NCBI GenBank assembly: GCA_020184695.1
Contig: JAANOX010000134.1
Span: forward strand, 62,001-126,000
DNA length: 64,000 nucleotides
Direction of reading: 5' to 3'
DNA from: Histomonas meleagridis 2922-C6/04-290x
Taxonomy: Eukaryota > Protista > Parabasalia
In this document: piece by piece, positions 1 through 64,000 of the stretch
Numbering within the stretch: the stretch's first letter is position 1
How the letters are laid out: each line of letters begins with the position of its first letter
The notes under the pieces: generated by a model
Databases searched by the model: none
What the model saw: the letters and a program-made list of their open reading frames with translations, nothing else
Told to the model about the DNA's origin: nothing
Made by a program: the position numbers and the translations under genes

Positions 1-234
1 AGAGAAGACAATGAGCAAAACCAAAATGACACAAATGCGGAAGACAAAGCAAAATGAAAAAGAAGACAATGAAGAAAGATAAAACACAAATCAAGAAAAA
101 GATGAAGCTAAGCAAGAACAACCGAATGATAGTTAACGAATTCGATTCAACACGGAACATTTTGAATTATTTGTATAAATAAAAATTTTTGTTTGTATGA
201 AATATGAAAATGCGATTTCGAACAAACATTTGTT

Positions 235-591
235 TTATTCATTCATAGGCGGAACATTTTGAACGCCCATTGCAACCACTTCTTCGAGCTCTTTCTTTAC
301 GTTACGCCTTGTGTAGAAATAAAATGCCAATATTAACAAATTTGCAACTAAAAAAGAACAGCCTAAATATATGACACTTGTCGTCATATCTTTGCTAGTA
401 CTAACAGCAGCTAGCGGAGTGAACTGTCCTGAGTTTAGATGAACATCTTGCCGAATGAAATTTTGAAATTCATTTTTTGATAATTGTGGTCGATTTAAAT
501 TAACCCCTGATGCAGAAATGGTACTAATTTGAAATAGCAGTGTGGAAAATGTGGAAACTCCAAACGAATTCGAAAGAGATAGATTTAGCAT
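235..591 (-). CDS. Small hypothetical single-pass membrane protein
   Basis: 118-aa ORF with a hydrophobic segment (VIYLGCSFLVANLLILAFYFY) followed by a basic stop-transfer RRNVKK; no family recognised. Confidence 0.35.
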   Translation of the reverse strand: MLNLSLSNSFGVSTFSTLLFQISTISASGVNLNRPQLSKNEFQNFIRQDVHLNSGQFTPLAAVSTSKDMTTSVIYLGCSFLVANLLILAFYFYTRRNVKKELEEVVAMGVQNVPPMNE

Positions 592-1229
592 TCCTGTATT
601 TTTTTCATATGATATTTCACAACGAAAAGTGTCAAAAATGGAAATGTTGTGTTATTGGTTTGCAGAAGTTATAAAACATCGAATTATTAAAACAAATAAT
701 TAATAAAAGTATTATATGTATTAATATTTAATCATTTTTAAATTAGTTTTAAATAGATTTCATTTTGTTGATCAATCACAATATATAACAAAAAAATTGT
801 AAATATTAACAGCAATATTAAATATAAAATGTTTACCTGTAAAAACACTTAAAATAATTTTCATAAATGAATTATAAGCATCAAAAGTTATAATAGATAA
901 TCTATCATGTAAACTTTTTAAAATTGAAATGAAAATCGTTTTTTTTTAAATGTGAATTAATCGTATTTCAGGGGGGTCGAAATGGAAGAGATAAACAAAT
1001 TGTGCAAATCGGCCTTTATGAAATAGAGGAGCAAAAAGACAAAACGCTCATTAACAACGACCGTTAGAGGCCATTCGAAGTGACTGATCATCTTTTTCCT
1101 ATGCTCTTCGGCTTTCTCTAAAGTCTTTCTGGCTCTTTGCTTTTGGCCCTTGCCTCCACAGCATCGTATTACAAAGACTAGCAACCTTTTGAAAAATTTA
1201 TTTCAACTTTCTTACTTTTTTCAACTTTA

Positions 1230-3047
1230 ATGATTACCACCTTAATAACCCACGCGTTTACTACTATTTGTGCTTTTAATTTCTTCCGCACAATTAACTC
1301 TACACAGAAACAACTCAACAAATTCTTATTTTTATCAACATGTAAAAGCAAACCAAATAATATCTCAATATATGAGAGAAGATCTTGCGCTCTTTCTTCT
1401 TTCTTGTATGATACTATTGATAATTTTGTTCTTTATCTCTCAGGCATATTCAATCTTCTTTTTTCATCTTCTATAAGTTCTTTTCGTAACCTAAAACCAA
1501 TGAAAGCTCATGAGCTTCATACAGGAATCAGTTGTTTTAAAATATTTTCGTCAATTCGTGTATTATCATTTTCTGATTATTATAAACAAAAAGACTCATT
1601 TTGTTGTTTCTATTTATCTTCGTGGCTCTGTTGTCTCTTCTTTTTCATTTCCAATCGATATCTTACAGTAATTTTTTCTGTTTTCAAAAGATATTTTTTA
1701 AACATAAAATTTGACTTTAAAAAAGTTTTAAAGCAAAAAAATTCCAAAACAGTTCTGTTTCCATTTCTTTTTCTTTTGTTTTTCACCAACACATTCCAAA
1801 TTTATTTCAGTGGAAACAATACACTTATAATATACAACGAAAGCGATTTTGCAAATGAAAATTCTAGTTCAATTATTTGTGTTATCATATATGCAAATTT
1901 GCCAATTAGTTCTGGAGAATTCAGTGAATGGCCAAAACTGCAGTATGTTTACATCGGAAATTTAGTTACATCAATTGGAGGTTCTGCTTTTAGTGGTTGC
2001 AGTAGTTTGGAAACTGTTTTGTTTGGCGAAAACGTAAAAGAAATTGGGGGTTCTGCATTTGCAAATTGCATTAAATTAGCAAATGTTACAATTCCTTCGT
2101 TGGTTACATCAATTGGAATTTCTGCTTTTAGTGGTTGCAGTAGTTTGGAAACTGTTTTGATTGGCGAAAACGTAAAAGAAATTGGGGGTTCTGCATTTGC
2201 AAATTGCATTAAATTGGCAAATGTTACAGTTCCTTCTTCAGTTACATCAATTGGAGGTTATGCTTTTTTCAATTGCTCCAATTTATATAATGTTATCATC
2301 GGTGAGAACGTAAAAGAGATTGGGGGTTCTGCATTTGCTTGTTGTGTAATGCTAAAGTGCATTTACTTTTATGGAGTGCAAGAACCAAACGTTGAAAATA
2401 GTGCTTTCATTAATGTTACGGCTACACAAGTAATGGTATTGAGTGAATATAAAGATAAATGTTTTGGAACTTTAGCTGTTTGCATTGATACAACAGTTGC
2501 AGGCTGCGCGCCGATGCCGACGCTTCCATTTGCGCCGTCGAACACATTCTCTAGTTCGAACACGTTCGCTGCTTCACTTCGCGGCGATATTTCGCAGACA
2601 TTTTCGTTTACATTGACAGTTACTTTGTCTGTTTCATATTCGCTGACGTACTCTGCGCTTGGCACGCAAACGCTTTCGTATTATTTGAGTAATTCGATGA
2701 TAACTTATGTTGAAACAAATTTCATATACTACAGTTACACAGTCATTGTATATTCGACATATTATAGCTATTACTCGAACTTCTTCACGTATGTGTATCT
2801 GAGTCCAAGTGATGCATCGGGCGGAATGACAACTGCGGCGCTGATCGGAATAATCTGCGGCGCCGTCGCATTCGTTTTGATTGTCGTCGCAGCTGTTACG
2901 TTTTTGGTGAAAAGTAATAACAGAAAGGAAAAGTCGAGCGTGAAGCTGCAGTTTAAGGAGACAACGACGTCAACGACAAAGCAGTACGACGATGTCGACA
3001 GCATAGTGGAAGAGCTCGCAAAAGAAGACGAAGACAATTGGATATGA
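1230..3047 (+). CDS. BspA-like (TpLRR) leucine-rich-repeat surface protein with C-terminal TM; true start uncertain (signal-like stretch near 1760)
   Basis: Repeats VTSIGGSAFSGCSSLETV / VKEIGGSAFANCIKLANVTIP, S/T-rich stalk, TM AALIGIICGAVAFVLIVVAAVTFLV, acidic tail EDEDNWI. Confidence 0.85.
   Translation: MITTLITHAFTTICAFNFFRTINSTQKQLNKFLFLSTCKSKPNNISIYERRSCALSSFLYDTIDNFVLYLSGIFNLLFSSSISSFRNLKPMKAHELHTGISCFKIFSSIRVLSFSDYYKQKDSFCCFYLSSWLCCLFFFISNRYLTVIFSVFKRYFLNIKFDFKKVLKQKNSKTVLFPFLFLLFFTNTFQIYFSGNNTLIIYNESDFANENSSSIICVIIYANLPISSGEFSEWPKLQYVYIGNLVTSIGGSAFSGCSSLETVLFGENVKEIGGSAFANCIKLANVTIPSLVTSIGISAFSGCSSLETVLIGENVKEIGGSAFANCIKLANVTVPSSVTSIGGYAFFNCSNLYNVIIGENVKEIGGSAFACCVMLKCIYFYGVQEPNVENSAFINVTATQVMVLSEYKDKCFGTLAVCIDTTVAGCAPMPTLPFAPSNTFSSSNTFAASLRGDISQTFSFTLTVTLSVSYSLTYSALGTQTLSYYLSNSMITYVETNFIYYSYTVIVYSTYYSYYSNFFTYVYLSPSDASGGMTTAALIGIICGAVAFVLIVVAAVTFLVKSNNRKEKSSVKLQFKETTTSTTKQYDDVDSIVEELAKEDEDNWI
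1965..2240 (+). repeat. Two near-identical 138-bp (46-aa, two-LRR) tandem units in the BspA gene, with a third diverged unit following
   Basis: gttacatcaattgga recurs at 1965, 2103 and 2241. Confidence 0.9.
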
Positions 3048-3591
3048 CGAAATTGTTGAGTAAAATATTTCATTTTTTATGTGAAATAATTTGATTATCC
3101 ATTTTAGGGATACGTAATAGTGTCGATGCAAGCAAAGCAAATGAAGAATTGTTCTCATTTCTTGGAATAATTTAAATATGTTATCATTAATTTCGATTTC
3201 TTTCTGAAGAATTTTTTTTATTTGAATATCTTCATAATATTTCCAAAGATAAGTGGTTGGATCAAATCTTTATTTACATTAAACAATTTTTCATGTTACA
3301 TGTCATCATTTTTATACAACAAAGAAAAAACAAACTAAAATCCAGCTTTTTTATCAGTAATAAATGAAACACTGATAATTCCACTCACGGTGATGTAATG
3401 CTTTTAAATTTAAAATGAATTTCAGAGCTAATTAATACAAATTCATATAATTTATTTTTCTTAAATATTTTAGCACATTTTCCAACACCAAATTTGAAGA
3501 GTAAAATACGTATTTTACTCAGGTTTATTTAATTATAATAATTTTAAAGATTTGATTTTTGGAAGGAAATACCGTTTATTTGATTAGAAAA

Positions 3592-5211
3592 ATGGGTGGT
3601 ATTTTTTCAACACCACAAAAGACAAATATCACAGAGAAACAGATAAAAACTAGTAGCACACCAAGCACACATAATGTGCCTCAAATGAATTTACCAGAAA
3701 ATTCAAATACATCTTTAAATCAAAAATCAATTGATGATCCAGAACCTGGTGACCCATGTGGTCTTTATATCCAAGGTATAAATAAGCGATGGGATAGAGA
3801 AAGATTAGAGAAATGGTTGCGTTATCTTAAAATCAATTTTTTATCTGTAAATAAAAAAAAGAACCAAAATTATGGAGCTGTTCGTTTTGATAGCAACGAG
3901 GAAAGGAGGCGAGCATATCAAATACTTATTAATGAAGAGCCACAAGATGAACAATTAATTATCATTCCACTTCGAAAAAGTCTTTCAATGACAACACAAG
4001 TGTGCCACCGTATGAACGCCAGACTATCCAATCAAAACAATCAAAAAAACATTAATGAATTAATCACACCATTATTCAAAGTTGAATATTCAGAACAAAT
4101 ATCGATAAAAAAACAAAAACTATTGTCTTCTCTAAATCAACTTATTCCTCTATCTTCCGAAGTTTTTATATTTCCATCTCCAAATCAAACACATTACGAA
4201 AATAAAACCGATCTTTTGTTTGGCTTTAATTTTAATGGTGAAACTGAAGTTGGATTTCACATTGGTTCTCGTAATGATGACATAATTGTACCTGTTGATG
4301 ATTGTATTGGAATTCCAATCTGTGTTCCAACCATTGCGAATCATTTGAAGGAATTTTCAATTCGTAGTAACCTTCCTGTTTTTGATCGTGCCCTAGAAAA
4401 AGGTTTTTGGAAGTTTGCACATGTTCGAACCAATTCTGAAAATGATGTTTTATTAGTGATTGGGATTTATGGCAAAGCCGATCAAAACATTATTGAAAAA
4501 GTTAAAACAGAATTTTCTGAATCCGTTAACTCGTTATATCTTGCGCAAACATTTTGTAAAGATGGGTATGGTTCAAATCCCATTATTATACATTTAAGTG
4601 GTAACAATTATCTTTCTGATTCTATTGGTAATTTAAGCATTGAGCTTGATATATTTTCTAAGTTTCCAATTAACAAATCATCATCTGAAGTTTTACTTCA
4701 ACAATTAAATAACATTATAAAATTTGAGCATAATAATGTTATAATTGATCTTTATTGTGGTTCTGGGATCTTAGGACTTTCATTATTAAATAATTGTTCG
4801 TTCAATAATAAATTAATTGGAATTGACTGTGATGAACAATCGATTTTAGAATCGCTAAAGAATGCGAAATATAATAATATATTAAATACAGAGTTTGTTT
4901 TGGGAAGAGCAGAACAAATTTTGCCGACTGTTTTGTATGACAAAAAATATGAAAAAAATTCTTTTGTTGTGATTTTGGATCCGCCAAATCGCGGAATTAA
5001 AAAGCAAATTTTGTGGGATTTGAGGAATTGTAAATCTGTATCCAAATTAATTTTCGTTGGAAATAAGCCTGAGAGTTTTGCGTTTGACGCAAAGCAAATT
5101 CTTTTGGATGAGGAAACAGAAACACCAAAATTCACTGTGAAAAATGTTTTCGGTGTAGATTTATATCCTAATCGTGATAAGATTGAACATGTGATACAAA
5201 TGATTAGGTAA
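3592..5211 (+). CDS. TRMT2A/TrmA-like RNA (uracil-5)-methyltransferase homologue with N-terminal RRM, probably divergent or inactive
   Basis: RRM-like YGAVRF; SAM motif IDLYCGSG; ILDPP motif; C-terminal DLYP..E resembles DMFP.T.HVE; ATG at 3592 gives MGGIFS. Confidence 0.7.
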   Translation: MGGIFSTPQKTNITEKQIKTSSTPSTHNVPQMNLPENSNTSLNQKSIDDPEPGDPCGLYIQGINKRWDRERLEKWLRYLKINFLSVNKKKNQNYGAVRFDSNEERRRAYQILINEEPQDEQLIIIPLRKSLSMTTQVCHRMNARLSNQNNQKNINELITPLFKVEYSEQISIKKQKLLSSLNQLIPLSSEVFIFPSPNQTHYENKTDLLFGFNFNGETEVGFHIGSRNDDIIVPVDDCIGIPICVPTIANHLKEFSIRSNLPVFDRALEKGFWKFAHVRTNSENDVLLVIGIYGKADQNIIEKVKTEFSESVNSLYLAQTFCKDGYGSNPIIIHLSGNNYLSDSIGNLSIELDIFSKFPINKSSSEVLLQQLNNIIKFEHNNVIIDLYCGSGILGLSLLNNCSFNNKLIGIDCDEQSILESLKNAKYNNILNTEFVLGRAEQILPTVLYDKKYEKNSFVVILDPPNRGIKKQILWDLRNCKSVSKLIFVGNKPESFAFDAKQILLDEETETPKFTVKNVFGVDLYPNRDKIEHVIQMIR

Positions 5212-5399
5212 ATAAAAATAAATAGTAAACATTTTGATTATTTGTGGGAAAATTCTTTTTGATTTCATCAATTTTTTTTTTAATATTACTACACATTTAA
5301 ACTGTTCATTGTTATAACGCAAAAATAAAGTTATTATTATATGTTTTTTCTAATATATTTGATTATCATTAAACAACTATTCATACAAATTTATTTTAA

Positions 5400-5680
5400 G
5401 CTTGTTATTAATTGAATAATCCATTTTTTATAATCATTTCCAGATGCATACATTGGTGCATGTTATTAATTTTTTGAATCATTTCCAAATATTATTTCGT
5501 ATACGAAATTATTCAAATAAACTTCAGATAAAATGAATATCTTTAGCACTAATATCAATTCCCTTTTCAAAAGGTAACTTAATTTCTACATTATTAATAG
5601 AAGTTGAACACATAAGTACTGTTATAAATTTGGATGAACATAATCAAAATTGTATTTTTGAATAAAATTTTTAAACTTAG
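5400..5680 (-). pseudogene. Decayed ankyrin-repeat fragment with degenerate codon/17-nt insert array
   Basis: Minus strand reads TVLMCSTSINNVEIKLPFEKGIDISAKD (from 5622), then 13/GAA/17/CGT/16/GGA/17/ATA-ACA and a frameshifted APMYASGN. Confidence 0.65.
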
Positions 5681-5820
5681 AAAATCCCCAACATCCTCAC
5701 AAGGACTTCACAGAATTATCTTGTTTCGGCTAAGAAAATATTATATGGGATTTATCAAAAAGTGTGAGTTCACCAAGTGAAGTGGTAGTTTTGAATTAAT
5801 AATTGCTAATAAACAATTTC

Positions 5821-8248
5821 ATGAGCACCAAAGATTTACCTGGGAAAAAAGGGCATTTGAATACTCTATTATCCATTGAACAAATTATTTTCGGCTTGAA
5901 AGAAGAAAATATTGAATCTTCAATTCTATCAATTCTTCAATTATTTGATAGCCACGTTACAAATTCTTTTTTCAGCGTGATTAGTCAACTCTCATATGCA
6001 TTTTATATTTCTCAATCACATGATGCTAATTTACTTTTTCATTTTTTCAAAGAAATTGAAAAAAAGTTAACTGGAATCACCACGTTTTTTGTTGATTTTA
6101 TTCTAAATCTTAACTCCAAGAGCGAAGAGTTAAATTATCTTTTAAGCGAGATGATAAACAATAATTTAATTGACGCAAAATCCATCAAAAACAAAACATT
6201 ATATTTTTCACATATCAAAAAGACATATGAAATCAATCCAACTACAGCAGATCAAAACTTTATTAATAACATTTCCGTATTTGAAAAAGATAATTGGGAA
6301 CTTCATAAGCAATTAATTAAGGAAGGAGTTAATCCAAATGAAATTGCAAAAGTCATTCGAAATGATGAAATCGAAAAACTTCAAGAAATATCATCACAAA
6401 GTAATTTCGATTTTAATCAAACAATAGAACCATCAATTTATGAAAGATGTTCATTTATTAACAAAGAAGATGTTACATTAATTGATTATGCAGCATTTTT
6501 TTCTGCTGTTAAATGTTTCAAATATTTACTTATGAATGGATCTAAAGTAAATAACACAGGCAAATATGCAATTGCTGGTGGAAATCTTGAAATTATTCAT
6601 TTATGTGAACAAAAGAATTTATCTTTTAATGAGGCACATAATTTCGCAATCGAATTTCATCGAAATGATATCTTTAGATATCTTTATGAAAATAAAATCA
6701 TTGAAATCAAAGATTTATGTGAAATTGGGAATTTATGTCTTAAGAATTATAATTTTGAGGTTTTATCATTTTTAGAAAATGAAGGAATGGAAATAAGAGA
6801 ATCAATGATTAATAATGCCGCAAAATGTGGAAATTATTTCCTTACAATTCATTTTCTTGAGAAAAATAAAGTTCCGGAAGAAATTTTAATCTCTTCTTCG
6901 ATTTCTGGTAATGTTGATCTTGTTAAATATCTTATTGATAAAGGAATTGATATAAATCGAAAAGATATAAATTTTGTTTGCTTAAAAATTGTTTCTTTGT
7001 TTTTGGGTTTGTTGGAAAAATTTGGAATTTATATAAATTGTTTAGAACTTCTCTTTTATGGGTAGTACAGAAAAATAACATCGACGTTGTTAAGTTCCTT
7101 CTTGAACAAGAAGGAATTGATATTAATGCAAAAAATGTTTTGTGATTTTTGTTAAAGTATTTTTCAAATTTTCGATGTTGATATTTTTTGTTTGGAATTA
7201 ACGCATTTATGTCTGCAGCTAACAATGGAAATTGTGAAATTATACAATTACTTCTTGATAAAGGAACAATTAATATAAATGAAAAAGATGTTAATTTCAC
7301 ATATATAATTTTTGATTAATTAATTTTTTGGAATTTTTTTGTTTTGCTTTGTACAGCTTTTATGCGTGCATGTCAATTTGGTAATGTTCAAGTTGTAGAA
7401 TTACTTCTTAAACAAGATGGAATTGATATTAATATTAAAACTATTTTAAATCTTTATTTAATATCAAATTTAATTATTTGATATTTATATGAATTATTTG
7501 GTTTTTCTTTGTGGTATTTAGGTCATCACTTTCTTATGCAGCACAAAATGGTCATGTTGATATTATTAAGTTAATTCTTAATCATGGAGGAATTGATCTT
7601 AATGCGAAAAATATAAATATAATAATTTTAAAGTTTATTATAAAGTTTTGATGGGATTTATTATGCGTTATATTGGACAGCACTAATGTTAGCAACTCGA
7701 TATAATCAAATTGAAGTAGTAAAATTACTTCTTTTACAAAAGGGAATTGATGTTAATACTAAAACTAATGTTTTATTCTCTTTTTTAAGATTTAAAAATA
7801 TTATTCGGAGTTTAAACAAATCGTTTTGGACTGCACTTATGTGGGCAGCTAGAAATGGGTTTAGTGAAATTGTTAAAGAATTAATTGGTCAAAATGGAAT
7901 TGATATCAATCAACGTAATATATATTTTATTTATTTGATTTTTATATGAATAATTTGATGTTTGAAATCAACATTCCAAGTTTTGCATAATTCATATGAA
8001 ACAGCACTTATTGTAGCAGCAAATTCAAATCAAGTAGAAATTGTGAAGTTATTACTTGAAAATAAAGAAATTGATATAAAGGCCAAAAATGTTTTTTAAT
8101 TTTAATTAATGTTTTAATGACATTTTTTGTGTTGGAAAATATTATTTAGAATTTCTACAAATTTTGTGAAACAGCTTATGATATCGCAAAAGAAAATTAC
8201 AACCATGATATTATGAAATTACTTCAAGAATATGATAAAAGTATATAA
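5821..8248 (+). CDS. DUF3447-type ankyrin-repeat protein interrupted by 28 inserts of 17-18 nt; predicted 649 aa after excision
   Basis: N-terminal domain (IRNDEIEKLQ...LIDYAAFFSAVKCFKYL), then ankyrin cores starting 7047, 7200, 7353, 7523, 7677, 7830, 8001, 8171; 2428 nt minus 478 nt of inserts = 1950 nt, in frame to TAA 8246-8248. Confidence 0.8.
6967..8167 (+). other. Eight clusters of 17-nt inserts separated by single codons (ankyrin locus 1)
   Basis: D-to-T spacer lengths 80,63,63,80,64,63,81,80 nt = 12 coding nt + 3 or 4 inserts. Confidence 0.9.
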
Positions 8249-8383
8249 TAAAAGTCTATTTTAGACAAATATTTTCTGAACATATTTTAAGAATTAAATC
8301 TTTTGATCTGTTGTGAAGTGGTTAATTCAAAAAGTGAGAAATGTCATTTTTTGTTTTTGAAAAGTTTATTATAACGTCTCCCA

Positions 8384-9517
8384 GTGATTAATTACATGGA
8401 AAGTCTACCCGCTGATCCAGATTTAATTGAATCATTTTCACTTGAATTAATCATACCAGAAGATCCTGAACATTGCTTTGAAGATGTTGATAATTGCCCT
8501 CAACGAAGATGGGCTGTTCCTGGAGAAGATTTATTTCTCTTCATTAAAACGTCACCATCAGCTTTCCATATAAATTGCCTCTCCTTCAATGTGAGAATAG
8601 TTGGTACTCACCTTTCATCAAGAAGGAGTACATTTGGCCATATGTCAACTTCATTAATGACAAATCTCGATCAAATTAAAACAATTGTTAACCATTCTTT
8701 CCCACCAATGACACCATTTCGTACAGACTCAGATTGTATCATTTATCCATTAAAAATCCTTATTCCACCCACAATGCGCACACAATTTAAAATCGAAGCA
8801 TACATACCAGGACGAGCAAAGTCGATCCAATCTCACACGTTACAAATTTTTTCACCATTTAATGTGTTCTTCAGGTCAGAACCCACTACAGGCTCACTTA
8901 TACTCCAATTTAACATTGAGTGTGACTTACGTATGAATCTTCCTGTTGAACTTGAGTCTACTGATGTTGAAATTGAAGCAGAAAATCCACAAATTCTCCA
9001 TGACTTTCAATCCAACATAAAGATCACAAATCCAAGCAACATTAAATGCACCGTCAAAAACGAGATGAGTTTGTCATCAATATTTATATTCGTTCCACTC
9101 ACGTCAATCGGCGCGTCAATGCTGCCGCATTTGATAACGAACTTTTCCATCAACTGGAACGTTAAGAGCCTATCGTTCAAATCCGTTTGGACGACAGACA
9201 TTGAGAAGGAGACGTTTGGGATTTCAATACTAATACCGCCGATAACCGCAAAGGTGAATCAAACAACAACGGTGCCTTTTAGGTTAACAAATGCAAATGA
9301 CGTGGCTAAAAGTATTGACTTGGTGTTTGAGGGTGGATATATTCAGCCAGTTGCTAAAAGAGTACACGTTCCAAATATTGAACCGAATTCTTCAACAACA
9401 ATTGATATTTCGTTGTTGCCTTTGGCTGTAGGGTATCATCCACTAAAGTTCTGGGCAGAAAATGCGCAGAAAAGAATAGAGCCAATGTTCCCGACTTATG
9501 TGTTTGTAAAGGAATAA
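8384..9517 (+). CDS. Hypothetical protein, beta-rich C-terminal (Ig-like?) region
   Basis: 377-aa ORF with coding-like composition; no firm family match. Confidence 0.6.
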   Translation: MINYMESLPADPDLIESFSLELIIPEDPEHCFEDVDNCPQRRWAVPGEDLFLFIKTSPSAFHINCLSFNVRIVGTHLSSRRSTFGHMSTSLMTNLDQIKTIVNHSFPPMTPFRTDSDCIIYPLKILIPPTMRTQFKIEAYIPGRAKSIQSHTLQIFSPFNVFFRSEPTTGSLILQFNIECDLRMNLPVELESTDVEIEAENPQILHDFQSNIKITNPSNIKCTVKNEMSLSSIFIFVPLTSIGASMLPHLITNFSINWNVKSLSFKSVWTTDIEKETFGISILIPPITAKVNQTTTVPFRLTNANDVAKSIDLVFEGGYIQPVAKRVHVPNIEPNSSTTIDISLLPLAVGYHPLKFWAENAQKRIEPMFPTYVFVKE

Positions 9518-10740
9518 ATGTTTTTTTAGTTATTTCAAAATAATTTGAATTTGTTTCCTTGATTAAAAATTTTGCTTTTTTAATGATTTTTTAATTGTTT
9601 CATATAATTATCAATTAAATTTTATGGCTTTAATAATTTCCAATATTAAATCATTCCTTATTTGTAATGCATTGAAAGTATTATTGTACAGCCTATTTTC
9701 TTAACGATAAAATGGAAGAGGTTAAATGAATATATATTACTTTTACTAAGTATACTTTATTTATTTTTATAATTATTGAGTATAATTACTTGCTCATGTA
9801 GATCGTTAAATATATTTTTGTGTTGTCAGATTGTGTGTAATTTGTATTCAATTACATCTAACCACAAAATTTGTGTGCGTTTTTATCGTATCCACCCAAA
9901 AAGTCTGACTTGAGGCAGTTTGGGGCAGTCCATTTGATTTTGGCACAAGTTTTTGAACCGCACATAAATCTCATCCGACCGTTAATACCATCAAAAGTGA
10001 CACGAAAATTTAAATTCTATGATATAACCACCTCAGTTTAAGTCAATTTTCAATCTGTTGTTGGCCACGGTTTTTCAGTTTGCGATCCCAAATGCAGTCC
10101 TGTATCAATATCTTCGATGCTCCGATCTACAAATCAAACGATGCTCTCTTTGCAGAGGACCCAGCAATATTGGGTCGCTCACTCAGACGTCCAGCTCGTC
10201 CATTAAATTTAATTTATTGTGAAAGTAATGAAGATCAGGAGCCCCAATACGATTGCGTGAGAGACACGCTATTTACAGACACTATTATTATATGATACCA
10301 GGTACTATCTAAATAAAAAAAAAAAAAAAAAACAATATTTTTTATTAGAATTGATTCTTGTTATTTTCAAATTATACATTTTATCTGAGTGATTTTCATA
10401 GGTAATATCAAAATTAACCTTGAGAAAATGGATATCCTATTCTCCATGAGATCATTTTCAACAGAAAATATATTTTGTGCTGTTTCTTTTGTTTTACAAT
10501 TTTTTGTTTTGTTTATCCAAAAAATCATAAATTTCTTAGGAATGCGCTTGATTTTCCTTTTCTGATAATCAATATGTATTACAAAAAAAATTATAAATCT
10601 ATTATCATCAATTCCAAAGCTTTGTGTGTGTGTGTTGAGGTTGATTTTATTTCATTTATTGATTGGACTTTTAAAGTTTCCAATAATTTTTTGTTTGGCC
10701 AACTATAAATCGGTTTTGACAATAGTTACTTTATTAACCA

Positions 10741-11904
10741 ATGAGCACAGAAGCAAAAAATGAACAAGAAGAATCAATCAGTCAATACAACCGCATGAAA
10801 GAACTTGAAGATGAACTTGAACTTCTTAATATCAAAGAGGAATATATCAAAGATGAAATTCGTTATCTTCGTCGTGAACTTATTCGTGCACAAGATGAAG
10901 TCACCTGCATTCAGTCAGTACCGCTTAAGGTAGGAAACTTTTCTGAAATGGTTGATCCAAATTATGCACTCATTGATTCAAAAGAACTTGTACGTGTCAT
11001 GAAAACTATTGACCGTCGCCTCCTCAAACCAAACACTAGTGTTGCACTTCATCGTACTGCACATTCAATTGTTGATGTTCTTCCACCAGAAGGAACCACT
11101 GCCGTACAAATTATCGAACAAAAACCTGACGTAACATATGCAGACATTGGTGGTCTTGATATGCAAAAACAAGAAATCCGTGAAGCAGTTGAATTACCAC
11201 TTACACATTTAGATCTCTATACACAAATCGGTATAGACCCACCACGAGGAGTTCTCCTTTATGGTCCTCCAGGAACAGGCAAAACCATGCTTGCTAAAGC
11301 TGTTGCTCATCATACATCAGCTGCATTCATTGCAGTTGCCGGCAGTGAATTTGTGCAAAAATACCTTGGCGAAGGTCCACGAATGGTTCGTGACACGTTT
11401 AGGCTTGCTCGTGAGCATGCTCCTTCGATCATATTTATTGATGAAATCGATTCCATTGCGCAAAAACGGTTTGATGCCGAACACGGAAGTGACCGCGAGA
11501 TACAACGCATCTTAATGGAGCTTTTAGCGCAAATGGATGGATTCGATCAGACGACGAACGTTAAGGTCATTATGGCGACAAATCGCGCTGACACATTAGA
11601 TCCCGCTCTTTTGCGTCCAGGACGACTTGACAGGAAAATCGAGTTTCCACTTCCTGATCGAAGGCAAAAGCGACTTATCTTTGGCGTGTTAACTAATAAA
11701 ATGAACTTAAGTCCCGATGTGGACTTAGAAGATTATGTTTCACGACCAGACAAGATCAGCGGCGCAGACATTGCATCCATTTGTATGGAAGCAGGAATGC
11801 ACGCTGTAAGAAGAAACAGATACGTGATATTGCCAAAGGACTTCGAAAAGGCATACGAAAAGATAGTACATAAGCCGGATAACGTTCTCTCATGCTATAA
11901 TTGA
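10741..11904 (+). CDS. RPT3: 26S proteasome AAA-ATPase subunit RPT3 (PSMC4)
   Basis: [76 protein letters not shown]. Confidence 0.93.
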
Positions 11905-12143
11905 ATAAAACTAAAAATAAAAAGTTCTGATGTGTCAATAAAAGTATGAGATACGAAATATTGTTTTTTGGATTCTAAATATGCATTAAATTGTTTCAGT
12001 ATATACTATAAATTATGATCGTCACAAGCTTATTTAGAAAATAATCATTGGCCTTTAGAAATATTTTACACATAAATTTATGAAAGAGAAAGACAAAATG
12101 TTTTTAAAAAGACTATCATATGAAAGGGCACCCCAAAACACTA

Positions 12144-12199
12144 CAGTTTTTGAATATAAATACGATGATTTTTCATTCATTCGATTCTATCGTTGGGAA
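12144..12199 (+). repeat. Dispersed 56-bp element, copy 1
   Basis: cagtttttgaatataaatacgatgatttttcattcattcgattctatcgttgggaa; 2 mismatches to 49753-49808. Confidence 0.85.
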
Positions 12200-12260
12200 C
12201 ATTAGAAAAGAAATTTGAATTTCAAACCGTTTTTAAGAATACGTTTGTCAATGAAAAACA

Positions 12261-15200
12261 ATGAAATCTGGAAGAACATCAAAAAATGAAATTTCAACCA
12301 AATTTAAGGATATAATATCAAAATTTATATCTATTGAAGGAATTATTTTAAATTTGGATAAAGAGAATATTGAAGAATCAGTACAATCAATATATGATTT
12401 ATTAGGCATAAATCATCTATATTCAGTTTTTTTGATTGTATGTAAATTAGCATATTCAGCATTTGTTTCACGTATGAAAAATTTTAATATTTATATTACT
12501 TTTCTCCAAACATTAGAAAAAAAATATGAGAAAATATGTAACTATCAAATTATAAATATATTTACAAAATTTCTTCTTTCTATAAATTCACAAGAATCAA
12601 ATTATCTTTTAGAAAAACTTTTTGAAAATAAATTAATTGATAATAGCGTGTTATCGAAAAAATGTTGTTTATATTTTATGCAATATTTGAAAATAGAAAA
12701 AATTAATGAATTAAAAAATATAACTAAAACTTTTTCGCATATCACAAAAGATTTTAAAGAACTTTCACAACTAAAAAGTAAATTTATAGAAAATTATGCT
12801 GAACTTTCGGCAAATGATTATGAACTTCATAAACAATTAGTTAAAGAAGGACATAATCCAAATGAAATTGCAAAAATAATTCGAAATGACGAAATAGAAA
12901 AACTTAAAGAAATATCATCACAAGAAGAATTTAATTTTAATCAAATGATTGAACCATCACTTTATGAAAGATGTTCATTTGTTAATCAATATAAAGTTTC
13001 GTTAATTGATTATGCAGCATTTTTTGGATCAATAAAATGTTTTAAATATTTACTTATTAATGGTTCTTCAATAGATAACACAGGTAAATATGCAATTGCA
13101 GGCGGAAACATTGAAATAATTCATTTATGTAAACAAAACCATTCTTCATTTTATTGGTCATATGAAGCAGCGATTAAGTTGCACCAAAATGAATCATTCA
13201 AATATCTTTATGAAAATAATATTGCTAAAACCATAAATTTAAATATTTTATTGAAAAAATGCATTACAAACAACTCATATGAACTTTTTTATTATCTGAT
13301 AGAAAAAGAAGGAATGAATTTGGATCCTTTTATTAATGAATTATCATTAACAGGAAATTTATTTATCATAAAATGTCTTCTTAAAGATTATCAATTGACA
13401 AATGATATATTCCTTTCATGTGCAAACTCTGGGAATTTTGAAATTGTTGATTACATAATAAAAAGTAATAAAATTGGTAATTTAATGAATAAAATTTATT
13501 TTAATAATAATATGTTTCAAAATAACATTTGGAAATTCTTTAAATCATTTTCTACAGCATTTATTTCAGCATCCTCAAAAGGTCATCTTGAAGTTGTAAA
13601 ATTATTTATCGAGCAAAAATTTGATATCAATGCGAAAGATCTTTCTTTGTGTTAAATAAAATTTATTACAATAATTTTATATATCAAAATAATATTTAAA
13701 AATTATTAATATTTTTTGATACAGCACTAATGCATGCATCCAAAAATGGTCATACTGATATAGTTAAAATACTTCTTGAACAAAAGAAAATCGATATTAA
13801 TGCTAAAGGTAATTGTTTCAATAATTTAATTATGTTTCAAAATAATATTTAAAAATTATTAATATTTTTTGATACAGCACTAATGCATGCATCTGAATAT
13901 GGTCATACTGATATAGTTAAAATACTTCTTGAACAAAATAAAATTGATATTAATGCTAAAAATATTTATTTTCATGATTTATTGTGATTTTAACATAATA
14001 TTTGGAAATTATTTAAATTATTTGAAACAGCACTTATTTATGCATCTATATATGGTTATACAGAAATAGTTAAATTACTTCTTGAACAAAAAGGAATTGA
14101 CATTAATGCTAAAAGTATTTATTTGTTTTGTATAAAATTTATTTTAATAATTTTATATTTCAAAATAATAATTGGAAATTATTTAAATTATTTCAAACAG
14201 CACTTATTTGTGCATCTAGTAGAGGTTATACAGAAATCGTTAAATTACTTCTTGAACAAAATAAAATTGATATTAATGTTAAAGATATTTATTCATTTTG
14301 TATAAAATTTATTTAAATATTTTGAAATTTCAAAATAATATTTGGAAATTATTTAAATTATTTAAAACAGCACTTATGTATGCATCTAAATATTGTTATA
14401 TAGAAATAGTTAAATTACTTCTTGAACAAAATAAAATTGATATTAATGCAAAAGATATTTATTCATTTTGTATAAAATTTATTTAAATATTTTGAAATTT
14501 CAAAATAATGTTTGGAAATTATTTAAATTATTTTGTGCAGCATTTATGATGGCATCTGAAAAAGGTCATATAGAAATAGTTAAATTAATTCTTGAACAAA
14601 ATAAAATTGATATTAATGACAAAGATATTTATTTGTTTTATTAAAAGTTTATATTAATAATTTAATGTTTCAAAATAATATTTGGAAATTATTTAAATTT
14701 TTTTGGACAGCGCTTTATCATGCAACTTACTATAATCATATACAAATTGTTAAGTTATTTCTTAAACAAGAAGGAATTGATTTTAATATTAAAGATGCTT
14801 TTTTGTTTTACATAAAGTTTAAATAAAAAACTTTGGATTTCAAAATAATCCTTGGAAATTGCATAAATTATTTGAAACAGTACTTATGATTGCTTGTAAA
14901 AATCATTATACAGAAATAGTTCATTTACTTCTTGAACAAGAAGGAATTGATATTAATGCTAAAGATACTTATTTGTTTTATATAAAATTTATTTTAATAA
15001 TTTTATATTTCAATATTATATTTGGAAATTATTTATATTATTTAAAACAGCACTTAGTTATGCATCTAGTAGAGGTTATACAGAAATAGTTCAATTACTT
15101 CTTGAACAAGAAGGAATTGATATTAATGCGGAAAATATTTGTTTATTTTATTTAATATTTATTTAAAATATTTTAAAATGATATTTGGAAATTCTTCAAA

Positions 15201-15287
15201 ATATTTTGAACAGTACTTATGATAGCATCATTTTCTAGAAAAGGTTTTGATGATGTATCTAAATTAATTCATGAAAAAGATAAATGA
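12261..15287 (+). CDS. DUF3447-type ankyrin-repeat protein interrupted by at least 37 17-nt inserts; last junction degenerate
   Basis: N-terminal domain paralogous to the 5821 gene; ankyrin cores start 13554, 13721, 13874, 14027, 14197, 14367, 14537, 14707, 14877, 15047, 15210; final TGA 15285-15287. Confidence 0.8.
13494..15209 (+). other. Eleven clusters of 17-nt inserts separated by single codons (ankyrin locus 2); repeat unit mostly 170 bp
   Basis: For example 14287-14366: ATTTATTCATTTTGTAT-AAA-ATTTATTTAAATATTTT-GAA-ATTTCAAAATAATATTT-GGA-AATTATTTAAATTATTT-AAA-ACA. Confidence 0.92.
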
Positions 15288-15688
15288 ATCTAAATCAATC
15301 TTTTTTATCTTTCATTTTTCTCCTTTACTTATACAAATTACAAAAGAAAAAGATTTGAATAATCGAGCTTTTTATATCTACAATAAATTCAATATTTTGG
15401 GTTTTGATGCAAAATTTAATAAAAAAATTATTGCTACAAAAAATGTGATAACTACAATTTATTCATACAGTAATTTGATAAATTTATAATATTTAAACGA
15501 TCATAATAAAATTTTATTGTTTTCATATTTCATATTTGTCATCATTTCACATCACATTACATATTTAATGATAAACCATTGAAGACGAAAAACTGGAAAA
15601 TTGAGTACAATATTTGTGCAAAATTTGGAACGCAAAAGAAATAAAGCAGACGATAGCAGTTGGATAAAGTACTGAATTACAGTTGGGG

Positions 15689-18600
15689 ATGGAAAGGTTG
15701 CTGGGGGAAATTGAACAAGCGAAAAATGAATCAGCTCAGCCAAATGAAATAATGCGTCTGCTAGTTGATATTCAAAATAAAGTTAATTCAACTTTTATTG
15801 AGTCTTTAAAAGATGATCAAAAAGAAAAAGCATTAAAAAGCATTTGGAAATTCCTTCTATTTGCTGCATCACATCAATCTAGTAGCGTTCGTATTGCTTC
15901 ATATCGATCGACAGGTGCATTTCTCTTGAAATTACTTCCATATTATCCAATCATGATAAAGGAAACATTTTCTGATATTTCTATGGATTCAACTATTGAT
16001 CTTAAGAGCTCCGGAATCATTGCTGCTTCGTTTGCCTTTATCTCAAATCATGTTGCGTATCCTTATTTAGAAAAATTTCTTGACACGACTCCAGTTTTTC
16101 ATCATTTCAAAATATCAGATCCAGTTTTTTCTGAACACCTATCATCCATTATATCCAATTTAGGAAATCTTGGGTTTGAATGGTATCAATCATTACTTCA
16201 ATCATTTTTAGAAACAACAAAAAACACATCTAACCGACACATCCTTAAAATTGTATTATCCATTATCAAACATGATGAAGTCAAATTAATGAATGAAGTT
16301 TTTTCATATGTTGAATCCAAGGGTGACTTCAAGGAATATTTACCATTAATAGCATTTATCTTAACAAACATTAACACTAATTCAGACGATCTTCATTTGA
16401 CATCTGTTTTAAAGGCATCTCTTTTTATCCTCTCAAACCCCTCATCAAATTTCACAGAAACCGACAGCGCAATTCAAATTTTGTCAATTAAGTCAAATTT
16501 GTTTACAATTGAAATGATTCACGAAGAAAAAGAAACATTTCGAATCACACTTAAGACATCACGAGAAGAACAAACTATATTAGTTGAAGCGCATAACTTA
16601 TTAACTAGGCCTTCATTTTATTTATTAAATTGTCCATATGAATTTTGTCTTCCTAATGAAACAGATGGAAGTTTAACAAAAGCATCAAAAATCAAAGCAT
16701 TATCGAATTATTTGTTTATTGATCCAAGTAAATCAGAACAAGTATTAGATATTTTATCAAAGTATATTACAAAAGAATTTTCAGATTGTTGTTCAGCTTC
16801 ATTACAAGGCATTTCCAAAAGTTTTAATGTATTATATGCGAATGTACAACATGAAAAACTAACAAATATATTAAATAAAATCATACGAAAGATCGACAAG
16901 AACAATTGGTTTTTAACAAATGATATATTAAAGTTAATAAGTATTATACCGAAAGATAAATTACAAGAATTCATTGACATTAATCGAATTCTTCATATAT
17001 TAATTGATTTACTTTTATCGAAGAATGATCGAATATTACAACGCGTTCGTGATTTAATTAAATCATTTATTACGCCAATAAACTTCGAACGAATTACATT
17101 ATTAATAGCACAACAAATTGATTTTTATAATGAGAAATCAATGGTTAAAATCTTAGAGACATTATCATACATCTTAAATTCATTTCCATATTATTCACGT
17201 GATCATTTAAATTATTTAATATATTTATTCATTGATTATTATTCATTTTGTATGAAGAATATTAATGTACTTTCATCGATATTTAACTTTTTAAGTTGTT
17301 ATGATTCAAGTTTAGATATAAAAACAGTACAAAACCTTTTGTTGTCATCATTATTAATCATTGTTGGATCAGTTGAAGAAGTTTCAGGTTTTAATTCATG
17401 GGAAATTAATTTGTCGAATTTTAATCTAAAGAAAGTAATGAAAATGATTCGAATTGATATCCAAAGTAAAAATTTTGATGTGATATCAGAACATTCATTA
17501 CAACACAAAATTTTATTATCGCCTGCTTATAATGCGTTAAAGTTTTTGTTAAAAATTCCGCATACTGCAATCGAAGGGAAATTTGCTATTAAACTTGTAC
17601 AACAAATTATTAAATTGTTTCCTATTGAAGGACTTAAATTAATAGAAAAATATTGGATATTATTCACGACAGAAGAAATGTTTATTGGTATTGATTCTGC
17701 TATTTCAGTATTATGTATGATTCAAGATATGGAATACGTTCGAATATTATGTAATATTTATATGAAATATGCATGTGAACATGGTGATTTAATAGATTGC
17801 AAAAAAGTTTTAATTGAATTTGTGGATTATTCAATGAAAAATATTAAGTTAAATGAAGAACAATTAAATACTTTTAATGTTTTCATTTCAAATGATTATA
17901 AAAAAGAAGAAAATGATTCACTTTTACATAAACAAGTCAAATTACAAGGCGAAAATCGAAGTTTTAAATACCAAAAAATTAATTTATATAATGAATATTT
18001 AATTAATGATCCAACAATTATAATACAATTAAAATATAATACATATCAATTTACGAAAGAACAAATTGTGAAATTATTAAAAATGTATATTAAGAAAAAT
18101 GATATTAAAACTATAAAAATTATACTTCAATATTCCATTAACAATAAAATATTAATTAATTTCACTGAAAATAATATAACATTTCCTATTAATATTGCAT
18201 CAGAAATTATTAAATATCTTCGAAACATTAATTCTCCTGAAGTTAATAATTATTATAATATATATACACAAAATTATGATATAATTCCAATTGATTTAAT
18301 GATAGAATTAATATCAATTGATTCCGATAAATATTTGGAATATTTAATCTCATTAAATAAAATAACTAAAAAACATTTTTATAACTTAACAAAAAGTATT
18401 TATCATATTCAACTTAATGAAACAAATTATATCAAATCAATGATAAAGTTCATACAAATCATTGAAAACAAAAACAAATTACGTTTTTGTATGACAATTT
18501 TAAATATTATTATCTCGAAAGTAGTAAAACTTGATGAAGAAATTGTCGATGCATTATTACAACTTATCGAAAGTAAAACATTATTAGAACTTTCATATCA

Positions 18601-19663
18601 ATCATCGATATGTTTATATTTAATATCCACTAAATTTGTTAATGTAAAAATCATTTCGTTAGTACATATTATAATGGCAAATCTTTCGCCTATTTCGCCG
18701 GAGTTTTGTCCATTATATCAATCATTAATTATATGTGATAAAGATAATATTTTTGATCTTAAAACTTTATTAAAACTTTTTAATATATATTTCGACGTTA
18801 ATTCTTATCCATCATTGTTTTTATTTGGGATTCGAATATTTAATGACTTTTTAACTAATTATCAAAACAAACAAATTTTACTTGTTAAAGATAATTATAA
18901 TTTAATACTTAAAAAGATTTTACAGTTTTCATTGATATATCCAATAACAGAAACATGTTATAATACAATAAATATAATATTAAATAACGCCGAATTAAAG
19001 AAACAACAAATTTTAACATTAAATTCTTTTAATAAATTGTTTTCATCATTAACATTTGCATCATTTAATGCATTAAATAAATGTTTATATAACATCTATA
19101 AAATATCGGAACAAAACACAGAAATATTAAAAGTAATAAACGAATTAAAAAACTCAAAAACTTTCATCCAAACATATTTGGATATCCAAGAAGTTATGAC
19201 TTCTTCTATCGATATAAATGAGCGTGAAATTTACGCGTTAAATCTAGCAACGACTTGGCTAGAAAATGGTATAATAGAATGTGATTGTTATGAGATGTCT
19301 GAGATAATATTCGATTGGTGTAAGTACTTGTATAAATACGTGTACGTTGCGGAGTTCCTCCCAATTGTTACACTTCTCTTCTTGAAAAACGGTAATCGTT
19401 TCTTCCCGTGTTTCGTCGGCGTTGCGAAATTCGTGAAGAAATTCGAGTTGGAGAATAAAGAAGAAGATAAGAAACAATTAAACGTTGCGATAACTTGCGC
19501 TGCTGACTCTATAGAAGGGAAATGTAAGGCGCACGCAATGGCGATACAGTTGATGATAATGGATAATAGAATGAATGAGGCACTGAAGTTGGCGCAGTTT
19601 AACGAGGACTGCAATGAAAGTAATGCGTTGTTGGAGAAAATTAAAAACGAGTTAGATAAGTAA
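15689..19663 (+). CDS. Large hypothetical protein, probably HEAT/ARM-like helical
   Basis: About 1325-aa ORF; N-terminus LLFAASHQSSSVRIASYRSTGAFLLKL is HEAT-like. Confidence 0.7.
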   Translation: MERLLGEIEQAKNESAQPNEIMRLLVDIQNKVNSTFIESLKDDQKEKALKSIWKFLLFAASHQSSSVRIASYRSTGAFLLKLLPYYPIMIKETFSDISMDSTIDLKSSGIIAASFAFISNHVAYPYLEKFLDTTPVFHHFKISDPVFSEHLSSIISNLGNLGFEWYQSLLQSFLETTKNTSNRHILKIVLSIIKHDEVKLMNEVFSYVESKGDFKEYLPLIAFILTNINTNSDDLHLTSVLKASLFILSNPSSNFTETDSAIQILSIKSNLFTIEMIHEEKETFRITLKTSREEQTILVEAHNLLTRPSFYLLNCPYEFCLPNETDGSLTKASKIKALSNYLFIDPSKSEQVLDILSKYITKEFSDCCSASLQGISKSFNVLYANVQHEKLTNILNKIIRKIDKNNWFLTNDILKLISIIPKDKLQEFIDINRILHILIDLLLSKNDRILQRVRDLIKSFITPINFERITLLIAQQIDFYNEKSMVKILETLSYILNSFPYYSRDHLNYLIYLFIDYYSFCMKNINVLSSIFNFLSCYDSSLDIKTVQNLLLSSLLIIVGSVEEVSGFNSWEINLSNFNLKKVMKMIRIDIQSKNFDVISEHSLQHKILLSPAYNALKFLLKIPHTAIEGKFAIKLVQQIIKLFPIEGLKLIEKYWILFTTEEMFIGIDSAISVLCMIQDMEYVRILCNIYMKYACEHGDLIDCKKVLIEFVDYSMKNIKLNEEQLNTFNVFISNDYKKEENDSLLHKQVKLQGENRSFKYQKINLYNEYLINDPTIIIQLKYNTYQFTKEQIVKLLKMYIKKNDIKTIKIILQYSINNKILINFTENNITFPINIASEIIKYLRNINSPEVNNYYNIYTQNYDIIPIDLMIELISIDSDKYLEYLISLNKITKKHFYNLTKSIYHIQLNETNYIKSMIKFIQIIENKNKLRFCMTILNIIISKVVKLDEEIVDALLQLIESKTLLELSYQSSICLYLISTKFVNVKIISLVHIIMANLSPISPEFCPLYQSLIICDKDNIFDLKTLLKLFNIYFDVNSYPSLFLFGIRIFNDFLTNYQNKQILLVKDNYNLILKKILQFSLIYPITETCYNTINIILNNAELKKQQILTLNSFNKLFSSLTFASFNALNKCLYNIYKISEQNTEILKVINELKNSKTFIQTYLDIQEVMTSSIDINEREIYALNLATTWLENGIIECDCYEMSEIIFDWCKYLYKYVYVAEFLPIVTLLFLKNGNRFFPCFVGVAKFVKKFELENKEEDKKQLNVAITCAADSIEGKCKAHAMAIQLMIMDNRMNEALKLAQFNEDCNESNALLEKIKNELDK

Positions 19664-20016
19664 AATATATATTTTATGTGATTCGAAATATATTTTAAGT
19701 AAGAAGATTTTTGAAGTATTAAAGAGCTGTTTGATATAAAATAAATAATAAATCTGTTTGATTGATATTGATTCTTAAAATAAACAAATATAATACCAAT
19801 CAATATGTAACAATGTTCAGTTATTTTGATTTAATAATAGTATGAAAAGATGGAACGTACAATAATGTTTAACTTAAATAGTTAAACTATATTCAGCGAT
19901 TTGAATAACAGAAATATTTTTTATGAACAAATTTTAAATAGAAATTATCTATAGTTTTTTGTATTGACGTTGTTCGTGACTAATTAATTTACCTTAGTAA
20001 TTTAGATAAGAATAAT

Positions 20017-22036
20017 TTAAATTTTATTGATCATATTATTTTCGTTAAAATCCTTTGCAAATGGATCATCTTCAATATTATGTTGGATAAATCCTATTGA
20101 GAAATCACCATTTGCATTTATTTCATTAGAATTTTCTGATAGAACTTCTTCACTAATTTTATTATTATTACGTTGTCGAAGCCTTATTATTAAAACAATA
20201 AGTAATGAAATAATAATTACTGCAATTAAAACACTAATAACAATATAAATTGTCATATTATTTCTTTTTATTTGTTCACTATATTGGAAAATTACATAAA
20301 AACTTGAATTAAAATTGTGATATGTTGAATAACTCACAACTGTATATTCGTAATAAATGAATGTAACATAAATATATGTATTTATAGAATTAGTATTTGA
20401 AAGTGTATATGTACTCATTTGATATGTTCGTAAAAATGAGAATGATTCTGTGATTAAGAAAGTATTCGTTAAAGTTATAGAAATTGAAATAGTTGTATTA
20501 TAGATAAATGTTTCTTTAAATATATTTGATTTTGTAAATCCATTTGATTGTATAAATGCATTGGAATATGTATTGAATTTCGTAAAGGTATTAGATTTTG
20601 TAAATGAATTGGAATATGTGTTTGATTGTGTAAATGTAAGTGATGGAGAAAGACATTCATTAATTGTTATGTTACTTATATTAAGTGTACCAAATGAAAC
20701 ATCCATATATACAGATGTAACCATTATTGTTTGTGTTTTAATGTTAGAAAATGCATTCGTTCCTACAGTTGGTGAGTTGCTTCCATAATAATATATACAT
20801 GTCAAGTTATAACAATATAGAAATGCAGAATTTCCAATTGATTTTAAATTTCCTTCAATAATAATTGTTTCTAAACTTGTGCATGCTGGGAATGCAAAAT
20901 CACCAATGGAAGTAACAGGTTTAGGAATTGTTATATTTGTTAGTGCTCTACAAGTAGAAAAAGTATAATCATTAATTAATCTAATATTTCCATAAATTTC
21001 AATAATTACCATGCTATAGCATAACTGTAATGCAGCAGTTCCTATTGAGGTAACAGAATTTGGAAATGAGAAATTTTTTAAACTTGTACAGGAATCAAAT
21101 GCAAAGTTTCCAATTGTTTTCAATTTATCTCCAATAATAATTATTTCCAAATTATAACATTTAACAAATACGTTATAACCAATTTCTTGGACATTTTCTA
21201 TACTAATATTTTTTAAACTCGAACATAAATAAAATGAATATTGAGCAATTGATATTATCGTATTTGATAGAATTATGGAATTCATTTTACTACAATTGAA
21301 AAATGTATAAACACTAATGAATGAAATATTTCCATAAACTTCAACAGTTTCCATATTATAACAATGTTGAAATACTGCAGGTTCAAAAGAAGTAACAGAA
21401 CTTGGAATTGTAAAATTTTTTAAGCTTATGCAGTAATTAAATGCATAATAATCAATTATTTTTAATTTATTGCCAATAATAATCATTTCCAAATTATAAC
21501 ATTCATCAAATGCTCTTAATCCAATTATTTCAACATTTTCTATTATAATATTTTTCAAACTTGAGCATAATTCAAATGAACGATGATATTGTATTTGGTA
21601 GTATTATAGAAGTCATTTTAGTGCAAATATAAAACGTATAATCATCAATCAATGAAATATTTCCATAAATTTTAATAGTTTCTAAGCTTATACATTGTTG
21701 AAATGCTGCTCGTCCTATTGATAACACTGAATTTGGAATTGTTATGTTTTTTAAACTTGAACAGTTATAAAATGAGGAATTACCAATTGTTACAATTGTA
21801 TTACAAAGTTCAACTGTCGTTAGTGATTTCCAATTGGAGAATGCACTGGTTTGTATTAATGTAACTCCACTTAAAAAAATTACTTTAATAACTGTTTCTT
21901 TGAAATTTTGGGAGTCTGAAATATTATCAGTACTTGAGATTGTTAGTGTGTTTGTTGTAGAATCGAATAATATTGCTTCAGAATGCATAAAAAACATAGA
22001 GAAAATAAAAAGAAAATACTTTTTTAATAAGTGCAT
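20017..22036 (-). pseudogene. BspA-like LRR surface protein, split by a frameshift near 21575 (ORFs 21572-22054 and 20017-21558)
   Basis: TpLRR repeats in both ORFs; junction NTISS/FELCSSLK lacks about 11 nt relative to the sister repeat NTIISIAQYSFYLCSSLK; T/S-rich stalk, TM, IEDDPF tail. Confidence 0.8.
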
Positions 22037-22656
22037 ATTAATTTCGCCCAACACTTTATATTACAGAAGAAAACATTAAAGAAACAATAAATAAAAACAA
22101 AAATTGCTAAATAATACAGATAATTATAATAAGTGTTATATATATGTTTATGTTGTTGAGGCTGTTTTGTTATATAATGAATTATTTCTGAGTTATTCCT
22201 TTGTGAAAACTTATTAAAATGACATTCAAACAAAGCTGTTTTGATTAAGCTATTATAGGAAATCCACATGTTATATAATGTCTGTTTTTTGTTCCTTGTG
22301 TGAAAAGATAAATCTTGATATAAAATCTCATGTCTTATCATCCTTAAAAAGTCTGAACACCGGATACACAAATTAGAAGAATTATTTTTATTATGTTGAC
22401 TTTTAAATTTGATTATATCAGATTCTAACATTTGGACGATATCATCTTGATTATGTAATAGCAGCAACTTATTTCCAAGACCCGTACCATTGTTGATCAT
22501 TTCTAAATATATTAAATTTAGAATCATTGTTAAGCAAATCATGAAATAAAAATTCGTCAAAATTTTGTTGTTTTTTATTTTCTGAAAAATCCTTTGAAAT
22601 TTTGTTGTTTTTTGTGAACAAACGGTATCGGCGGTTATTGTACCCATTGATGACAT
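22024..22656 (-). CDS. Possible hypothetical protein with C-terminal hydrophobic segment
   Basis: 210-aa ORF, AT-rich, no motif recognised. Confidence 0.25.
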   Translation of the reverse strand: MSSMGTITADTVCSQKTTKFQRIFQKIKNNKILTNFYFMICLTMILNLIYLEMINNGTGLGNKLLLLHNQDDIVQMLESDIIKFKSQHNKNNSSNLCIRCSDFLRMIRHEILYQDLSFHTRNKKQTLYNMWISYNSLIKTALFECHFNKFSQRNNSEIIHYITKQPQQHKHIYNTYYNYLYYLAIFVFIYCFFNVFFCNIKCWAKLICTY

Positions 22657-22984
22657 TGAAAAGACAATTCTTCTTTCATTACGTAATGAAAGGAAATCTT
22701 AAATCTTTATCAATGCCTAAAAACGAATTGAAAAATAAGGCAATAATTACAAACCACTCATCTCGCACGATTGCGAAAGTTGCTTTGAGAACGGCAAATT
22801 TGAATAAGGGGTGATCAGCCTTAAAAAACGGTTTCAAATACGGTTGGTGAACAAAAATTGTGGTGTTACCAGAATGAAGCTGTTTAACATTCGTTCAAAA
22901 TTGAATTAAAAAATAATTCAATTTTTTGAGAAGTCTTTTCAAACTCTCTCAAATCCCTTCCTCACTTTTCATATAAGGAAATTT

Positions 22985-23605
22985 TTGATGGAAGGTCAAA
23001 TACCCTTTGAGCATAACAGTGAAATCGAGCTTATTGGTGAAGAGAAATACATATTCGAGGAGCTTAGGAGGAGGATACGAGAAGAAAAACAGACATTTTT
23101 GGAGAAAATATCCGAAATCAAAACATTCGTTCAAAATGGTGCTACAAATCAATGGAGAAGAGCACTCGCTTGTGGCATTTGTTGGGTACCATCAGGAATT
23201 GCTATTAATTCTCGAACCCTTTGTTCCTTCCTTAAAATGTCAAATTCTGATCTAAATAGGTCATTGAACAAGATTGGATATGTTCCGTCAGCCAAACCAC
23301 TTAATGAGTTATTTGAAGTGATTCCAGTATTGGAAGCAGATCAAAGTCAAGCTAGAGAATGGTCAATTAAAGCTTATTCTCCTGTAACACCACAGCCAAT
23401 ACTAGAAGAAGAGCTACACCATTCGAAATCATATACGTTTTCTTCTCCTAATATTGAAGAAACATCTTTGGTCGATCCAACATCCTTTTATTCTCCAAAA
23501 CAAATGATTCCCGCGTCAAGCTCAATAGACGTTTTGTCGTTCTTTGATGATCCATTTTGTTGTCTTCCGGTCTTCCTAGTTGAAGATATGCAAAAAGCTA
23601 ATTAA
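22985..23605 (+). CDS. Initiator-binding-domain (IBP39/IBD family) protein
   Basis: RALACGICWVPSGIAINSRTLCSFLKMSNSDLNRSLNKIGY matches the trichomonad IBD pattern. Confidence 0.75.
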   Translation: MMEGQIPFEHNSEIELIGEEKYIFEELRRRIREEKQTFLEKISEIKTFVQNGATNQWRRALACGICWVPSGIAINSRTLCSFLKMSNSDLNRSLNKIGYVPSAKPLNELFEVIPVLEADQSQAREWSIKAYSPVTPQPILEEELHHSKSYTFSSPNIEETSLVDPTSFYSPKQMIPASSSIDVLSFFDDPFCCLPVFLVEDMQKAN

Positions 23606-23846
23606 ACTTTACCATGTATTTTTAAATAAACAGATAAAAACTCGTTTGCTCGAAATAAATTTTTTACAAAACGTTAGTCTTATCCAATAAGATTTGAAGT
23701 ACCAATTTAACATTTAATATTTCAAGAGTTTTCATTTAATTCAACAAATTTACAATTTAAACCATACCAACACACAAATCATACAACTCATACCCATTTT
23801 ATTTTAGATTAGTTTCTCCAAGAAAATTTTCCAAAAGTGCAAAATT

Positions 23847-23866
23847 AACGGTTATGGTCAGCCTTT
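23847..23866 (+). promoter_or_regulatory. M3 (AACGGTTA) + M5 (CCTTT) core promoter of RPS13
   Basis: AACGGTTA 23847-23854, CCTTT 23862-23866, ATG 23873; same arrangement before RPS7. Confidence 0.7.
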
Positions 23867-23872
23867 CGAACA

Positions 23873-24328
23873 ATGGGTCGTCTCCATTCCCCAGGCAAAG
23901 GTATTTCAGGTTCAACCATCCCATACCGCAGAACAGCTCCACACTGGCTTCAACTTTCAGGCGAAAATGTTGTCCAACTCATTTGTGATTATGCCAAGAA
24001 AGGAATCAGACCATCACAAATTGGTGAAAAGCTTCGTGATAGCCACGGAGTTGGTCAAGTTCGCGCAGTTACCGGTAACAAGGTTCTCCGTATTTTAAAG
24101 GCCAACGGCTTAGCACCAGCTCTTCCAGAAGAATTATATTATTTAATTAAGAAGGCAGTCAATGTCCGCAAGCACCTCGAAAGGTCTAGCCATGATATTG
24201 ATGGAAAGTATCGACTTATCCTTATCGAATCTCGTATCCATCGTCTTGCTCGTTATTACAAGGCAAGGCGTATCATTGCACCAAACTGGAAGTACAACGC
24301 CCAAACAGCATCTGCTCTTACTGCTTAA
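23873..24328 (+). CDS. RPS13: 40S ribosomal protein S13 (uS15)
   Basis: [14 protein letters not shown]...[16 protein letters not shown]...NWKY. Confidence 0.97.
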
Positions 24329-24551
24329 ACATTAAACTTTGATCCAAAAAATTTTCATATCTTCATATTTTATGATAGAGCTTTTCTTTTGGTTACAAAA
24401 ACAATTATTTTTTAGCAATTCTTCGTCGACACGGTGTGGATACACCTTAATGCAAGATCTTGCATCAGATAGAAGACATTTTTATTTTCTCACAAAAATT
24501 GTTGACAAAAGTAGGATTTTAAACGGTTTTTCTCTTGACCACAAGATTTTG

Positions 24552-25874
24552 ATGAAAGAAAATAATGATGGACACTCTTTTATAGAATTCAAACTTGCCC
24601 GTCCAATTATTCGTGCAATAAATGAAATGGGTTATGTGAATCCAACGCCTGTTCAATTAAAATCCATTAAACCAATTCTTGAGGGACATGATGTTTGTGC
24701 TACTGCCATCACAGGATCTGGTAAATCAGCGGCATTTTTAATTCCAATTATTCACATGCTTATTCCATACCGAGGATTACCTGGACCAAAAGCATTAATT
24801 ATGTCACCCACTCGTGAACTTACAATTCAACTTCACAAAGTTTTCGAACAAATTTCTAAATATTCCAGAGTCACAGGAGCACTTGTTGTTGGTGGTGTTT
24901 CAGCAGAAGAACAAGCAAGGCGTTTAGATCCAATTCCAGATATCATTTTTGCTACACCTGGACGTATAGTTGATCAACTTTTTAACGACAACATAATTAC
25001 AGCCAATCATATTAAGTATTATGTTCTTGATGAAGCAGATAGACTTCTTGGACGAGGATTCGAAGCAGAACTAACTGCAATCAATTCCAAACTTCCAGAA
25101 GAACATCAAACACTTCTTTTTACTGCTACACTCTCAGATCAAGTTAACAAGCTGATCAACAAAGTCCAAAAGAACACACTCAAAATAACCGTTGACTACT
25201 TTATGGAGGTTTCACCCACCCTAACTCAGCAATTTGTCAAAGTTAAAAGCTTTGAAAAACGAATGCCAGCTTTGGTTGCGTTATGTAAAAACAAATGCCA
25301 AAGAAAAACACTTGTTTTTCTTCCAACAAAGCAGTTAGCGCATTATGCCTGCTTGCTATTTAATTATGCAGGTCTGAAAGCAGCAGAACTTCATGCAGAT
25401 CTTCCACAACCAGATCGTCTACAATCAGTTCAAGACTTTACAGAAAATAAGGTACGGATTCTTCTTGCATCAGATCTTGCAGCACGTGGTTTAGATATTT
25501 CAGACATAGAATATGTTATTAATTTTACAATACCAAATGAAATAGAAAGATATATTCATAGAGTTGGTAGAACAGCAAGAGCTGGAAAGCCTGGTACTGC
25601 TATATCTCTTATTGGAGAAGCACATGAAAAACAGATAAAGAGAAAAATTGAAAAGAAACAACCAAACCAATGCGAAGAATTAAAGATTCCACGGAACCTC
25701 ATGGATGAGGCAACGGAAATAATACAGAAATTTGATGATATGATTAAAAAGGATATGGAAAAAGAACAAGAAGAAAAAGCAAGAAGAAGAGAAGAAATGG
25801 AAACAAAAAGAATGAAACAACTCCTTGATATAGAAGAAGAAATTCCTGCTAAGCTCCCAGATGAATCTGATTAA
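24552..25874 (+). CDS. DEAD-box RNA helicase, DRS1/DDX27-like
   Basis: Q-motif FIEFKLARP..GYVNPTPVQ, TGSGKS, PTREL, DEAD, ARGLD, YIHRVGRTARAG. Confidence 0.85.
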   Translation: MKENNDGHSFIEFKLARPIIRAINEMGYVNPTPVQLKSIKPILEGHDVCATAITGSGKSAAFLIPIIHMLIPYRGLPGPKALIMSPTRELTIQLHKVFEQISKYSRVTGALVVGGVSAEEQARRLDPIPDIIFATPGRIVDQLFNDNIITANHIKYYVLDEADRLLGRGFEAELTAINSKLPEEHQTLLFTATLSDQVNKLINKVQKNTLKITVDYFMEVSPTLTQQFVKVKSFEKRMPALVALCKNKCQRKTLVFLPTKQLAHYACLLFNYAGLKAAELHADLPQPDRLQSVQDFTENKVRILLASDLAARGLDISDIEYVINFTIPNEIERYIHRVGRTARAGKPGTAISLIGEAHEKQIKRKIEKKQPNQCEELKIPRNLMDEATEIIQKFDDMIKKDMEKEQEEKARRREEMETKRMKQLLDIEEEIPAKLPDESD

Positions 25875-25969
25875 AATATAAATATTTTTTTTTCTAATTT
25901 TTCGTGCAAAAAATGTTCAAAAAAAACGAAACGGCCGGCACTTTTTCGAAAAGTGACACATAGGTCAAA

Positions 25970-28900
25970 ATGTCTCATTCAGCTCATTCGCCTTCTTCTT
26001 TCATTTATGGATCCCAATACATCAACAAAATCATCAAAGCTGATTTTAATCGTTTGAGCCCAACAATTTTATCAGAACAAATAATTTCCGTTATTCAAAA
26101 CACAGATATGAATGTTTTGTGTTATTCATTAAATACATTTTTCGAAATGATCGGAGAAAATCCCTCGAACCAAAAAATGCAAATCATTAAACAATGTTTA
26201 AAGATAATTATTCAAAAATTTCAAGATCATCCTCATTTCAAACAACTAATGATAAAATTCTTTGATTCATTTTCTACCTATCCTAGTGAAATCATAAAAC
26301 AATTAACAGATGAAACAGGATTTATCCTTTCAGTTTATGGATGTTTTTCAGTTCATTCAGAAGTAGCAATTTCATTTTTCGAGAACACAATTTTACCAGA
26401 ATATCTTAAAACGCAGAATTTCTTTTTAAATGATGAGTTAATATATAATATTTGTAGTATCACCAAAAAGTTTTCTTTCACACAATTAAACAAAGATAAG
26501 TTATCAGCTCGTTCATTCTTACCATATCTATCTGTTTACGCACCCATTCCATTGATCCAAAAAGAAATTTTTTCACCGCCCAAAATAAACGTTCCCCTTA
26601 TCAAAGTGATGTCAGAAACCGACACGTCATTTTTGGTATCACTCACTAAACTCCGGCAACTCTTTAATTTCTATCCCGATTTTAATGAAAGCCATGCAGC
26701 GTCATTTGTGTTATCCATATCTATACCTGGAAGTAACATAAAACAATATTTTGATAAACTTGAAGTCCATCAACGAAATAATATATTTAATATATATAAA
26801 GAAATATTTATTGAAAAGAAAATTAACTTTACGAAAATGGTTGAATTTTTTGATATACCAAAATTTCAGCCATTACCAACAGATTCGATACATTTAATAT
26901 TTTCATGTTTAAGTTGTTTTTTTGATCGCCAATTAATACCATCTGAAATCTTCATACGAAAATGGGAAAATGAAACATTACAATTTTCATTTTTAAGTTC
27001 ATTTACACAGATTAACATTATGAATTTAGATTTCTCTAAAGGAACTAATTTAATAAATCTTCATCAATTAGAATTACAATCGAATATATTTTCGCAAATT
27101 AATAAGAGTTGGTTATCATATGACTTTGCAGAACGATTTATTTCATTAATAAAAAATGATATTACATCATTAGAAACATATTTAAATGGACTCGAAAGTA
27201 AATATCCGGCATTATTAATTACATTATTAGGACAACAAAACATAGAAAAGACAAATGAAATTAAATTAATTTCATTAAATCCATTTCTAAAAGTATTACA
27301 AAATTCGTCGCAAAATGTAATAAATTTTTTATGGAAAAATTCACAATCATTTATTGAAATGTTAATTTTAAATTTATATAATAAAAACCAAAGTAAAATC
27401 GAGTTAATATATGAAATATTTAATGATAAATTAAAGTCATTATTGTTTTTGCCTGATATAAACTTTGTAACTGATTTAGCATTTTTATCTGATTTCCATT
27501 ATAAATATAAAATTAAAGATTTCATTATTAATTATGTTAATAAATATTCTATAAACTCTATAATAAAAATAATGGAATTCATAAAAAATCGAATTTTGGA
27601 AACAATTCCTTCAACTTTACAATTACAAAACGATGTGTTAAATTCATTGTTCGAATACTTATCAAATAATTTCGAGAATTATCCATCAGATGTGAAAATA
27701 TCAATACAAAGAACTTATAGAGCATGTAAATCAATTCGATCTGAAATAAAAAGTTTTTCATTTGTACAAAAATTATCAGAAGAAAAAATTAATGAAATGA
27801 AAAATGAATCGAAATCGATTTTCTCGAAGTTATTTTTAGATGAAATAACTAATAAAGAGTTTATAAATATATTACAAGAATATAAAACAACTGATCCTTA
27901 TTTGTTTTCATATATTATACATTATTTAATAGAAGAATTTAATTATATTGAAAAACATGTAACTTCTGATATACAAAAATTATCGATTTTAATTGGTAAT
28001 TTAATTATAAATCATTTATTAAAATCAAAACAAATCGATTTTATATTTAATTATATAAAAAATTCATTAAATAATTCAACAAATTCTGAAATAATTTTAT
28101 TCGTAACAAATATAATACAAGAATTAATACCAAAACTACATCAATATCCTCATTTTGTATTTGATTTAATACATGAAACTAAATTACGACAAATAAATTT
28201 AAAATTATTTGATAAAGTACAAAAAGTGAGTCAAATTTTGAATAAACCTATCAAATCGAACAAAGCAAATGTATTAAAAGTTAATCCAATACTTAAACGA
28301 TTCCAAACATTAAATTCACCGCCACCAAAAATCTGTAAAATTATACAAGAAATTAAGAATGATTATACACAATTATCCACGATATTAATTACATTTCCTA
28401 CATATCATGATTATATAGCTAATTATATCATAAATTTAATACAAGATATTCCACAATTTCTTAAATATATTATACGACCAATCTTAAGCTCTGGTAAATT
28501 CATTAATAATATATTTCAAGCTGCTTCATTTCAAGTATATCAACATATTCAATCGAAAGACTTTGATCAATATGAAGGAAGTTTTATTCATCGAAAGTTA
28601 TTAATATTAGGACAATTAATTGGAAACATTACATTAGCAATTAATCGACCGATATTATCCAAATATTTAGACTTAAAGCAAATACTTTTACATGGTATAT
28701 TACAAGGCAAATTATATGGAATTGTACCATTTATTTGTGTTATATTTAACTTAAGTTCAACATATTTCTTACCTCCAAATCCTTATACATCATCAATATT
28801 ATATATTTTAGCATCAATTTATATTACTGATGGAATTAAGATGTTAATTAAGAATCATATTTTAAGTTTATTTGATCGAATGCATGTAACTATAAATGAC

Positions 28901-31711
28901 TTTAATTCTATACCATTATTATATCCTGATAAAATTATTAATAATTTCGATTATATATTACCATATTTTTCATTACAAAGTTTTGTTTCTACTATTAATG
29001 ATATTGAATTATTAATTAATTTCGATGAGAATTTTTTATATCAATTTATATCGAAATATTTAATATTACCCGATATAAAACTATTTAATAATAATAATGA
29101 ATTAAAAGAGAAAATTAAAAAATTATTAATACAAAAAATTATAAATTTAATACGTTCTGAAGGTATTAAACTTTCAAATATTGCTTCATCTACAGCTACT
29201 ACATTAATATTAAAAGATTTTATATTATATCCTGAAACAGATATTAATTATATTATGGAAATGGCATTAACATTAACAAATCAATTATCATCTGGTTTAA
29301 CGATATTTACTTCACCGATTGAAATCTCAAGACATTTCTTAAGTATATTAAAACTAAACATTGAAGGAGTTACACATAAATTAATCGAAAACATTGTCGA
29401 AATTAATTATTCATGGATTGAACAATTTTTACGAGATATAATTAAAATCCTTTCATGGAAGAATGTACAAAAATCAATTGAACAACCGAATGAAACACGA
29501 AAGAAAATGAACATTAATGTAACAATAATAAATCATCATAGTTATCAATTAAAACAAGAGTTTTATTATCAAATGTTACAAATATATAATGATTTAATTG
29601 GTATTAATTTAACTATTCAACCTTATCCTAAAACAGAGCCGAATCAAGATAAACAAATTTTATCGGATCAAGAATTCGATCATTACTTACAACAATTATT
29701 TAAATTATTTTCAAGTAATACAAATAATGAAAAGAATGTAATCGAATTACCAAATGAAATAGTTGTTGATAATTTCCTTAATCAAATTCCCGACTTTAAT
29801 AATAAGTCAATTACATTTGAACGATTTTTAAGTATATTAAAAACATTTTATAAGTCATTAACAAAAGGTTTACCTATAGTATTTGAAGAAATCATTTGTA
29901 AATTCTTATATAAAATTATAAAATCAATACCTAATTCTTATATAATTAAATCACAAAATTATACAATTTCGTGGATTAAAACTATAATTCGATCGACTTT
30001 TATCATTAATAAGTTTTTAAATTTCGGATTAATAAATATAAATAAATTAAATATTTTGTTCTCCGAATTATTAAACGCTGATCCATTTAACTTTAAAAAC
30101 GTTTGTTTCATAATTAATACGATACATATATTGTTGGAAAAAAATGATAAAGTTCATCCTGAAAATGTTTTTTCGACTTTAGAAGGATTAAATTCTTGTA
30201 AGCAAAGATTTCTAAAAGAAAATTATCCAAATCAATTAAACCAATTAAACCAAAATAATCAAGTATATAATTACTTTAAGGACTTAATAGATTTATATAA
30301 TAATATAGAAACACCTTCAAATCAATTATTTAACTCTACAAAACTTCAAAACATTTCAACGTTTGATCCAATTGAAGAAATTTCAATGGATTTGAATGAA
30401 ATTGAAAGCGGCTTACAAAGTTTCAAAAACTTATTGAATTCTTCTCAAATCAATGAAATTGAATTATCAGAAATCATATCAAAGTGTATTCAAAAAGGGA
30501 AGAACTTTTTCATATATTTATTTTTTACACAGAACGAAAAAATAATTTATCAATTTATTCAATGTTTAAATCAAGTTGAGAAAATGAATCACAATATTAT
30601 TAGTAATATATTAGATTCCTTATTGTATATTATTAAAGGTAATTCTAATGTTATTGGATATGATATGCGTAAATATTATTTTATATTACGATTAATATTA
30701 ACATTTTGTTTAGAAGATAATGAAATATTACAAACATATACAATCATTTTACATCAATTACGGCCATTAATTATTCCAACATTTACATTTTCATGGATTG
30801 AGTTAATCACAGATAAATATTTTGTTTATAAAATGTTACAAAATCGAAATTTATGGATTTCGTACAGTATAATATTCATTGATTACATTGTAATATTAAC
30901 GCGTATTGATGATACTATATCGAAAGATACATTTACACAAATATATAATTCATTTCTAAGGTTTTTATTAATATTAATTCATGACTTTAAAGATTTCATA
31001 TATTATATCTCGCAAATGATGTTAACAATAATTCCATTTCATTATATTCAAATACGAAATATAATTTTAAGTATTAATCCAACGAACAATGAAAATGTTA
31101 TATATAATTCGAATGAAGAAATCATTAAATATATTCCAAAAGATTTCATTAATAATGTCACTAATTTATTGGAATCAAATCAAATTAATAAAACGGAATT
31201 AAATAATTTAATTAATAAAATCGAAAATTTCGAAGAAGAAAATTCGTTTTATATCAAAAAATATTTCATTAATCAAATTACAAATTCAATTCCTTCTTTA
31301 AAACAAAGTAATTCAGTAGAAGATACAAATACTTTTAATATATTATTAAATATATTCCAAATTGCTTCAACCGAATTCTCTTTAATGATTATTAATCTTT
31401 TGTTCGATCGACTTAAAAACGATTGTAAAGAAACAAATGCATTCATTCGACTTTTGTTTGCTTTATTCAAAAGTGACGCGGCAGAGAATAAAAATAAAAA
31501 TTATTACATCTCCGAAATGATCTTGAAGGTTTTGTTCGAAAGAGCTTCAACTCCTCCACCACACCCATTCGGACTTGTTGCGGTGATAAAATTGTTGGTG
31601 ACAGATACCGATAAACAAAATAATATTTGGTCATTGCCTTTCGTGAAAAATAATGAAGAAATATCAAATTATATAAATGCCCTAAAAATAACATTTGTGA
31701 ATAAGAAGTAA
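25970..31711 (+). CDS. NOT1: CCR4-NOT complex subunit 1 (NOT1)
   Basis: 1913 aa; HRKLLILGQLIGNITLAINRPI, PPNPYT, FTFSWIELI, C-terminal PPPHPFGL. Confidence 0.8.
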   Translation: MSHSAHSPSSFIYGSQYINKIIKADFNRLSPTILSEQIISVIQNTDMNVLCYSLNTFFEMIGENPSNQKMQIIKQCLKIIIQKFQDHPHFKQLMIKFFDSFSTYPSEIIKQLTDETGFILSVYGCFSVHSEVAISFFENTILPEYLKTQNFFLNDELIYNICSITKKFSFTQLNKDKLSARSFLPYLSVYAPIPLIQKEIFSPPKINVPLIKVMSETDTSFLVSLTKLRQLFNFYPDFNESHAASFVLSISIPGSNIKQYFDKLEVHQRNNIFNIYKEIFIEKKINFTKMVEFFDIPKFQPLPTDSIHLIFSCLSCFFDRQLIPSEIFIRKWENETLQFSFLSSFTQINIMNLDFSKGTNLINLHQLELQSNIFSQINKSWLSYDFAERFISLIKNDITSLETYLNGLESKYPALLITLLGQQNIEKTNEIKLISLNPFLKVLQNSSQNVINFLWKNSQSFIEMLILNLYNKNQSKIELIYEIFNDKLKSLLFLPDINFVTDLAFLSDFHYKYKIKDFIINYVNKYSINSIIKIMEFIKNRILETIPSTLQLQNDVLNSLFEYLSNNFENYPSDVKISIQRTYRACKSIRSEIKSFSFVQKLSEEKINEMKNESKSIFSKLFLDEITNKEFINILQEYKTTDPYLFSYIIHYLIEEFNYIEKHVTSDIQKLSILIGNLIINHLLKSKQIDFIFNYIKNSLNNSTNSEIILFVTNIIQELIPKLHQYPHFVFDLIHETKLRQINLKLFDKVQKVSQILNKPIKSNKANVLKVNPILKRFQTLNSPPPKICKIIQEIKNDYTQLSTILITFPTYHDYIANYIINLIQDIPQFLKYIIRPILSSGKFINNIFQAASFQVYQHIQSKDFDQYEGSFIHRKLLILGQLIGNITLAINRPILSKYLDLKQILLHGILQGKLYGIVPFICVIFNLSSTYFLPPNPYTSSILYILASIYITDGIKMLIKNHILSLFDRMHVTINDFNSIPLLYPDKIINNFDYILPYFSLQSFVSTINDIELLINFDENFLYQFISKYLILPDIKLFNNNNELKEKIKKLLIQKIINLIRSEGIKLSNIASSTATTLILKDFILYPETDINYIMEMALTLTNQLSSGLTIFTSPIEISRHFLSILKLNIEGVTHKLIENIVEINYSWIEQFLRDIIKILSWKNVQKSIEQPNETRKKMNINVTIINHHSYQLKQEFYYQMLQIYNDLIGINLTIQPYPKTEPNQDKQILSDQEFDHYLQQLFKLFSSNTNNEKNVIELPNEIVVDNFLNQIPDFNNKSITFERFLSILKTFYKSLTKGLPIVFEEIICKFLYKIIKSIPNSYIIKSQNYTISWIKTIIRSTFIINKFLNFGLININKLNILFSELLNADPFNFKNVCFIINTIHILLEKNDKVHPENVFSTLEGLNSCKQRFLKENYPNQLNQLNQNNQVYNYFKDLIDLYNNIETPSNQLFNSTKLQNISTFDPIEEISMDLNEIESGLQSFKNLLNSSQINEIELSEIISKCIQKGKNFFIYLFFTQNEKIIYQFIQCLNQVEKMNHNIISNILDSLLYIIKGNSNVIGYDMRKYYFILRLILTFCLEDNEILQTYTIILHQLRPLIIPTFTFSWIELITDKYFVYKMLQNRNLWISYSIIFIDYIVILTRIDDTISKDTFTQIYNSFLRFLLILIHDFKDFIYYISQMMLTIIPFHYIQIRNIILSINPTNNENVIYNSNEEIIKYIPKDFINNVTNLLESNQINKTELNNLINKIENFEEENSFYIKKYFINQITNSIPSLKQSNSVEDTNTFNILLNIFQIASTEFSLMIINLLFDRLKNDCKETNAFIRLLFALFKSDAAENKNKNYYISEMILKVLFERASTPPPHPFGLVAVIKLLVTDTDKQNNIWSLPFVKNNEEISNYINALKITFVNKK

Positions 31712-32027
31712 AGAATCAATAAAACGAAATAATTTTTTTTCATAATCAACAATTATAATATCTTTGAGAAATAAAACATATGTTAACATTATAAAATTCG
31801 GGACTTATTTTTTTCCTTAAATATTTATACAGTGGCAATAAATGGATGATACATTATATTTTTATATCAAATATTTTTGTTAAATGAAAATTCCAATCAA
31901 TCCAATAATTTTTTTCTACAACAAATTTATTTGATTATAATCAAAACTTTCTCCATTTTAAACTAAAAAATATACTGAAAAATTTTAGAAATTGCTTTAT
32001 TAAAAACAAACATGACACACATTAAAA

Positions 32028-33113
32028 TCAATTTATTAATTTCTTTGATTTTTTTCTTTTGAGGTAAACATGCTTTTTTCTTTTTATATTCTTCTTTTTC
32101 TTTTTTGGTTTCACATTTTCTTCCAATTTTGAACTTAAAAATTCAAGAGCACGACAATATTCACAAAGCTCTTGCGCCCTATCACCAATTGCAATAATGT
32201 CGTTTGTTATGAATGCATAATTCCTTTGCTGTAACAAATAAAAGAGTTTTTCTCTTAATTTTTGATTTTCTTTTATAAGGTCTTTTTCACTGATATTTTG
32301 TAGCTGTGATAAGCTATCGCTTTCAATTATTGGATCAAAAATTCTGATTTTTGGGGAATTGACATCATTTGGTTGAATTTCTAAATTTCCTCTAAGGTCG
32401 AGTATAAGAGCTGGGGACTCATCAAGAGGAGTTTCTATAGCATTAACAAATTTATTGGTGAAATTGTTATCTCGAAAATCAAAAGAAGCCAAACAAATAA
32501 TTCCAATACTTTGATCCTTTGCTTCTGCAATTTTTTGTATTTTTGTATGACAGGAGAGAAGAGAAATGAAATCCGGAATAATAGCATCGGTAAGTCCACA
32601 ATTTCTACATTTTAACTTTATGATTCCGCGTTTGTGGAGAGAACGGGATAGCCTCTTGAAGCCAGTGTCATAAAGCTTGATTCCACTAAAGCATAAAACA
32701 CGAAGAGACTTGCAAAGTTCCATTGATTGACAAAAAACATCAATTTCAGGAGAAAATATTGGAATTGAACAAAATTTAAGTTTCTTAAGGCACTCTGTTT
32801 TAGGAAGTATTCTTGATAAAAGACCTATTAAATCTGGAACAATACGCACTAAGGTTTGATATGAATTTGGATCATTTCCTGTTGGCGTTAAAATTTTTGG
32901 CTTCGGATTTTTATTTTCCTTTTCTGAAAATCCATTTTTCTCAAATAAGTCTCTGTTAAATTCAAGACCTTTTATTAGATTTCCATATTGATAAAGTGAA
33001 TTTAAGAATATTTGAAACTTATCAACTTCAACAGCAGATAAATCAAACGAAAGGGAGTTCTTTTTGTATATTCCAAGGTTTTCTAATTCTTTCCATGAAT
33101 AAATTTTTTTCAT
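32028..33113 (-). CDS. RNI-like LRR protein, possibly CEP78-like
   Basis: LRR elements LKFCSIP, LCFSGIKL, FDFRDNNFT, LDLRGN; C-terminal coiled coil and basic tail. Confidence 0.55.
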   Translation of the reverse strand: MKKIYSWKELENLGIYKKNSLSFDLSAVEVDKFQIFLNSLYQYGNLIKGLEFNRDLFEKNGFSEKENKNPKPKILTPTGNDPNSYQTLVRIVPDLIGLLSRILPKTECLKKLKFCSIPIFSPEIDVFCQSMELCKSLRVLCFSGIKLYDTGFKRLSRSLHKRGIIKLKCRNCGLTDAIIPDFISLLSCHTKIQKIAEAKDQSIGIICLASFDFRDNNFTNKFVNAIETPLDESPALILDLRGNLEIQPNDVNSPKIRIFDPIIESDSLSQLQNISEKDLIKENQKLREKLFYLLQQRNYAFITNDIIAIGDRAQELCEYCRALEFLSSKLEENVKPKKKKKNIKRKKHVYLKRKKSKKLIN

Positions 33114-33541
33114 TTTTTAACATTAACGTACAGATTTGTACGTTAATTTCTCTGTACACACAATGTTAATGAAAAATTTTTCACTTTTAGTTCAAAAATT
33201 CTTGAAGCTTTAGCCGAAATTTATGGTCTAGCTAAATATTTTTTAGTTATCTTTTGTGATGATAAATTAAAATTTGTAAATCTAACCATATAAGATAAAG
33301 ATTTACTTGGATTTTCTTTACACAAAACTAATATCACATAAGTTTTCCATTGTTTTTAATTATAGTTTCGATATGATCGTGAGAAACCTGGAGAAAAAAA
33401 GCGAAAATGAGTTTTCTCAATTTCCGAGAAACGTTTTATTTCATTCAAAAGGAAGCACAGATCACATTGAAATTTGGCGGCGGTTGTGGCGGTGACGAAA
33501 TAAACATCATAAAAAAAATTCAATACTTTTAGCATTTGGCA

Positions 33542-33997
33542 ATGTCTACGTTCGCGGAAAGAAGGGCGCTCCTTGCTCGTACCTTCCAAACTCCTGGACC
33601 TCCACCACCAAGCACCGGTGGTGGCCCTCCTCCAGTTGCTCTCTTTGTACCGGGAATGCCAATGCCAGGATCAATGCCTGCTAACGACGAAGATGAAGGA
33701 GATCCAATGCAATGCAGAAGACCACCTCCAAAACCAGTAGCACCAACTTACACCTTTCCTGAGGCACCAAGGCCACCACCACCATTCAAAAAAGCAAAGA
33801 GAGAATATCCATCGAAAGCTAGAACAGGTACAGAAGGATGCAACGACTTCCATTCTTTTATTATGGATAGTGCTCCAGCTCCTCCTGCCAAAGCAGAGAA
33901 AGCACCAAAGGCTGATTCATCAGGTGGAGGCGCTCCTCCTCCTCCACCACCTCCACCGCCACCTCCTCCCCCAACACTGCAAAAGTATCGCGAGTGA
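33542..33997 (+). CDS. Proline-rich hypothetical protein with C-terminal polyproline
   Basis: ATG 33542; GC-rich coding-like sequence; long C-terminal Pro run. Confidence 0.6.
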   Translation: MSTFAERRALLARTFQTPGPPPPSTGGGPPPVALFVPGMPMPGSMPANDEDEGDPMQCRRPPPKPVAPTYTFPEAPRPPPPFKKAKREYPSKARTGTEGCNDFHSFIMDSAPAPPAKAEKAPKADSSGGGAPPPPPPPPPPPPPTLQKYRE

Positions 33998-34205
33998 TAA
34001 ATAGTACCATCGATTATAATTTATCGTTATTTTTCTTTTACTATGCTCATGAGTCAGTATTAAAATGTGTATTATGTGTTTATAATGAGAGTTTCATTGA
34101 ATTTGAAATTTATGACAAATTATTTGATGACAATTTATCCTCAAAGAAAAAAAAAATTATGAAAGTGTGCGCTTTAATAGTTATATTTCAGTAACAATTC
34201 TTATT

Positions 34206-35378
34206 CTAATCAATCTTTGGTGGAATCAAAAATGTTCTTTCTGCAATAAACGTGAATAAAGTGGAAAGAACGATGAAAACAGATGTGAAGAATGAGTTCC
34301 AACTTGTTACCATTTCCTTTTGCTTTGTTGTTAGAGCTGGGTTATTCATTATAATATTGAATGCATTGACATATGAGCATCCTCCAAATAATCCAACAAC
34401 AATCATTAATGGGATCATAACAGCAATTGGCATGAAATGGTAAAATGCATGGAATAGCCACAGGATGAACATTCCTAATTGGAACAATGTCAATATCCAA
34501 ATTTTTGTAAAAGTAAATAATATCAATGATGATCTAGAAATAGTAACACCAATCTGATACATCAGATTCAACAGTGGGTACATATATTGATACCTCTTCT
34601 TTTCTTCTTTAACAAGACAATTATCTGCAAATGCACCTTGGATAACGTACTCCAGGAAATAAACGGCTCCGCAATTCATAATTGTGAACCACGACCCTTT
34701 CAAATATTGACAGTCGCACATTGACACTTTTTCTTCTTCTTGCGTGGTGATCAGCGGTGAATCGGAGGCAAGGAGATGCGTTTCAATAGATTGAGCGTTT
34801 TCTTCAGGCGAACGAGCAACAATCAAATAGAAAAGAAGACCATAAAATACAACTATAGGAGAAGCTGCAATAAATGACCAAAAAATAGATATTTGGAGTG
34901 CAGAACAAATAAGAGAATAACTAGCACCAACAATTCCAGCACCACCTGTTCCTGATCCCCATGGCTTCAGAAGAATTTGCTTTCTTTTGTATGTTATGAA
35001 ACATAAAATTATTGTTTCGCCAAGATTTGAAGAAAAACCTATAAAAAATACTCCAATGCATGTAAACCAAAACACTTTTGAAAATGCACATATAAGTAAA
35101 CCTGATAACATAATTACAATATTAATAAAGAAACTGATTAGGTATGAAACATTTGCAGAAACCATAAAATTGTTGATAAACCTTGAGAAAATTCCACTGA
35201 TAGTGTTGGCCCAAAGAACTATTCCAAGATAAGAATCCAGTTGATAACTTGCTGCAATTCTTTGAGCAGATGCAATTCCAATGACATAAGGTGTGTTATT
35301 TAAAACTCCTAGAAAAAACATTGCTATTTTGTCAATTACTCGTACATTAAATACTCGTTGTGAAGAATCTTCACCCAT
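34206..35378 (-). CDS. CLN3: CLN3/battenin (Btn1) family transporter
   Basis: FFLGVLNNTPYV, FSSNLGE, WGSGTGGAG, YFLEYVIQG, YQIGVTISRSS, GLFGGCSYVN. Confidence 0.88.
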   Translation of the reverse strand: MGEDSSQRVFNVRVIDKIAMFFLGVLNNTPYVIGIASAQRIAASYQLDSYLGIVLWANTISGIFSRFINNFMVSANVSYLISFFINIVIMLSGLLICAFSKVFWFTCIGVFFIGFSSNLGETIILCFITYKRKQILLKPWGSGTGGAGIVGASYSLICSALQISIFWSFIAASPIVVFYGLLFYLIVARSPEENAQSIETHLLASDSPLITTQEEEKVSMCDCQYLKGSWFTIMNCGAVYFLEYVIQGAFADNCLVKEEKKRYQYMYPLLNLMYQIGVTISRSSLILFTFTKIWILTLFQLGMFILWLFHAFYHFMPIAVMIPLMIVVGLFGGCSYVNAFNIIMNNPALTTKQKEMVTSWNSFFTSVFIVLSTLFTFIAERTFLIPPKID

Positions 35379-35896
35379 TTTTGGAGCCAACGATTGAAAA
35401 CTTTACAACTCATCGTCTCCATGAAAACAAAAAACCACTCCAGAAGAAGAAGAACCTTTTTACATTTTTTACCTTATCATAAAATGACCTAAAATAAAAA
35501 TTTCATTTTACCTGGCGGTTGATGTTATGATACTAAGAATTTTTTGTAATTTCATGAAATCACTTAATTCTTTCTGGTGAAGTTCCCAATTATTACACAA
35601 TGACTTTTAATAATACAGCAAAAATATGCTAAAAAATGCATAAAATTTAATTTTGATTTGTTCTATATTTCTGGTTTTTTGATACAATGTTTTTCAGCAT
35701 TTCATTTTTTTCTGTTTTGAATTATCTTACAGAATATATTATATGAGAAAATACAAATTATTATTTGATTACCACATTTCAGGGCACCCCCAACCAATTT
35801 TCATTACTTTACATAGACCACCGAAAAAATAACGGTTTACCGAAAATTAGATTCGACTAAACCTATCGTTATACCAAACCGCTTATATAATTAACC

Positions 35897-37681
35897 ATGC
35901 AAAACTTAATTCCTGTTTTAAACAAGCTCCAGAACGTTTTTTCAACAGTTGGGTCACATGCAATAGATCTCCCACAGATTGTTGTTGTTGGTTGTCAATC
36001 TGCAGGTAAAAGTTCTGTTTTAGAAGCTATTGTTCAAAAAGATTTCCTTCCACGTAATGCTGGTATCTGTACACGTCGTCCACTGATTTTACAGCTTGTT
36101 CACATTGAAGAAGGTAACAACCCACGTGAATGGGGTGAATTTCTTCATGATAAAGGTCATAAATATACTGACTTCACCAAGATTCGCCAAGAGATTGAAG
36201 CAGAAACAGATCGTTTATGCGGTAAAAACAAAGGTGTTAAGGATGTTCCAATTAATTTAAGAATTTATTCACCAACAGTTCTCAATCTTACATTAGTTGA
36301 TCTTCCTGGTTTAACCAAAATCGCTGTCGAAGATCAACCCAAAGATATTTCAGAGCAAATAGAGAATATGGTCATGAGTTATATCAAACCAAGCAATGCT
36401 ATTATCCTTGCAATTACACCTGCTAATACCGACCTTGCAAACTCTGATTCTCTTATTGCTGCTCGTAAAGTTGACCCAGAAGGTAATCGTACAATTGGTG
36501 TATTGACAAAATTAGATATCATGGATAAAGGCACAGATGCTCGTGATGTTCTTCTCAATCGTGTCTATCCATTAAAGCTTGGTTATATTGGTGTTGTCAA
36601 TCGTTCACAGCAAGATATCAATTCAAACAAGAAAGTTAAAGATGCAGCAGAAAGCGAGCGCAAATTCTTTACAAGCAATCCAGCATATGCTGATATTGCA
36701 GACAACTGTGGTACTGCATATCTTGCACGTTCTCTTAATGAACTTTTAATGAAACACATTAAATCCAAAATTCCATCACTTTATGCACAAGTTAATGATC
36801 TTTTAGCAGCAAAGAAAAACGAACTTCAAACATATGGTGCATCGATTGGTATTTCGCTCGAAGAACAGGAACTTCTTCTCTTTGATCTTGTCAGCAAATA
36901 CATGCAAGAATTTAACGGTCTCCTTCATGGCTCAAGTAGCAATTTGTCGCCAAACGGTCTCGAGGGCGGGTCATCAATCATCTCAATTATTGTTGACGAA
37001 TTCCCTCAAAAAATGCTTTCAATTCCATCGGTTAAAGAGGTTAAAATTGAAAAAGTGCAGAAATTAATTGCAAACAATGCGGGTATTAATACCTCTATGT
37101 TCTTCCCGCAACAAACATTCCAGACCTTAATTGATCACGAAATCGAAAAGCTTCGTAAGCCATCCATTGATTGTGTTCAAGAAGTTAAACAAGCATTAAT
37201 TGATATTCATAATTCAGTTAATGTTCCAGAACTCTCTCGTTTCAGCTCCCTTCGAGATAACATTGTACTTCTGGCTCAAGACAGTGTTATTCAAGCGACA
37301 CAAGAAGCCGAGAAATTCATTAATCAATTAATCGATATTCAACTTGCTTACATTAACACATCTCACCCAGATTTCCAGGGTATCAAGATTGACTTTGGCT
37401 CTGTCATGAACAATGTGTCAGCACTTATCGATTTGGTTCACAGATATTATGTCGTTGTACGAAAAGAAGTCATGGACTCAATTCCAAAGGCAATATTTAA
37501 ATACCTTCTCACGGATTCTGTTGATGACTTACGTCTTCGCCTTGTGGAAAGATTTGTTCTTAATCCAGATCTTAATGAGGACCCAATTGTAAGAGAGAAA
37601 CGAAACAAGTGTGTACAACTTATAGAAGCATTAAAGCATGCACAAGCTATTCTAGCAGAGGTAAGGAAAGCACACGCTTAA
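35897..37681 (+). CDS. Dynamin-related GTPase
   Basis: LPQIVVVGCQSAGKSSVLE, CTRRPL, DLPG, TKLD, middle domain and GED. Confidence 0.95.
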   Translation: MQNLIPVLNKLQNVFSTVGSHAIDLPQIVVVGCQSAGKSSVLEAIVQKDFLPRNAGICTRRPLILQLVHIEEGNNPREWGEFLHDKGHKYTDFTKIRQEIEAETDRLCGKNKGVKDVPINLRIYSPTVLNLTLVDLPGLTKIAVEDQPKDISEQIENMVMSYIKPSNAIILAITPANTDLANSDSLIAARKVDPEGNRTIGVLTKLDIMDKGTDARDVLLNRVYPLKLGYIGVVNRSQQDINSNKKVKDAAESERKFFTSNPAYADIADNCGTAYLARSLNELLMKHIKSKIPSLYAQVNDLLAAKKNELQTYGASIGISLEEQELLLFDLVSKYMQEFNGLLHGSSSNLSPNGLEGGSSIISIIVDEFPQKMLSIPSVKEVKIEKVQKLIANNAGINTSMFFPQQTFQTLIDHEIEKLRKPSIDCVQEVKQALIDIHNSVNVPELSRFSSLRDNIVLLAQDSVIQATQEAEKFINQLIDIQLAYINTSHPDFQGIKIDFGSVMNNVSALIDLVHRYYVVVRKEVMDSIPKAIFKYLLTDSVDDLRLRLVERFVLNPDLNEDPIVREKRNKCVQLIEALKHAQAILAEVRKAHA

Positions 37682-37900
37682 TAAATCTAAGATTTCGATT
37701 TTTTTATCATTTTTCTTCAATTATTAAACACTAAAAAAACTCTTTTTATTTTGGGAAATCTCTAATTATTCAACTATTTTTATGCATAACTTTAAGGTTT
37801 CGATTATATGGAGAATAAAATGCTTGACAAGAAGAAGTAATGTGTATGAAATGTTTCTTTTTGTTGTTGCTGAAATTGAATAGGGCGCCCCATTTTTAGG

Positions 37901-39709
37901 ATGGAAAAAAAGGCTTTTGGGATAGCTCAAACTCCCAAAATTGCCAAAGTTATTGCAGCAATTATGTCAAATAATAATTTTGCAGTTAGTGATTCAAACA
38001 CAAAAAATTATCCGGTTTACACATTTCAAATAAATCTACTGGATAGTAATATCAATTTTGCGCTTACATCTGTTGAAGGTCATATCTTAATACCTGTAAT
38101 AGAGTTTGACCAAAATGTACCCTTGGAAATTTTTAATAAGGAAATACAAATGATCCCGTCTAAAAAATCTTTTTTTCAAACTTTATCAGACTTCTCGGCC
38201 AAAAGCGAACTTCTTTATTTATTTTTCGAGAACACTTGTGAAGGAGATTTAATGGCTCAAGAAGTGGCAACATATTGTTTAAATTGTAATAATCGTCTCG
38301 AAATATTTCGGCCAATATTCAATTCATTATCACATCATCACATTACAAAAGCTATGGAATTTCCATCGCAAATAAATGACTTTAAAGCAGCCTCTTTCAA
38401 CTTCAAAACATTAACAAATTTCAGAATTTCCAAAGTTCTTTCTTTTGTCATTGGTGATGTTCTTAAAGATTACCAAACAAGTAAAAGATCGCCATCTCTT
38501 TCTCTTCAACAATTTTCGATTCTTGCGCAAATTGTTAAATGCGAAATCGAAAAAAACATTTTTCAAACAGAAGTTTTCCACGAAATAAAAGTCGAAGCAA
38601 GTAAATCAAATCAAGAAGAACAAATAACTTTTAACTGGGCTAGAAAGCATCTTTTTTGTCAGCTTTCAGCATATGCTCTTTATTCATTATCTTTGAGAAA
38701 TGCGGAATCTACAAATGTGAAAGTTGCAATAAATCAAAAAGAGGTGATAAAAGAGAAACCATTGCCACTAAACTGCACAAAAATGGTGATTTTGGCAATG
38801 AAATATTTGAATCTTAGTAGTAAAACAATACTTCAATATGCAAATGATCTATATGAAGAAGGATACATATCATACCCATTCAGTAACTGTGATACATATC
38901 CTGATGATTTCGACTTCCAAACCACTGTAAGAACAATTGCATTATTTCAACCTTTAAGCCAAATCTCGGCTTCATTAAGGCAAAATATCAATCCACCTCT
39001 AATAGGAAAATACGTGTCCGAATCTCAGCTCCCTGTTTATCCAACAAAGGTACCACCTGACACTAATTTTGGCTCGGAAAAACTTAAATTGTACCAACTC
39101 ATTGCGCGTCACTTTTTAGCAACTTGTTCTCAAAATGCCACTTTTACGAAGACCGTTTATTCTTTTTCAATAGGTTCAGAAATTTTCAAAACAACCGTTA
39201 AGGAACTCGAATCGCCTCAATGGCTGAATATTTTTAATTATAAAAAATATCCAGAACAAAAACCTAATCATTTATTTGATGGAGAAATATTAACAATTAA
39301 ATCTATCAAGTTAAACAAAGGTAAAACATTACCGAAAACGATCAGTGAAATCGATATCATTAAAATGTATGAAGAAAATGGTTTGATGGAAAATGCGAAA
39401 GAAACAATTAATTGCATTAATGCACTTGCTAATAATGGACTTATTAAGCGTAACGCAGGAAGCTTAAGGCCAACAGAACTCGGAATATCTCTTGCGCTTG
39501 CATTCGAGGCAATCGGATTAAACTTTGAAGACCCATATTTGATTCGACAGTTCAATGAAGCTGTTGTACAGTTCGAAAATACGAATGATATTGATGGGCA
39601 TGTCGAAATACAAAATAGACTTCATCAGCAAATGATTTCTTTGATATTTATCATATCAACTGAAATAGAAAAATTCAAAAGCGTGTTTAAATCTATAATG
39701 AATAAATAG
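37901..39709 (+). CDS. Divergent type IA topoisomerase (TOP3-like), likely catalytically impaired
   Basis: Toprim-like TSVEGHI, LYEEGYISYP, KLYQLIARHFLA, LRPTELGISL. Confidence 0.75.
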   Translation: MEKKAFGIAQTPKIAKVIAAIMSNNNFAVSDSNTKNYPVYTFQINLLDSNINFALTSVEGHILIPVIEFDQNVPLEIFNKEIQMIPSKKSFFQTLSDFSAKSELLYLFFENTCEGDLMAQEVATYCLNCNNRLEIFRPIFNSLSHHHITKAMEFPSQINDFKAASFNFKTLTNFRISKVLSFVIGDVLKDYQTSKRSPSLSLQQFSILAQIVKCEIEKNIFQTEVFHEIKVEASKSNQEEQITFNWARKHLFCQLSAYALYSLSLRNAESTNVKVAINQKEVIKEKPLPLNCTKMVILAMKYLNLSSKTILQYANDLYEEGYISYPFSNCDTYPDDFDFQTTVRTIALFQPLSQISASLRQNINPPLIGKYVSESQLPVYPTKVPPDTNFGSEKLKLYQLIARHFLATCSQNATFTKTVYSFSIGSEIFKTTVKELESPQWLNIFNYKKYPEQKPNHLFDGEILTIKSIKLNKGKTLPKTISEIDIIKMYEENGLMENAKETINCINALANNGLIKRNAGSLRPTELGISLALAFEAIGLNFEDPYLIRQFNEAVVQFENTNDIDGHVEIQNRLHQQMISLIFIISTEIEKFKSVFKSIMNK

Positions 39710-39822
39710 AATAGATAGTTATTTGGAGAAAAACATTGTGGTGATTTAATAGATAAAGACAATTTTGTGATGCTTTATTAAAAATATATATTTTATTACA
39801 TATATAATAAAAGCTTTCGAAA

Positions 39823-39902
39823 GTTCATCTGGCCGAGTGGTCCAAGGCGCTAGTTTAAGGCACTAGTCCGAGAGGGCGTGGGTTCGAACCCCACGGTGAA
39901 CA
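39823..39902 (+). tRNA. tRNA-Leu (anticodon AAG)
   Basis: Acceptor GTTCATC/GGTGAAC+A, D-arm TGGCCGAGTGGTCCAAGGC, anticodon arm CTAGT-TTAAGGC-ACTAG, variable arm, T-loop GGTTCGAAC. Confidence 0.95.
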
Positions 39903-40116
39903 TTTTTTCTTTTCGAATTATGATGAAATTTTTAAAAAAAAAATTTTTTTAGTACATATTTAGATTAGCCAAAAGAACATCAATTTTTGTCCTTCCTCAG
40001 TTATTGTTGTTGTTATAGTAAATATCAAATGATTTTTTTTTCATAACTTCTGTATGAGGTTTTTCCACTTTCAATCGGTTAAAAAAGGGTAAAAGGGTAA
40101 TTCCAAAAGAAGGTTT

Positions 40117-40137
40117 AACGGTTATGCATGGCCCTTT
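40117..40137 (+). promoter_or_regulatory. M3 + M5 core promoter of RPS7
   Basis: AACGGTTA 40117-40124, CCTTT 40133-40137, ATG 40144. Confidence 0.7.
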
Positions 40138-40143
40138 CTGTAA

Positions 40144-40695
40144 ATGAGCGTTTTAGCTAAAAAGGGTGAAGCAACAGCTCTTGAGCAACAAGTTGCCACT
40201 GCATTCAGCGAAATTAAAGGTACTGCCAACGAAAAAGTTATGAATCTCCTTAAGATCACAGGTGCCAAAGAAGTTTCAATCAATGGCCTCAAAGTTGTTA
40301 TTGTAGAAGTTCCATACAAACAAATTTCAGCCTACCACCAAATCCAAGGTGCTCTTGTTCCAGAACTTGAAAAGAAGCTTGGAAATTCACAAGTTGTCAT
40401 CGTTGCTAAACGTCGTGCTTTTCCAAAGACACCACAACCAGGCCGTCGCTACAAGGCCATCCGTAATGCAGGCCGTACACTTCGTGCTGTTCATGAAGGA
40501 CTTCTTGATGATGTTGTTTACCCAACTGCCATTGTTGCCAAGCGTACTCACTATGACACCGATGGCAAGCAAACAACATATGTAACTCTTGACGCACATG
40601 ACAAGACACGTGTTGAAGATCGTCTTAACGGTTTCGCTGCTGCATACCACCGCTTAACTGGTCTTAAGACAGTTTTCGAAGTTGCAACTCATTAA
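40144..40695 (+). CDS. RPS7: 40S ribosomal protein S7 (eS7)
   Basis: LVPELEKKL..VVIVAKRR, RTLRAVHEGLLDDVVYPTAIVAKR, YHRLTG..VFE. Confidence 0.95.
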   Translation: MSVLAKKGEATALEQQVATAFSEIKGTANEKVMNLLKITGAKEVSINGLKVVIVEVPYKQISAYHQIQGALVPELEKKLGNSQVVIVAKRRAFPKTPQPGRRYKAIRNAGRTLRAVHEGLLDDVVYPTAIVAKRTHYDTDGKQTTYVTLDAHDKTRVEDRLNGFAAAYHRLTGLKTVFEVATH

Positions 40696-41440
40696 ACAAA
40701 CATCGTAAAATTCATTAAAATTTTCCAACAAACTTCATTTCTTGATCTTATTATAAATTTAAATTTTTGATTTTTCTTGTGCAAAACAACTAAATATCAC
40801 ATTTTGAGTAATATAAAAATTGTTATGAAATTGGCACCTTAATATATTTGGCTATTTTCATGTAAGAATAGGTATATTTTGGAGAAAAGAATTAATGCTT
40901 CTTCAAGTGATACAAATTGTGCAAATTATATCAAGCAACATATGTTTTTTTTGTAAAACAGAAAAAGAAATCAAATGGGCATATAGTAACAAAAAGCTTT
41001 TCTCCTTCGTATGGAATGTTTTGGCAAAAGGGATATATTAATATACTTAAAACACAAAATTTCATTTTTAATAATTCAATAATTTTTATGTGAATAATCA
41101 TTTATTTTTTTTATTAATGAATATTTTTTTTTATTAATACTAATATACTTTAATTATATATCAATACTCTAATTTTTATTATATTATTAAATTCTATTAA
41201 AATATATTAAATCAACTCAATTTGCTCTTACAGAAATTTATGCAATACACGTCGCAAATGAAAAAATAGTAATGAATGAAAAAATTCAACAATATCTAAA
41301 TCTTTACGTATGAGATAATGACTTTTTTCTCAAGCTTTTTGTTCCAAGCAAATACAAAATCAACTTTATAAAGTTTCATAATTTCATATTTTTTAACAAG
41401 GAAATATATTGCATCATGAGAAACAAATGTATCATTTAAT

Positions 41441-42030
41441 TTAACTAATTGAACATTGTTCCTTTTTCTTTTTATTATTGACTGTTTTGTTGTCGTTTCC
41501 ATTTTCACGTCTGTCTACAGCAGCACGAATTGCGGAATGAATGACTCCTTTTATGTTTTGTTGTTTAAATGATGAACATTCTATGTAATCATGTGCTTTG
41601 ATTATATTTTTTATTTCGTTGGAATAACACAAAGATATTCATCCATATAATCATCTCGAAGATCACTTTTCATGCCAACTAAAATATATGGACAACTTTC
41701 CTTTATTTCAGGAATCCAGTTATCTAGAATACTTTTAAATGATTTTGGTGAGACAAGTGAAAAACAAAGTATAAAAACATCTGTATATGGATTCAGATAA
41801 ATATATGGCCGCAATTTTTTATGCTCTTCAGAACCTGGCGAATCAAATGCCTGGAACATATAAGATTCATGATTTTCTAAGGTTATTAGTTTGCTTCCAA
41901 GTCCATCAAGAACTGTAGGAATGTAGAGATCACATTGCACACGCAGGTACCACAATTAAACGCTATTAAGAAGCATGTCTTACCAACGTCATGATCCCCA
42001 ACAAATACAGCTTTGATCAGTGGAGCTTTT
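41441..42030 (-). pseudogene. Rho/Rac-family GTPase pseudogene with two frameshifts and no in-frame ATG found
   Basis: Frame A: IKAVFVGDHDVGKTCFL; frame B: YIPTVLD...FDSPGSEE..KLRPYIY..TDVFILCFSLVSPKSF..WIPEI..LVGMKSDLR; frame C: YIECSS...KKKKEQCSIS (CaaX-like). Confidence 0.8.
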
Positions 42031-42332
42031 ATCTTGTGCAAAAGAAAAATAAACCTATTTTCTTGGATGCTAGAACAAAAAAATAATTTTTTCTAAAATA
42101 ACTAAAGATTGGTTACTACAACATAATAAATTTTTTTAATAAAAGCAATAAATGTCTAAAAAATCAACGTTTTAAGAATTTTTTTTAAACCCCAGAAGAT
42201 TGGCTTAATCTTTATTGCAACTATAAAAAAATCATATCAATCATAATCACTAGCATGATTAGCATATGTGTCTTTAGTCAATTTTTTCACAGTCACTGTC
42301 ATTTGCAATCATCCAAAAAAGTGACAAAATAA

Positions 42333-42650
42333 ATGGATTCAGTAATCAAAGATCTTCAAGAAAATAAGAAAAAAGTAAATGCAGTTCTAGACGCAGCCAT
42401 CCAAAGACAAGATGAACTTCATAGTCAGACACATGATGAAGCAAAAAAGTATATTCAGCAAATTCAAACCAAAAATGCAAAATCACTCAAAGAATTAGAA
42501 GCTTCCCTCAAAAAAGAAAATGATGAAAAAGAAAAGCAGATGATGAAAAAGACAAAGAAATTGATAAAGGAACAAAATAAGAATGGTGAAAAACATCTAG
42601 ATGAGATTGTTAGTCTTCTTTATAAATCAGTTATTACTGTCGAAGCCTAA
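42333..42650 (+). CDS. Small coiled-coil protein, possibly V-ATPase subunit G
   Basis: 105 aa, helical, ends EIVSLLYKSVITV like subunit G C-termini. Confidence 0.4.
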   Translation: MDSVIKDLQENKKKVNAVLDAAIQRQDELHSQTHDEAKKYIQQIQTKNAKSLKELEASLKKENDEKEKQMMKKTKKLIKEQNKNGEKHLDEIVSLLYKSVITVEA

Positions 42651-43290
42651 CAAGCTTTAAATAATAATAAACACTATACTAAAATAGATAATTTAAATAT
42701 TTAAAATTTTAATTTTAATATTTTTGAAACATGTGTAATTTATTTGATACGCGTTTTTAAACTAAGCAGTATAAATAATTAACTTCACATTTTTGGACAT
42801 ATTTGTTTATCTACAAATTTTTAGGAATTCTGATTGACAGTTTTTTAGAATAAATATAAAATGTATTAGGCAAATTTATATTCCAGGATAGAGCCTATTT
42901 GAAATTTATGATAGTTCAACAGAAAATGCATTAGATTACGAATCCTTCATTTATTAACAAATAGAAAGTGGGTTTTGGCCCAATAAAATAGGAGTTATTA
43001 TTTTCTGAAAAGCTTGTAGATACTAGGCCATGCCTTACAGTTAGGCATTCACGATGAACCACCAAAAAGTACCATTTTTTCATCGGTATGCACAGAAAAA
43101 ATTGACATCTGTTGAATAATCAATTAAGTATACTTAATTAAGTATAAACTCACAAACTCATTCAATAATTTGTATACATATCAATAATTCAATACATTAA
43201 TTTTCATGTGAAAAAGTTGTTTTTTTATTGGCTGGACCAATCCGATAAATTTTGAAAGCATTACACGAATTCTTTACTTCATTTTTTGGA

Positions 43291-44151
43291 ATGCAAAAAG
43301 CAAAGCTCAACAATGGTGTTGAAATTCCTTTACTTGGTTTTGGCGTCTATCAGATTCCAGATCATGACCAATGTAAGCAAGTTGTTCTTGATGCAATTCG
43401 AACAGGATATCGTCTGATTGATACAGCCGCAGTCTATCTTAATGAGAAAGCTGTTGGCGAAGCTATCAAAGAATCTGGCGTACCACGTGAAGAACTTTTT
43501 ATTACTACTAAAGTTTGGGTACAAAATGCAGGATATGAAAACACAAAGAAAGCATTCCAAGCATCACTTGATCGTCTTGGACTTGAATACATTGATTTGT
43601 ATCTTATCCATGAGATATTCGGTGATTACTATGGTTCATGGCGAGCAATGGAAGAATTGTATGCTGAAGGTAAGATTCGTGCAATTGGCGTTTCAAACTT
43701 CTATCCAGACAGACTTGTTGACCTTATTATGCACAACAAAATAGTTCCAGCTGTTAACCAAGTTGAATGTCATCCATTCTTCCAAAAGGAAGATGCCCTT
43801 AGCGTAATGAAGGAATACGGCGTTCAACCTGAGGCGTGGGCTCCATTTGCTGAAGGCGGCCATGGATTCTTTACAAATCCAATAATGAAGAAGATTGCAG
43901 ATAACCATCATAAAACAGTTGCACAAGTTGCCTTAAGATGGAATATACAACGTGGCGTTGTGGTAATTCCAAAGACTGTCCACAAAAACCGAATGGAAGA
44001 AAACTTTGATGTTTGGGATTTCGAATTGACAAAAGAAGAAATGGAAGAAATCGCAACCTTGGACACAGGGCACAGTGAGATTTTGAATCACTATGAAATT
44101 GCAAGAGTCAAGAGGATCAACAATTACATCCTTGAGGAACACAAACTTTAA
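43291..44151 (+). CDS. Aldo/keto reductase (2,5-DKG reductase-like), bacterial-type
   Basis: [66 protein letters not shown]. Confidence 0.93.
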
Positions 44152-44599
44152 TTAAACAATATCTTCCAAAAAACAGTACTTTCTTTAAAAACGTTGAACA
44201 TGAAATCATAAAGTTAATTTTGATCATGAAATTTCTGTGTAATGATTTAAATGTTATACTCACTCGCTAATCTTGCATTTATCAAACATTTCATTGAACT
44301 GATAATGTTTATCCATCCCACTTTAAAATAATATTCATAAAAAATAAAGTTAATGTTTATTCAATCGAATGAAAGCGGTTAATATTGCGGGGGTTACCCC
44401 AATAAACGTTTATTTTACGTTAACGGTTTTATTTAATTTGTATTCAAAATTTTACTATTTCTATAATGCACTTTATAATATTATTGTGTTTATAAATTTA
44501 CGTTTTGCTTTGTGGGGATATTTGTTATGTTGTATATTGCCATTTCGATGATTTTCATATGTTTGTATGTTTATATCAACTTTTGTTTTCTGCATACAT

Positions 44600-45060
44600 T
44601 CAATCTTTGAGTTGATTTTGATTATTAGCAATATGCGCTTCATTTCTATTTCTTATTGAAGATGAAGATTTGATATTTGTAGAAGAGGAATCTGAATTAG
44701 AATTTTCGTTTGTACTTTTTTCAAGGAGTAAATTTATTATTTCTGTGAAACCTTTCTTTTGTGCAATTTGAAGTGCTGTCAAATATTATTAAAACATATT
44801 CCAAATTATTAAAACATATTATAAATTATCAAAACATATTCCAAATTATTCAAATGAATATTTTTTGCATTAACATCAATTCCTTCTTTATCTAAAAGTA
44901 ATTTTACTATTTCTATATTATTATTTTTAACTGCTATATGAAGTGCTGTTTCAAATTATTAAAACATATTCCAAGTTATTAAAACATATATAAAATTATT
45001 AAAACATATTCCAAATTATTAAAACATATTTCTAAAATCAAGTAAAGTATTCAATTTCAT
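44600..45060 (-). CDS. Small two-ankyrin-repeat protein interrupted by 8 inserts; predicted 107 aa after excision
   Basis: ATG 45060 about 20 nt after an Inr-like TCACTTT; 461 nt minus 137 nt = 324 nt; product [58 protein letters not shown]... Confidence 0.65.
44783..45030 (-). repeat. Two clusters of 20-nt tandem units (ATATGTTTTAATAATTT + variable codon)
   Basis: On the plus strand aaattattaaaacatatt recurs every 20 nt at 44783-44859 and 44953-45030. Confidence 0.92.
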
Positions 45061-45351
45061 TGGTTACTTTACAGGAAAGTGACGTTGAAACAAACTAAGT
45101 GGGGAGATAAAAATTCCAAAAACAATAACAAATGACCCGGAGTGCTGGTATATTTGATGGGTATGGAGCGACTTCGAGAAAATTTTAAAGAGAATTTATT
45201 CCAAAATAAAAGTGACAAATCCATGTGTATACAAATAGATAAAGTTGCTTAAGCAACCAAGAACAATTCATGGCTATAAACTATTGAATTATCTCGTCCG
45301 TTTATATTTAAGTGGTCTCAATTTCGTGCGTTTATCATTTCATTCTTCAAA

Positions 45352-46707
45352 ATGCGTGAAGTAATTTCGATCCATGTCGGTCAATGCGGCGTTCAAATAG
45401 GTAATGGCTGCTGGGAACTCTACTGCCTTGAGCACGGTATCCAACCTGATGGTCAAATGCCATCAGATAAGACCATCGGCGTTTGCGATGATGCCTTCAA
45501 CACCTTCTTCTCCGAAACAGGCTCAGGCAAACACGTTCCACGTGCAGTCTTTGTCGATCTCGAGCCAACATGTATGGATGAAGTTCGTACTGGTACATAT
45601 CGTCAACTTTTCCATCCAGATCAACTCATCAACGGCAAAGAAGACGCAGCTAATAACTATGCCCGTGGTCATTATACCGTTGGTAAGGAAATCATTGATC
45701 TTACTCTTGATCGTATCCGTAAACTCGCTGACCAATGCACTGGTCTTCAAGGCTTCCTTATCTTCCACTCCTTCGGTGGTGGCACAGGCTCTGGTTTTGG
45801 TTCACTTCTTCTTGAGCGTCTTTCAGTTGATTATGGCAAGAAGTCCAAGCTCGAATTCACAGTCTATCCGGCACCACAAGTCTCAACAGCGGTTGTCGAG
45901 CCATACAACTCCATTCTCGCCACCCATGCTATGATTGATCATTCTGATTGTGCATTCATGGTCGATAACGAAGCACTTTACGACATCTGCCGCCGTGCAT
46001 TAGACATTGAACGACCAACATACACCAACTTGAACCGTTTGATTGGTCAAGTTGTTTCTTCCCTTACTGCATCTCTTCGTTTCGATGGTGCACTCAACGT
46101 CGATTTCAACGAATTCCAAACAAACCTTGTTCCATATGCACGTATCCACTTCCCAATCTGTTCATATGCGCCAGTCATCTCCGCCGAAAAGGCATATCAC
46201 GAACAATTATCAGTTGCCGAAATCACTAACTCTCTTTTCGAGCCAGCGAATATGATGGTCAAATGCGATCCGCGTCACGGTAAGTATATGGCATGCACAT
46301 TATTGTACCGTGGCGATGTCGTGCCTAAGGACGTATCTGCCGCAGTCGCTACGATCAAGACAAAGCGTACAATCCAATTCGTCGATTGGTGTCCAACTGG
46401 TTTCAAGATGGGCATCAACTATCAGCCTCCAACTGTTGTTCCCGGTGGTGACCTCGCTAAGGTACAACGCGCTGTTTGCATGTTAGCCAACACTACTGCT
46501 ATTGCCGAAGCTTGGAGTAGACTCGACCATAAGTTCGACCTTATGTATGCTAAAAGAGCTTTCGTTCATTGGTACGTTGGTGAAGGTATGGAAGAAGCCG
46601 AATTCCCTGAAGCACGTGAAGATCTTGCACTCCTTGAAAAGGATTATGATGAAGTTGCTTCTGAATCAGTCGAAGATGGTGAAGAAGAGGAAGATGACGA
46701 AATGTAA
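45352..46707 (+). CDS. TUBA: Alpha-tubulin
   Basis: [36 protein letters not shown]. Confidence 0.99.
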
Positions 46708-46900
46708 ACTTCCATCAGTAAAAAATTAATCACCACATCAAACATTTGATTTTAAAATTTTAATAATTTTTTGACAAAAAAAATTTTGGAAATTATTTGT
46801 AATGATAAATTTCAGTTTCAAAATACTTTGAATTTAAAAATGTATGTGATTAATATAACAATTTATTATAAATATGTTGGAATGGATTTAAGTGGTAGCA

Positions 46901-48043
46901 TTATTTTATGTCTTCTAATGTTGTTTTTATTTGATTGTTTATGCTTTCAAATTTGTCATTGAGAATTTTTCGGACTTTTTCTTTTTGCTTTGTGACTAAA
47001 ACACCTTTTTTGACAATATTTATGAATTCCCCGCCATCATCGTTATTTAGGATTTCAATGTTTTGAAGTGTTTTTTCTTTTTTCTTTGTTAAATTTAATA
47101 TTTTCATTTTGATTTGTTCAAGTTTTCTCATTTTATCTTTTAATGAATATAATGTTTCAAGATTACATAAATCACTATAATACTCTGGTACATATTCTTT
47201 AAGAGGAATTTCAATACGTAATTCACTCCATAATTGATGTAATTCGAGTTTGAAGTGATCAATCGATTGAGAAATTGTATCGGCACTTTTGAGACCGTTA
47301 AGCCTCTTTGACAGTTTTTTGATTCGCGAATAGCTTAAATCATTTGGATCTTCGTCAATTGGGAAAACTTCATCTATTTCCATATCATTTTCAAGAGTTC
47401 TAATTTCTGAAATTATTTTATTGATTTTGGACTTATTTCGAGATTGAATCTTTTTGAGGGAAAAGAGTTCTGACTCAAGTTTGCGAAATGTTTCATCACT
47501 TAAAGAATTAACGCATTCAATAGGATCGAATTTTAGTTGATCTCTGATTTCTTGAATGTTGAATATAAGCTTCTTCATTAATACGGATCTTCTTGCTACC
47601 TCTGATTTCACACGAACAATGAGTTTGTTTTTTTGAGAATCTGATTCTTTAATTAAATCTTTGGAATTATTAATTTCAAGTAAATCAAAATAATGTTCAA
47701 GCTCCTGGTCAGAATGATCTTGATTTTTAATATATTTTTTTCTTAAATTTTGTAGTTGAAAATTTAGATTTTCTACTTGTTGTCTTAACGAAAGAGAGTG
47801 ATCGAAATTATTTTCTAGTTCATCACCACTATCAATTTTAATTTGTTTTATTTCATTTTCTGCTAAAGATATATTTTCCATTAATTTTTGTTGATGATCA
47901 TATGATTTTTTAAGAAATTTCTTTAATAAACTTGCAATACTTTGATTAAGCCTTTCATATTCTTCTTCTATTTCTTCGTCAGTGAAGCCAATTTTCCTCC
48001 AAATTTCCTCTAAAAAAGGTTCAATGTTTACATCTATTCTCAT
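46901..48043 (-). CDS. Coiled-coil protein, MAP65/PRC1/Ase1-like
   Basis: LEEIWRKIGFTDEE and LHQLWSELRI motifs resemble the MAP65/PRC1 N-terminal repeats. Confidence 0.5.
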   Translation of the reverse strand: MRIDVNIEPFLEEIWRKIGFTDEEIEEEYERLNQSIASLLKKFLKKSYDHQQKLMENISLAENEIKQIKIDSGDELENNFDHSLSLRQQVENLNFQLQNLRKKYIKNQDHSDQELEHYFDLLEINNSKDLIKESDSQKNKLIVRVKSEVARRSVLMKKLIFNIQEIRDQLKFDPIECVNSLSDETFRKLESELFSLKKIQSRNKSKINKIISEIRTLENDMEIDEVFPIDEDPNDLSYSRIKKLSKRLNGLKSADTISQSIDHFKLELHQLWSELRIEIPLKEYVPEYYSDLCNLETLYSLKDKMRKLEQIKMKILNLTKKKEKTLQNIEILNNDDGGEFINIVKKGVLVTKQKEKVRKILNDKFESINNQIKTTLEDIK

Positions 48044-48152
48044 CACGGGCCTAACGTTCTTTAAACGGAATTTTTGCTTTTGACGGTTCTTCAACACAAG
48101 CTTCAATTGAAAAATTCTGAACATTACATTTGCCGGATTCAAATAACTCGCA

Positions 48153-49514
48153 ATGCTGTCGGTTCTTCTTTCCTTCTTTTTCTCCATCAATTATGGTGTT
48201 TTATTCGACGCAGGTGCTACGCAAACTACTGTTCATGTTTTTAGCTGGGAAGAACATACTAATATTACCGAAATAGATCTCGGAGAAAATGGAACTGTTT
48301 CAACCCCGCTTCATTATGCTGCATATGATAAAACTCTTATTCAAAAAATACTTGAGCCATTACTTACAGAAGTTAAAAAAGTTATTCCAGCAGAACAAAT
48401 TCCAAATTCAGATCTTTACTTATTTGGAACTAATGGATTCAGAAGCCTCAACGATGATGAGCAAACAAACCTTATAGATGAGGTAAGAACCTACTTAAAA
48501 GAAAACTGTGATTTCAAAATCGAAGATAGTTACATTGAAACACTTAACCAAATTGAAGAAAGTATTTACTACTGGATATCAGTCAATTCCATTCTTGGCT
48601 ATCTTGGAACAGATAAGCAAGTCATTGTTGCAACATATGGTGGAAATCTTCAATTCACATATGCAACTGATTCAACCGATGATAAATACAAAGATAATCG
48701 TTTCAAAGTAAATTATGACAACAAGACAATCACTGTCTTCACATATTACAGCACACTTGGCACATCCAACTCTAAAAATAATCATACACAATCTATCGCC
48801 AAATCTCAAAATACATCCGAAATCATATCACCATGTTTCAATAAAGGCTACAGCGAAACAGGTGGCATCAGTATCAATGGCAGTGGCGATTACAATCATT
48901 GTTATCAATTAATATCAAATTATACATTTCCTGAAAATCCATCCAAATGCGAATCCGGATATTGCTTTGTGTCAGGCATCGATATTCCACTTGCCGCTGG
49001 CACCAATGAGATTATTGCAACAAGTGGATTTGCATATCCAACCGAATACTTCCAATTAGAAGAAAACTTTTCGTCCATCAATGACCATAAGAGAAGTGGT
49101 GTTGAAATCTGCAATATGAGTTATGATGAATTGATATCCAAATATGGTCAATCTTCATATGCAGGCGATTATTGCTTCCAAATGGCCATAACGGACAATT
49201 TCCTCGAACGTGGCATTGGCTGTGACCCTAACGCCAAGTCAATACAGTTCATCACAAGTATTGATAATGTCCGCATCGATTGGATTCGAGGTGCAATGAT
49301 ATCACGTGCAGAAGGTACTGATATTATGCCCGATGAGGGAATGTCAGATCTCCAAAAAATCGTTGGCATTATCGTTGGTGTCGTTGTGGCAGTTATTGTC
49401 ATTTTCGTTATTGTTTTCATTATAATGAGATATAAACACTTGAAGGAACAACGCGATGAGGACCATATTCCGCTCGCTGACCCCGCGCAGGATGACCAAC
49501 CTAATGATGTATAA
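48153..49514 (+). CDS. GDA1/CD39 (NTPDase/apyrase) family membrane protein, divergent
   Basis: Signal peptide, ACR1-like FDAGATQT, ACR2-like GTNGFR, ACR3-like EESIYYWISVN, C-terminal TM. Confidence 0.8.
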   Translation: MLSVLLSFFFSINYGVLFDAGATQTTVHVFSWEEHTNITEIDLGENGTVSTPLHYAAYDKTLIQKILEPLLTEVKKVIPAEQIPNSDLYLFGTNGFRSLNDDEQTNLIDEVRTYLKENCDFKIEDSYIETLNQIEESIYYWISVNSILGYLGTDKQVIVATYGGNLQFTYATDSTDDKYKDNRFKVNYDNKTITVFTYYSTLGTSNSKNNHTQSIAKSQNTSEIISPCFNKGYSETGGISINGSGDYNHCYQLISNYTFPENPSKCESGYCFVSGIDIPLAAGTNEIIATSGFAYPTEYFQLEENFSSINDHKRSGVEICNMSYDELISKYGQSSYAGDYCFQMAITDNFLERGIGCDPNAKSIQFITSIDNVRIDWIRGAMISRAEGTDIMPDEGMSDLQKIVGIIVGVVVAVIVIFVIVFIIMRYKHLKEQRDEDHIPLADPAQDDQPNDV

Positions 49515-49752
49515 ACGCCAGTTGCTATGAAAATTATTTGTCGCATCGTAAAATGGAAAAGTTTTGAAATTTATATCAAATTGTCATGGTTAGTAATTAT
49601 TTATATGTTACTGAAGTGTGTTATTTAGCTGATGTAGGAAAATGAAAAAATTTTGTGATTTTAAAGCTTCATCCATGCGACACTTTTGAATGCTTTGAGT
49701 TCAAATTGAAAAAGTTTGTTCAAAGGGTTTTGAACTGAGCTTTCCCACACCT

Positions 49753-49808
49753 CAGTTTTTGAATTTAAATCCGATGATTTTTCATTCATTCGATTCTATC
49801 GTTGGGAA
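49753..49808 (+). repeat. Dispersed 56-bp element, copy 2
   Basis: Matches 12144-12199 with 2 mismatches. Confidence 0.85.
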
Positions 49809-49875
49809 TTTATGAATACAAATATTTGTATGAAACGAAAATTAAAGTTACAATAAAAGATAAATTTATTTATTT

Positions 49876-51267
49876 CTAAAGTTCGTCATCTACGTATTGG
49901 TTTAATTGTCTCTTTGTCCTCCTGTCTCTCATCTCTTTTCTGACGTCGTCTTGAATTCGCTCCAAGTCCGCGGAAGGCCTTTTCACAGCACTGTTTGAGT
50001 TGTCCACCACGAAGCCCACGAGTTTCTCAACTGTTATGCTGCTTGTTCTCAAGAAAACAGGCGCTTTAACGTCAGCGAAATACACAAACATTGGAACGTT
50101 GTCATCGATATCGAAATCGATTGGAACATCATTCACAGACACATTATACACAAAGAAATGCACATTATTCAGAATGTTTCTCATATAATTCAGTATCAAC
50201 ATATATTCTTCAGTGTTTTCGTCTTCTCTTCCAACAAATAAAACAAGTGAATTCGACTTAAGTTTCGAAGCAAAATTAGATCGCACTAATTGCATTTCAA
50301 CTTTAGGATTAACTTTCTCCGAAACTGGTGTAGGCTCGATCTCGTTATTTCTAATTTGTGTCAAAAACTTCTTCAAATATTCGAAATTTAAAGAATTTTG
50401 ATCATTAATTATAAACCGTTTTTCATCAAAATGAGTCGTGTTCCAAACAACAAATAACGGAAATGACATGAATTTTAACTTGGAAAGTATGGCAAAAAGT
50501 GAAGATAAGGCTCCTGTAAGTGGTGAAAAATAAAAATCTTCTGGAAACTCTGTGGCTAACCGCCTGATAACCGCCATTTCCTCTGAATTCGCCTCCTTTT
50601 TGTATGGCGTCAGAAAATAACCGGCGAAAAACGGTCGCTTTGTGAGATCTGTTGTTTCTGGATTAACAATCGGCGTTTTGAGATAGGAATGATAATTTTT
50701 GGTTGCTTGAATAAGTTGTCGGTCAATTCCTCTGTAAACATAAAGACCTGAGACAACAGAAAGATTAAAAAAAGAAAAAAGATATGATGAAACTTGATAA
50801 TATTTGAGATCATTTTGATACTCTTTTGGTGGGCTTTGAAGATCAATTCCAAAAAGAACAGTAGATGAGTTTTCAAAAATAAGACGAAGTTCTTCTGGAT
50901 GATAAATTGTTATAACACTTTTATCTGAATAACTTAATTTTCTACACCAATCAGCAAAGGCAATGTCACTTCCAAATACATCAAATTGATCGATAACATT
51001 ACCATTTTTATATGCTTGAATTAAAGGATAACCTTTTTTTGATTTTTTAGTACTATTTTCTGCAATAATAAAATCAATCGAATTTTTATATTTCATCACA
51101 CCGAAATTTATAAAGTCTAGCAATGGAGAAGTATAATTTGTATAAATAACAACTGAAGTCATTTGCTTAGAAATTTTGTTTTGAAGCTCTTTCTCATCAA
51201 TACGCACTACTGTGGTATATTGGCCAAGTGGATCTTTTATCCTCAGGAAAAGAGAAAAGAGCAGCAT
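49876..51267 (-). CDS. Secreted/ER protein with probable multiple thioredoxin-like folds, no CxxC seen
   Basis: Signal-like MLLFSLFL; YPLIQAYKNG, FPLFVV and VPMFVYF strands typical of Trx folds. Confidence 0.55.
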   Translation of the reverse strand: MLLFSLFLRIKDPLGQYTTVVRIDEKELQNKISKQMTSVVIYTNYTSPLLDFINFGVMKYKNSIDFIIAENSTKKSKKGYPLIQAYKNGNVIDQFDVFGSDIAFADWCRKLSYSDKSVITIYHPEELRLIFENSSTVLFGIDLQSPPKEYQNDLKYYQVSSYLFSFFNLSVVSGLYVYRGIDRQLIQATKNYHSYLKTPIVNPETTDLTKRPFFAGYFLTPYKKEANSEEMAVIRRLATEFPEDFYFSPLTGALSSLFAILSKLKFMSFPLFVVWNTTHFDEKRFIINDQNSLNFEYLKKFLTQIRNNEIEPTPVSEKVNPKVEMQLVRSNFASKLKSNSLVLFVGREDENTEEYMLILNYMRNILNNVHFFVYNVSVNDVPIDFDIDDNVPMFVYFADVKAPVFLRTSSITVEKLVGFVVDNSNSAVKRPSADLERIQDDVRKEMRDRRTKRQLNQYVDDEL

Positions 51268-51332
51268 AAAATTGTTGTGAAAAAATTAACTGTTATGTGA
51301 AAAAAAGTGAAAAAAAGTCGCTTTATAAATCA

Positions 51333-51902
51333 TTAGTTTTTTCTCAGGTTTAAGAAGTATTCATCTTCACCTGAAGGGCTACTGTCTTCGCCTGTATATG
51401 GTTTTGGTAACGTGTCGAAAATTTTGTTATAAATATTAACAATTTTTTTGTAATTAATCAATTTGATTTTATTGTGGGGTAACTCTACTTCCTTAAATCG
51501 TGTTGAATCATTAAGCTTTGGCAAAATAAAATGATTATATATGTGTATTGCAAAATTGAAAAGTGGATTAAATAGGCCAATATTTATCAAAATTCTTAGT
51601 GTAAAAAAAATGTTTTTCATCCCAACCACGAGAGAAAAACATTCTTCAATGATTGTGATTACGGTCATGCATAGACAATATAAAATCATTGAAATTAATA
51701 ATCCATAATCTTTGGATTTACAAACATTTTGAGCTTTGTACAATATACCAAAAATTTTGGTTGTGTAAGTTAGTATGTATGGGTATAAATAATGCAAGGG
51801 CTGTTTTGTTGAACCCTTTTGCATTATGACGATAAAACCGACATTTGTCTTGTTTCTCGAAACCAATTGTTCAAATAGCCTTACAGAGCCAATATACTTC
51901 AA
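51333..51902 (-). CDS. Hypothetical protein
   Basis: 189-aa ORF with hydrophobic stretches; no motif. Confidence 0.3.
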   Translation of the reverse strand: MKYIGSVRLFEQLVSRNKTNVGFIVIMQKGSTKQPLHYLYPYILTYTTKIFGILYKAQNVCKSKDYGLLISMILYCLCMTVITIIEECFSLVVGMKNIFFTLRILINIGLFNPLFNFAIHIYNHFILPKLNDSTRFKEVELPHNKIKLINYKKIVNIYNKIFDTLPKPYTGEDSSPSGEDEYFLNLRKN

Positions 51903-52128
51903 ACAAGCGGAATACCAATAACGTTTTTCTATATACTCTTAAGTTACTACGAATTTAAAATTTCTCATTTTTATCAAATTTACAAAAAAAGTCCAACATA
52001 AGAAAGAAAAAGACACTATGCAAATCGCATACATTCTTTATGTTAACCAATTTAATGATTTAAAATAGCCCAATTACAAATTCAGCATTTACAAATTACG
52101 AAGACAAATTATGATTGAATAACCTTTT

Positions 52129-53508
52129 TTACTTCTTCTTGTTTGTGTAATGTGTATGAAGCAATTCGTGTGCAAGGTGGCTGTTTGGCTTCTCGAGTAA
52201 TCTATCGTACAATTCCTTCAATTGTTGGTTCTGGTGTGAGCAACGAACCTTTGATTGTGTGTCAATCTTATATACAGCGTCGACACGTGCGTCAGTTGCC
52301 TTCTTAGTCTTAGCCTTTGTGGATCCTCCGCCACATACACATCCACCTGGGCATGCCATAACTTCAACAAATTTGACATCTGCAACCTTTGGATCCTTGT
52401 CTTTGATCATCTTAATGAGCTTCATAGCATTTGCAATTCCTTGTGCAACAGCAACACCAACTTTTGTGCCTTCAATATCAACGCTTGCAACCTTGATTCC
52501 ATCCTTATGACCACGGACTGCAACAAGATCAGTTCCTGGAAGTTCTTTGCCAGTGACAATGTTGTATGCAGTACGAACAGCTGCTTCCATAACACCACCA
52601 GAGCCACAGAAAATAGCACCGGCACCAGAGGCTTCTGAGAATGGTACGTCGAACTCTGAATCTGGAAGATTCTTGAAATCTATTTTATGCTTCTTGATCA
52701 TACGCATAAGTTCACGTGTGGTAATGACATAGTCGGTTTCCTTGAAGCCTTTGGTTGAGAATTGTGGTCTTTCGATTTCATCTTTCTTGGCTGTGCATGG
52801 CATGATGGCAACATTGAAGACTTTACCTTCAATGCCTTTACGCTTAGCAAAATCGAAGTGTGTGATTGAGCTGAGCATGCCCAATGGGGAACGGCATGTA
52901 GAAAGATTTGGAATAAGATCTGGATCACTTTGTTCAACATAGTTAACCCATGCAGGGCAGCAGGATGTGAACATTGGAAGTGGACCTGTTCCTTTGGTAA
53001 GTCTGGAAACGAATTCAGTTGCTTCTTCCATGATGGTAAGATCAGCAGAATAGTTGGTATCAAAGACATACTTGAAGCCAAGCTTGCGGAGAGCTGAAAC
53101 CATCTTGCCTGTGCTGATAGTACCTGCTGGAAGACCGAGTGCATCAGAAAGATTGATACGGATAGCTGGTGCAGTTTGGCAGACAGCAACTTTACCGTTT
53201 GGATTGTTAAGAACCTTTTCAACTTCAGAAATTTGGTCCTTTTCAGAGAGAGCTGATGGTTTGCAAACAAGTGTGCATTGACCACATTTGACGCAAGTCG
53301 ATTCTTGAAGTGGTTTTCCATTAGCTGTACCGATTCTCTTCTTGCCGTTTACATCAACAAGAGCTAATACACCTTGTCCGGCAACTGTCTTGCATGTTTT
53401 AACGCAAACGCCACAGCCAACACATTTGGATGGGTCGATGGTAATTGAGTTGGTGGAAAGGTCCTTTGCGATTTTGGCGAAGGAGCGAGATGGTGCTGAA
53501 GCAAGCAT
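52129..53508 (-). CDS. Hydrogenosomal [FeFe]-hydrogenase (short type, two 4Fe-4S F-clusters)
   Basis: Leader MLASAPSRSFA; CVGCGVCVKTC and CVKCGQCTLVC; H-cluster motifs FTSCCP, MPCTAKKDE, EVMACPGGC. Confidence 0.97.
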   Translation of the reverse strand: MLASAPSRSFAKIAKDLSTNSITIDPSKCVGCGVCVKTCKTVAGQGVLALVDVNGKKRIGTANGKPLQESTCVKCGQCTLVCKPSALSEKDQISEVEKVLNNPNGKVAVCQTAPAIRINLSDALGLPAGTISTGKMVSALRKLGFKYVFDTNYSADLTIMEEATEFVSRLTKGTGPLPMFTSCCPAWVNYVEQSDPDLIPNLSTCRSPLGMLSSITHFDFAKRKGIEGKVFNVAIMPCTAKKDEIERPQFSTKGFKETDYVITTRELMRMIKKHKIDFKNLPDSEFDVPFSEASGAGAIFCGSGGVMEAAVRTAYNIVTGKELPGTDLVAVRGHKDGIKVASVDIEGTKVGVAVAQGIANAMKLIKMIKDKDPKVADVKFVEVMACPGGCVCGGGSTKAKTKKATDARVDAVYKIDTQSKVRCSHQNQQLKELYDRLLEKPNSHLAHELLHTHYTNKKK

Positions 53509-53776
53509 AAAAGTGATGACCGCCCTACTGAAAATTAAGCCGAAAATTCGGTTTTAAACTTTTTGAATAGCGTGAGGTGTTTTTTGAGAAGGGAGTTATC
53601 AAAATTTGAACTTCCGGACATATCGGTTCCAAGGAGAAAACCACATTCACTTTTGGAAGTTTTGACATGTTTATTTTTGAGGGTACAATGGCACTTTTAT
53701 TAACCTTGAAAATAAACCGTTTTGTGTATCGTCACTTTTTTCGGATGTGCAATAGACGTTTAGAAAAAAATGGGAA

Positions 53777-55198
53777 ATGAAAAAACAGAAAAAAAGCATA
53801 AATCCACAAAATCCTGATACAAATTTTTATACTCAAACTATGAAGGTTGAGTTTGAAGAGGTAAATCAAGGTGGAGAAGAAGCAATTAAAATTGTAAATG
53901 GACTTCGAAATTTAATTCAAAAAAAGGAGTCTGAGGTTTTTCGTTTAAGAGAACTTCTTCAAAGAGATGAAGAAACAGATGTATTGACAACAGATGATCA
54001 ATTAAAACAACTTCAATTAGCATTTATCAATGTACAAAATCAATGTTCTATTATGATGAAACCAGTTGAGATGGAAAATAGAAAAATAGTTTCTGCATTA
54101 AATGGGAAAAAGCGAAAATTAGATGTTTTAATATCTTTCAAAAAAGAAAAGGAAAAAGCAATTGAAGAATTAAATAATGAGATCAATAAAATAGCCACAA
54201 ATCTAAATGATAAAATAATAAATGAAGAGGAAGAAATTCATTTTGTTAATGAAACAAACAATTATGCAATTACTCAAACAGAAATAGATCGAACAAAAAG
54301 ATTAATTGCTTTTGATCTTTTTGATACTAAAGCTCTTCTTAAACTCAATGAAACTCTTAAAAGCTCTTTATCAGATGCAAAAAATCGTGAATTAAAAGCC
54401 AAAAAGCAATATGAAAATGTGAATCGCAACAAAGAAATTAAACTCTTTGAAAAGAATCCAAAAATCGATGAAAACTATCTTAAAGAACTTCAATCACTTG
54501 CTTCGAAAGAGTTAGAGCTGAAACATCAAAAAGCAATTATACAAATGCTTAATGATGACATTACGCATCTTAATTCTGAAAATCAAAATCATATAAACAC
54601 TATTTCAAACCTAAAGGAACAACTTATAGAACTTAACAAATATATTCTTTATAAGAAAACATCAAAAAAGGGAACAGTTCGCAACTTATTAATGGAAATT
54701 GAATCTCAACGTGATTGTGCACAATTGGATTTACTTGTATCCAAAGGAAATTTACAAATCATTCAGCAGAAACACAATAAGCTCAATCAAAATCTCGAAA
54801 GCTTTCCTTCAATTCTGGAAAAGAAAAAAAATAAGTTGAATGAAACAAATAAAATTAATTATGATGCAAGAGAACAACTTCAAGAATCAATTGATAATTT
54901 AGCTGTTTATAAAAGTCAATTAAAATTTATGGAAGCACAAAAACGATTACTAACGGAGAGAATTAAAAAATATCGTGAAAAAGAACAGAAAATTATAAAA
55001 AGAACGAAAAATTTAGAACAAATGTTCAAAAAGCAAATGCTCATTAGAGAATTCAATGAACAAAAGAATATGCTCAAGAATTGTAACCTTGCAAATGTGG
55101 CAAACACTGTTGAAGCAATGCTAAAGCTTGGAGATGAAATCAAAGAAAACTCTGTACAGGAAATATCAGAGAATTCATTTTCCAAATTGTCATTTTAA
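53777..55198 (+). CDS. Coiled-coil hypothetical protein
   Basis: 473-aa K/E/Q/L-rich ORF. Confidence 0.65.
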   Translation: MKKQKKSINPQNPDTNFYTQTMKVEFEEVNQGGEEAIKIVNGLRNLIQKKESEVFRLRELLQRDEETDVLTTDDQLKQLQLAFINVQNQCSIMMKPVEMENRKIVSALNGKKRKLDVLISFKKEKEKAIEELNNEINKIATNLNDKIINEEEEIHFVNETNNYAITQTEIDRTKRLIAFDLFDTKALLKLNETLKSSLSDAKNRELKAKKQYENVNRNKEIKLFEKNPKIDENYLKELQSLASKELELKHQKAIIQMLNDDITHLNSENQNHINTISNLKEQLIELNKYILYKKTSKKGTVRNLLMEIESQRDCAQLDLLVSKGNLQIIQQKHNKLNQNLESFPSILEKKKNKLNETNKINYDAREQLQESIDNLAVYKSQLKFMEAQKRLLTERIKKYREKEQKIIKRTKNLEQMFKKQMLIREFNEQKNMLKNCNLANVANTVEAMLKLGDEIKENSVQEISENSFSKLSF

Positions 55199-55299
55199 AT
55201 CTGAAATTTAAAGATCGTCAATGATTTTTAAAAATACTTTCAAACAATGCTTCATTTAATTTGTTTTTGTATATTTAAATAAACATATAATCATATATT

Positions 55300-56184
55300 T
55301 GATATACCTTAGTTTTAGTTTTATTATCAAATTGAAGAGTTGGCATAATCAAAAAATGAAGAGACCTGATATAGCGTCGATGAATGCTTCGAGAAATTGA
55401 AAGAATTTGTGAAAAACTGATTTGTCCTAATACACCAACAATTAGTGATAATGCATTTGATAATATTTCTGTTAATTCAGTTATGGTATCAAATGAATAC
55501 CAGGGCGAAAAATTCGGTATTTTGATGTAAGTAAAGGAACAATCATTGGTGGCTGTGTCCCCATCCAAACAGAAGGTAAAATATATTCTCAAATTCTAAT
55601 TTTTCTTTGAATTCTTTTTTAAGTGCACTTAATCATTTTCGAAAATTGAATCAAACACATATACTAAATCTTCTTCAGGTACTTTTCAATCGACATATTT
55701 AAGTAACATTTCTTTTTCACTCACAATCACACGTTCAGTTTCATTCACACAAACAGTATCAATATTAATTAATATTCAACGTATAAGAAATTATTTACTG
55801 CTTCGCAATACAACTCAATGTTAACGTATATCGAAACAGAAGGTATTTATTATGAATCCACAATTGTTGAAATCTCATTTTACAATAATTATTATGTAAA
55901 TTCATCTATAATTATATATGTGAATGACATAATACCTGAAAATTATGCTACGTATAAAGCAACAGTCATAGATGTATCTGTTTCGATCGTAATAATCATT
56001 ATTACTTTATTGCTGTTTGCTTTATTAATTCGTATTCATGGTAAATTTCACAAACGCATTTAACATCGAAGAAAATGAACACGAAGTTACATTTGAAGCT
56101 GGAGTTCGAATATCAGATATTGAAGAAGATCCGTTTGGTGTCTATTTCAAAGAATTCATTAACTCAATATCATATAATTTTTAA
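55300..56184 (+). pseudogene. Decayed 3' part of a BspA-like membrane protein gene
   Basis: Fragments PTISDNAFDNISVNSVMVSNEYQGEKFG, T/S-rich stalk, TM (55818-56063) and frameshifted tail IEEDPFG like the 20017 gene. Confidence 0.6.
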
Positions 56185-56326
56185 GTAAACAATAAATTTT
56201 ATGTTGAAAATAATTTGTATAAAATTGAGTAAAAATCTGATAAATCAATTTCCAAAAAAATGTGAAAAAATAAATGATAAAATGAGATTTTGTGATATGT
56301 AAAAAATGCTTTTTACTGTTTTCTAG

Positions 56327-56617
56327 TTATCCACCATGAAGGGTTGATATGAAGGTGATTGTATCTTTTTCACTTAAAACTGAATCAACGCCCTCAATTG
56401 CAGCATCAATATCATTGACCATTATAAGGACTCCAGGAAGTACATTACCATTTGAGTCAGTAAATCTAATTTTGCTTGGATCTTCGATATATTTATCGAC
56501 CAAAATTTTTGGTAATTGTTCGATTCTTGTTCCTTCTTCAACTTCTAAATCTATACCATTTGGTGCATTGAAATCAGTCTGAAGGCCTCCTTCGAAATCA
56601 ATGTGCACTAAAACCAT
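56327..56617 (-). CDS. URM1: Ubiquitin-related modifier 1
   Basis: VLPGVLIMVND ... ITFISTLHGG C-terminus. Confidence 0.92.
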   Translation of the reverse strand: MVLVHIDFEGGLQTDFNAPNGIDLEVEEGTRIEQLPKILVDKYIEDPSKIRFTDSNGNVLPGVLIMVNDIDAAIEGVDSVLSEKDTITFISTLHGG

Positions 56618-56746
56618 CAGCAAAAAAATGATTTTTGATTGAATACTTTATTTCTCATCTGAATGTTTTATTTTGGACACCGTTATCGGCGGTTTTGTCC
56701 AGTTTTGATCGGTAACTTAACGTCCTTTTTAAACGGAAAAACCAAA

Positions 56747-57685
56747 ATGACAACAATTCTTTCAAAAATAATTGCTAGGCCACCTCGCCGTAATTATAAT
56801 GACAACGATCTTAAAGATGAGGTAACTTTATCAAATGGAAGATCAGTAACTCGTCATCCAGTTTCTTTTCCAAATAAAAAAGGACTAACAATTGTTGGCT
56901 CTTATTATCAGTCACCTTCCAGTGCGCCCGGTAATCCTTGCGTTATTTATCTTCATGGAAATGCAAGCTCACAAGAAGAAGGTTCATATCTTGTATACTA
57001 TCTTTGTCCAGAAGGTGTTAATTTGTTATGCATTGATACATCTGGATGTGGTAAATCCGGTGGTGATTATATTACTCTTGGTCTTTATGAACGAGAAGAT
57101 GTTTTTTCGTCAATGGAATACATTCGAAAAGAATTCGGAGTTGGTCCAATTATTCTTTGGGGACGCTCAATGGGTGCAGCCATTTCTGCATGGTGCGCAA
57201 GTGATGGTTATGATATTACTGGAATCATTGTTGATTCTGGATATTGTTCAATTAAATCCATAGCAGACGATCTATGTGGTAATAGCTGGATCCTATGGGG
57301 TCTTAAAACACTTCTTATGCCCGTTGTAAATTGGAGTGTTAAACGACATTACCACTTTTCTATTTATGATGTTGATATTTTAAGCAACGTCAAAAAGGCA
57401 AAATGCCCTGCTCTATTCGTACACTGTTTTCATGACACATTTATTAATGTCCGTGAAGCACGTGAATTATATCGATCATATGGTGGTAAGAAATATCTTC
57501 TTACAACCTCAGGGGATCACAACTCAACTCGACCTAAATCAGTTCGAATCACTGAATTGCAGTTTATTTTAAATTTGTTCGATATCGATAAGAATGATAA
57601 TTTCGACATCAGTGAAGAAAATGAATTAAATGACAATAGTAGTCGTCATTTCGAAAACGCCTTCGAAATGCTGAAAAATATTTGA
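56747..57685 (+). CDS. Alpha/beta hydrolase (serine aminopeptidase S33/YqkD-like)
   Basis: IYLHGN, DTSGCGKSGG, nucleophile GRSMG, HCFHD, GDHN. Confidence 0.88.
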   Translation: MTTILSKIIARPPRRNYNDNDLKDEVTLSNGRSVTRHPVSFPNKKGLTIVGSYYQSPSSAPGNPCVIYLHGNASSQEEGSYLVYYLCPEGVNLLCIDTSGCGKSGGDYITLGLYEREDVFSSMEYIRKEFGVGPIILWGRSMGAAISAWCASDGYDITGIIVDSGYCSIKSIADDLCGNSWILWGLKTLLMPVVNWSVKRHYHFSIYDVDILSNVKKAKCPALFVHCFHDTFINVREARELYRSYGGKKYLLTTSGDHNSTRPKSVRITELQFILNLFDIDKNDNFDISEENELNDNSSRHFENAFEMLKNI

Positions 57686-57696
57686 AATTTTGTGAT

Positions 57697-58341
57697 TTAT
57701 TTAACTAATAAAAGAATTGTCACCAATAATAATAATACTAAACAAAAAATGATTATAAGAGTCTTATGGTTCCTCCAAAACACTTTGATTCGCAGCGTTG
57801 TTAGTGATTCATCTGTTTGGAAATCATCTGGAATTTCGGGTGGAGAGTTTTCTTGTAGTGGAAATGGGTTACTATTTATAATGGGAACTTCATCAGGATC
57901 ATCATGTTCAACGGGTTTTGGTAAAGTTTCGATTGGTTGTACTGGAGTATTCTTTTTTTGTATCGATTTCTCATTAAAATGGGAGAGAAGTTCTTTGATA
58001 GGAACACCGAATTCATCATTCTTTTCGTTGGCTTGAATCGTAGATGAGGAAGCACCATAGGCTTGAATCCATTGACTTTTAAGATTATTTAAGAAAAGTC
58101 CAACATCTTTGGTTTCAACATTTTTGTCACAACAACATATAAAGGTAATGCCATCGCTTTCGGAGTATGCAGTAAAAATTAAATTATTTTGTTCCATTAC
58201 TGAATGTGGAGAAGAAGGATCTATCTTCGAGAGAAATTTCATTGCTTTGCTATGTATTTCTGGTTGGTCAAGGGGAAACTCGGCAAGAGGTATATTTCCG
58301 CGAGCAACCATTGCATATTTAAAAATTGTGGTCTCGCTCAT
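57697..58341 (-). CDS. Longin-domain tail-anchored protein lacking a SNARE motif (VAMP7-derived)
   Basis: Longin KYAMVARG...ITFICCCD..FLNNLKSQW, Pro-rich linker, KVFWRN + TM. Confidence 0.75.
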   Translation of the reverse strand: MSETTIFKYAMVARGNIPLAEFPLDQPEIHSKAMKFLSKIDPSSPHSVMEQNNLIFTAYSESDGITFICCCDKNVETKDVGLFLNNLKSQWIQAYGASSSTIQANEKNDEFGVPIKELLSHFNEKSIQKKNTPVQPIETLPKPVEHDDPDEVPIINSNPFPLQENSPPEIPDDFQTDESLTTLRIKVFWRNHKTLIIIFCLVLLLLVTILLLVK

Positions 58342-58861
58342 TTGACGAAGACACAAAAAAATATATTGAAAATTATTTGGCAATCGCAAAACAAGACAAT
58401 TTTTCTGAAATATTTCAATCGGAAAGATTTTCGATAGCTCTCAATTTTCGATTTGTTCATATCACATGTCCAGCAATGAAAACATTCACATTGTTTTCAC
58501 CATGACTTAATATACAGACTTAATAATGCTATCATTAGCACAGTATGAATTTTTTTACGTTTTGCAATAAGAAGGCTTGAAAAATATATTAATTTACAGT
58601 ATCTGATATCATTGAATATTTAATGCTTCCTTTGGGGAATTCTACAACCTTAAAAGGTTTTTAAACCGAAATAGTCGATCCGAATTATTATAAAAATATT
58701 GATCATTGCTTTGAGCACTCGAAAACGCGAATAAAAGTACTTTTGTATTATTTAATCGTTGTTTACAAACGCCGTTATTTGTAACGAAGCAATTCACTAA
58801 CTGTGCCTGAATATATAACGGTTATATATGTCACTTTTGCTTTAACCCCATTTTTGGTGAA

Positions 58862-59359
58862 ATGACAAGCTTCCTAAAAGTTCTTCATTATTCTGTTCCA
58901 TATGCACTAGCAGCAACTGGTGGTATTTTTATACTGTCAAAAATCAAAGAAATGAATGAAAAACAAGACAAAATATTAGAACAAATTAATCGAATTAATA
59001 TCGAAAATAATCGTGAGCAACCACAAACACCTATGGAGATATCAGGTGAAATACAAGTTGAAAAGGAAACAGTCCTCAATATTCTTAAAGATTTTAGAGA
59101 ATATCTATTCTCGCAAGCAAAGGAAATTGAAAAATCGGAAACACCTGAGATCACAGAAGTCCATGAAGAAACAAAAATTATAACTGAAGAAACAATTGAA
59201 GAAGTATCTGATGAAGAGTCTGAATCTGAAACAATTGAAGAAGAAGTCAGACCTAAAAAGAATAAAGACAAAAAAGACAAAAAGAAGGACAAAAAAGGAA
59301 AGAAAGATAAGAAAAAAGGAAAGAAAGATAAAAAGAAGAAAGACAAAAAAAAGAAATAA
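58862..59359 (+). CDS. Hypothetical protein with N-terminal hydrophobic anchor, acidic middle and KKDK-repeat tail
   Basis: 165-aa ORF. Confidence 0.65.
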   Translation: MTSFLKVLHYSVPYALAATGGIFILSKIKEMNEKQDKILEQINRINIENNREQPQTPMEISGEIQVEKETVLNILKDFREYLFSQAKEIEKSETPEITEVHEETKIITEETIEEVSDEESESETIEEEVRPKKNKDKKDKKKDKKGKKDKKKGKKDKKKKDKKKK

Positions 59360-59859
59360 AATCATTTGATTTTTTTTCATTATTCACTTAATATGAAATA
59401 ATTGGTATAACTTATTTTTGCTTATATTGTTTTTGCTTTAAATCTTTTTAATTATGAAATTAATGAACATTTGAATTTTTTACATTTGCCAATTGTTTTT
59501 GCAAAGGCATTGATAAACCATCTTTAGATGTAACAGCAACACGAGGTATGGAATAGATAAATTTGAAATCATCGAGATCTCGAAATCACATGAAATTTTG
59601 AGTAACAATCATAAAAATGAACCAACAAATGTGCATCTATCATATTTTGTAATACGATTGCGTTTTCATTTACTTTCTAATTTCAAATTAATGTTACAGT
59701 ACTGTAACATGTGTTGTAAACATTTTTTTACAAAAAATGAAATAAATAATTTATTTCCACAGAAAAAAAGATGACATCCAAAAGAAAAATTGAATGTTTA
59801 ATTACTTTTTAAAAAGACATCCCGATATAACCTCAGGCTGCCAAGTCCGAAAATACATT

Positions 59860-60576
59860 TTAGTTGCTCGAGTGTATTTCAAAATTCCGCGGTCGATTCA
59901 ATAAAGTATCGATTGAAAAAAACTCGCAAGGATCCATAGTTTGAGGTTTTGTTGTTTCGAGATCGAAGTATTCCTTCACCAATGAGATTTCCCCTGGTAT
60001 AACATAGCTCTTGTGGATAACTCCAATAGATTCAAGAATGTAAGCAATTTGATACAACTTGCAAACTGTCGTTTTGTATCTGCCATTGTTCCGTGAGAGA
60101 AAAGTACCCATTTTTTTAACATCTAAGGTGTCTGTTTTATTGGCATAAAACATCATAATAAAAGAAACGGTTAAAGATGATATAGAAATGCATTTGCTGT
60201 CAGGAAATAAGTTTACATTTTTCTCCGCTGCTTCCTTCAATTCAGTAAATGTTTTCTTAATATTTGATATTCCTACCCAATTTATGCAATCAACACTTGG
60301 CTTTTTACAGCACCCAACTGCTTCAAGTACATTAATTAAATCATAAAATCTTCTCCGTTGAAATTTAAATTTCTCACATATAGAGGAAATTGGATACATC
60401 TTAAATTGATGTGATTCTGCAAAGTTGATAAAGGCTTGAATATTCATTCGAAATGAATCTGCGTTTTTCATCTCTTCTTGTCTGTTTTGCATGGTTTCTC
60501 GTTTAACTTGCTTCGGTGGTTCTAAAGGAATGCTGATGGGGTTGGGTATATATGGAGTTATTACTGTGGTGATCAT
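59860..60576 (-). CDS. E2F-family winged-helix protein with tandem DNA-binding domains
   Basis: FKFQRRRFYDLINVLEAVG and a second KLYQIAYILESIGVI. Confidence 0.8.
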   Translation of the reverse strand: MITTVITPYIPNPISIPLEPPKQVKRETMQNRQEEMKNADSFRMNIQAFINFAESHQFKMYPISSICEKFKFQRRRFYDLINVLEAVGCCKKPSVDCINWVGISNIKKTFTELKEAAEKNVNLFPDSKCISISSLTVSFIMMFYANKTDTLDVKKMGTFLSRNNGRYKTTVCKLYQIAYILESIGVIHKSYVIPGEISLVKEYFDLETTKPQTMDPCEFFSIDTLLNRPRNFEIHSSN

Positions 60577-61436
60577 GGGTAGTGAAATATAGGCTTTGAA
60601 TTATACTCTGAAAAATTGCTATGAAAAAGCGATTTTTTTGGTCGAGGCTTTTTTTTGTAAGTGTCGCAAAACCGTAATTTTACTTCTTTTGAATCTACGG
60701 AATTGTTTAAGTTCATTTTACCCGATGAACATATCAAAATTCGAGACAACATTGAAATTTGTGTTCCGACAAATAGCGGCTTTTGTAAATCACAGAAAAT
60801 GGCATCGTTCTCAGGACATAAAACTGTTACAAAATTTATGCTTGAAATCTGAATAAAAACTATTATTATTAAGCTCAAAATCTTATTAAAATTATAAAAA
60901 ATGTGATATATTATAAAACAGAGAACAAATATCAATATTTGCTAAATCAATAATATATTTCAAATTTCATATAATATATCATGTATTCATTCATATTAAA
61001 ATGTTTTACATTGATGCTTTAGGTGATAGGTTAGAAATTCTAATCCTATTACTACTATTTTTACGATATAGAATATCAGAACTATATTATAGCTGAAATC
61101 GTTATACCATGATATATAATGTACTCAAATTCACTTTTTCCGCAATAGATACCATATTTTTTTATATGTTTTGACTCATAAATCCTAGGATTCTGGATTG
61201 TTCGAAGAAACAAGCAAAGTAAAACATTGAAATAAAATTTTTTAGAACGTTTGCACTTTTTAACATCACATTTTCCTCATAGATGTGACGGTTTATTATA
61301 ATGGTGATAAAGCATACATTTTAATAAAGACAACTTTTTGAAAACATTATATTTTATGACTCGGAAAAATTGATAATGACAAATTCGAATTGAGCCCGCA
61401 TTGGTTTGTTTTTGTGTGCATGTTTAGCGTTCTTTA

Positions 61437-62413
61437 TTGAAAAATTGGGGTGGTGCTAGTTTGACTAAAGGTCCCTTCATGGTGGGTGTTGAATATGTCA
61501 ATGAATCAAAAAATTTCATCGAATTAACAGATCAAATATGTTTAACTGGGGCTTCAGTATTGGATTGTGGTTATGATACTTTTTTGGTTTCACTCGTTAT
61601 TGCTCAAACAATTTCTTCTCTAATTTTATTATATTTTTTTGCTAGACTTGGACGCAATTTTTTTCTTAACCCAACGAAAGCCAATCAAAAAATGGTATCT
61701 ATGATTCTTCCAGGAATTTTCTATTCAATATTCAATCTTTATTTTTGTTTCTATCCATTTAATCATGATCTATTTCAAATACTTTATTTATTTAATTCAT
61801 CTTTCAAGTGTCTTACTTATATTGTTGCTGCAAATCAAGCTATATTTCTCATAAAACTTATATCTCCCAAAATTAGGATCATACTATTTTTTCTTTCTTT
61901 TTTAATTAAGATTTCCATCTATATTTTTTCTCTTTTAGTCTTTTTATGTTTTGTAGAAATATATCTTCTCCATGAATTTCTTAGTAACATCTCAATCGTC
62001 ATTGAAAATTTTTCAATTTTTTTATATACTTTTTCATGTATGTTGGCTACATCTACAGATTTAGAATGGAACTATCTCCCAGATATTGTAGAAATTTAAG
62101 AATTTTGCTATTTATTCATTCGGTATTATTTTTCCCTCATATTTTGTGTGTTATCTTTTTTCCTGTTGGAGAGATCGAAACTCCTCTTTTCGTTATGTTT
62201 TCGTTAAAATCTTATAGTGTTAAATTGAGAAGAAAAATAACATTTTCGTTGTTGTTCGTAAGAACTTTCTTTTTCGAAAATATTCCTGTTTTGCTTGTTG
62301 TGTTTGCAATGCTTTACATGAAACCAAATGATAATATAAAAAAGAATGAAAATGAAAACGAATTAAATACAGAAGATGATTCGAATGTGTTATATAATAA
62401 TCTGATAGAATAG
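61437..62413 (+). pseudogene. Multi-pass membrane protein split by one frameshift near 62020-62060 (or a sequence error)
   Basis: Overlapping hydrophobic ORFs 61437-62099 and 62036-62413. Confidence 0.5.
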
Positions 62414-62939
62414 TTGTGAACCAAAATTTTGCGAATAATAAATAAACATTTAGATGTTCTTGATTTATTTAAATATGGCATAAGGTTTTAGTGAGAAAAA
62501 TTTTAATGTGCAATTAATTGAATGCATTCCTTTTATATCAACATTGATAAATAACATTTGCATCATTAGAGATACTGATTACTCCTCAAAAGACAGGATA
62601 AACCATCAAACAAATTTGATAGTTGCTTTAATCCATTGTTTTCATGCCCTATAACGAAATAATATGAAATATCATAGAGATCTATATGATATACTTTATT
62701 CTTATTAAGTTTATATATTACTTTGTATGAGTAATAAATTTATAAAAACTCGCATACAAAGCAAATATTCATCACCACATTTAAACATTTATAATATTCA
62801 TTCTTATTGTAACATTTTCAATTCAGTGCAAATCCGTTTCCTTCGCATGTGTCAAGACAAATCACAAAAAGAATTCGAATTCTCAAGAAGCAAAAAAAAG
62901 TATTAATGCAATTAAATTTATATTATCGTTCATATTCGC

Positions 62940-64000
62940 TTATGTAGCAGCCAAGTTATGGCACCAGTTATTAAACTTAGTTCTTGTTGATGCCAATGAT
63001 TGCGCAATCTTTTTATGGAATTCCGCATCAGCTTCTTCGTCTGTCTTATCCAACATTAACATGTTCTTCATGTAGTCAATGTCGCTTGGCTTTTGTAGCT
63101 CTGGGATTCCCGTGCCTAACATTAACAAAAACAACGTTATAAACAAATTCGCATTTTTCCGAAGCACATTCAATGCACGATCACAATTCTCCTCAAAAAG
63201 TTGATAACCGTTCGGCTCCATGTTGATAACGTTCATCGATGCTGGCGTGAAATGGAAAGGCGCGTTCTCGCGTTGGTAGCCGAGTTTAGTCTTAAAGTTA
63301 CCTAAGAAGTGACCAAAGTCAATGTGGAAGAAGTGTCCATCTCTTTGTATCATAATATTTCCTGGATGTCGATCTCCAATTCCTAATACGCATGTAGCAA
63401 CAGCATAACCTGCTGAAGATAACCTAAAGTTTTCGATTGATATGGGCAATGATTTCTTTGAAGTATTTTCTTTGATATATTTGATGTAGATATCATCAGA
63501 AAATGTACCTTCTTGTTGTTGTAAGGCTGCTTCAGTAATAGAATTAGGAACTATTTGAACAAAGCCTTGGTTTAAGCCTGTTGGTAATATACCATAACAG
63601 TTCATATGAAGATCAATTCCATCTTGACGCCATAAATATTCCATAACAGACATAACTTGAAGGGTAAGTTGATCTTGTCTTAAATCATCACCACATTTAA
63701 ACATAGTTTGTACTGGTTCTAAAGCATATTGACTTGCATTTTCGAACGTTAACCATAACGGCTTCTTCTTTGAATTCATAACTTTACACTTCTCAATTAT
63801 GAATGACTTCACTATCAATCTTGGGTCCATCGGCAAGTGAAATTCCTCCGGGATTTCAACTGATTTAAGACGTTGTTTAAGATGTTCAGTAGCTTCTACA
63901 TGATCCATCTGTTGCATTTCGGAGTTAATTGATACCAATGTCCTAGTAAATTGATAACCTTTAAGTAATTCATCACGATATCGCCCAATTCCATGCATAA
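62940..64000 (-). CDS. Phosphatidylinositol 3-kinase catalytic domain, class I-like (5' part outside the window)
   Basis: MNSKKKPLWL, FKCGDDLRQDQLTLQ, LGIGDRHPGN, HIDFGHFLGN, RENAPF. Confidence 0.93.
   Translation of the reverse strand, partial: MHGIGRYRDELLKGYQFTRTLVSINSEMQQMDHVEATEHLKQRLKSVEIPEEFHLPMDPRLIVKSFIIEKCKVMNSKKKPLWLTFENASQYALEPVQTMFKCGDDLRQDQLTLQVMSVMEYLWRQDGIDLHMNCYGILPTGLNQGFVQIVPNSITEAALQQQEGTFSDDIYIKYIKENTSKKSLPISIENFRLSSAGYAVATCVLGIGDRHPGNIMIQRDGHFFHIDFGHFLGNFKTKLGYQRENAPFHFTPASMNVINMEPNGYQLFEENCDRALNVLRKNANLFITLFLLMLGTGIPELQKPSDIDYMKNMLMLDKTDEEADAEFHKKIAQSLASTRTKFNNWCHNLAAT

Follow-up and report, generated by a model that had tools for sequence, protein, structure and literature searches.

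An ankyrin gene with interrupted hairpin loops

The window analysed here is a stretch of 64,000 nucleotides from Histomonas meleagridis 2922-C6/04-290x (contig JAANOX010000134.1, positions 62,001 to 126,000), and every feature described below lies on its forward (+) strand. An unannotated ankyrin gene occupies positions 5821–8248. Its first coding block, at 5821–6966, is an open frame of 382 codons that ends in ...DINRKD and comprises the N-terminal region, the DUF3447 domain and the first ankyrin repeats; Pfam finds DUF3447 (E=4.5e-10) together with Ank_2/Ank_4 in its product, and RNA contigs match it without mismatch at 5818–6222, 5846–6314 and 6686–6967. A search of protein databases with these 382 N-terminal residues gave no identical or near-identical protein (best match 53% identity), implying that the gene is absent from public proteomes, and no full-length transcript-derived protein.

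Downstream of this block, within 6967–8167, the coding sequence is interrupted by eight spacers. The stretches between them encode ankyrin core 1 (RTSLLWVVQKNNIDVVKFLLEQEGIDINAKN) at 7044–7136, core 2 at 7194–7289, where RNA pieces covering 7193–7289 have joints at both ends, core 3 at 7350–7442, and cores 4 to 7 at 7520–7612, 7674–7769, 7827–7919 and 7998–8090, all four of which are matched by a single RNA contig discussed below. The last coding block (ETAYDIAKENYNHDIMKLLQEYDKSI), at 8168–8248, ends in the stop codon TAA 8246–8248 and is covered by an RNA contig (X5 record 28) at 8161–8364.

The spacers are 77, 57, 60, 77, 61, 57, 78 and 77 nt long and are made up of 28 inserts, 26 of them 17 nt and two 18 nt in length, and 22 codons that are kept. 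In spacer 1 (6967–7043), inserts at 6967–6983, 6987–7003, 7007–7023 and 7027–7043 enclose the codons AAA 6984 (K), TGG 7004 (W) and GGA 7024 (G). Spacer 2 (7137–7193; inserts 7137–7153, 7157–7173 and 7177–7193) keeps AAA 7154 (K) and GAT 7174 (D), the loop glycine here adjoining core 2, so that slot 4 is empty. Slot 3 is empty in spacer 3 (7290–7349; inserts 7290–7306, 7310–7326 and 7333–7349), which keeps AAT 7307 (N) and the adjacent pair TTT 7327 and GGA 7330 (F, G). Spacer 4 (7443–7519) has inserts at 7443–7459, 7463–7479, 7483–7499 and 7503–7519 and keeps AAT 7460 (N), GAT 7480 (D) and GGT 7500 (G), and spacer 5 (7613–7673), with inserts at 7613–7629, 7633–7649 and 7656–7673 (18 nt), keeps AAA 7630 (K) and the adjacent GAT 7650 and GGG 7653 (D, G). 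Spacer 6 (7770–7826; inserts 7770–7786, 7790–7806 and 7810–7826), with AAG 7787 (K) and GGA 7807 (G), is 57 nt long and stop-free and is thus read through as part of an 87-residue open reading frame (7686–7946), for which a protein database of 5.8 billion clusters held no match. The four inserts of spacer 7 (7920–7997), at 7920–7936, 7940–7956, 7960–7976 and 7980–7997 (18 nt), leave GAT 7937 (D), GAT 7957 (D) and CAA 7977 (Q), and those of spacer 8 (8091–8167), at 8091–8107, 8111–8127, 8131–8147 and 8151–8167, leave AAT 8108 (N), TGT 8128 (C) and AGA 8148 (R). The place of the 18-nt insert within spacers 5 and 7 is set by consensus, since all that the RNA fixes is how much each spacer loses in total (52 and 69 nt).

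Excision of all 28 inserts in silico yields one frame of 649 codons, from ATG 5821 to the TAA at 8246–8248, with no internal stop. The product has the layout of the DUF3447-ankyrin family, in which DUF3447 is followed by 33-residue repeats with an x-x-G-x-T-A-L hairpin loop: seven ankyrin cores of 31–32 residues and a shorter last repeat are joined by linkers of 2–3 residues. These resemble the linkers of uninterrupted relatives, which have the same three-residue x-x-G linkers (DQG-WTAL in Tritrichomonas foetus, for example). The affected repeats are the last eight, and in each the inserts separate the codons of the β-hairpin loop. From spacer 1 to spacer 8 the spliced loops read KDKWGRTSL, KNKDGINAF, KDNFGCTAF, KTNDGRSSL, KNKDGWTAL, KTNKGWTAL, RNDDQETAL and KNNCRETAY. 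An earlier note had proposed these inserts, loops and the 649-residue frame, and our parse reproduces its coordinates and counts and reads the loops identically.

The choice of codons is not arbitrary. At offset 0 the parse gives no stop and five glycines, and 17 of the 22 kept codons specify K, N, D or G; when the codon slots are slid by 1–19 nt, at most 10 of 22 do so, there are at most two glycines, and stops appear in 8 of the 19 offsets. Five of the seven single codons at the glycine position are GGN (P ~1e-7 under the base composition of the window). Counts that the earlier note had pooled over three loci (Gly at 16 of 20 junctions, no stop among 80 loop codons) were checked at this locus and loosely at locus 2.

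The same insert architecture is found in a metagenomic relative with 45–48% protein identity (L001 and L004), with glycine at the same slot, and in L004 all 16 inserts between repeats are 17 nt long; contigs L002, L003 and L006 end too soon past the first insert and were left out. An automatic parser recovered 27 of the 28 inserts at the present locus, for which the hand-checked parse is used throughout. Some of the parser's calls at gene ends and in N-terminal regions were false, so that only its inserts between repeat cores were used.

Insert-free RNA contigs

The RNA evidence consists of public assembler contigs from runs whose RNA nature is a guessed label. Alignment of the contigs at 90% likeness let in thousands from paralogues, and we relied only on pieces that match without mismatch; at the joints a contig is known by its number of letters and the ends of its pieces rather than by the letters themselves.

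The most informative contig, X4 record 21 (450 nt), matches 7519–7613, 7674–7769, 7827–7919 and 7998–8090 with no mismatches, and between these pieces it carries 8, 6 and 9 letters of its own in place of the 60, 57 and 78 in the genome. Spacers 5, 6 and 7 have therefore lost 52, 51 and 69 nt, as the parse predicts, and the two spacers that contain an 18-nt insert are processed like the other. At spacer 5 the contig passes from 7613 to 7674 with 8 letters between, which corresponds to 9 kept letters because the first A also fits position 7613; at spacer 6 it passes from 7769 to 7827 with 6 letters and at spacer 7 from 7919 to 7998 with 9. Its fit ends at 8090 and is followed by 6 letters of its own, at the predicted left boundary of spacer 8, and its first piece begins at 7519, implying that the fourth insert of spacer 4 has been removed.

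Other contigs agree. X4 record 20 and X5 record 25 have pieces whose start, 7193, is the one expected if ...GAT is joined to GGA, RNA pieces stop at 7289, the left edge of spacer 3, and X4 record 19 fits 6686–6967, departing from the genome where the first A of the lysine codon still matches. Predictions that take into account whether the first or last letter of a kept codon also fits the genome agree with all ten piece ends checked (6967, 7193, 7289, 7499, 7519, 7613/7674, 7769/7827, 7919/7998 and 8090). Among the joints listed, the one that starts at 6967 is present in five RNA contigs and in no DNA contig; its far side, however, was placed at 7098, at odds with the predicted 7044, a discrepancy that limits the RNA evidence here. 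X5 record 27 begins at 7499, with the insert 7503–7519 kept and the preceding sequence departing from the genome. This contig appears to keep one insert after the preceding one has gone, which suggests that inserts are removed one by one.

Unprocessed contigs occur at similar depth in the same RNA runs (X3 records 15 and 16; X5 records 24 and 26). X5 record 26 spans spacer 3 (7260–7379), and X3 record 16 (7404–8500) contains the inserts and matches without mismatch. Either processing is partial, or the libraries hold DNA or other transcripts. Depth over the intergenic bin 5697–5793 is 0–1.2 in the RNA runs, compared with 1642 in the DNA run.

The one DNA run compared contig by contig was X1, and its listed contigs run colinear with the window; of the words that make up the insert-containing form, DNA runs X1 and X2 contain 0.94 and 0.90, respectively. 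The inserts are thus present in DNA, which contradicts an elimination from somatic DNA of the kind seen for the IES of ciliates. X4 record 21 and the other RNA-run contigs, by contrast, have exact joints between flanks and kept codons. We conclude that the inserts are very probably removed from RNA by an intron-like excision, a result that bears out the earlier note on removal with the codons kept. The locus as a whole is read as a genuine gene that is transcribed and encodes a DUF3447-ankyrin protein of 649 residues.

Insert sequence and the mode of removal

The inserts are rich in T (59%) and A (27%), and share a consensus that begins 5' with RTTT and finishes 3' with (R)TTT. A purine stands at position 1 in 25 of 28 and a T at position 2 in 27 of 28, while each of the last three positions is T in 24–25 of 28; the cut sites are usually T|R on the 5' side and TTT|R on the 3' side. 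Mean pairwise identity is 0.53, compared with 0.43 for shuffled inserts. The earlier note had described the inserts as mostly unrelated in sequence yet constant in length. Constancy of length holds, since 26 of the 28 are 17 nt despite divergence almost to saturation, whereas the supposed lack of relationship does not, given the shared ends, the T-richness and an avoidance of AG.

This avoidance is specific. AG occurs once within the inserts of this locus, where column-preserving shuffles give 7.0 ± 2.1 (P=0.002), whereas GA is not avoided (9 observed, 9.6 expected). When the inserts of locus 2 and L001 are added to those of this locus, 83 in all, AG occurs 4 times against 17.6 expected. Counted by insert, it is present in 6 of 99, compared with 47 of 193 matched 17-mers of the form RTTT..TTT from other parts of the window (Fisher P=9e-5). 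Taken together, the shared ends, the T-richness and the avoidance of AG imply that the inserts are probably recognised by weak sequence cues together with their length. The excision constrained by length that the earlier note envisaged is to that extent borne out by the fixed length and the removal from RNA, whereas a purely sequence-free version is not; that length is measured remains a matter of interpretation. The reading frame constrains only the total removed from each spacer, so that a constraint on the length of every insert implies that inserts are removed as individual units.

Could such inserts be introns? The 5' dinucleotide is GT in 13, AT in 11 and another in 4 of the 28, and the 3' dinucleotide is TT in 21 and another in 7, with neither AG nor AC in any; the inserts accordingly do not have the GT-AG or AT-AC ends of U2 or U12 introns. 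The parabasalid branch motif (CTAA or TAAC) is found in none of the 28. Although 19 of 26 inserts have an A at positions 9–11, the share of A at any one position is no higher than ~54% at this locus, so that a fixed branch point is not evident. Nor do the eight spacers, folded with 15-nt flanks, have a common RNA fold: their shapes differ, and the z-scores for spacers 1 to 8 are +0.55, +0.19, +1.72, −1.79, −0.13, −2.16, −0.81 and −1.28. For want of a shared fold, RNA structure was rejected as the recognition signal.

The explanation that we favour, though with only about even confidence, is an excision derived from the spliceosome in which the 3' cut is set by distance; involvement of a lariat or of snRNPs is hypothetical. 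The T-rich inserts of 17 nt, rarely 18 nt, would be taken out of the RNA singly and the intervening single codons joined, by a spliceosome-derived reaction working at minimal intron length. The 5' site would be R-U followed by a U tract, and the 3' cut would be placed 17 nt from the 5' site, or 7–9 nt past the central A, AG not being used; an internal AG would then compete as a 3' site and be selected against. Neighbouring inserts, being 3 nt apart, would have to be removed in succession. The array itself may have arisen by tandem duplication of a 20-nt unit (insert plus codon), which then spread with the ankyrin repeat, and single inserts may later have been lost precisely, as introns are lost through cDNA. 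Counted against a spliceosomal origin are the want of AG or AC 3' ends and of a branch motif, and the GT start in only 13 of 28, and we are aware of no case in which tandem 3-nt exons are dealt with by a spliceosome.

The inserts might instead be removed without the spliceosome and so form a new class of intervening sequence, which we regard as a real possibility while leaning away from it. An endonuclease could make two cuts spaced by 17 nt, each before a purine beside a U tract, with the ends joined by an RNA ligase of tRNA or HAC1/XBP1-like type, or the deletion could be directed by guide RNAs. Such a route would suit inserts that lack an AG or AC 3' end, a branch motif or a fixed A, whose two cut sites look alike (usually T|R; TTT|R) and whose length is fixed whatever the interior sequence; exons of 3 nt, moreover, seem too small for spliceosomal exon or intron definition. 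It is not supported by any shared fold or bulge-helix-bulge-like structure, the spacer z-scores ranging from +1.7 to −2.2 and the shapes differing. For a U-tract nuclease there is also no obvious reason why AG should be avoided and GA not, and the R-U starts, together with the U-rich short introns of Trichomonas, fit a spliceosomal origin.

Removal from RNA would be illusory if the insert-free contigs derived from an insert-free DNA copy, which might be a retrocopy or reflect strain polymorphism in the isolate used for the RNA study. The RNA and DNA runs do come from different studies (P2 and P1, respectively), only the contigs of one DNA run were compared, and joints are known from those listed. 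The same RNA runs, however, hold insert-containing contigs without mismatch (X3 record 16) as well as the contig with one insert (X5 record 27), the unprocessed form is well represented in both X1 and X2, and the listed DNA contigs lack such joints; many paralogues, too, differ in the same way between RNA and DNA, at loose ends after 7133–7140. We consider this explanation very unlikely.

Still less probable is one non-canonical intron per spacer, or a decaying pseudogene whose apparent codons are due to chance. The first stop is met at 7063–7065, relatives of the gene are called at ~400 residues by gene callers, and spacer lengths alone are compatible with other schemes. Against this, the letters that the RNA contig retains from each spacer (9, 6 and 9) adjoin neither flank, because the aligned pieces would otherwise have extended; consensus loop codons appear at offset 0 only, with Gly in five of seven slot codons, and both architecture and glycine slot are kept in the relative at 45–48% protein identity. 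A canonical intron in each spacer was also rejected: the sole plausible GT...AG pair in spacer 1 (GTTTGC at 6976 to AG 7044–7045, 70 nt) breaks the frame, and one such intron per spacer is also contradicted by the non-contiguous letters kept in RNA. To ribosomal skipping of inserts that remain in the mRNA, of the kind seen in phage T4 gene 60 and in the bypass elements of Magnusiomyces mitochondria, we give almost no credence, since, although the RNA runs include insert-containing contigs, insert-free ones exist, 28 successive hops each landing on one codon are implausible, and the flanks have no evident pairs of take-off and landing codons.

Significance and comparison with known systems

If the RNA evidence holds, 17-nt sequences are excised by the dozen from each such gene in this eukaryote; they are parted by single-codon exons and have neither an AG 3' end nor a recognisable branch motif. 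Should the reaction be spliceosomal, the known range of the spliceosome would be extended to a 3' site chosen by distance, exons of 3 nt and serial removal; otherwise an RNA-processing pathway so far undescribed would be at work. Gene callers stop at the first insert, implying that a poultry pathogen has a large ankyrin family whose annotation is wrong, and the loop peptides of this family would escape proteomic searches. Any retained insert shifts the frame, so that incomplete removal would give proteins truncated after different numbers of repeats. A bolder proposal, which we offer tentatively and think rather doubtful, sees the inserts as intervening sequences of a new class, removed by a non-spliceosomal mechanism that measures length and confined to the target-binding loops of an ankyrin family expanded in the Histomonas lineage; truncation would then be a means by which the parasite varies or regulates these proteins after transcription.

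In the literature on 17-nt introns, Histomonas and Dientamoeba introns, non-canonical parabasalid introns and single-codon exons we found no description of a tandem-insert system, and the ends of the inserts carry the signals of none of the intron classes compared. The IES of ciliates are removed from DNA, and translational bypass elements stay in the mRNA. Like both, the inserts are short, AT-rich interruptions of the frame that are not conventional introns, but unlike IES they are kept in the DNA runs and unlike bypass elements they are missing from RNA contigs. Endonuclease–ligase splicing, which removes bulge-helix-bulge introns from tRNA and the 26-nt intron of HAC1/XBP1, cut by Ire1, depends on RNA structure at both cut sites. 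Those introns are likewise short and have no ends defined by GT-AG, whereas our spacers have no shared or unusually stable structure. The nonconventional introns of euglenids also occur in nuclear pre-mRNA without GT-AG borders and are removed by an unidentified mechanism; they are variable and mostly far longer, and their ends are said to meet through a stable stem. The inserts differ in their fixed length, and no such fold is seen in the spacers; a structure-defined intron of the bulge-helix-bulge, Ire1 or euglenid type is not apparent in any consistent form across the eight.

Minimal introns of fixed length offer another parallel. They have GT-AG ends and are scattered singly through many genes. 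Their lengths are 16–17 nt in Mikrocytos mackini, 15–16 nt in heterotrich ciliates such as Stentor and 18–21 nt in chlorarachniophyte nucleomorphs, and they have highly conserved sequences in common (PMC10245619). Like them, the inserts are removed from RNA, vary in their interior and keep to one or two very short lengths, 17 and 18 nt falling within the range of 15–21 nt. Unlike them, the inserts stand in tandem 3 nt apart, only in ankyrin loops, with AG in none and GT in 13 of 28, and have no strong conservation beyond RTTT...(R)TTT. A parallel from within the Parabasalia is given by the type B introns of Trichomonas vaginalis and T. stableri, which are 23–25 nt long and largely poly-T, with 5' GT(A/T)(C/T), a TCTAA(C) branch motif and a 3' AG (PMC12316389). 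The inserts are ~6 nt shorter, with 28 in one gene, and none has the CTAA/TAAC motif or the 3' AG; but both kinds of sequence are very short and come from the same phylum, and the 5' half of the inserts, GTTT or ATTT followed by a U tract, is similar to that of the type B introns.

The interrupted gene and its division into inserts and codons

Histomonas meleagridis is a pathogen of poultry. The gene considered here, unannotated and on the forward strand, opens with the ATG at 5821 and runs in one open frame of 382 codons to 6966, a block comprising a DUF3447 domain and ankyrin repeats, as is usual in one large protein family of parabasalids. The G+C content of the window is 29.8%, and that of the published H. 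meleagridis genome is 28.7% (PMC8529796). After 6966 the frame is broken, with a first stop at TAG 7063-7065, and downstream of the break, in shifting frames, come seven more ankyrin cores, each 31-32 residues long, and then a final repeat that is shorter; eight spacers of 77, 57, 60, 77, 61, 57, 78 and 77 nt separate them. An earlier note had divided these spacers, between 6967 and 8167, into 28 inserts, of which 26 measure 17 nt and two, at 7656-7673 and 7980-7997, measure 18 nt. This division holds, with 22 kept codons, and removal of the inserts in silico gives the single frame that had been claimed, 649 codons long and ending at TAA 8246-8248, in which the eight proposed loops read with the same residues. 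Both 18-nt inserts occupy the last slot of their own spacer and end in ATAT, not ATTT. Spacer 6 (57 nt) is free of stops, so that two cores and the unprocessed spacer form an 87-residue ORF (7686-7949, +) that a gene caller could take for a normal exon.

The parse is not an artefact of its own freedom. When the slot pattern is slid by 1-19 nt, at most 10 of the 22 slots hold K, N, D or G codons, compared with 17 at offset 0; Gly codons number no more than two at any shifted offset, compared with five, and 8 of these 19 offsets put stops in the slots. Of the seven single codons in the slot of the hairpin Gly, five are GGN (P ~1e-7), and linkers of the same three-residue form, x-x-G, stand ahead of W/C-T-A/P-L in uninterrupted relatives. 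Slots are cleanly empty in spacer 3 (F and G adjacent) and spacer 5 (D and G adjacent); spacer 2 also has an empty slot, where G is joined directly to the core.

Processing in RNA

Of the nine public runs listed, eight contain a substantial part of this stretch: four typed as 'DNA?' (2021 study), the two best of which include 0.94 and 0.90 of the words sampled, and four typed as 'RNA?' (2023 study), which include 0.47-0.65, the type being in each case the tool's guess. Three RNA runs (X3, X4 and X5) and one DNA run were aligned to 5600-8500, with assembler contigs as units. Depth over the intergenic bin 5697-5793 is 0-1.2 in the RNA runs, compared with 1642 in the DNA run, and the 'RNA?' runs are therefore largely RNA libraries.

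Contigs of the DNA run (records 6-8) are colinear with the window, and there are RNA contigs without the inserts, whose counts of kept letters match single codons. One X4 contig (record 21, 450 nt) aligns with 0 mismatches over 7519-7613, 7674-7769, 7827-7919 and 7998-8090, and the letters that link these pieces number 8, 6 and 9 in the contig, compared with 60, 57 and 78 in the genome. The removed stretches are 52 nt (17+17+18), 51 nt (3x17) and 69 nt (3x17+18); the spacers of both 18-nt inserts are thus processed, so that in this context at least 18 nt is an acceptable length. If the kept letters adjoined either flank in the genome, the aligned pieces would extend into them; they do not, which rules out one intron per spacer. 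All contig piece ends that were checked agree with the prediction of the parse. Pieces enter a spacer by one letter where the first or last letter of the predicted codon equals the genomic letter (6967, A of AAA; 7193, T of GAT; 7499, T of GAT; 7519, T of GGT; 7613, A of AAA), and others end at the core edge (7289, 7769/7827, 7919/7998 and 8090). Support from the RNA contigs at the joints consists of letter numbers and piece ends, not of the junction letters themselves, and one joint, from 6967 to 7098, is oddly placed.

An X5 contig (record 27) starts at 7499, not 7519, retaining GGT and the insert 7503-7519, and its preceding sequence departs from the genome. This partly processed contig suggests that inserts are removed one by one, the single insert being the unit of removal. 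Among the matches listed, paralogue contigs in the RNA runs continue past core ends mostly into loop codons, such as D-N-Y-G-K-T-A-L, and the continuation best supported in DNA is insert sequence, which suggests that processing extends across the ankyrin family.

Unprocessed contigs of similar depth are present in the same RNA runs (X3 records 15 and 16, X5 records 24 and 26). One of them, X3 record 16, is 2752 nt long with a depth of 55; it is colinear with the genomic sequence over 7404-8500 and beyond, inserts included, and spans the interior and 3' end of the ankyrin array into the next gene (8384-9517), which weakly matches a transglutaminase C-terminal Ig-like domain. Unprocessed read-through, antisense transcription and DNA carry-over could each account for this contig. 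Summed contig depth is 10^3 to 10^5 times higher at 6279-6763 and 7055-7151 in RNA and DNA runs, with many variant letters; these are conserved DUF3447/ankyrin segments, which draw in contigs from a paralogue family with very many members.

Insert sequences and the removal reaction

On the sense strand the inserts are 59% T, 27% A, 9% G and 5% C, an asymmetry that fits recognition as RNA. The first position is A or G in 25 of the 28, and the next three are T in 27, 23 and 22; A or G stands 4 nt ahead of the end in 20, each of the last three positions is T in 24-25, and the exon letter that follows is usually a purine. The consensus RTTT-R-WWT-N-WW-TT-R-TTT is common to this gene, to locus 2 (the second interrupted DUF3447-ankyrin gene of the window) and to the metagenomic contig L001. 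Mean pairwise identity is 0.53 here, compared with 0.43 for shuffled inserts, and 0.63 in the younger locus 2; the insert interiors of the main locus have drifted. The 5' ends are GT in 13 and AT in 11 of the 28 inserts, none of which has a 3' AG or AC end or contains CTAA or TAAC, the branch motif of parabasalid introns (PMC12316389). No shared or unusually stable RNA fold was found among the spacers.

Column-shuffle counts add a feature beyond the earlier note, the avoidance of AG. With columns shuffled among inserts, 7.0 +/- 2.1 AG are expected inside the main-locus inserts and one is present (P=0.002), compared with nine GA for 9.6 expected. AG numbers 2 for 5.0 expected in L001, 1 for 3.9 in locus 2 and 4 for 17.6 in 83 pooled inserts, counts that are small, with the inserts of locus 2 mutually non-independent. 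When L004, another metagenomic contig, is included, 6% of 99 inserts contain AG, compared with 24% of matched RTTT...TTT 17-mers from the rest of the window (Fisher P=9e-5).

An order-specific deficit of this kind is expected from selection against competing 3' splice sites. It is mainly for this reason that we lean to a spliceosome-derived reaction at the lower length limit, to which we give an even chance; the 5' site would be R-U followed by a U tract, and distance, not AG, would determine the 3' cut. In other lineages, introns near this limit have convergently become confined to one or two lengths (PMC10245619). Removal by an endonuclease and ligase, or by guided deletion, would suit inserts without any canonical signal and exons of only 3 nt, but neither the unstructured spacers nor the avoidance of AG favours it, and we hold it to be possible though rather less probable. 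The placement of the RNA and DNA contigs contradicts three further readings: that there is an insert-free DNA copy, that the gene is a pseudogene, and that the ribosome bypasses the inserts.

Relatives and known classes of intervening sequence

The nearest named relatives are proteins of H. meleagridis and Tritrichomonas foetus (34-42% identity). The N-terminal block matches ~18 proteins from ENA metagenome assemblies (40-53% identity), nearly all called at 380-450 residues, implying that these relatives were ended at the first insert. L001 (48% identity) has six spacers, five of them clean, with four 17-nt inserts around single codons (Y-N-G, K-S-G, K-Y-G, K-D-G and S-D-G); its fourth spacer parses poorly. 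In the four spacers of L004 (45% identity), 16 of 16 inserts are 17 nt long. Architecture and Gly slot are thus conserved while insert sequences differ. In L004 (4622-5521, -) and L005 (4380-5279, -), a further such contig, the ankyrin gene with inserts is followed ~2.3 kb downstream by an ORF of 299 residues that has an IS1595-type DDE transposase domain.

T. foetus has ankyrin genes of this family that are uninterrupted. The precisely empty slots of the main locus appear typical of intron loss through cDNA. A 20-nt tandem periodicity, seen in locus 2 and in a small gene at ~44.6-45.1 kb, suggests that the inserts arose by duplication of a unit made up of one insert and one codon. Locus 2 (12261-15290, +) has ~10 repeats with a 170-nt period; its 17-nt inserts are younger and mutually similar, with a visible 20-nt sub-period, and an automatic parse gives 38 of them, with loops such as K-Y-G, K-E-G and K-N-G. 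The small gene (~44600-45060, -) has two ankyrin repeats and near-identical inserts, ATATGTTTTAATAATTT, in 20-nt tandem arrays, and adjoins a G+C-richer gene (+, start ~45352) whose protein start looks like alpha-tubulin. Elsewhere in the window, a 138-nt (2 x 69) tandem repeat of 86% identity (1964-2338, +) has a consensus resembling a BspA-type leucine-rich repeat (…IGGSAFSGCSSLETV…).

We conclude that the main-locus inserts are very probably highly diverged, RNA-removed intervening sequences of minimal fixed length. At most one intron per gene has been reported for the H. meleagridis genome (PMC8529796), and no description of such 17-nt inserts was found in the literature searched. They differ from GT-AG introns in their termini, from parabasalid introns in the branch motif, and from structure-defined introns, DNA elimination and translational bypass in the property that defines each. 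In their working they are like minimal fixed-length introns, and their proposed 5' site resembles that half of Trichomonas type B introns which lies at the 5' end. There is a substantial chance that they constitute a new class of intervening sequence.
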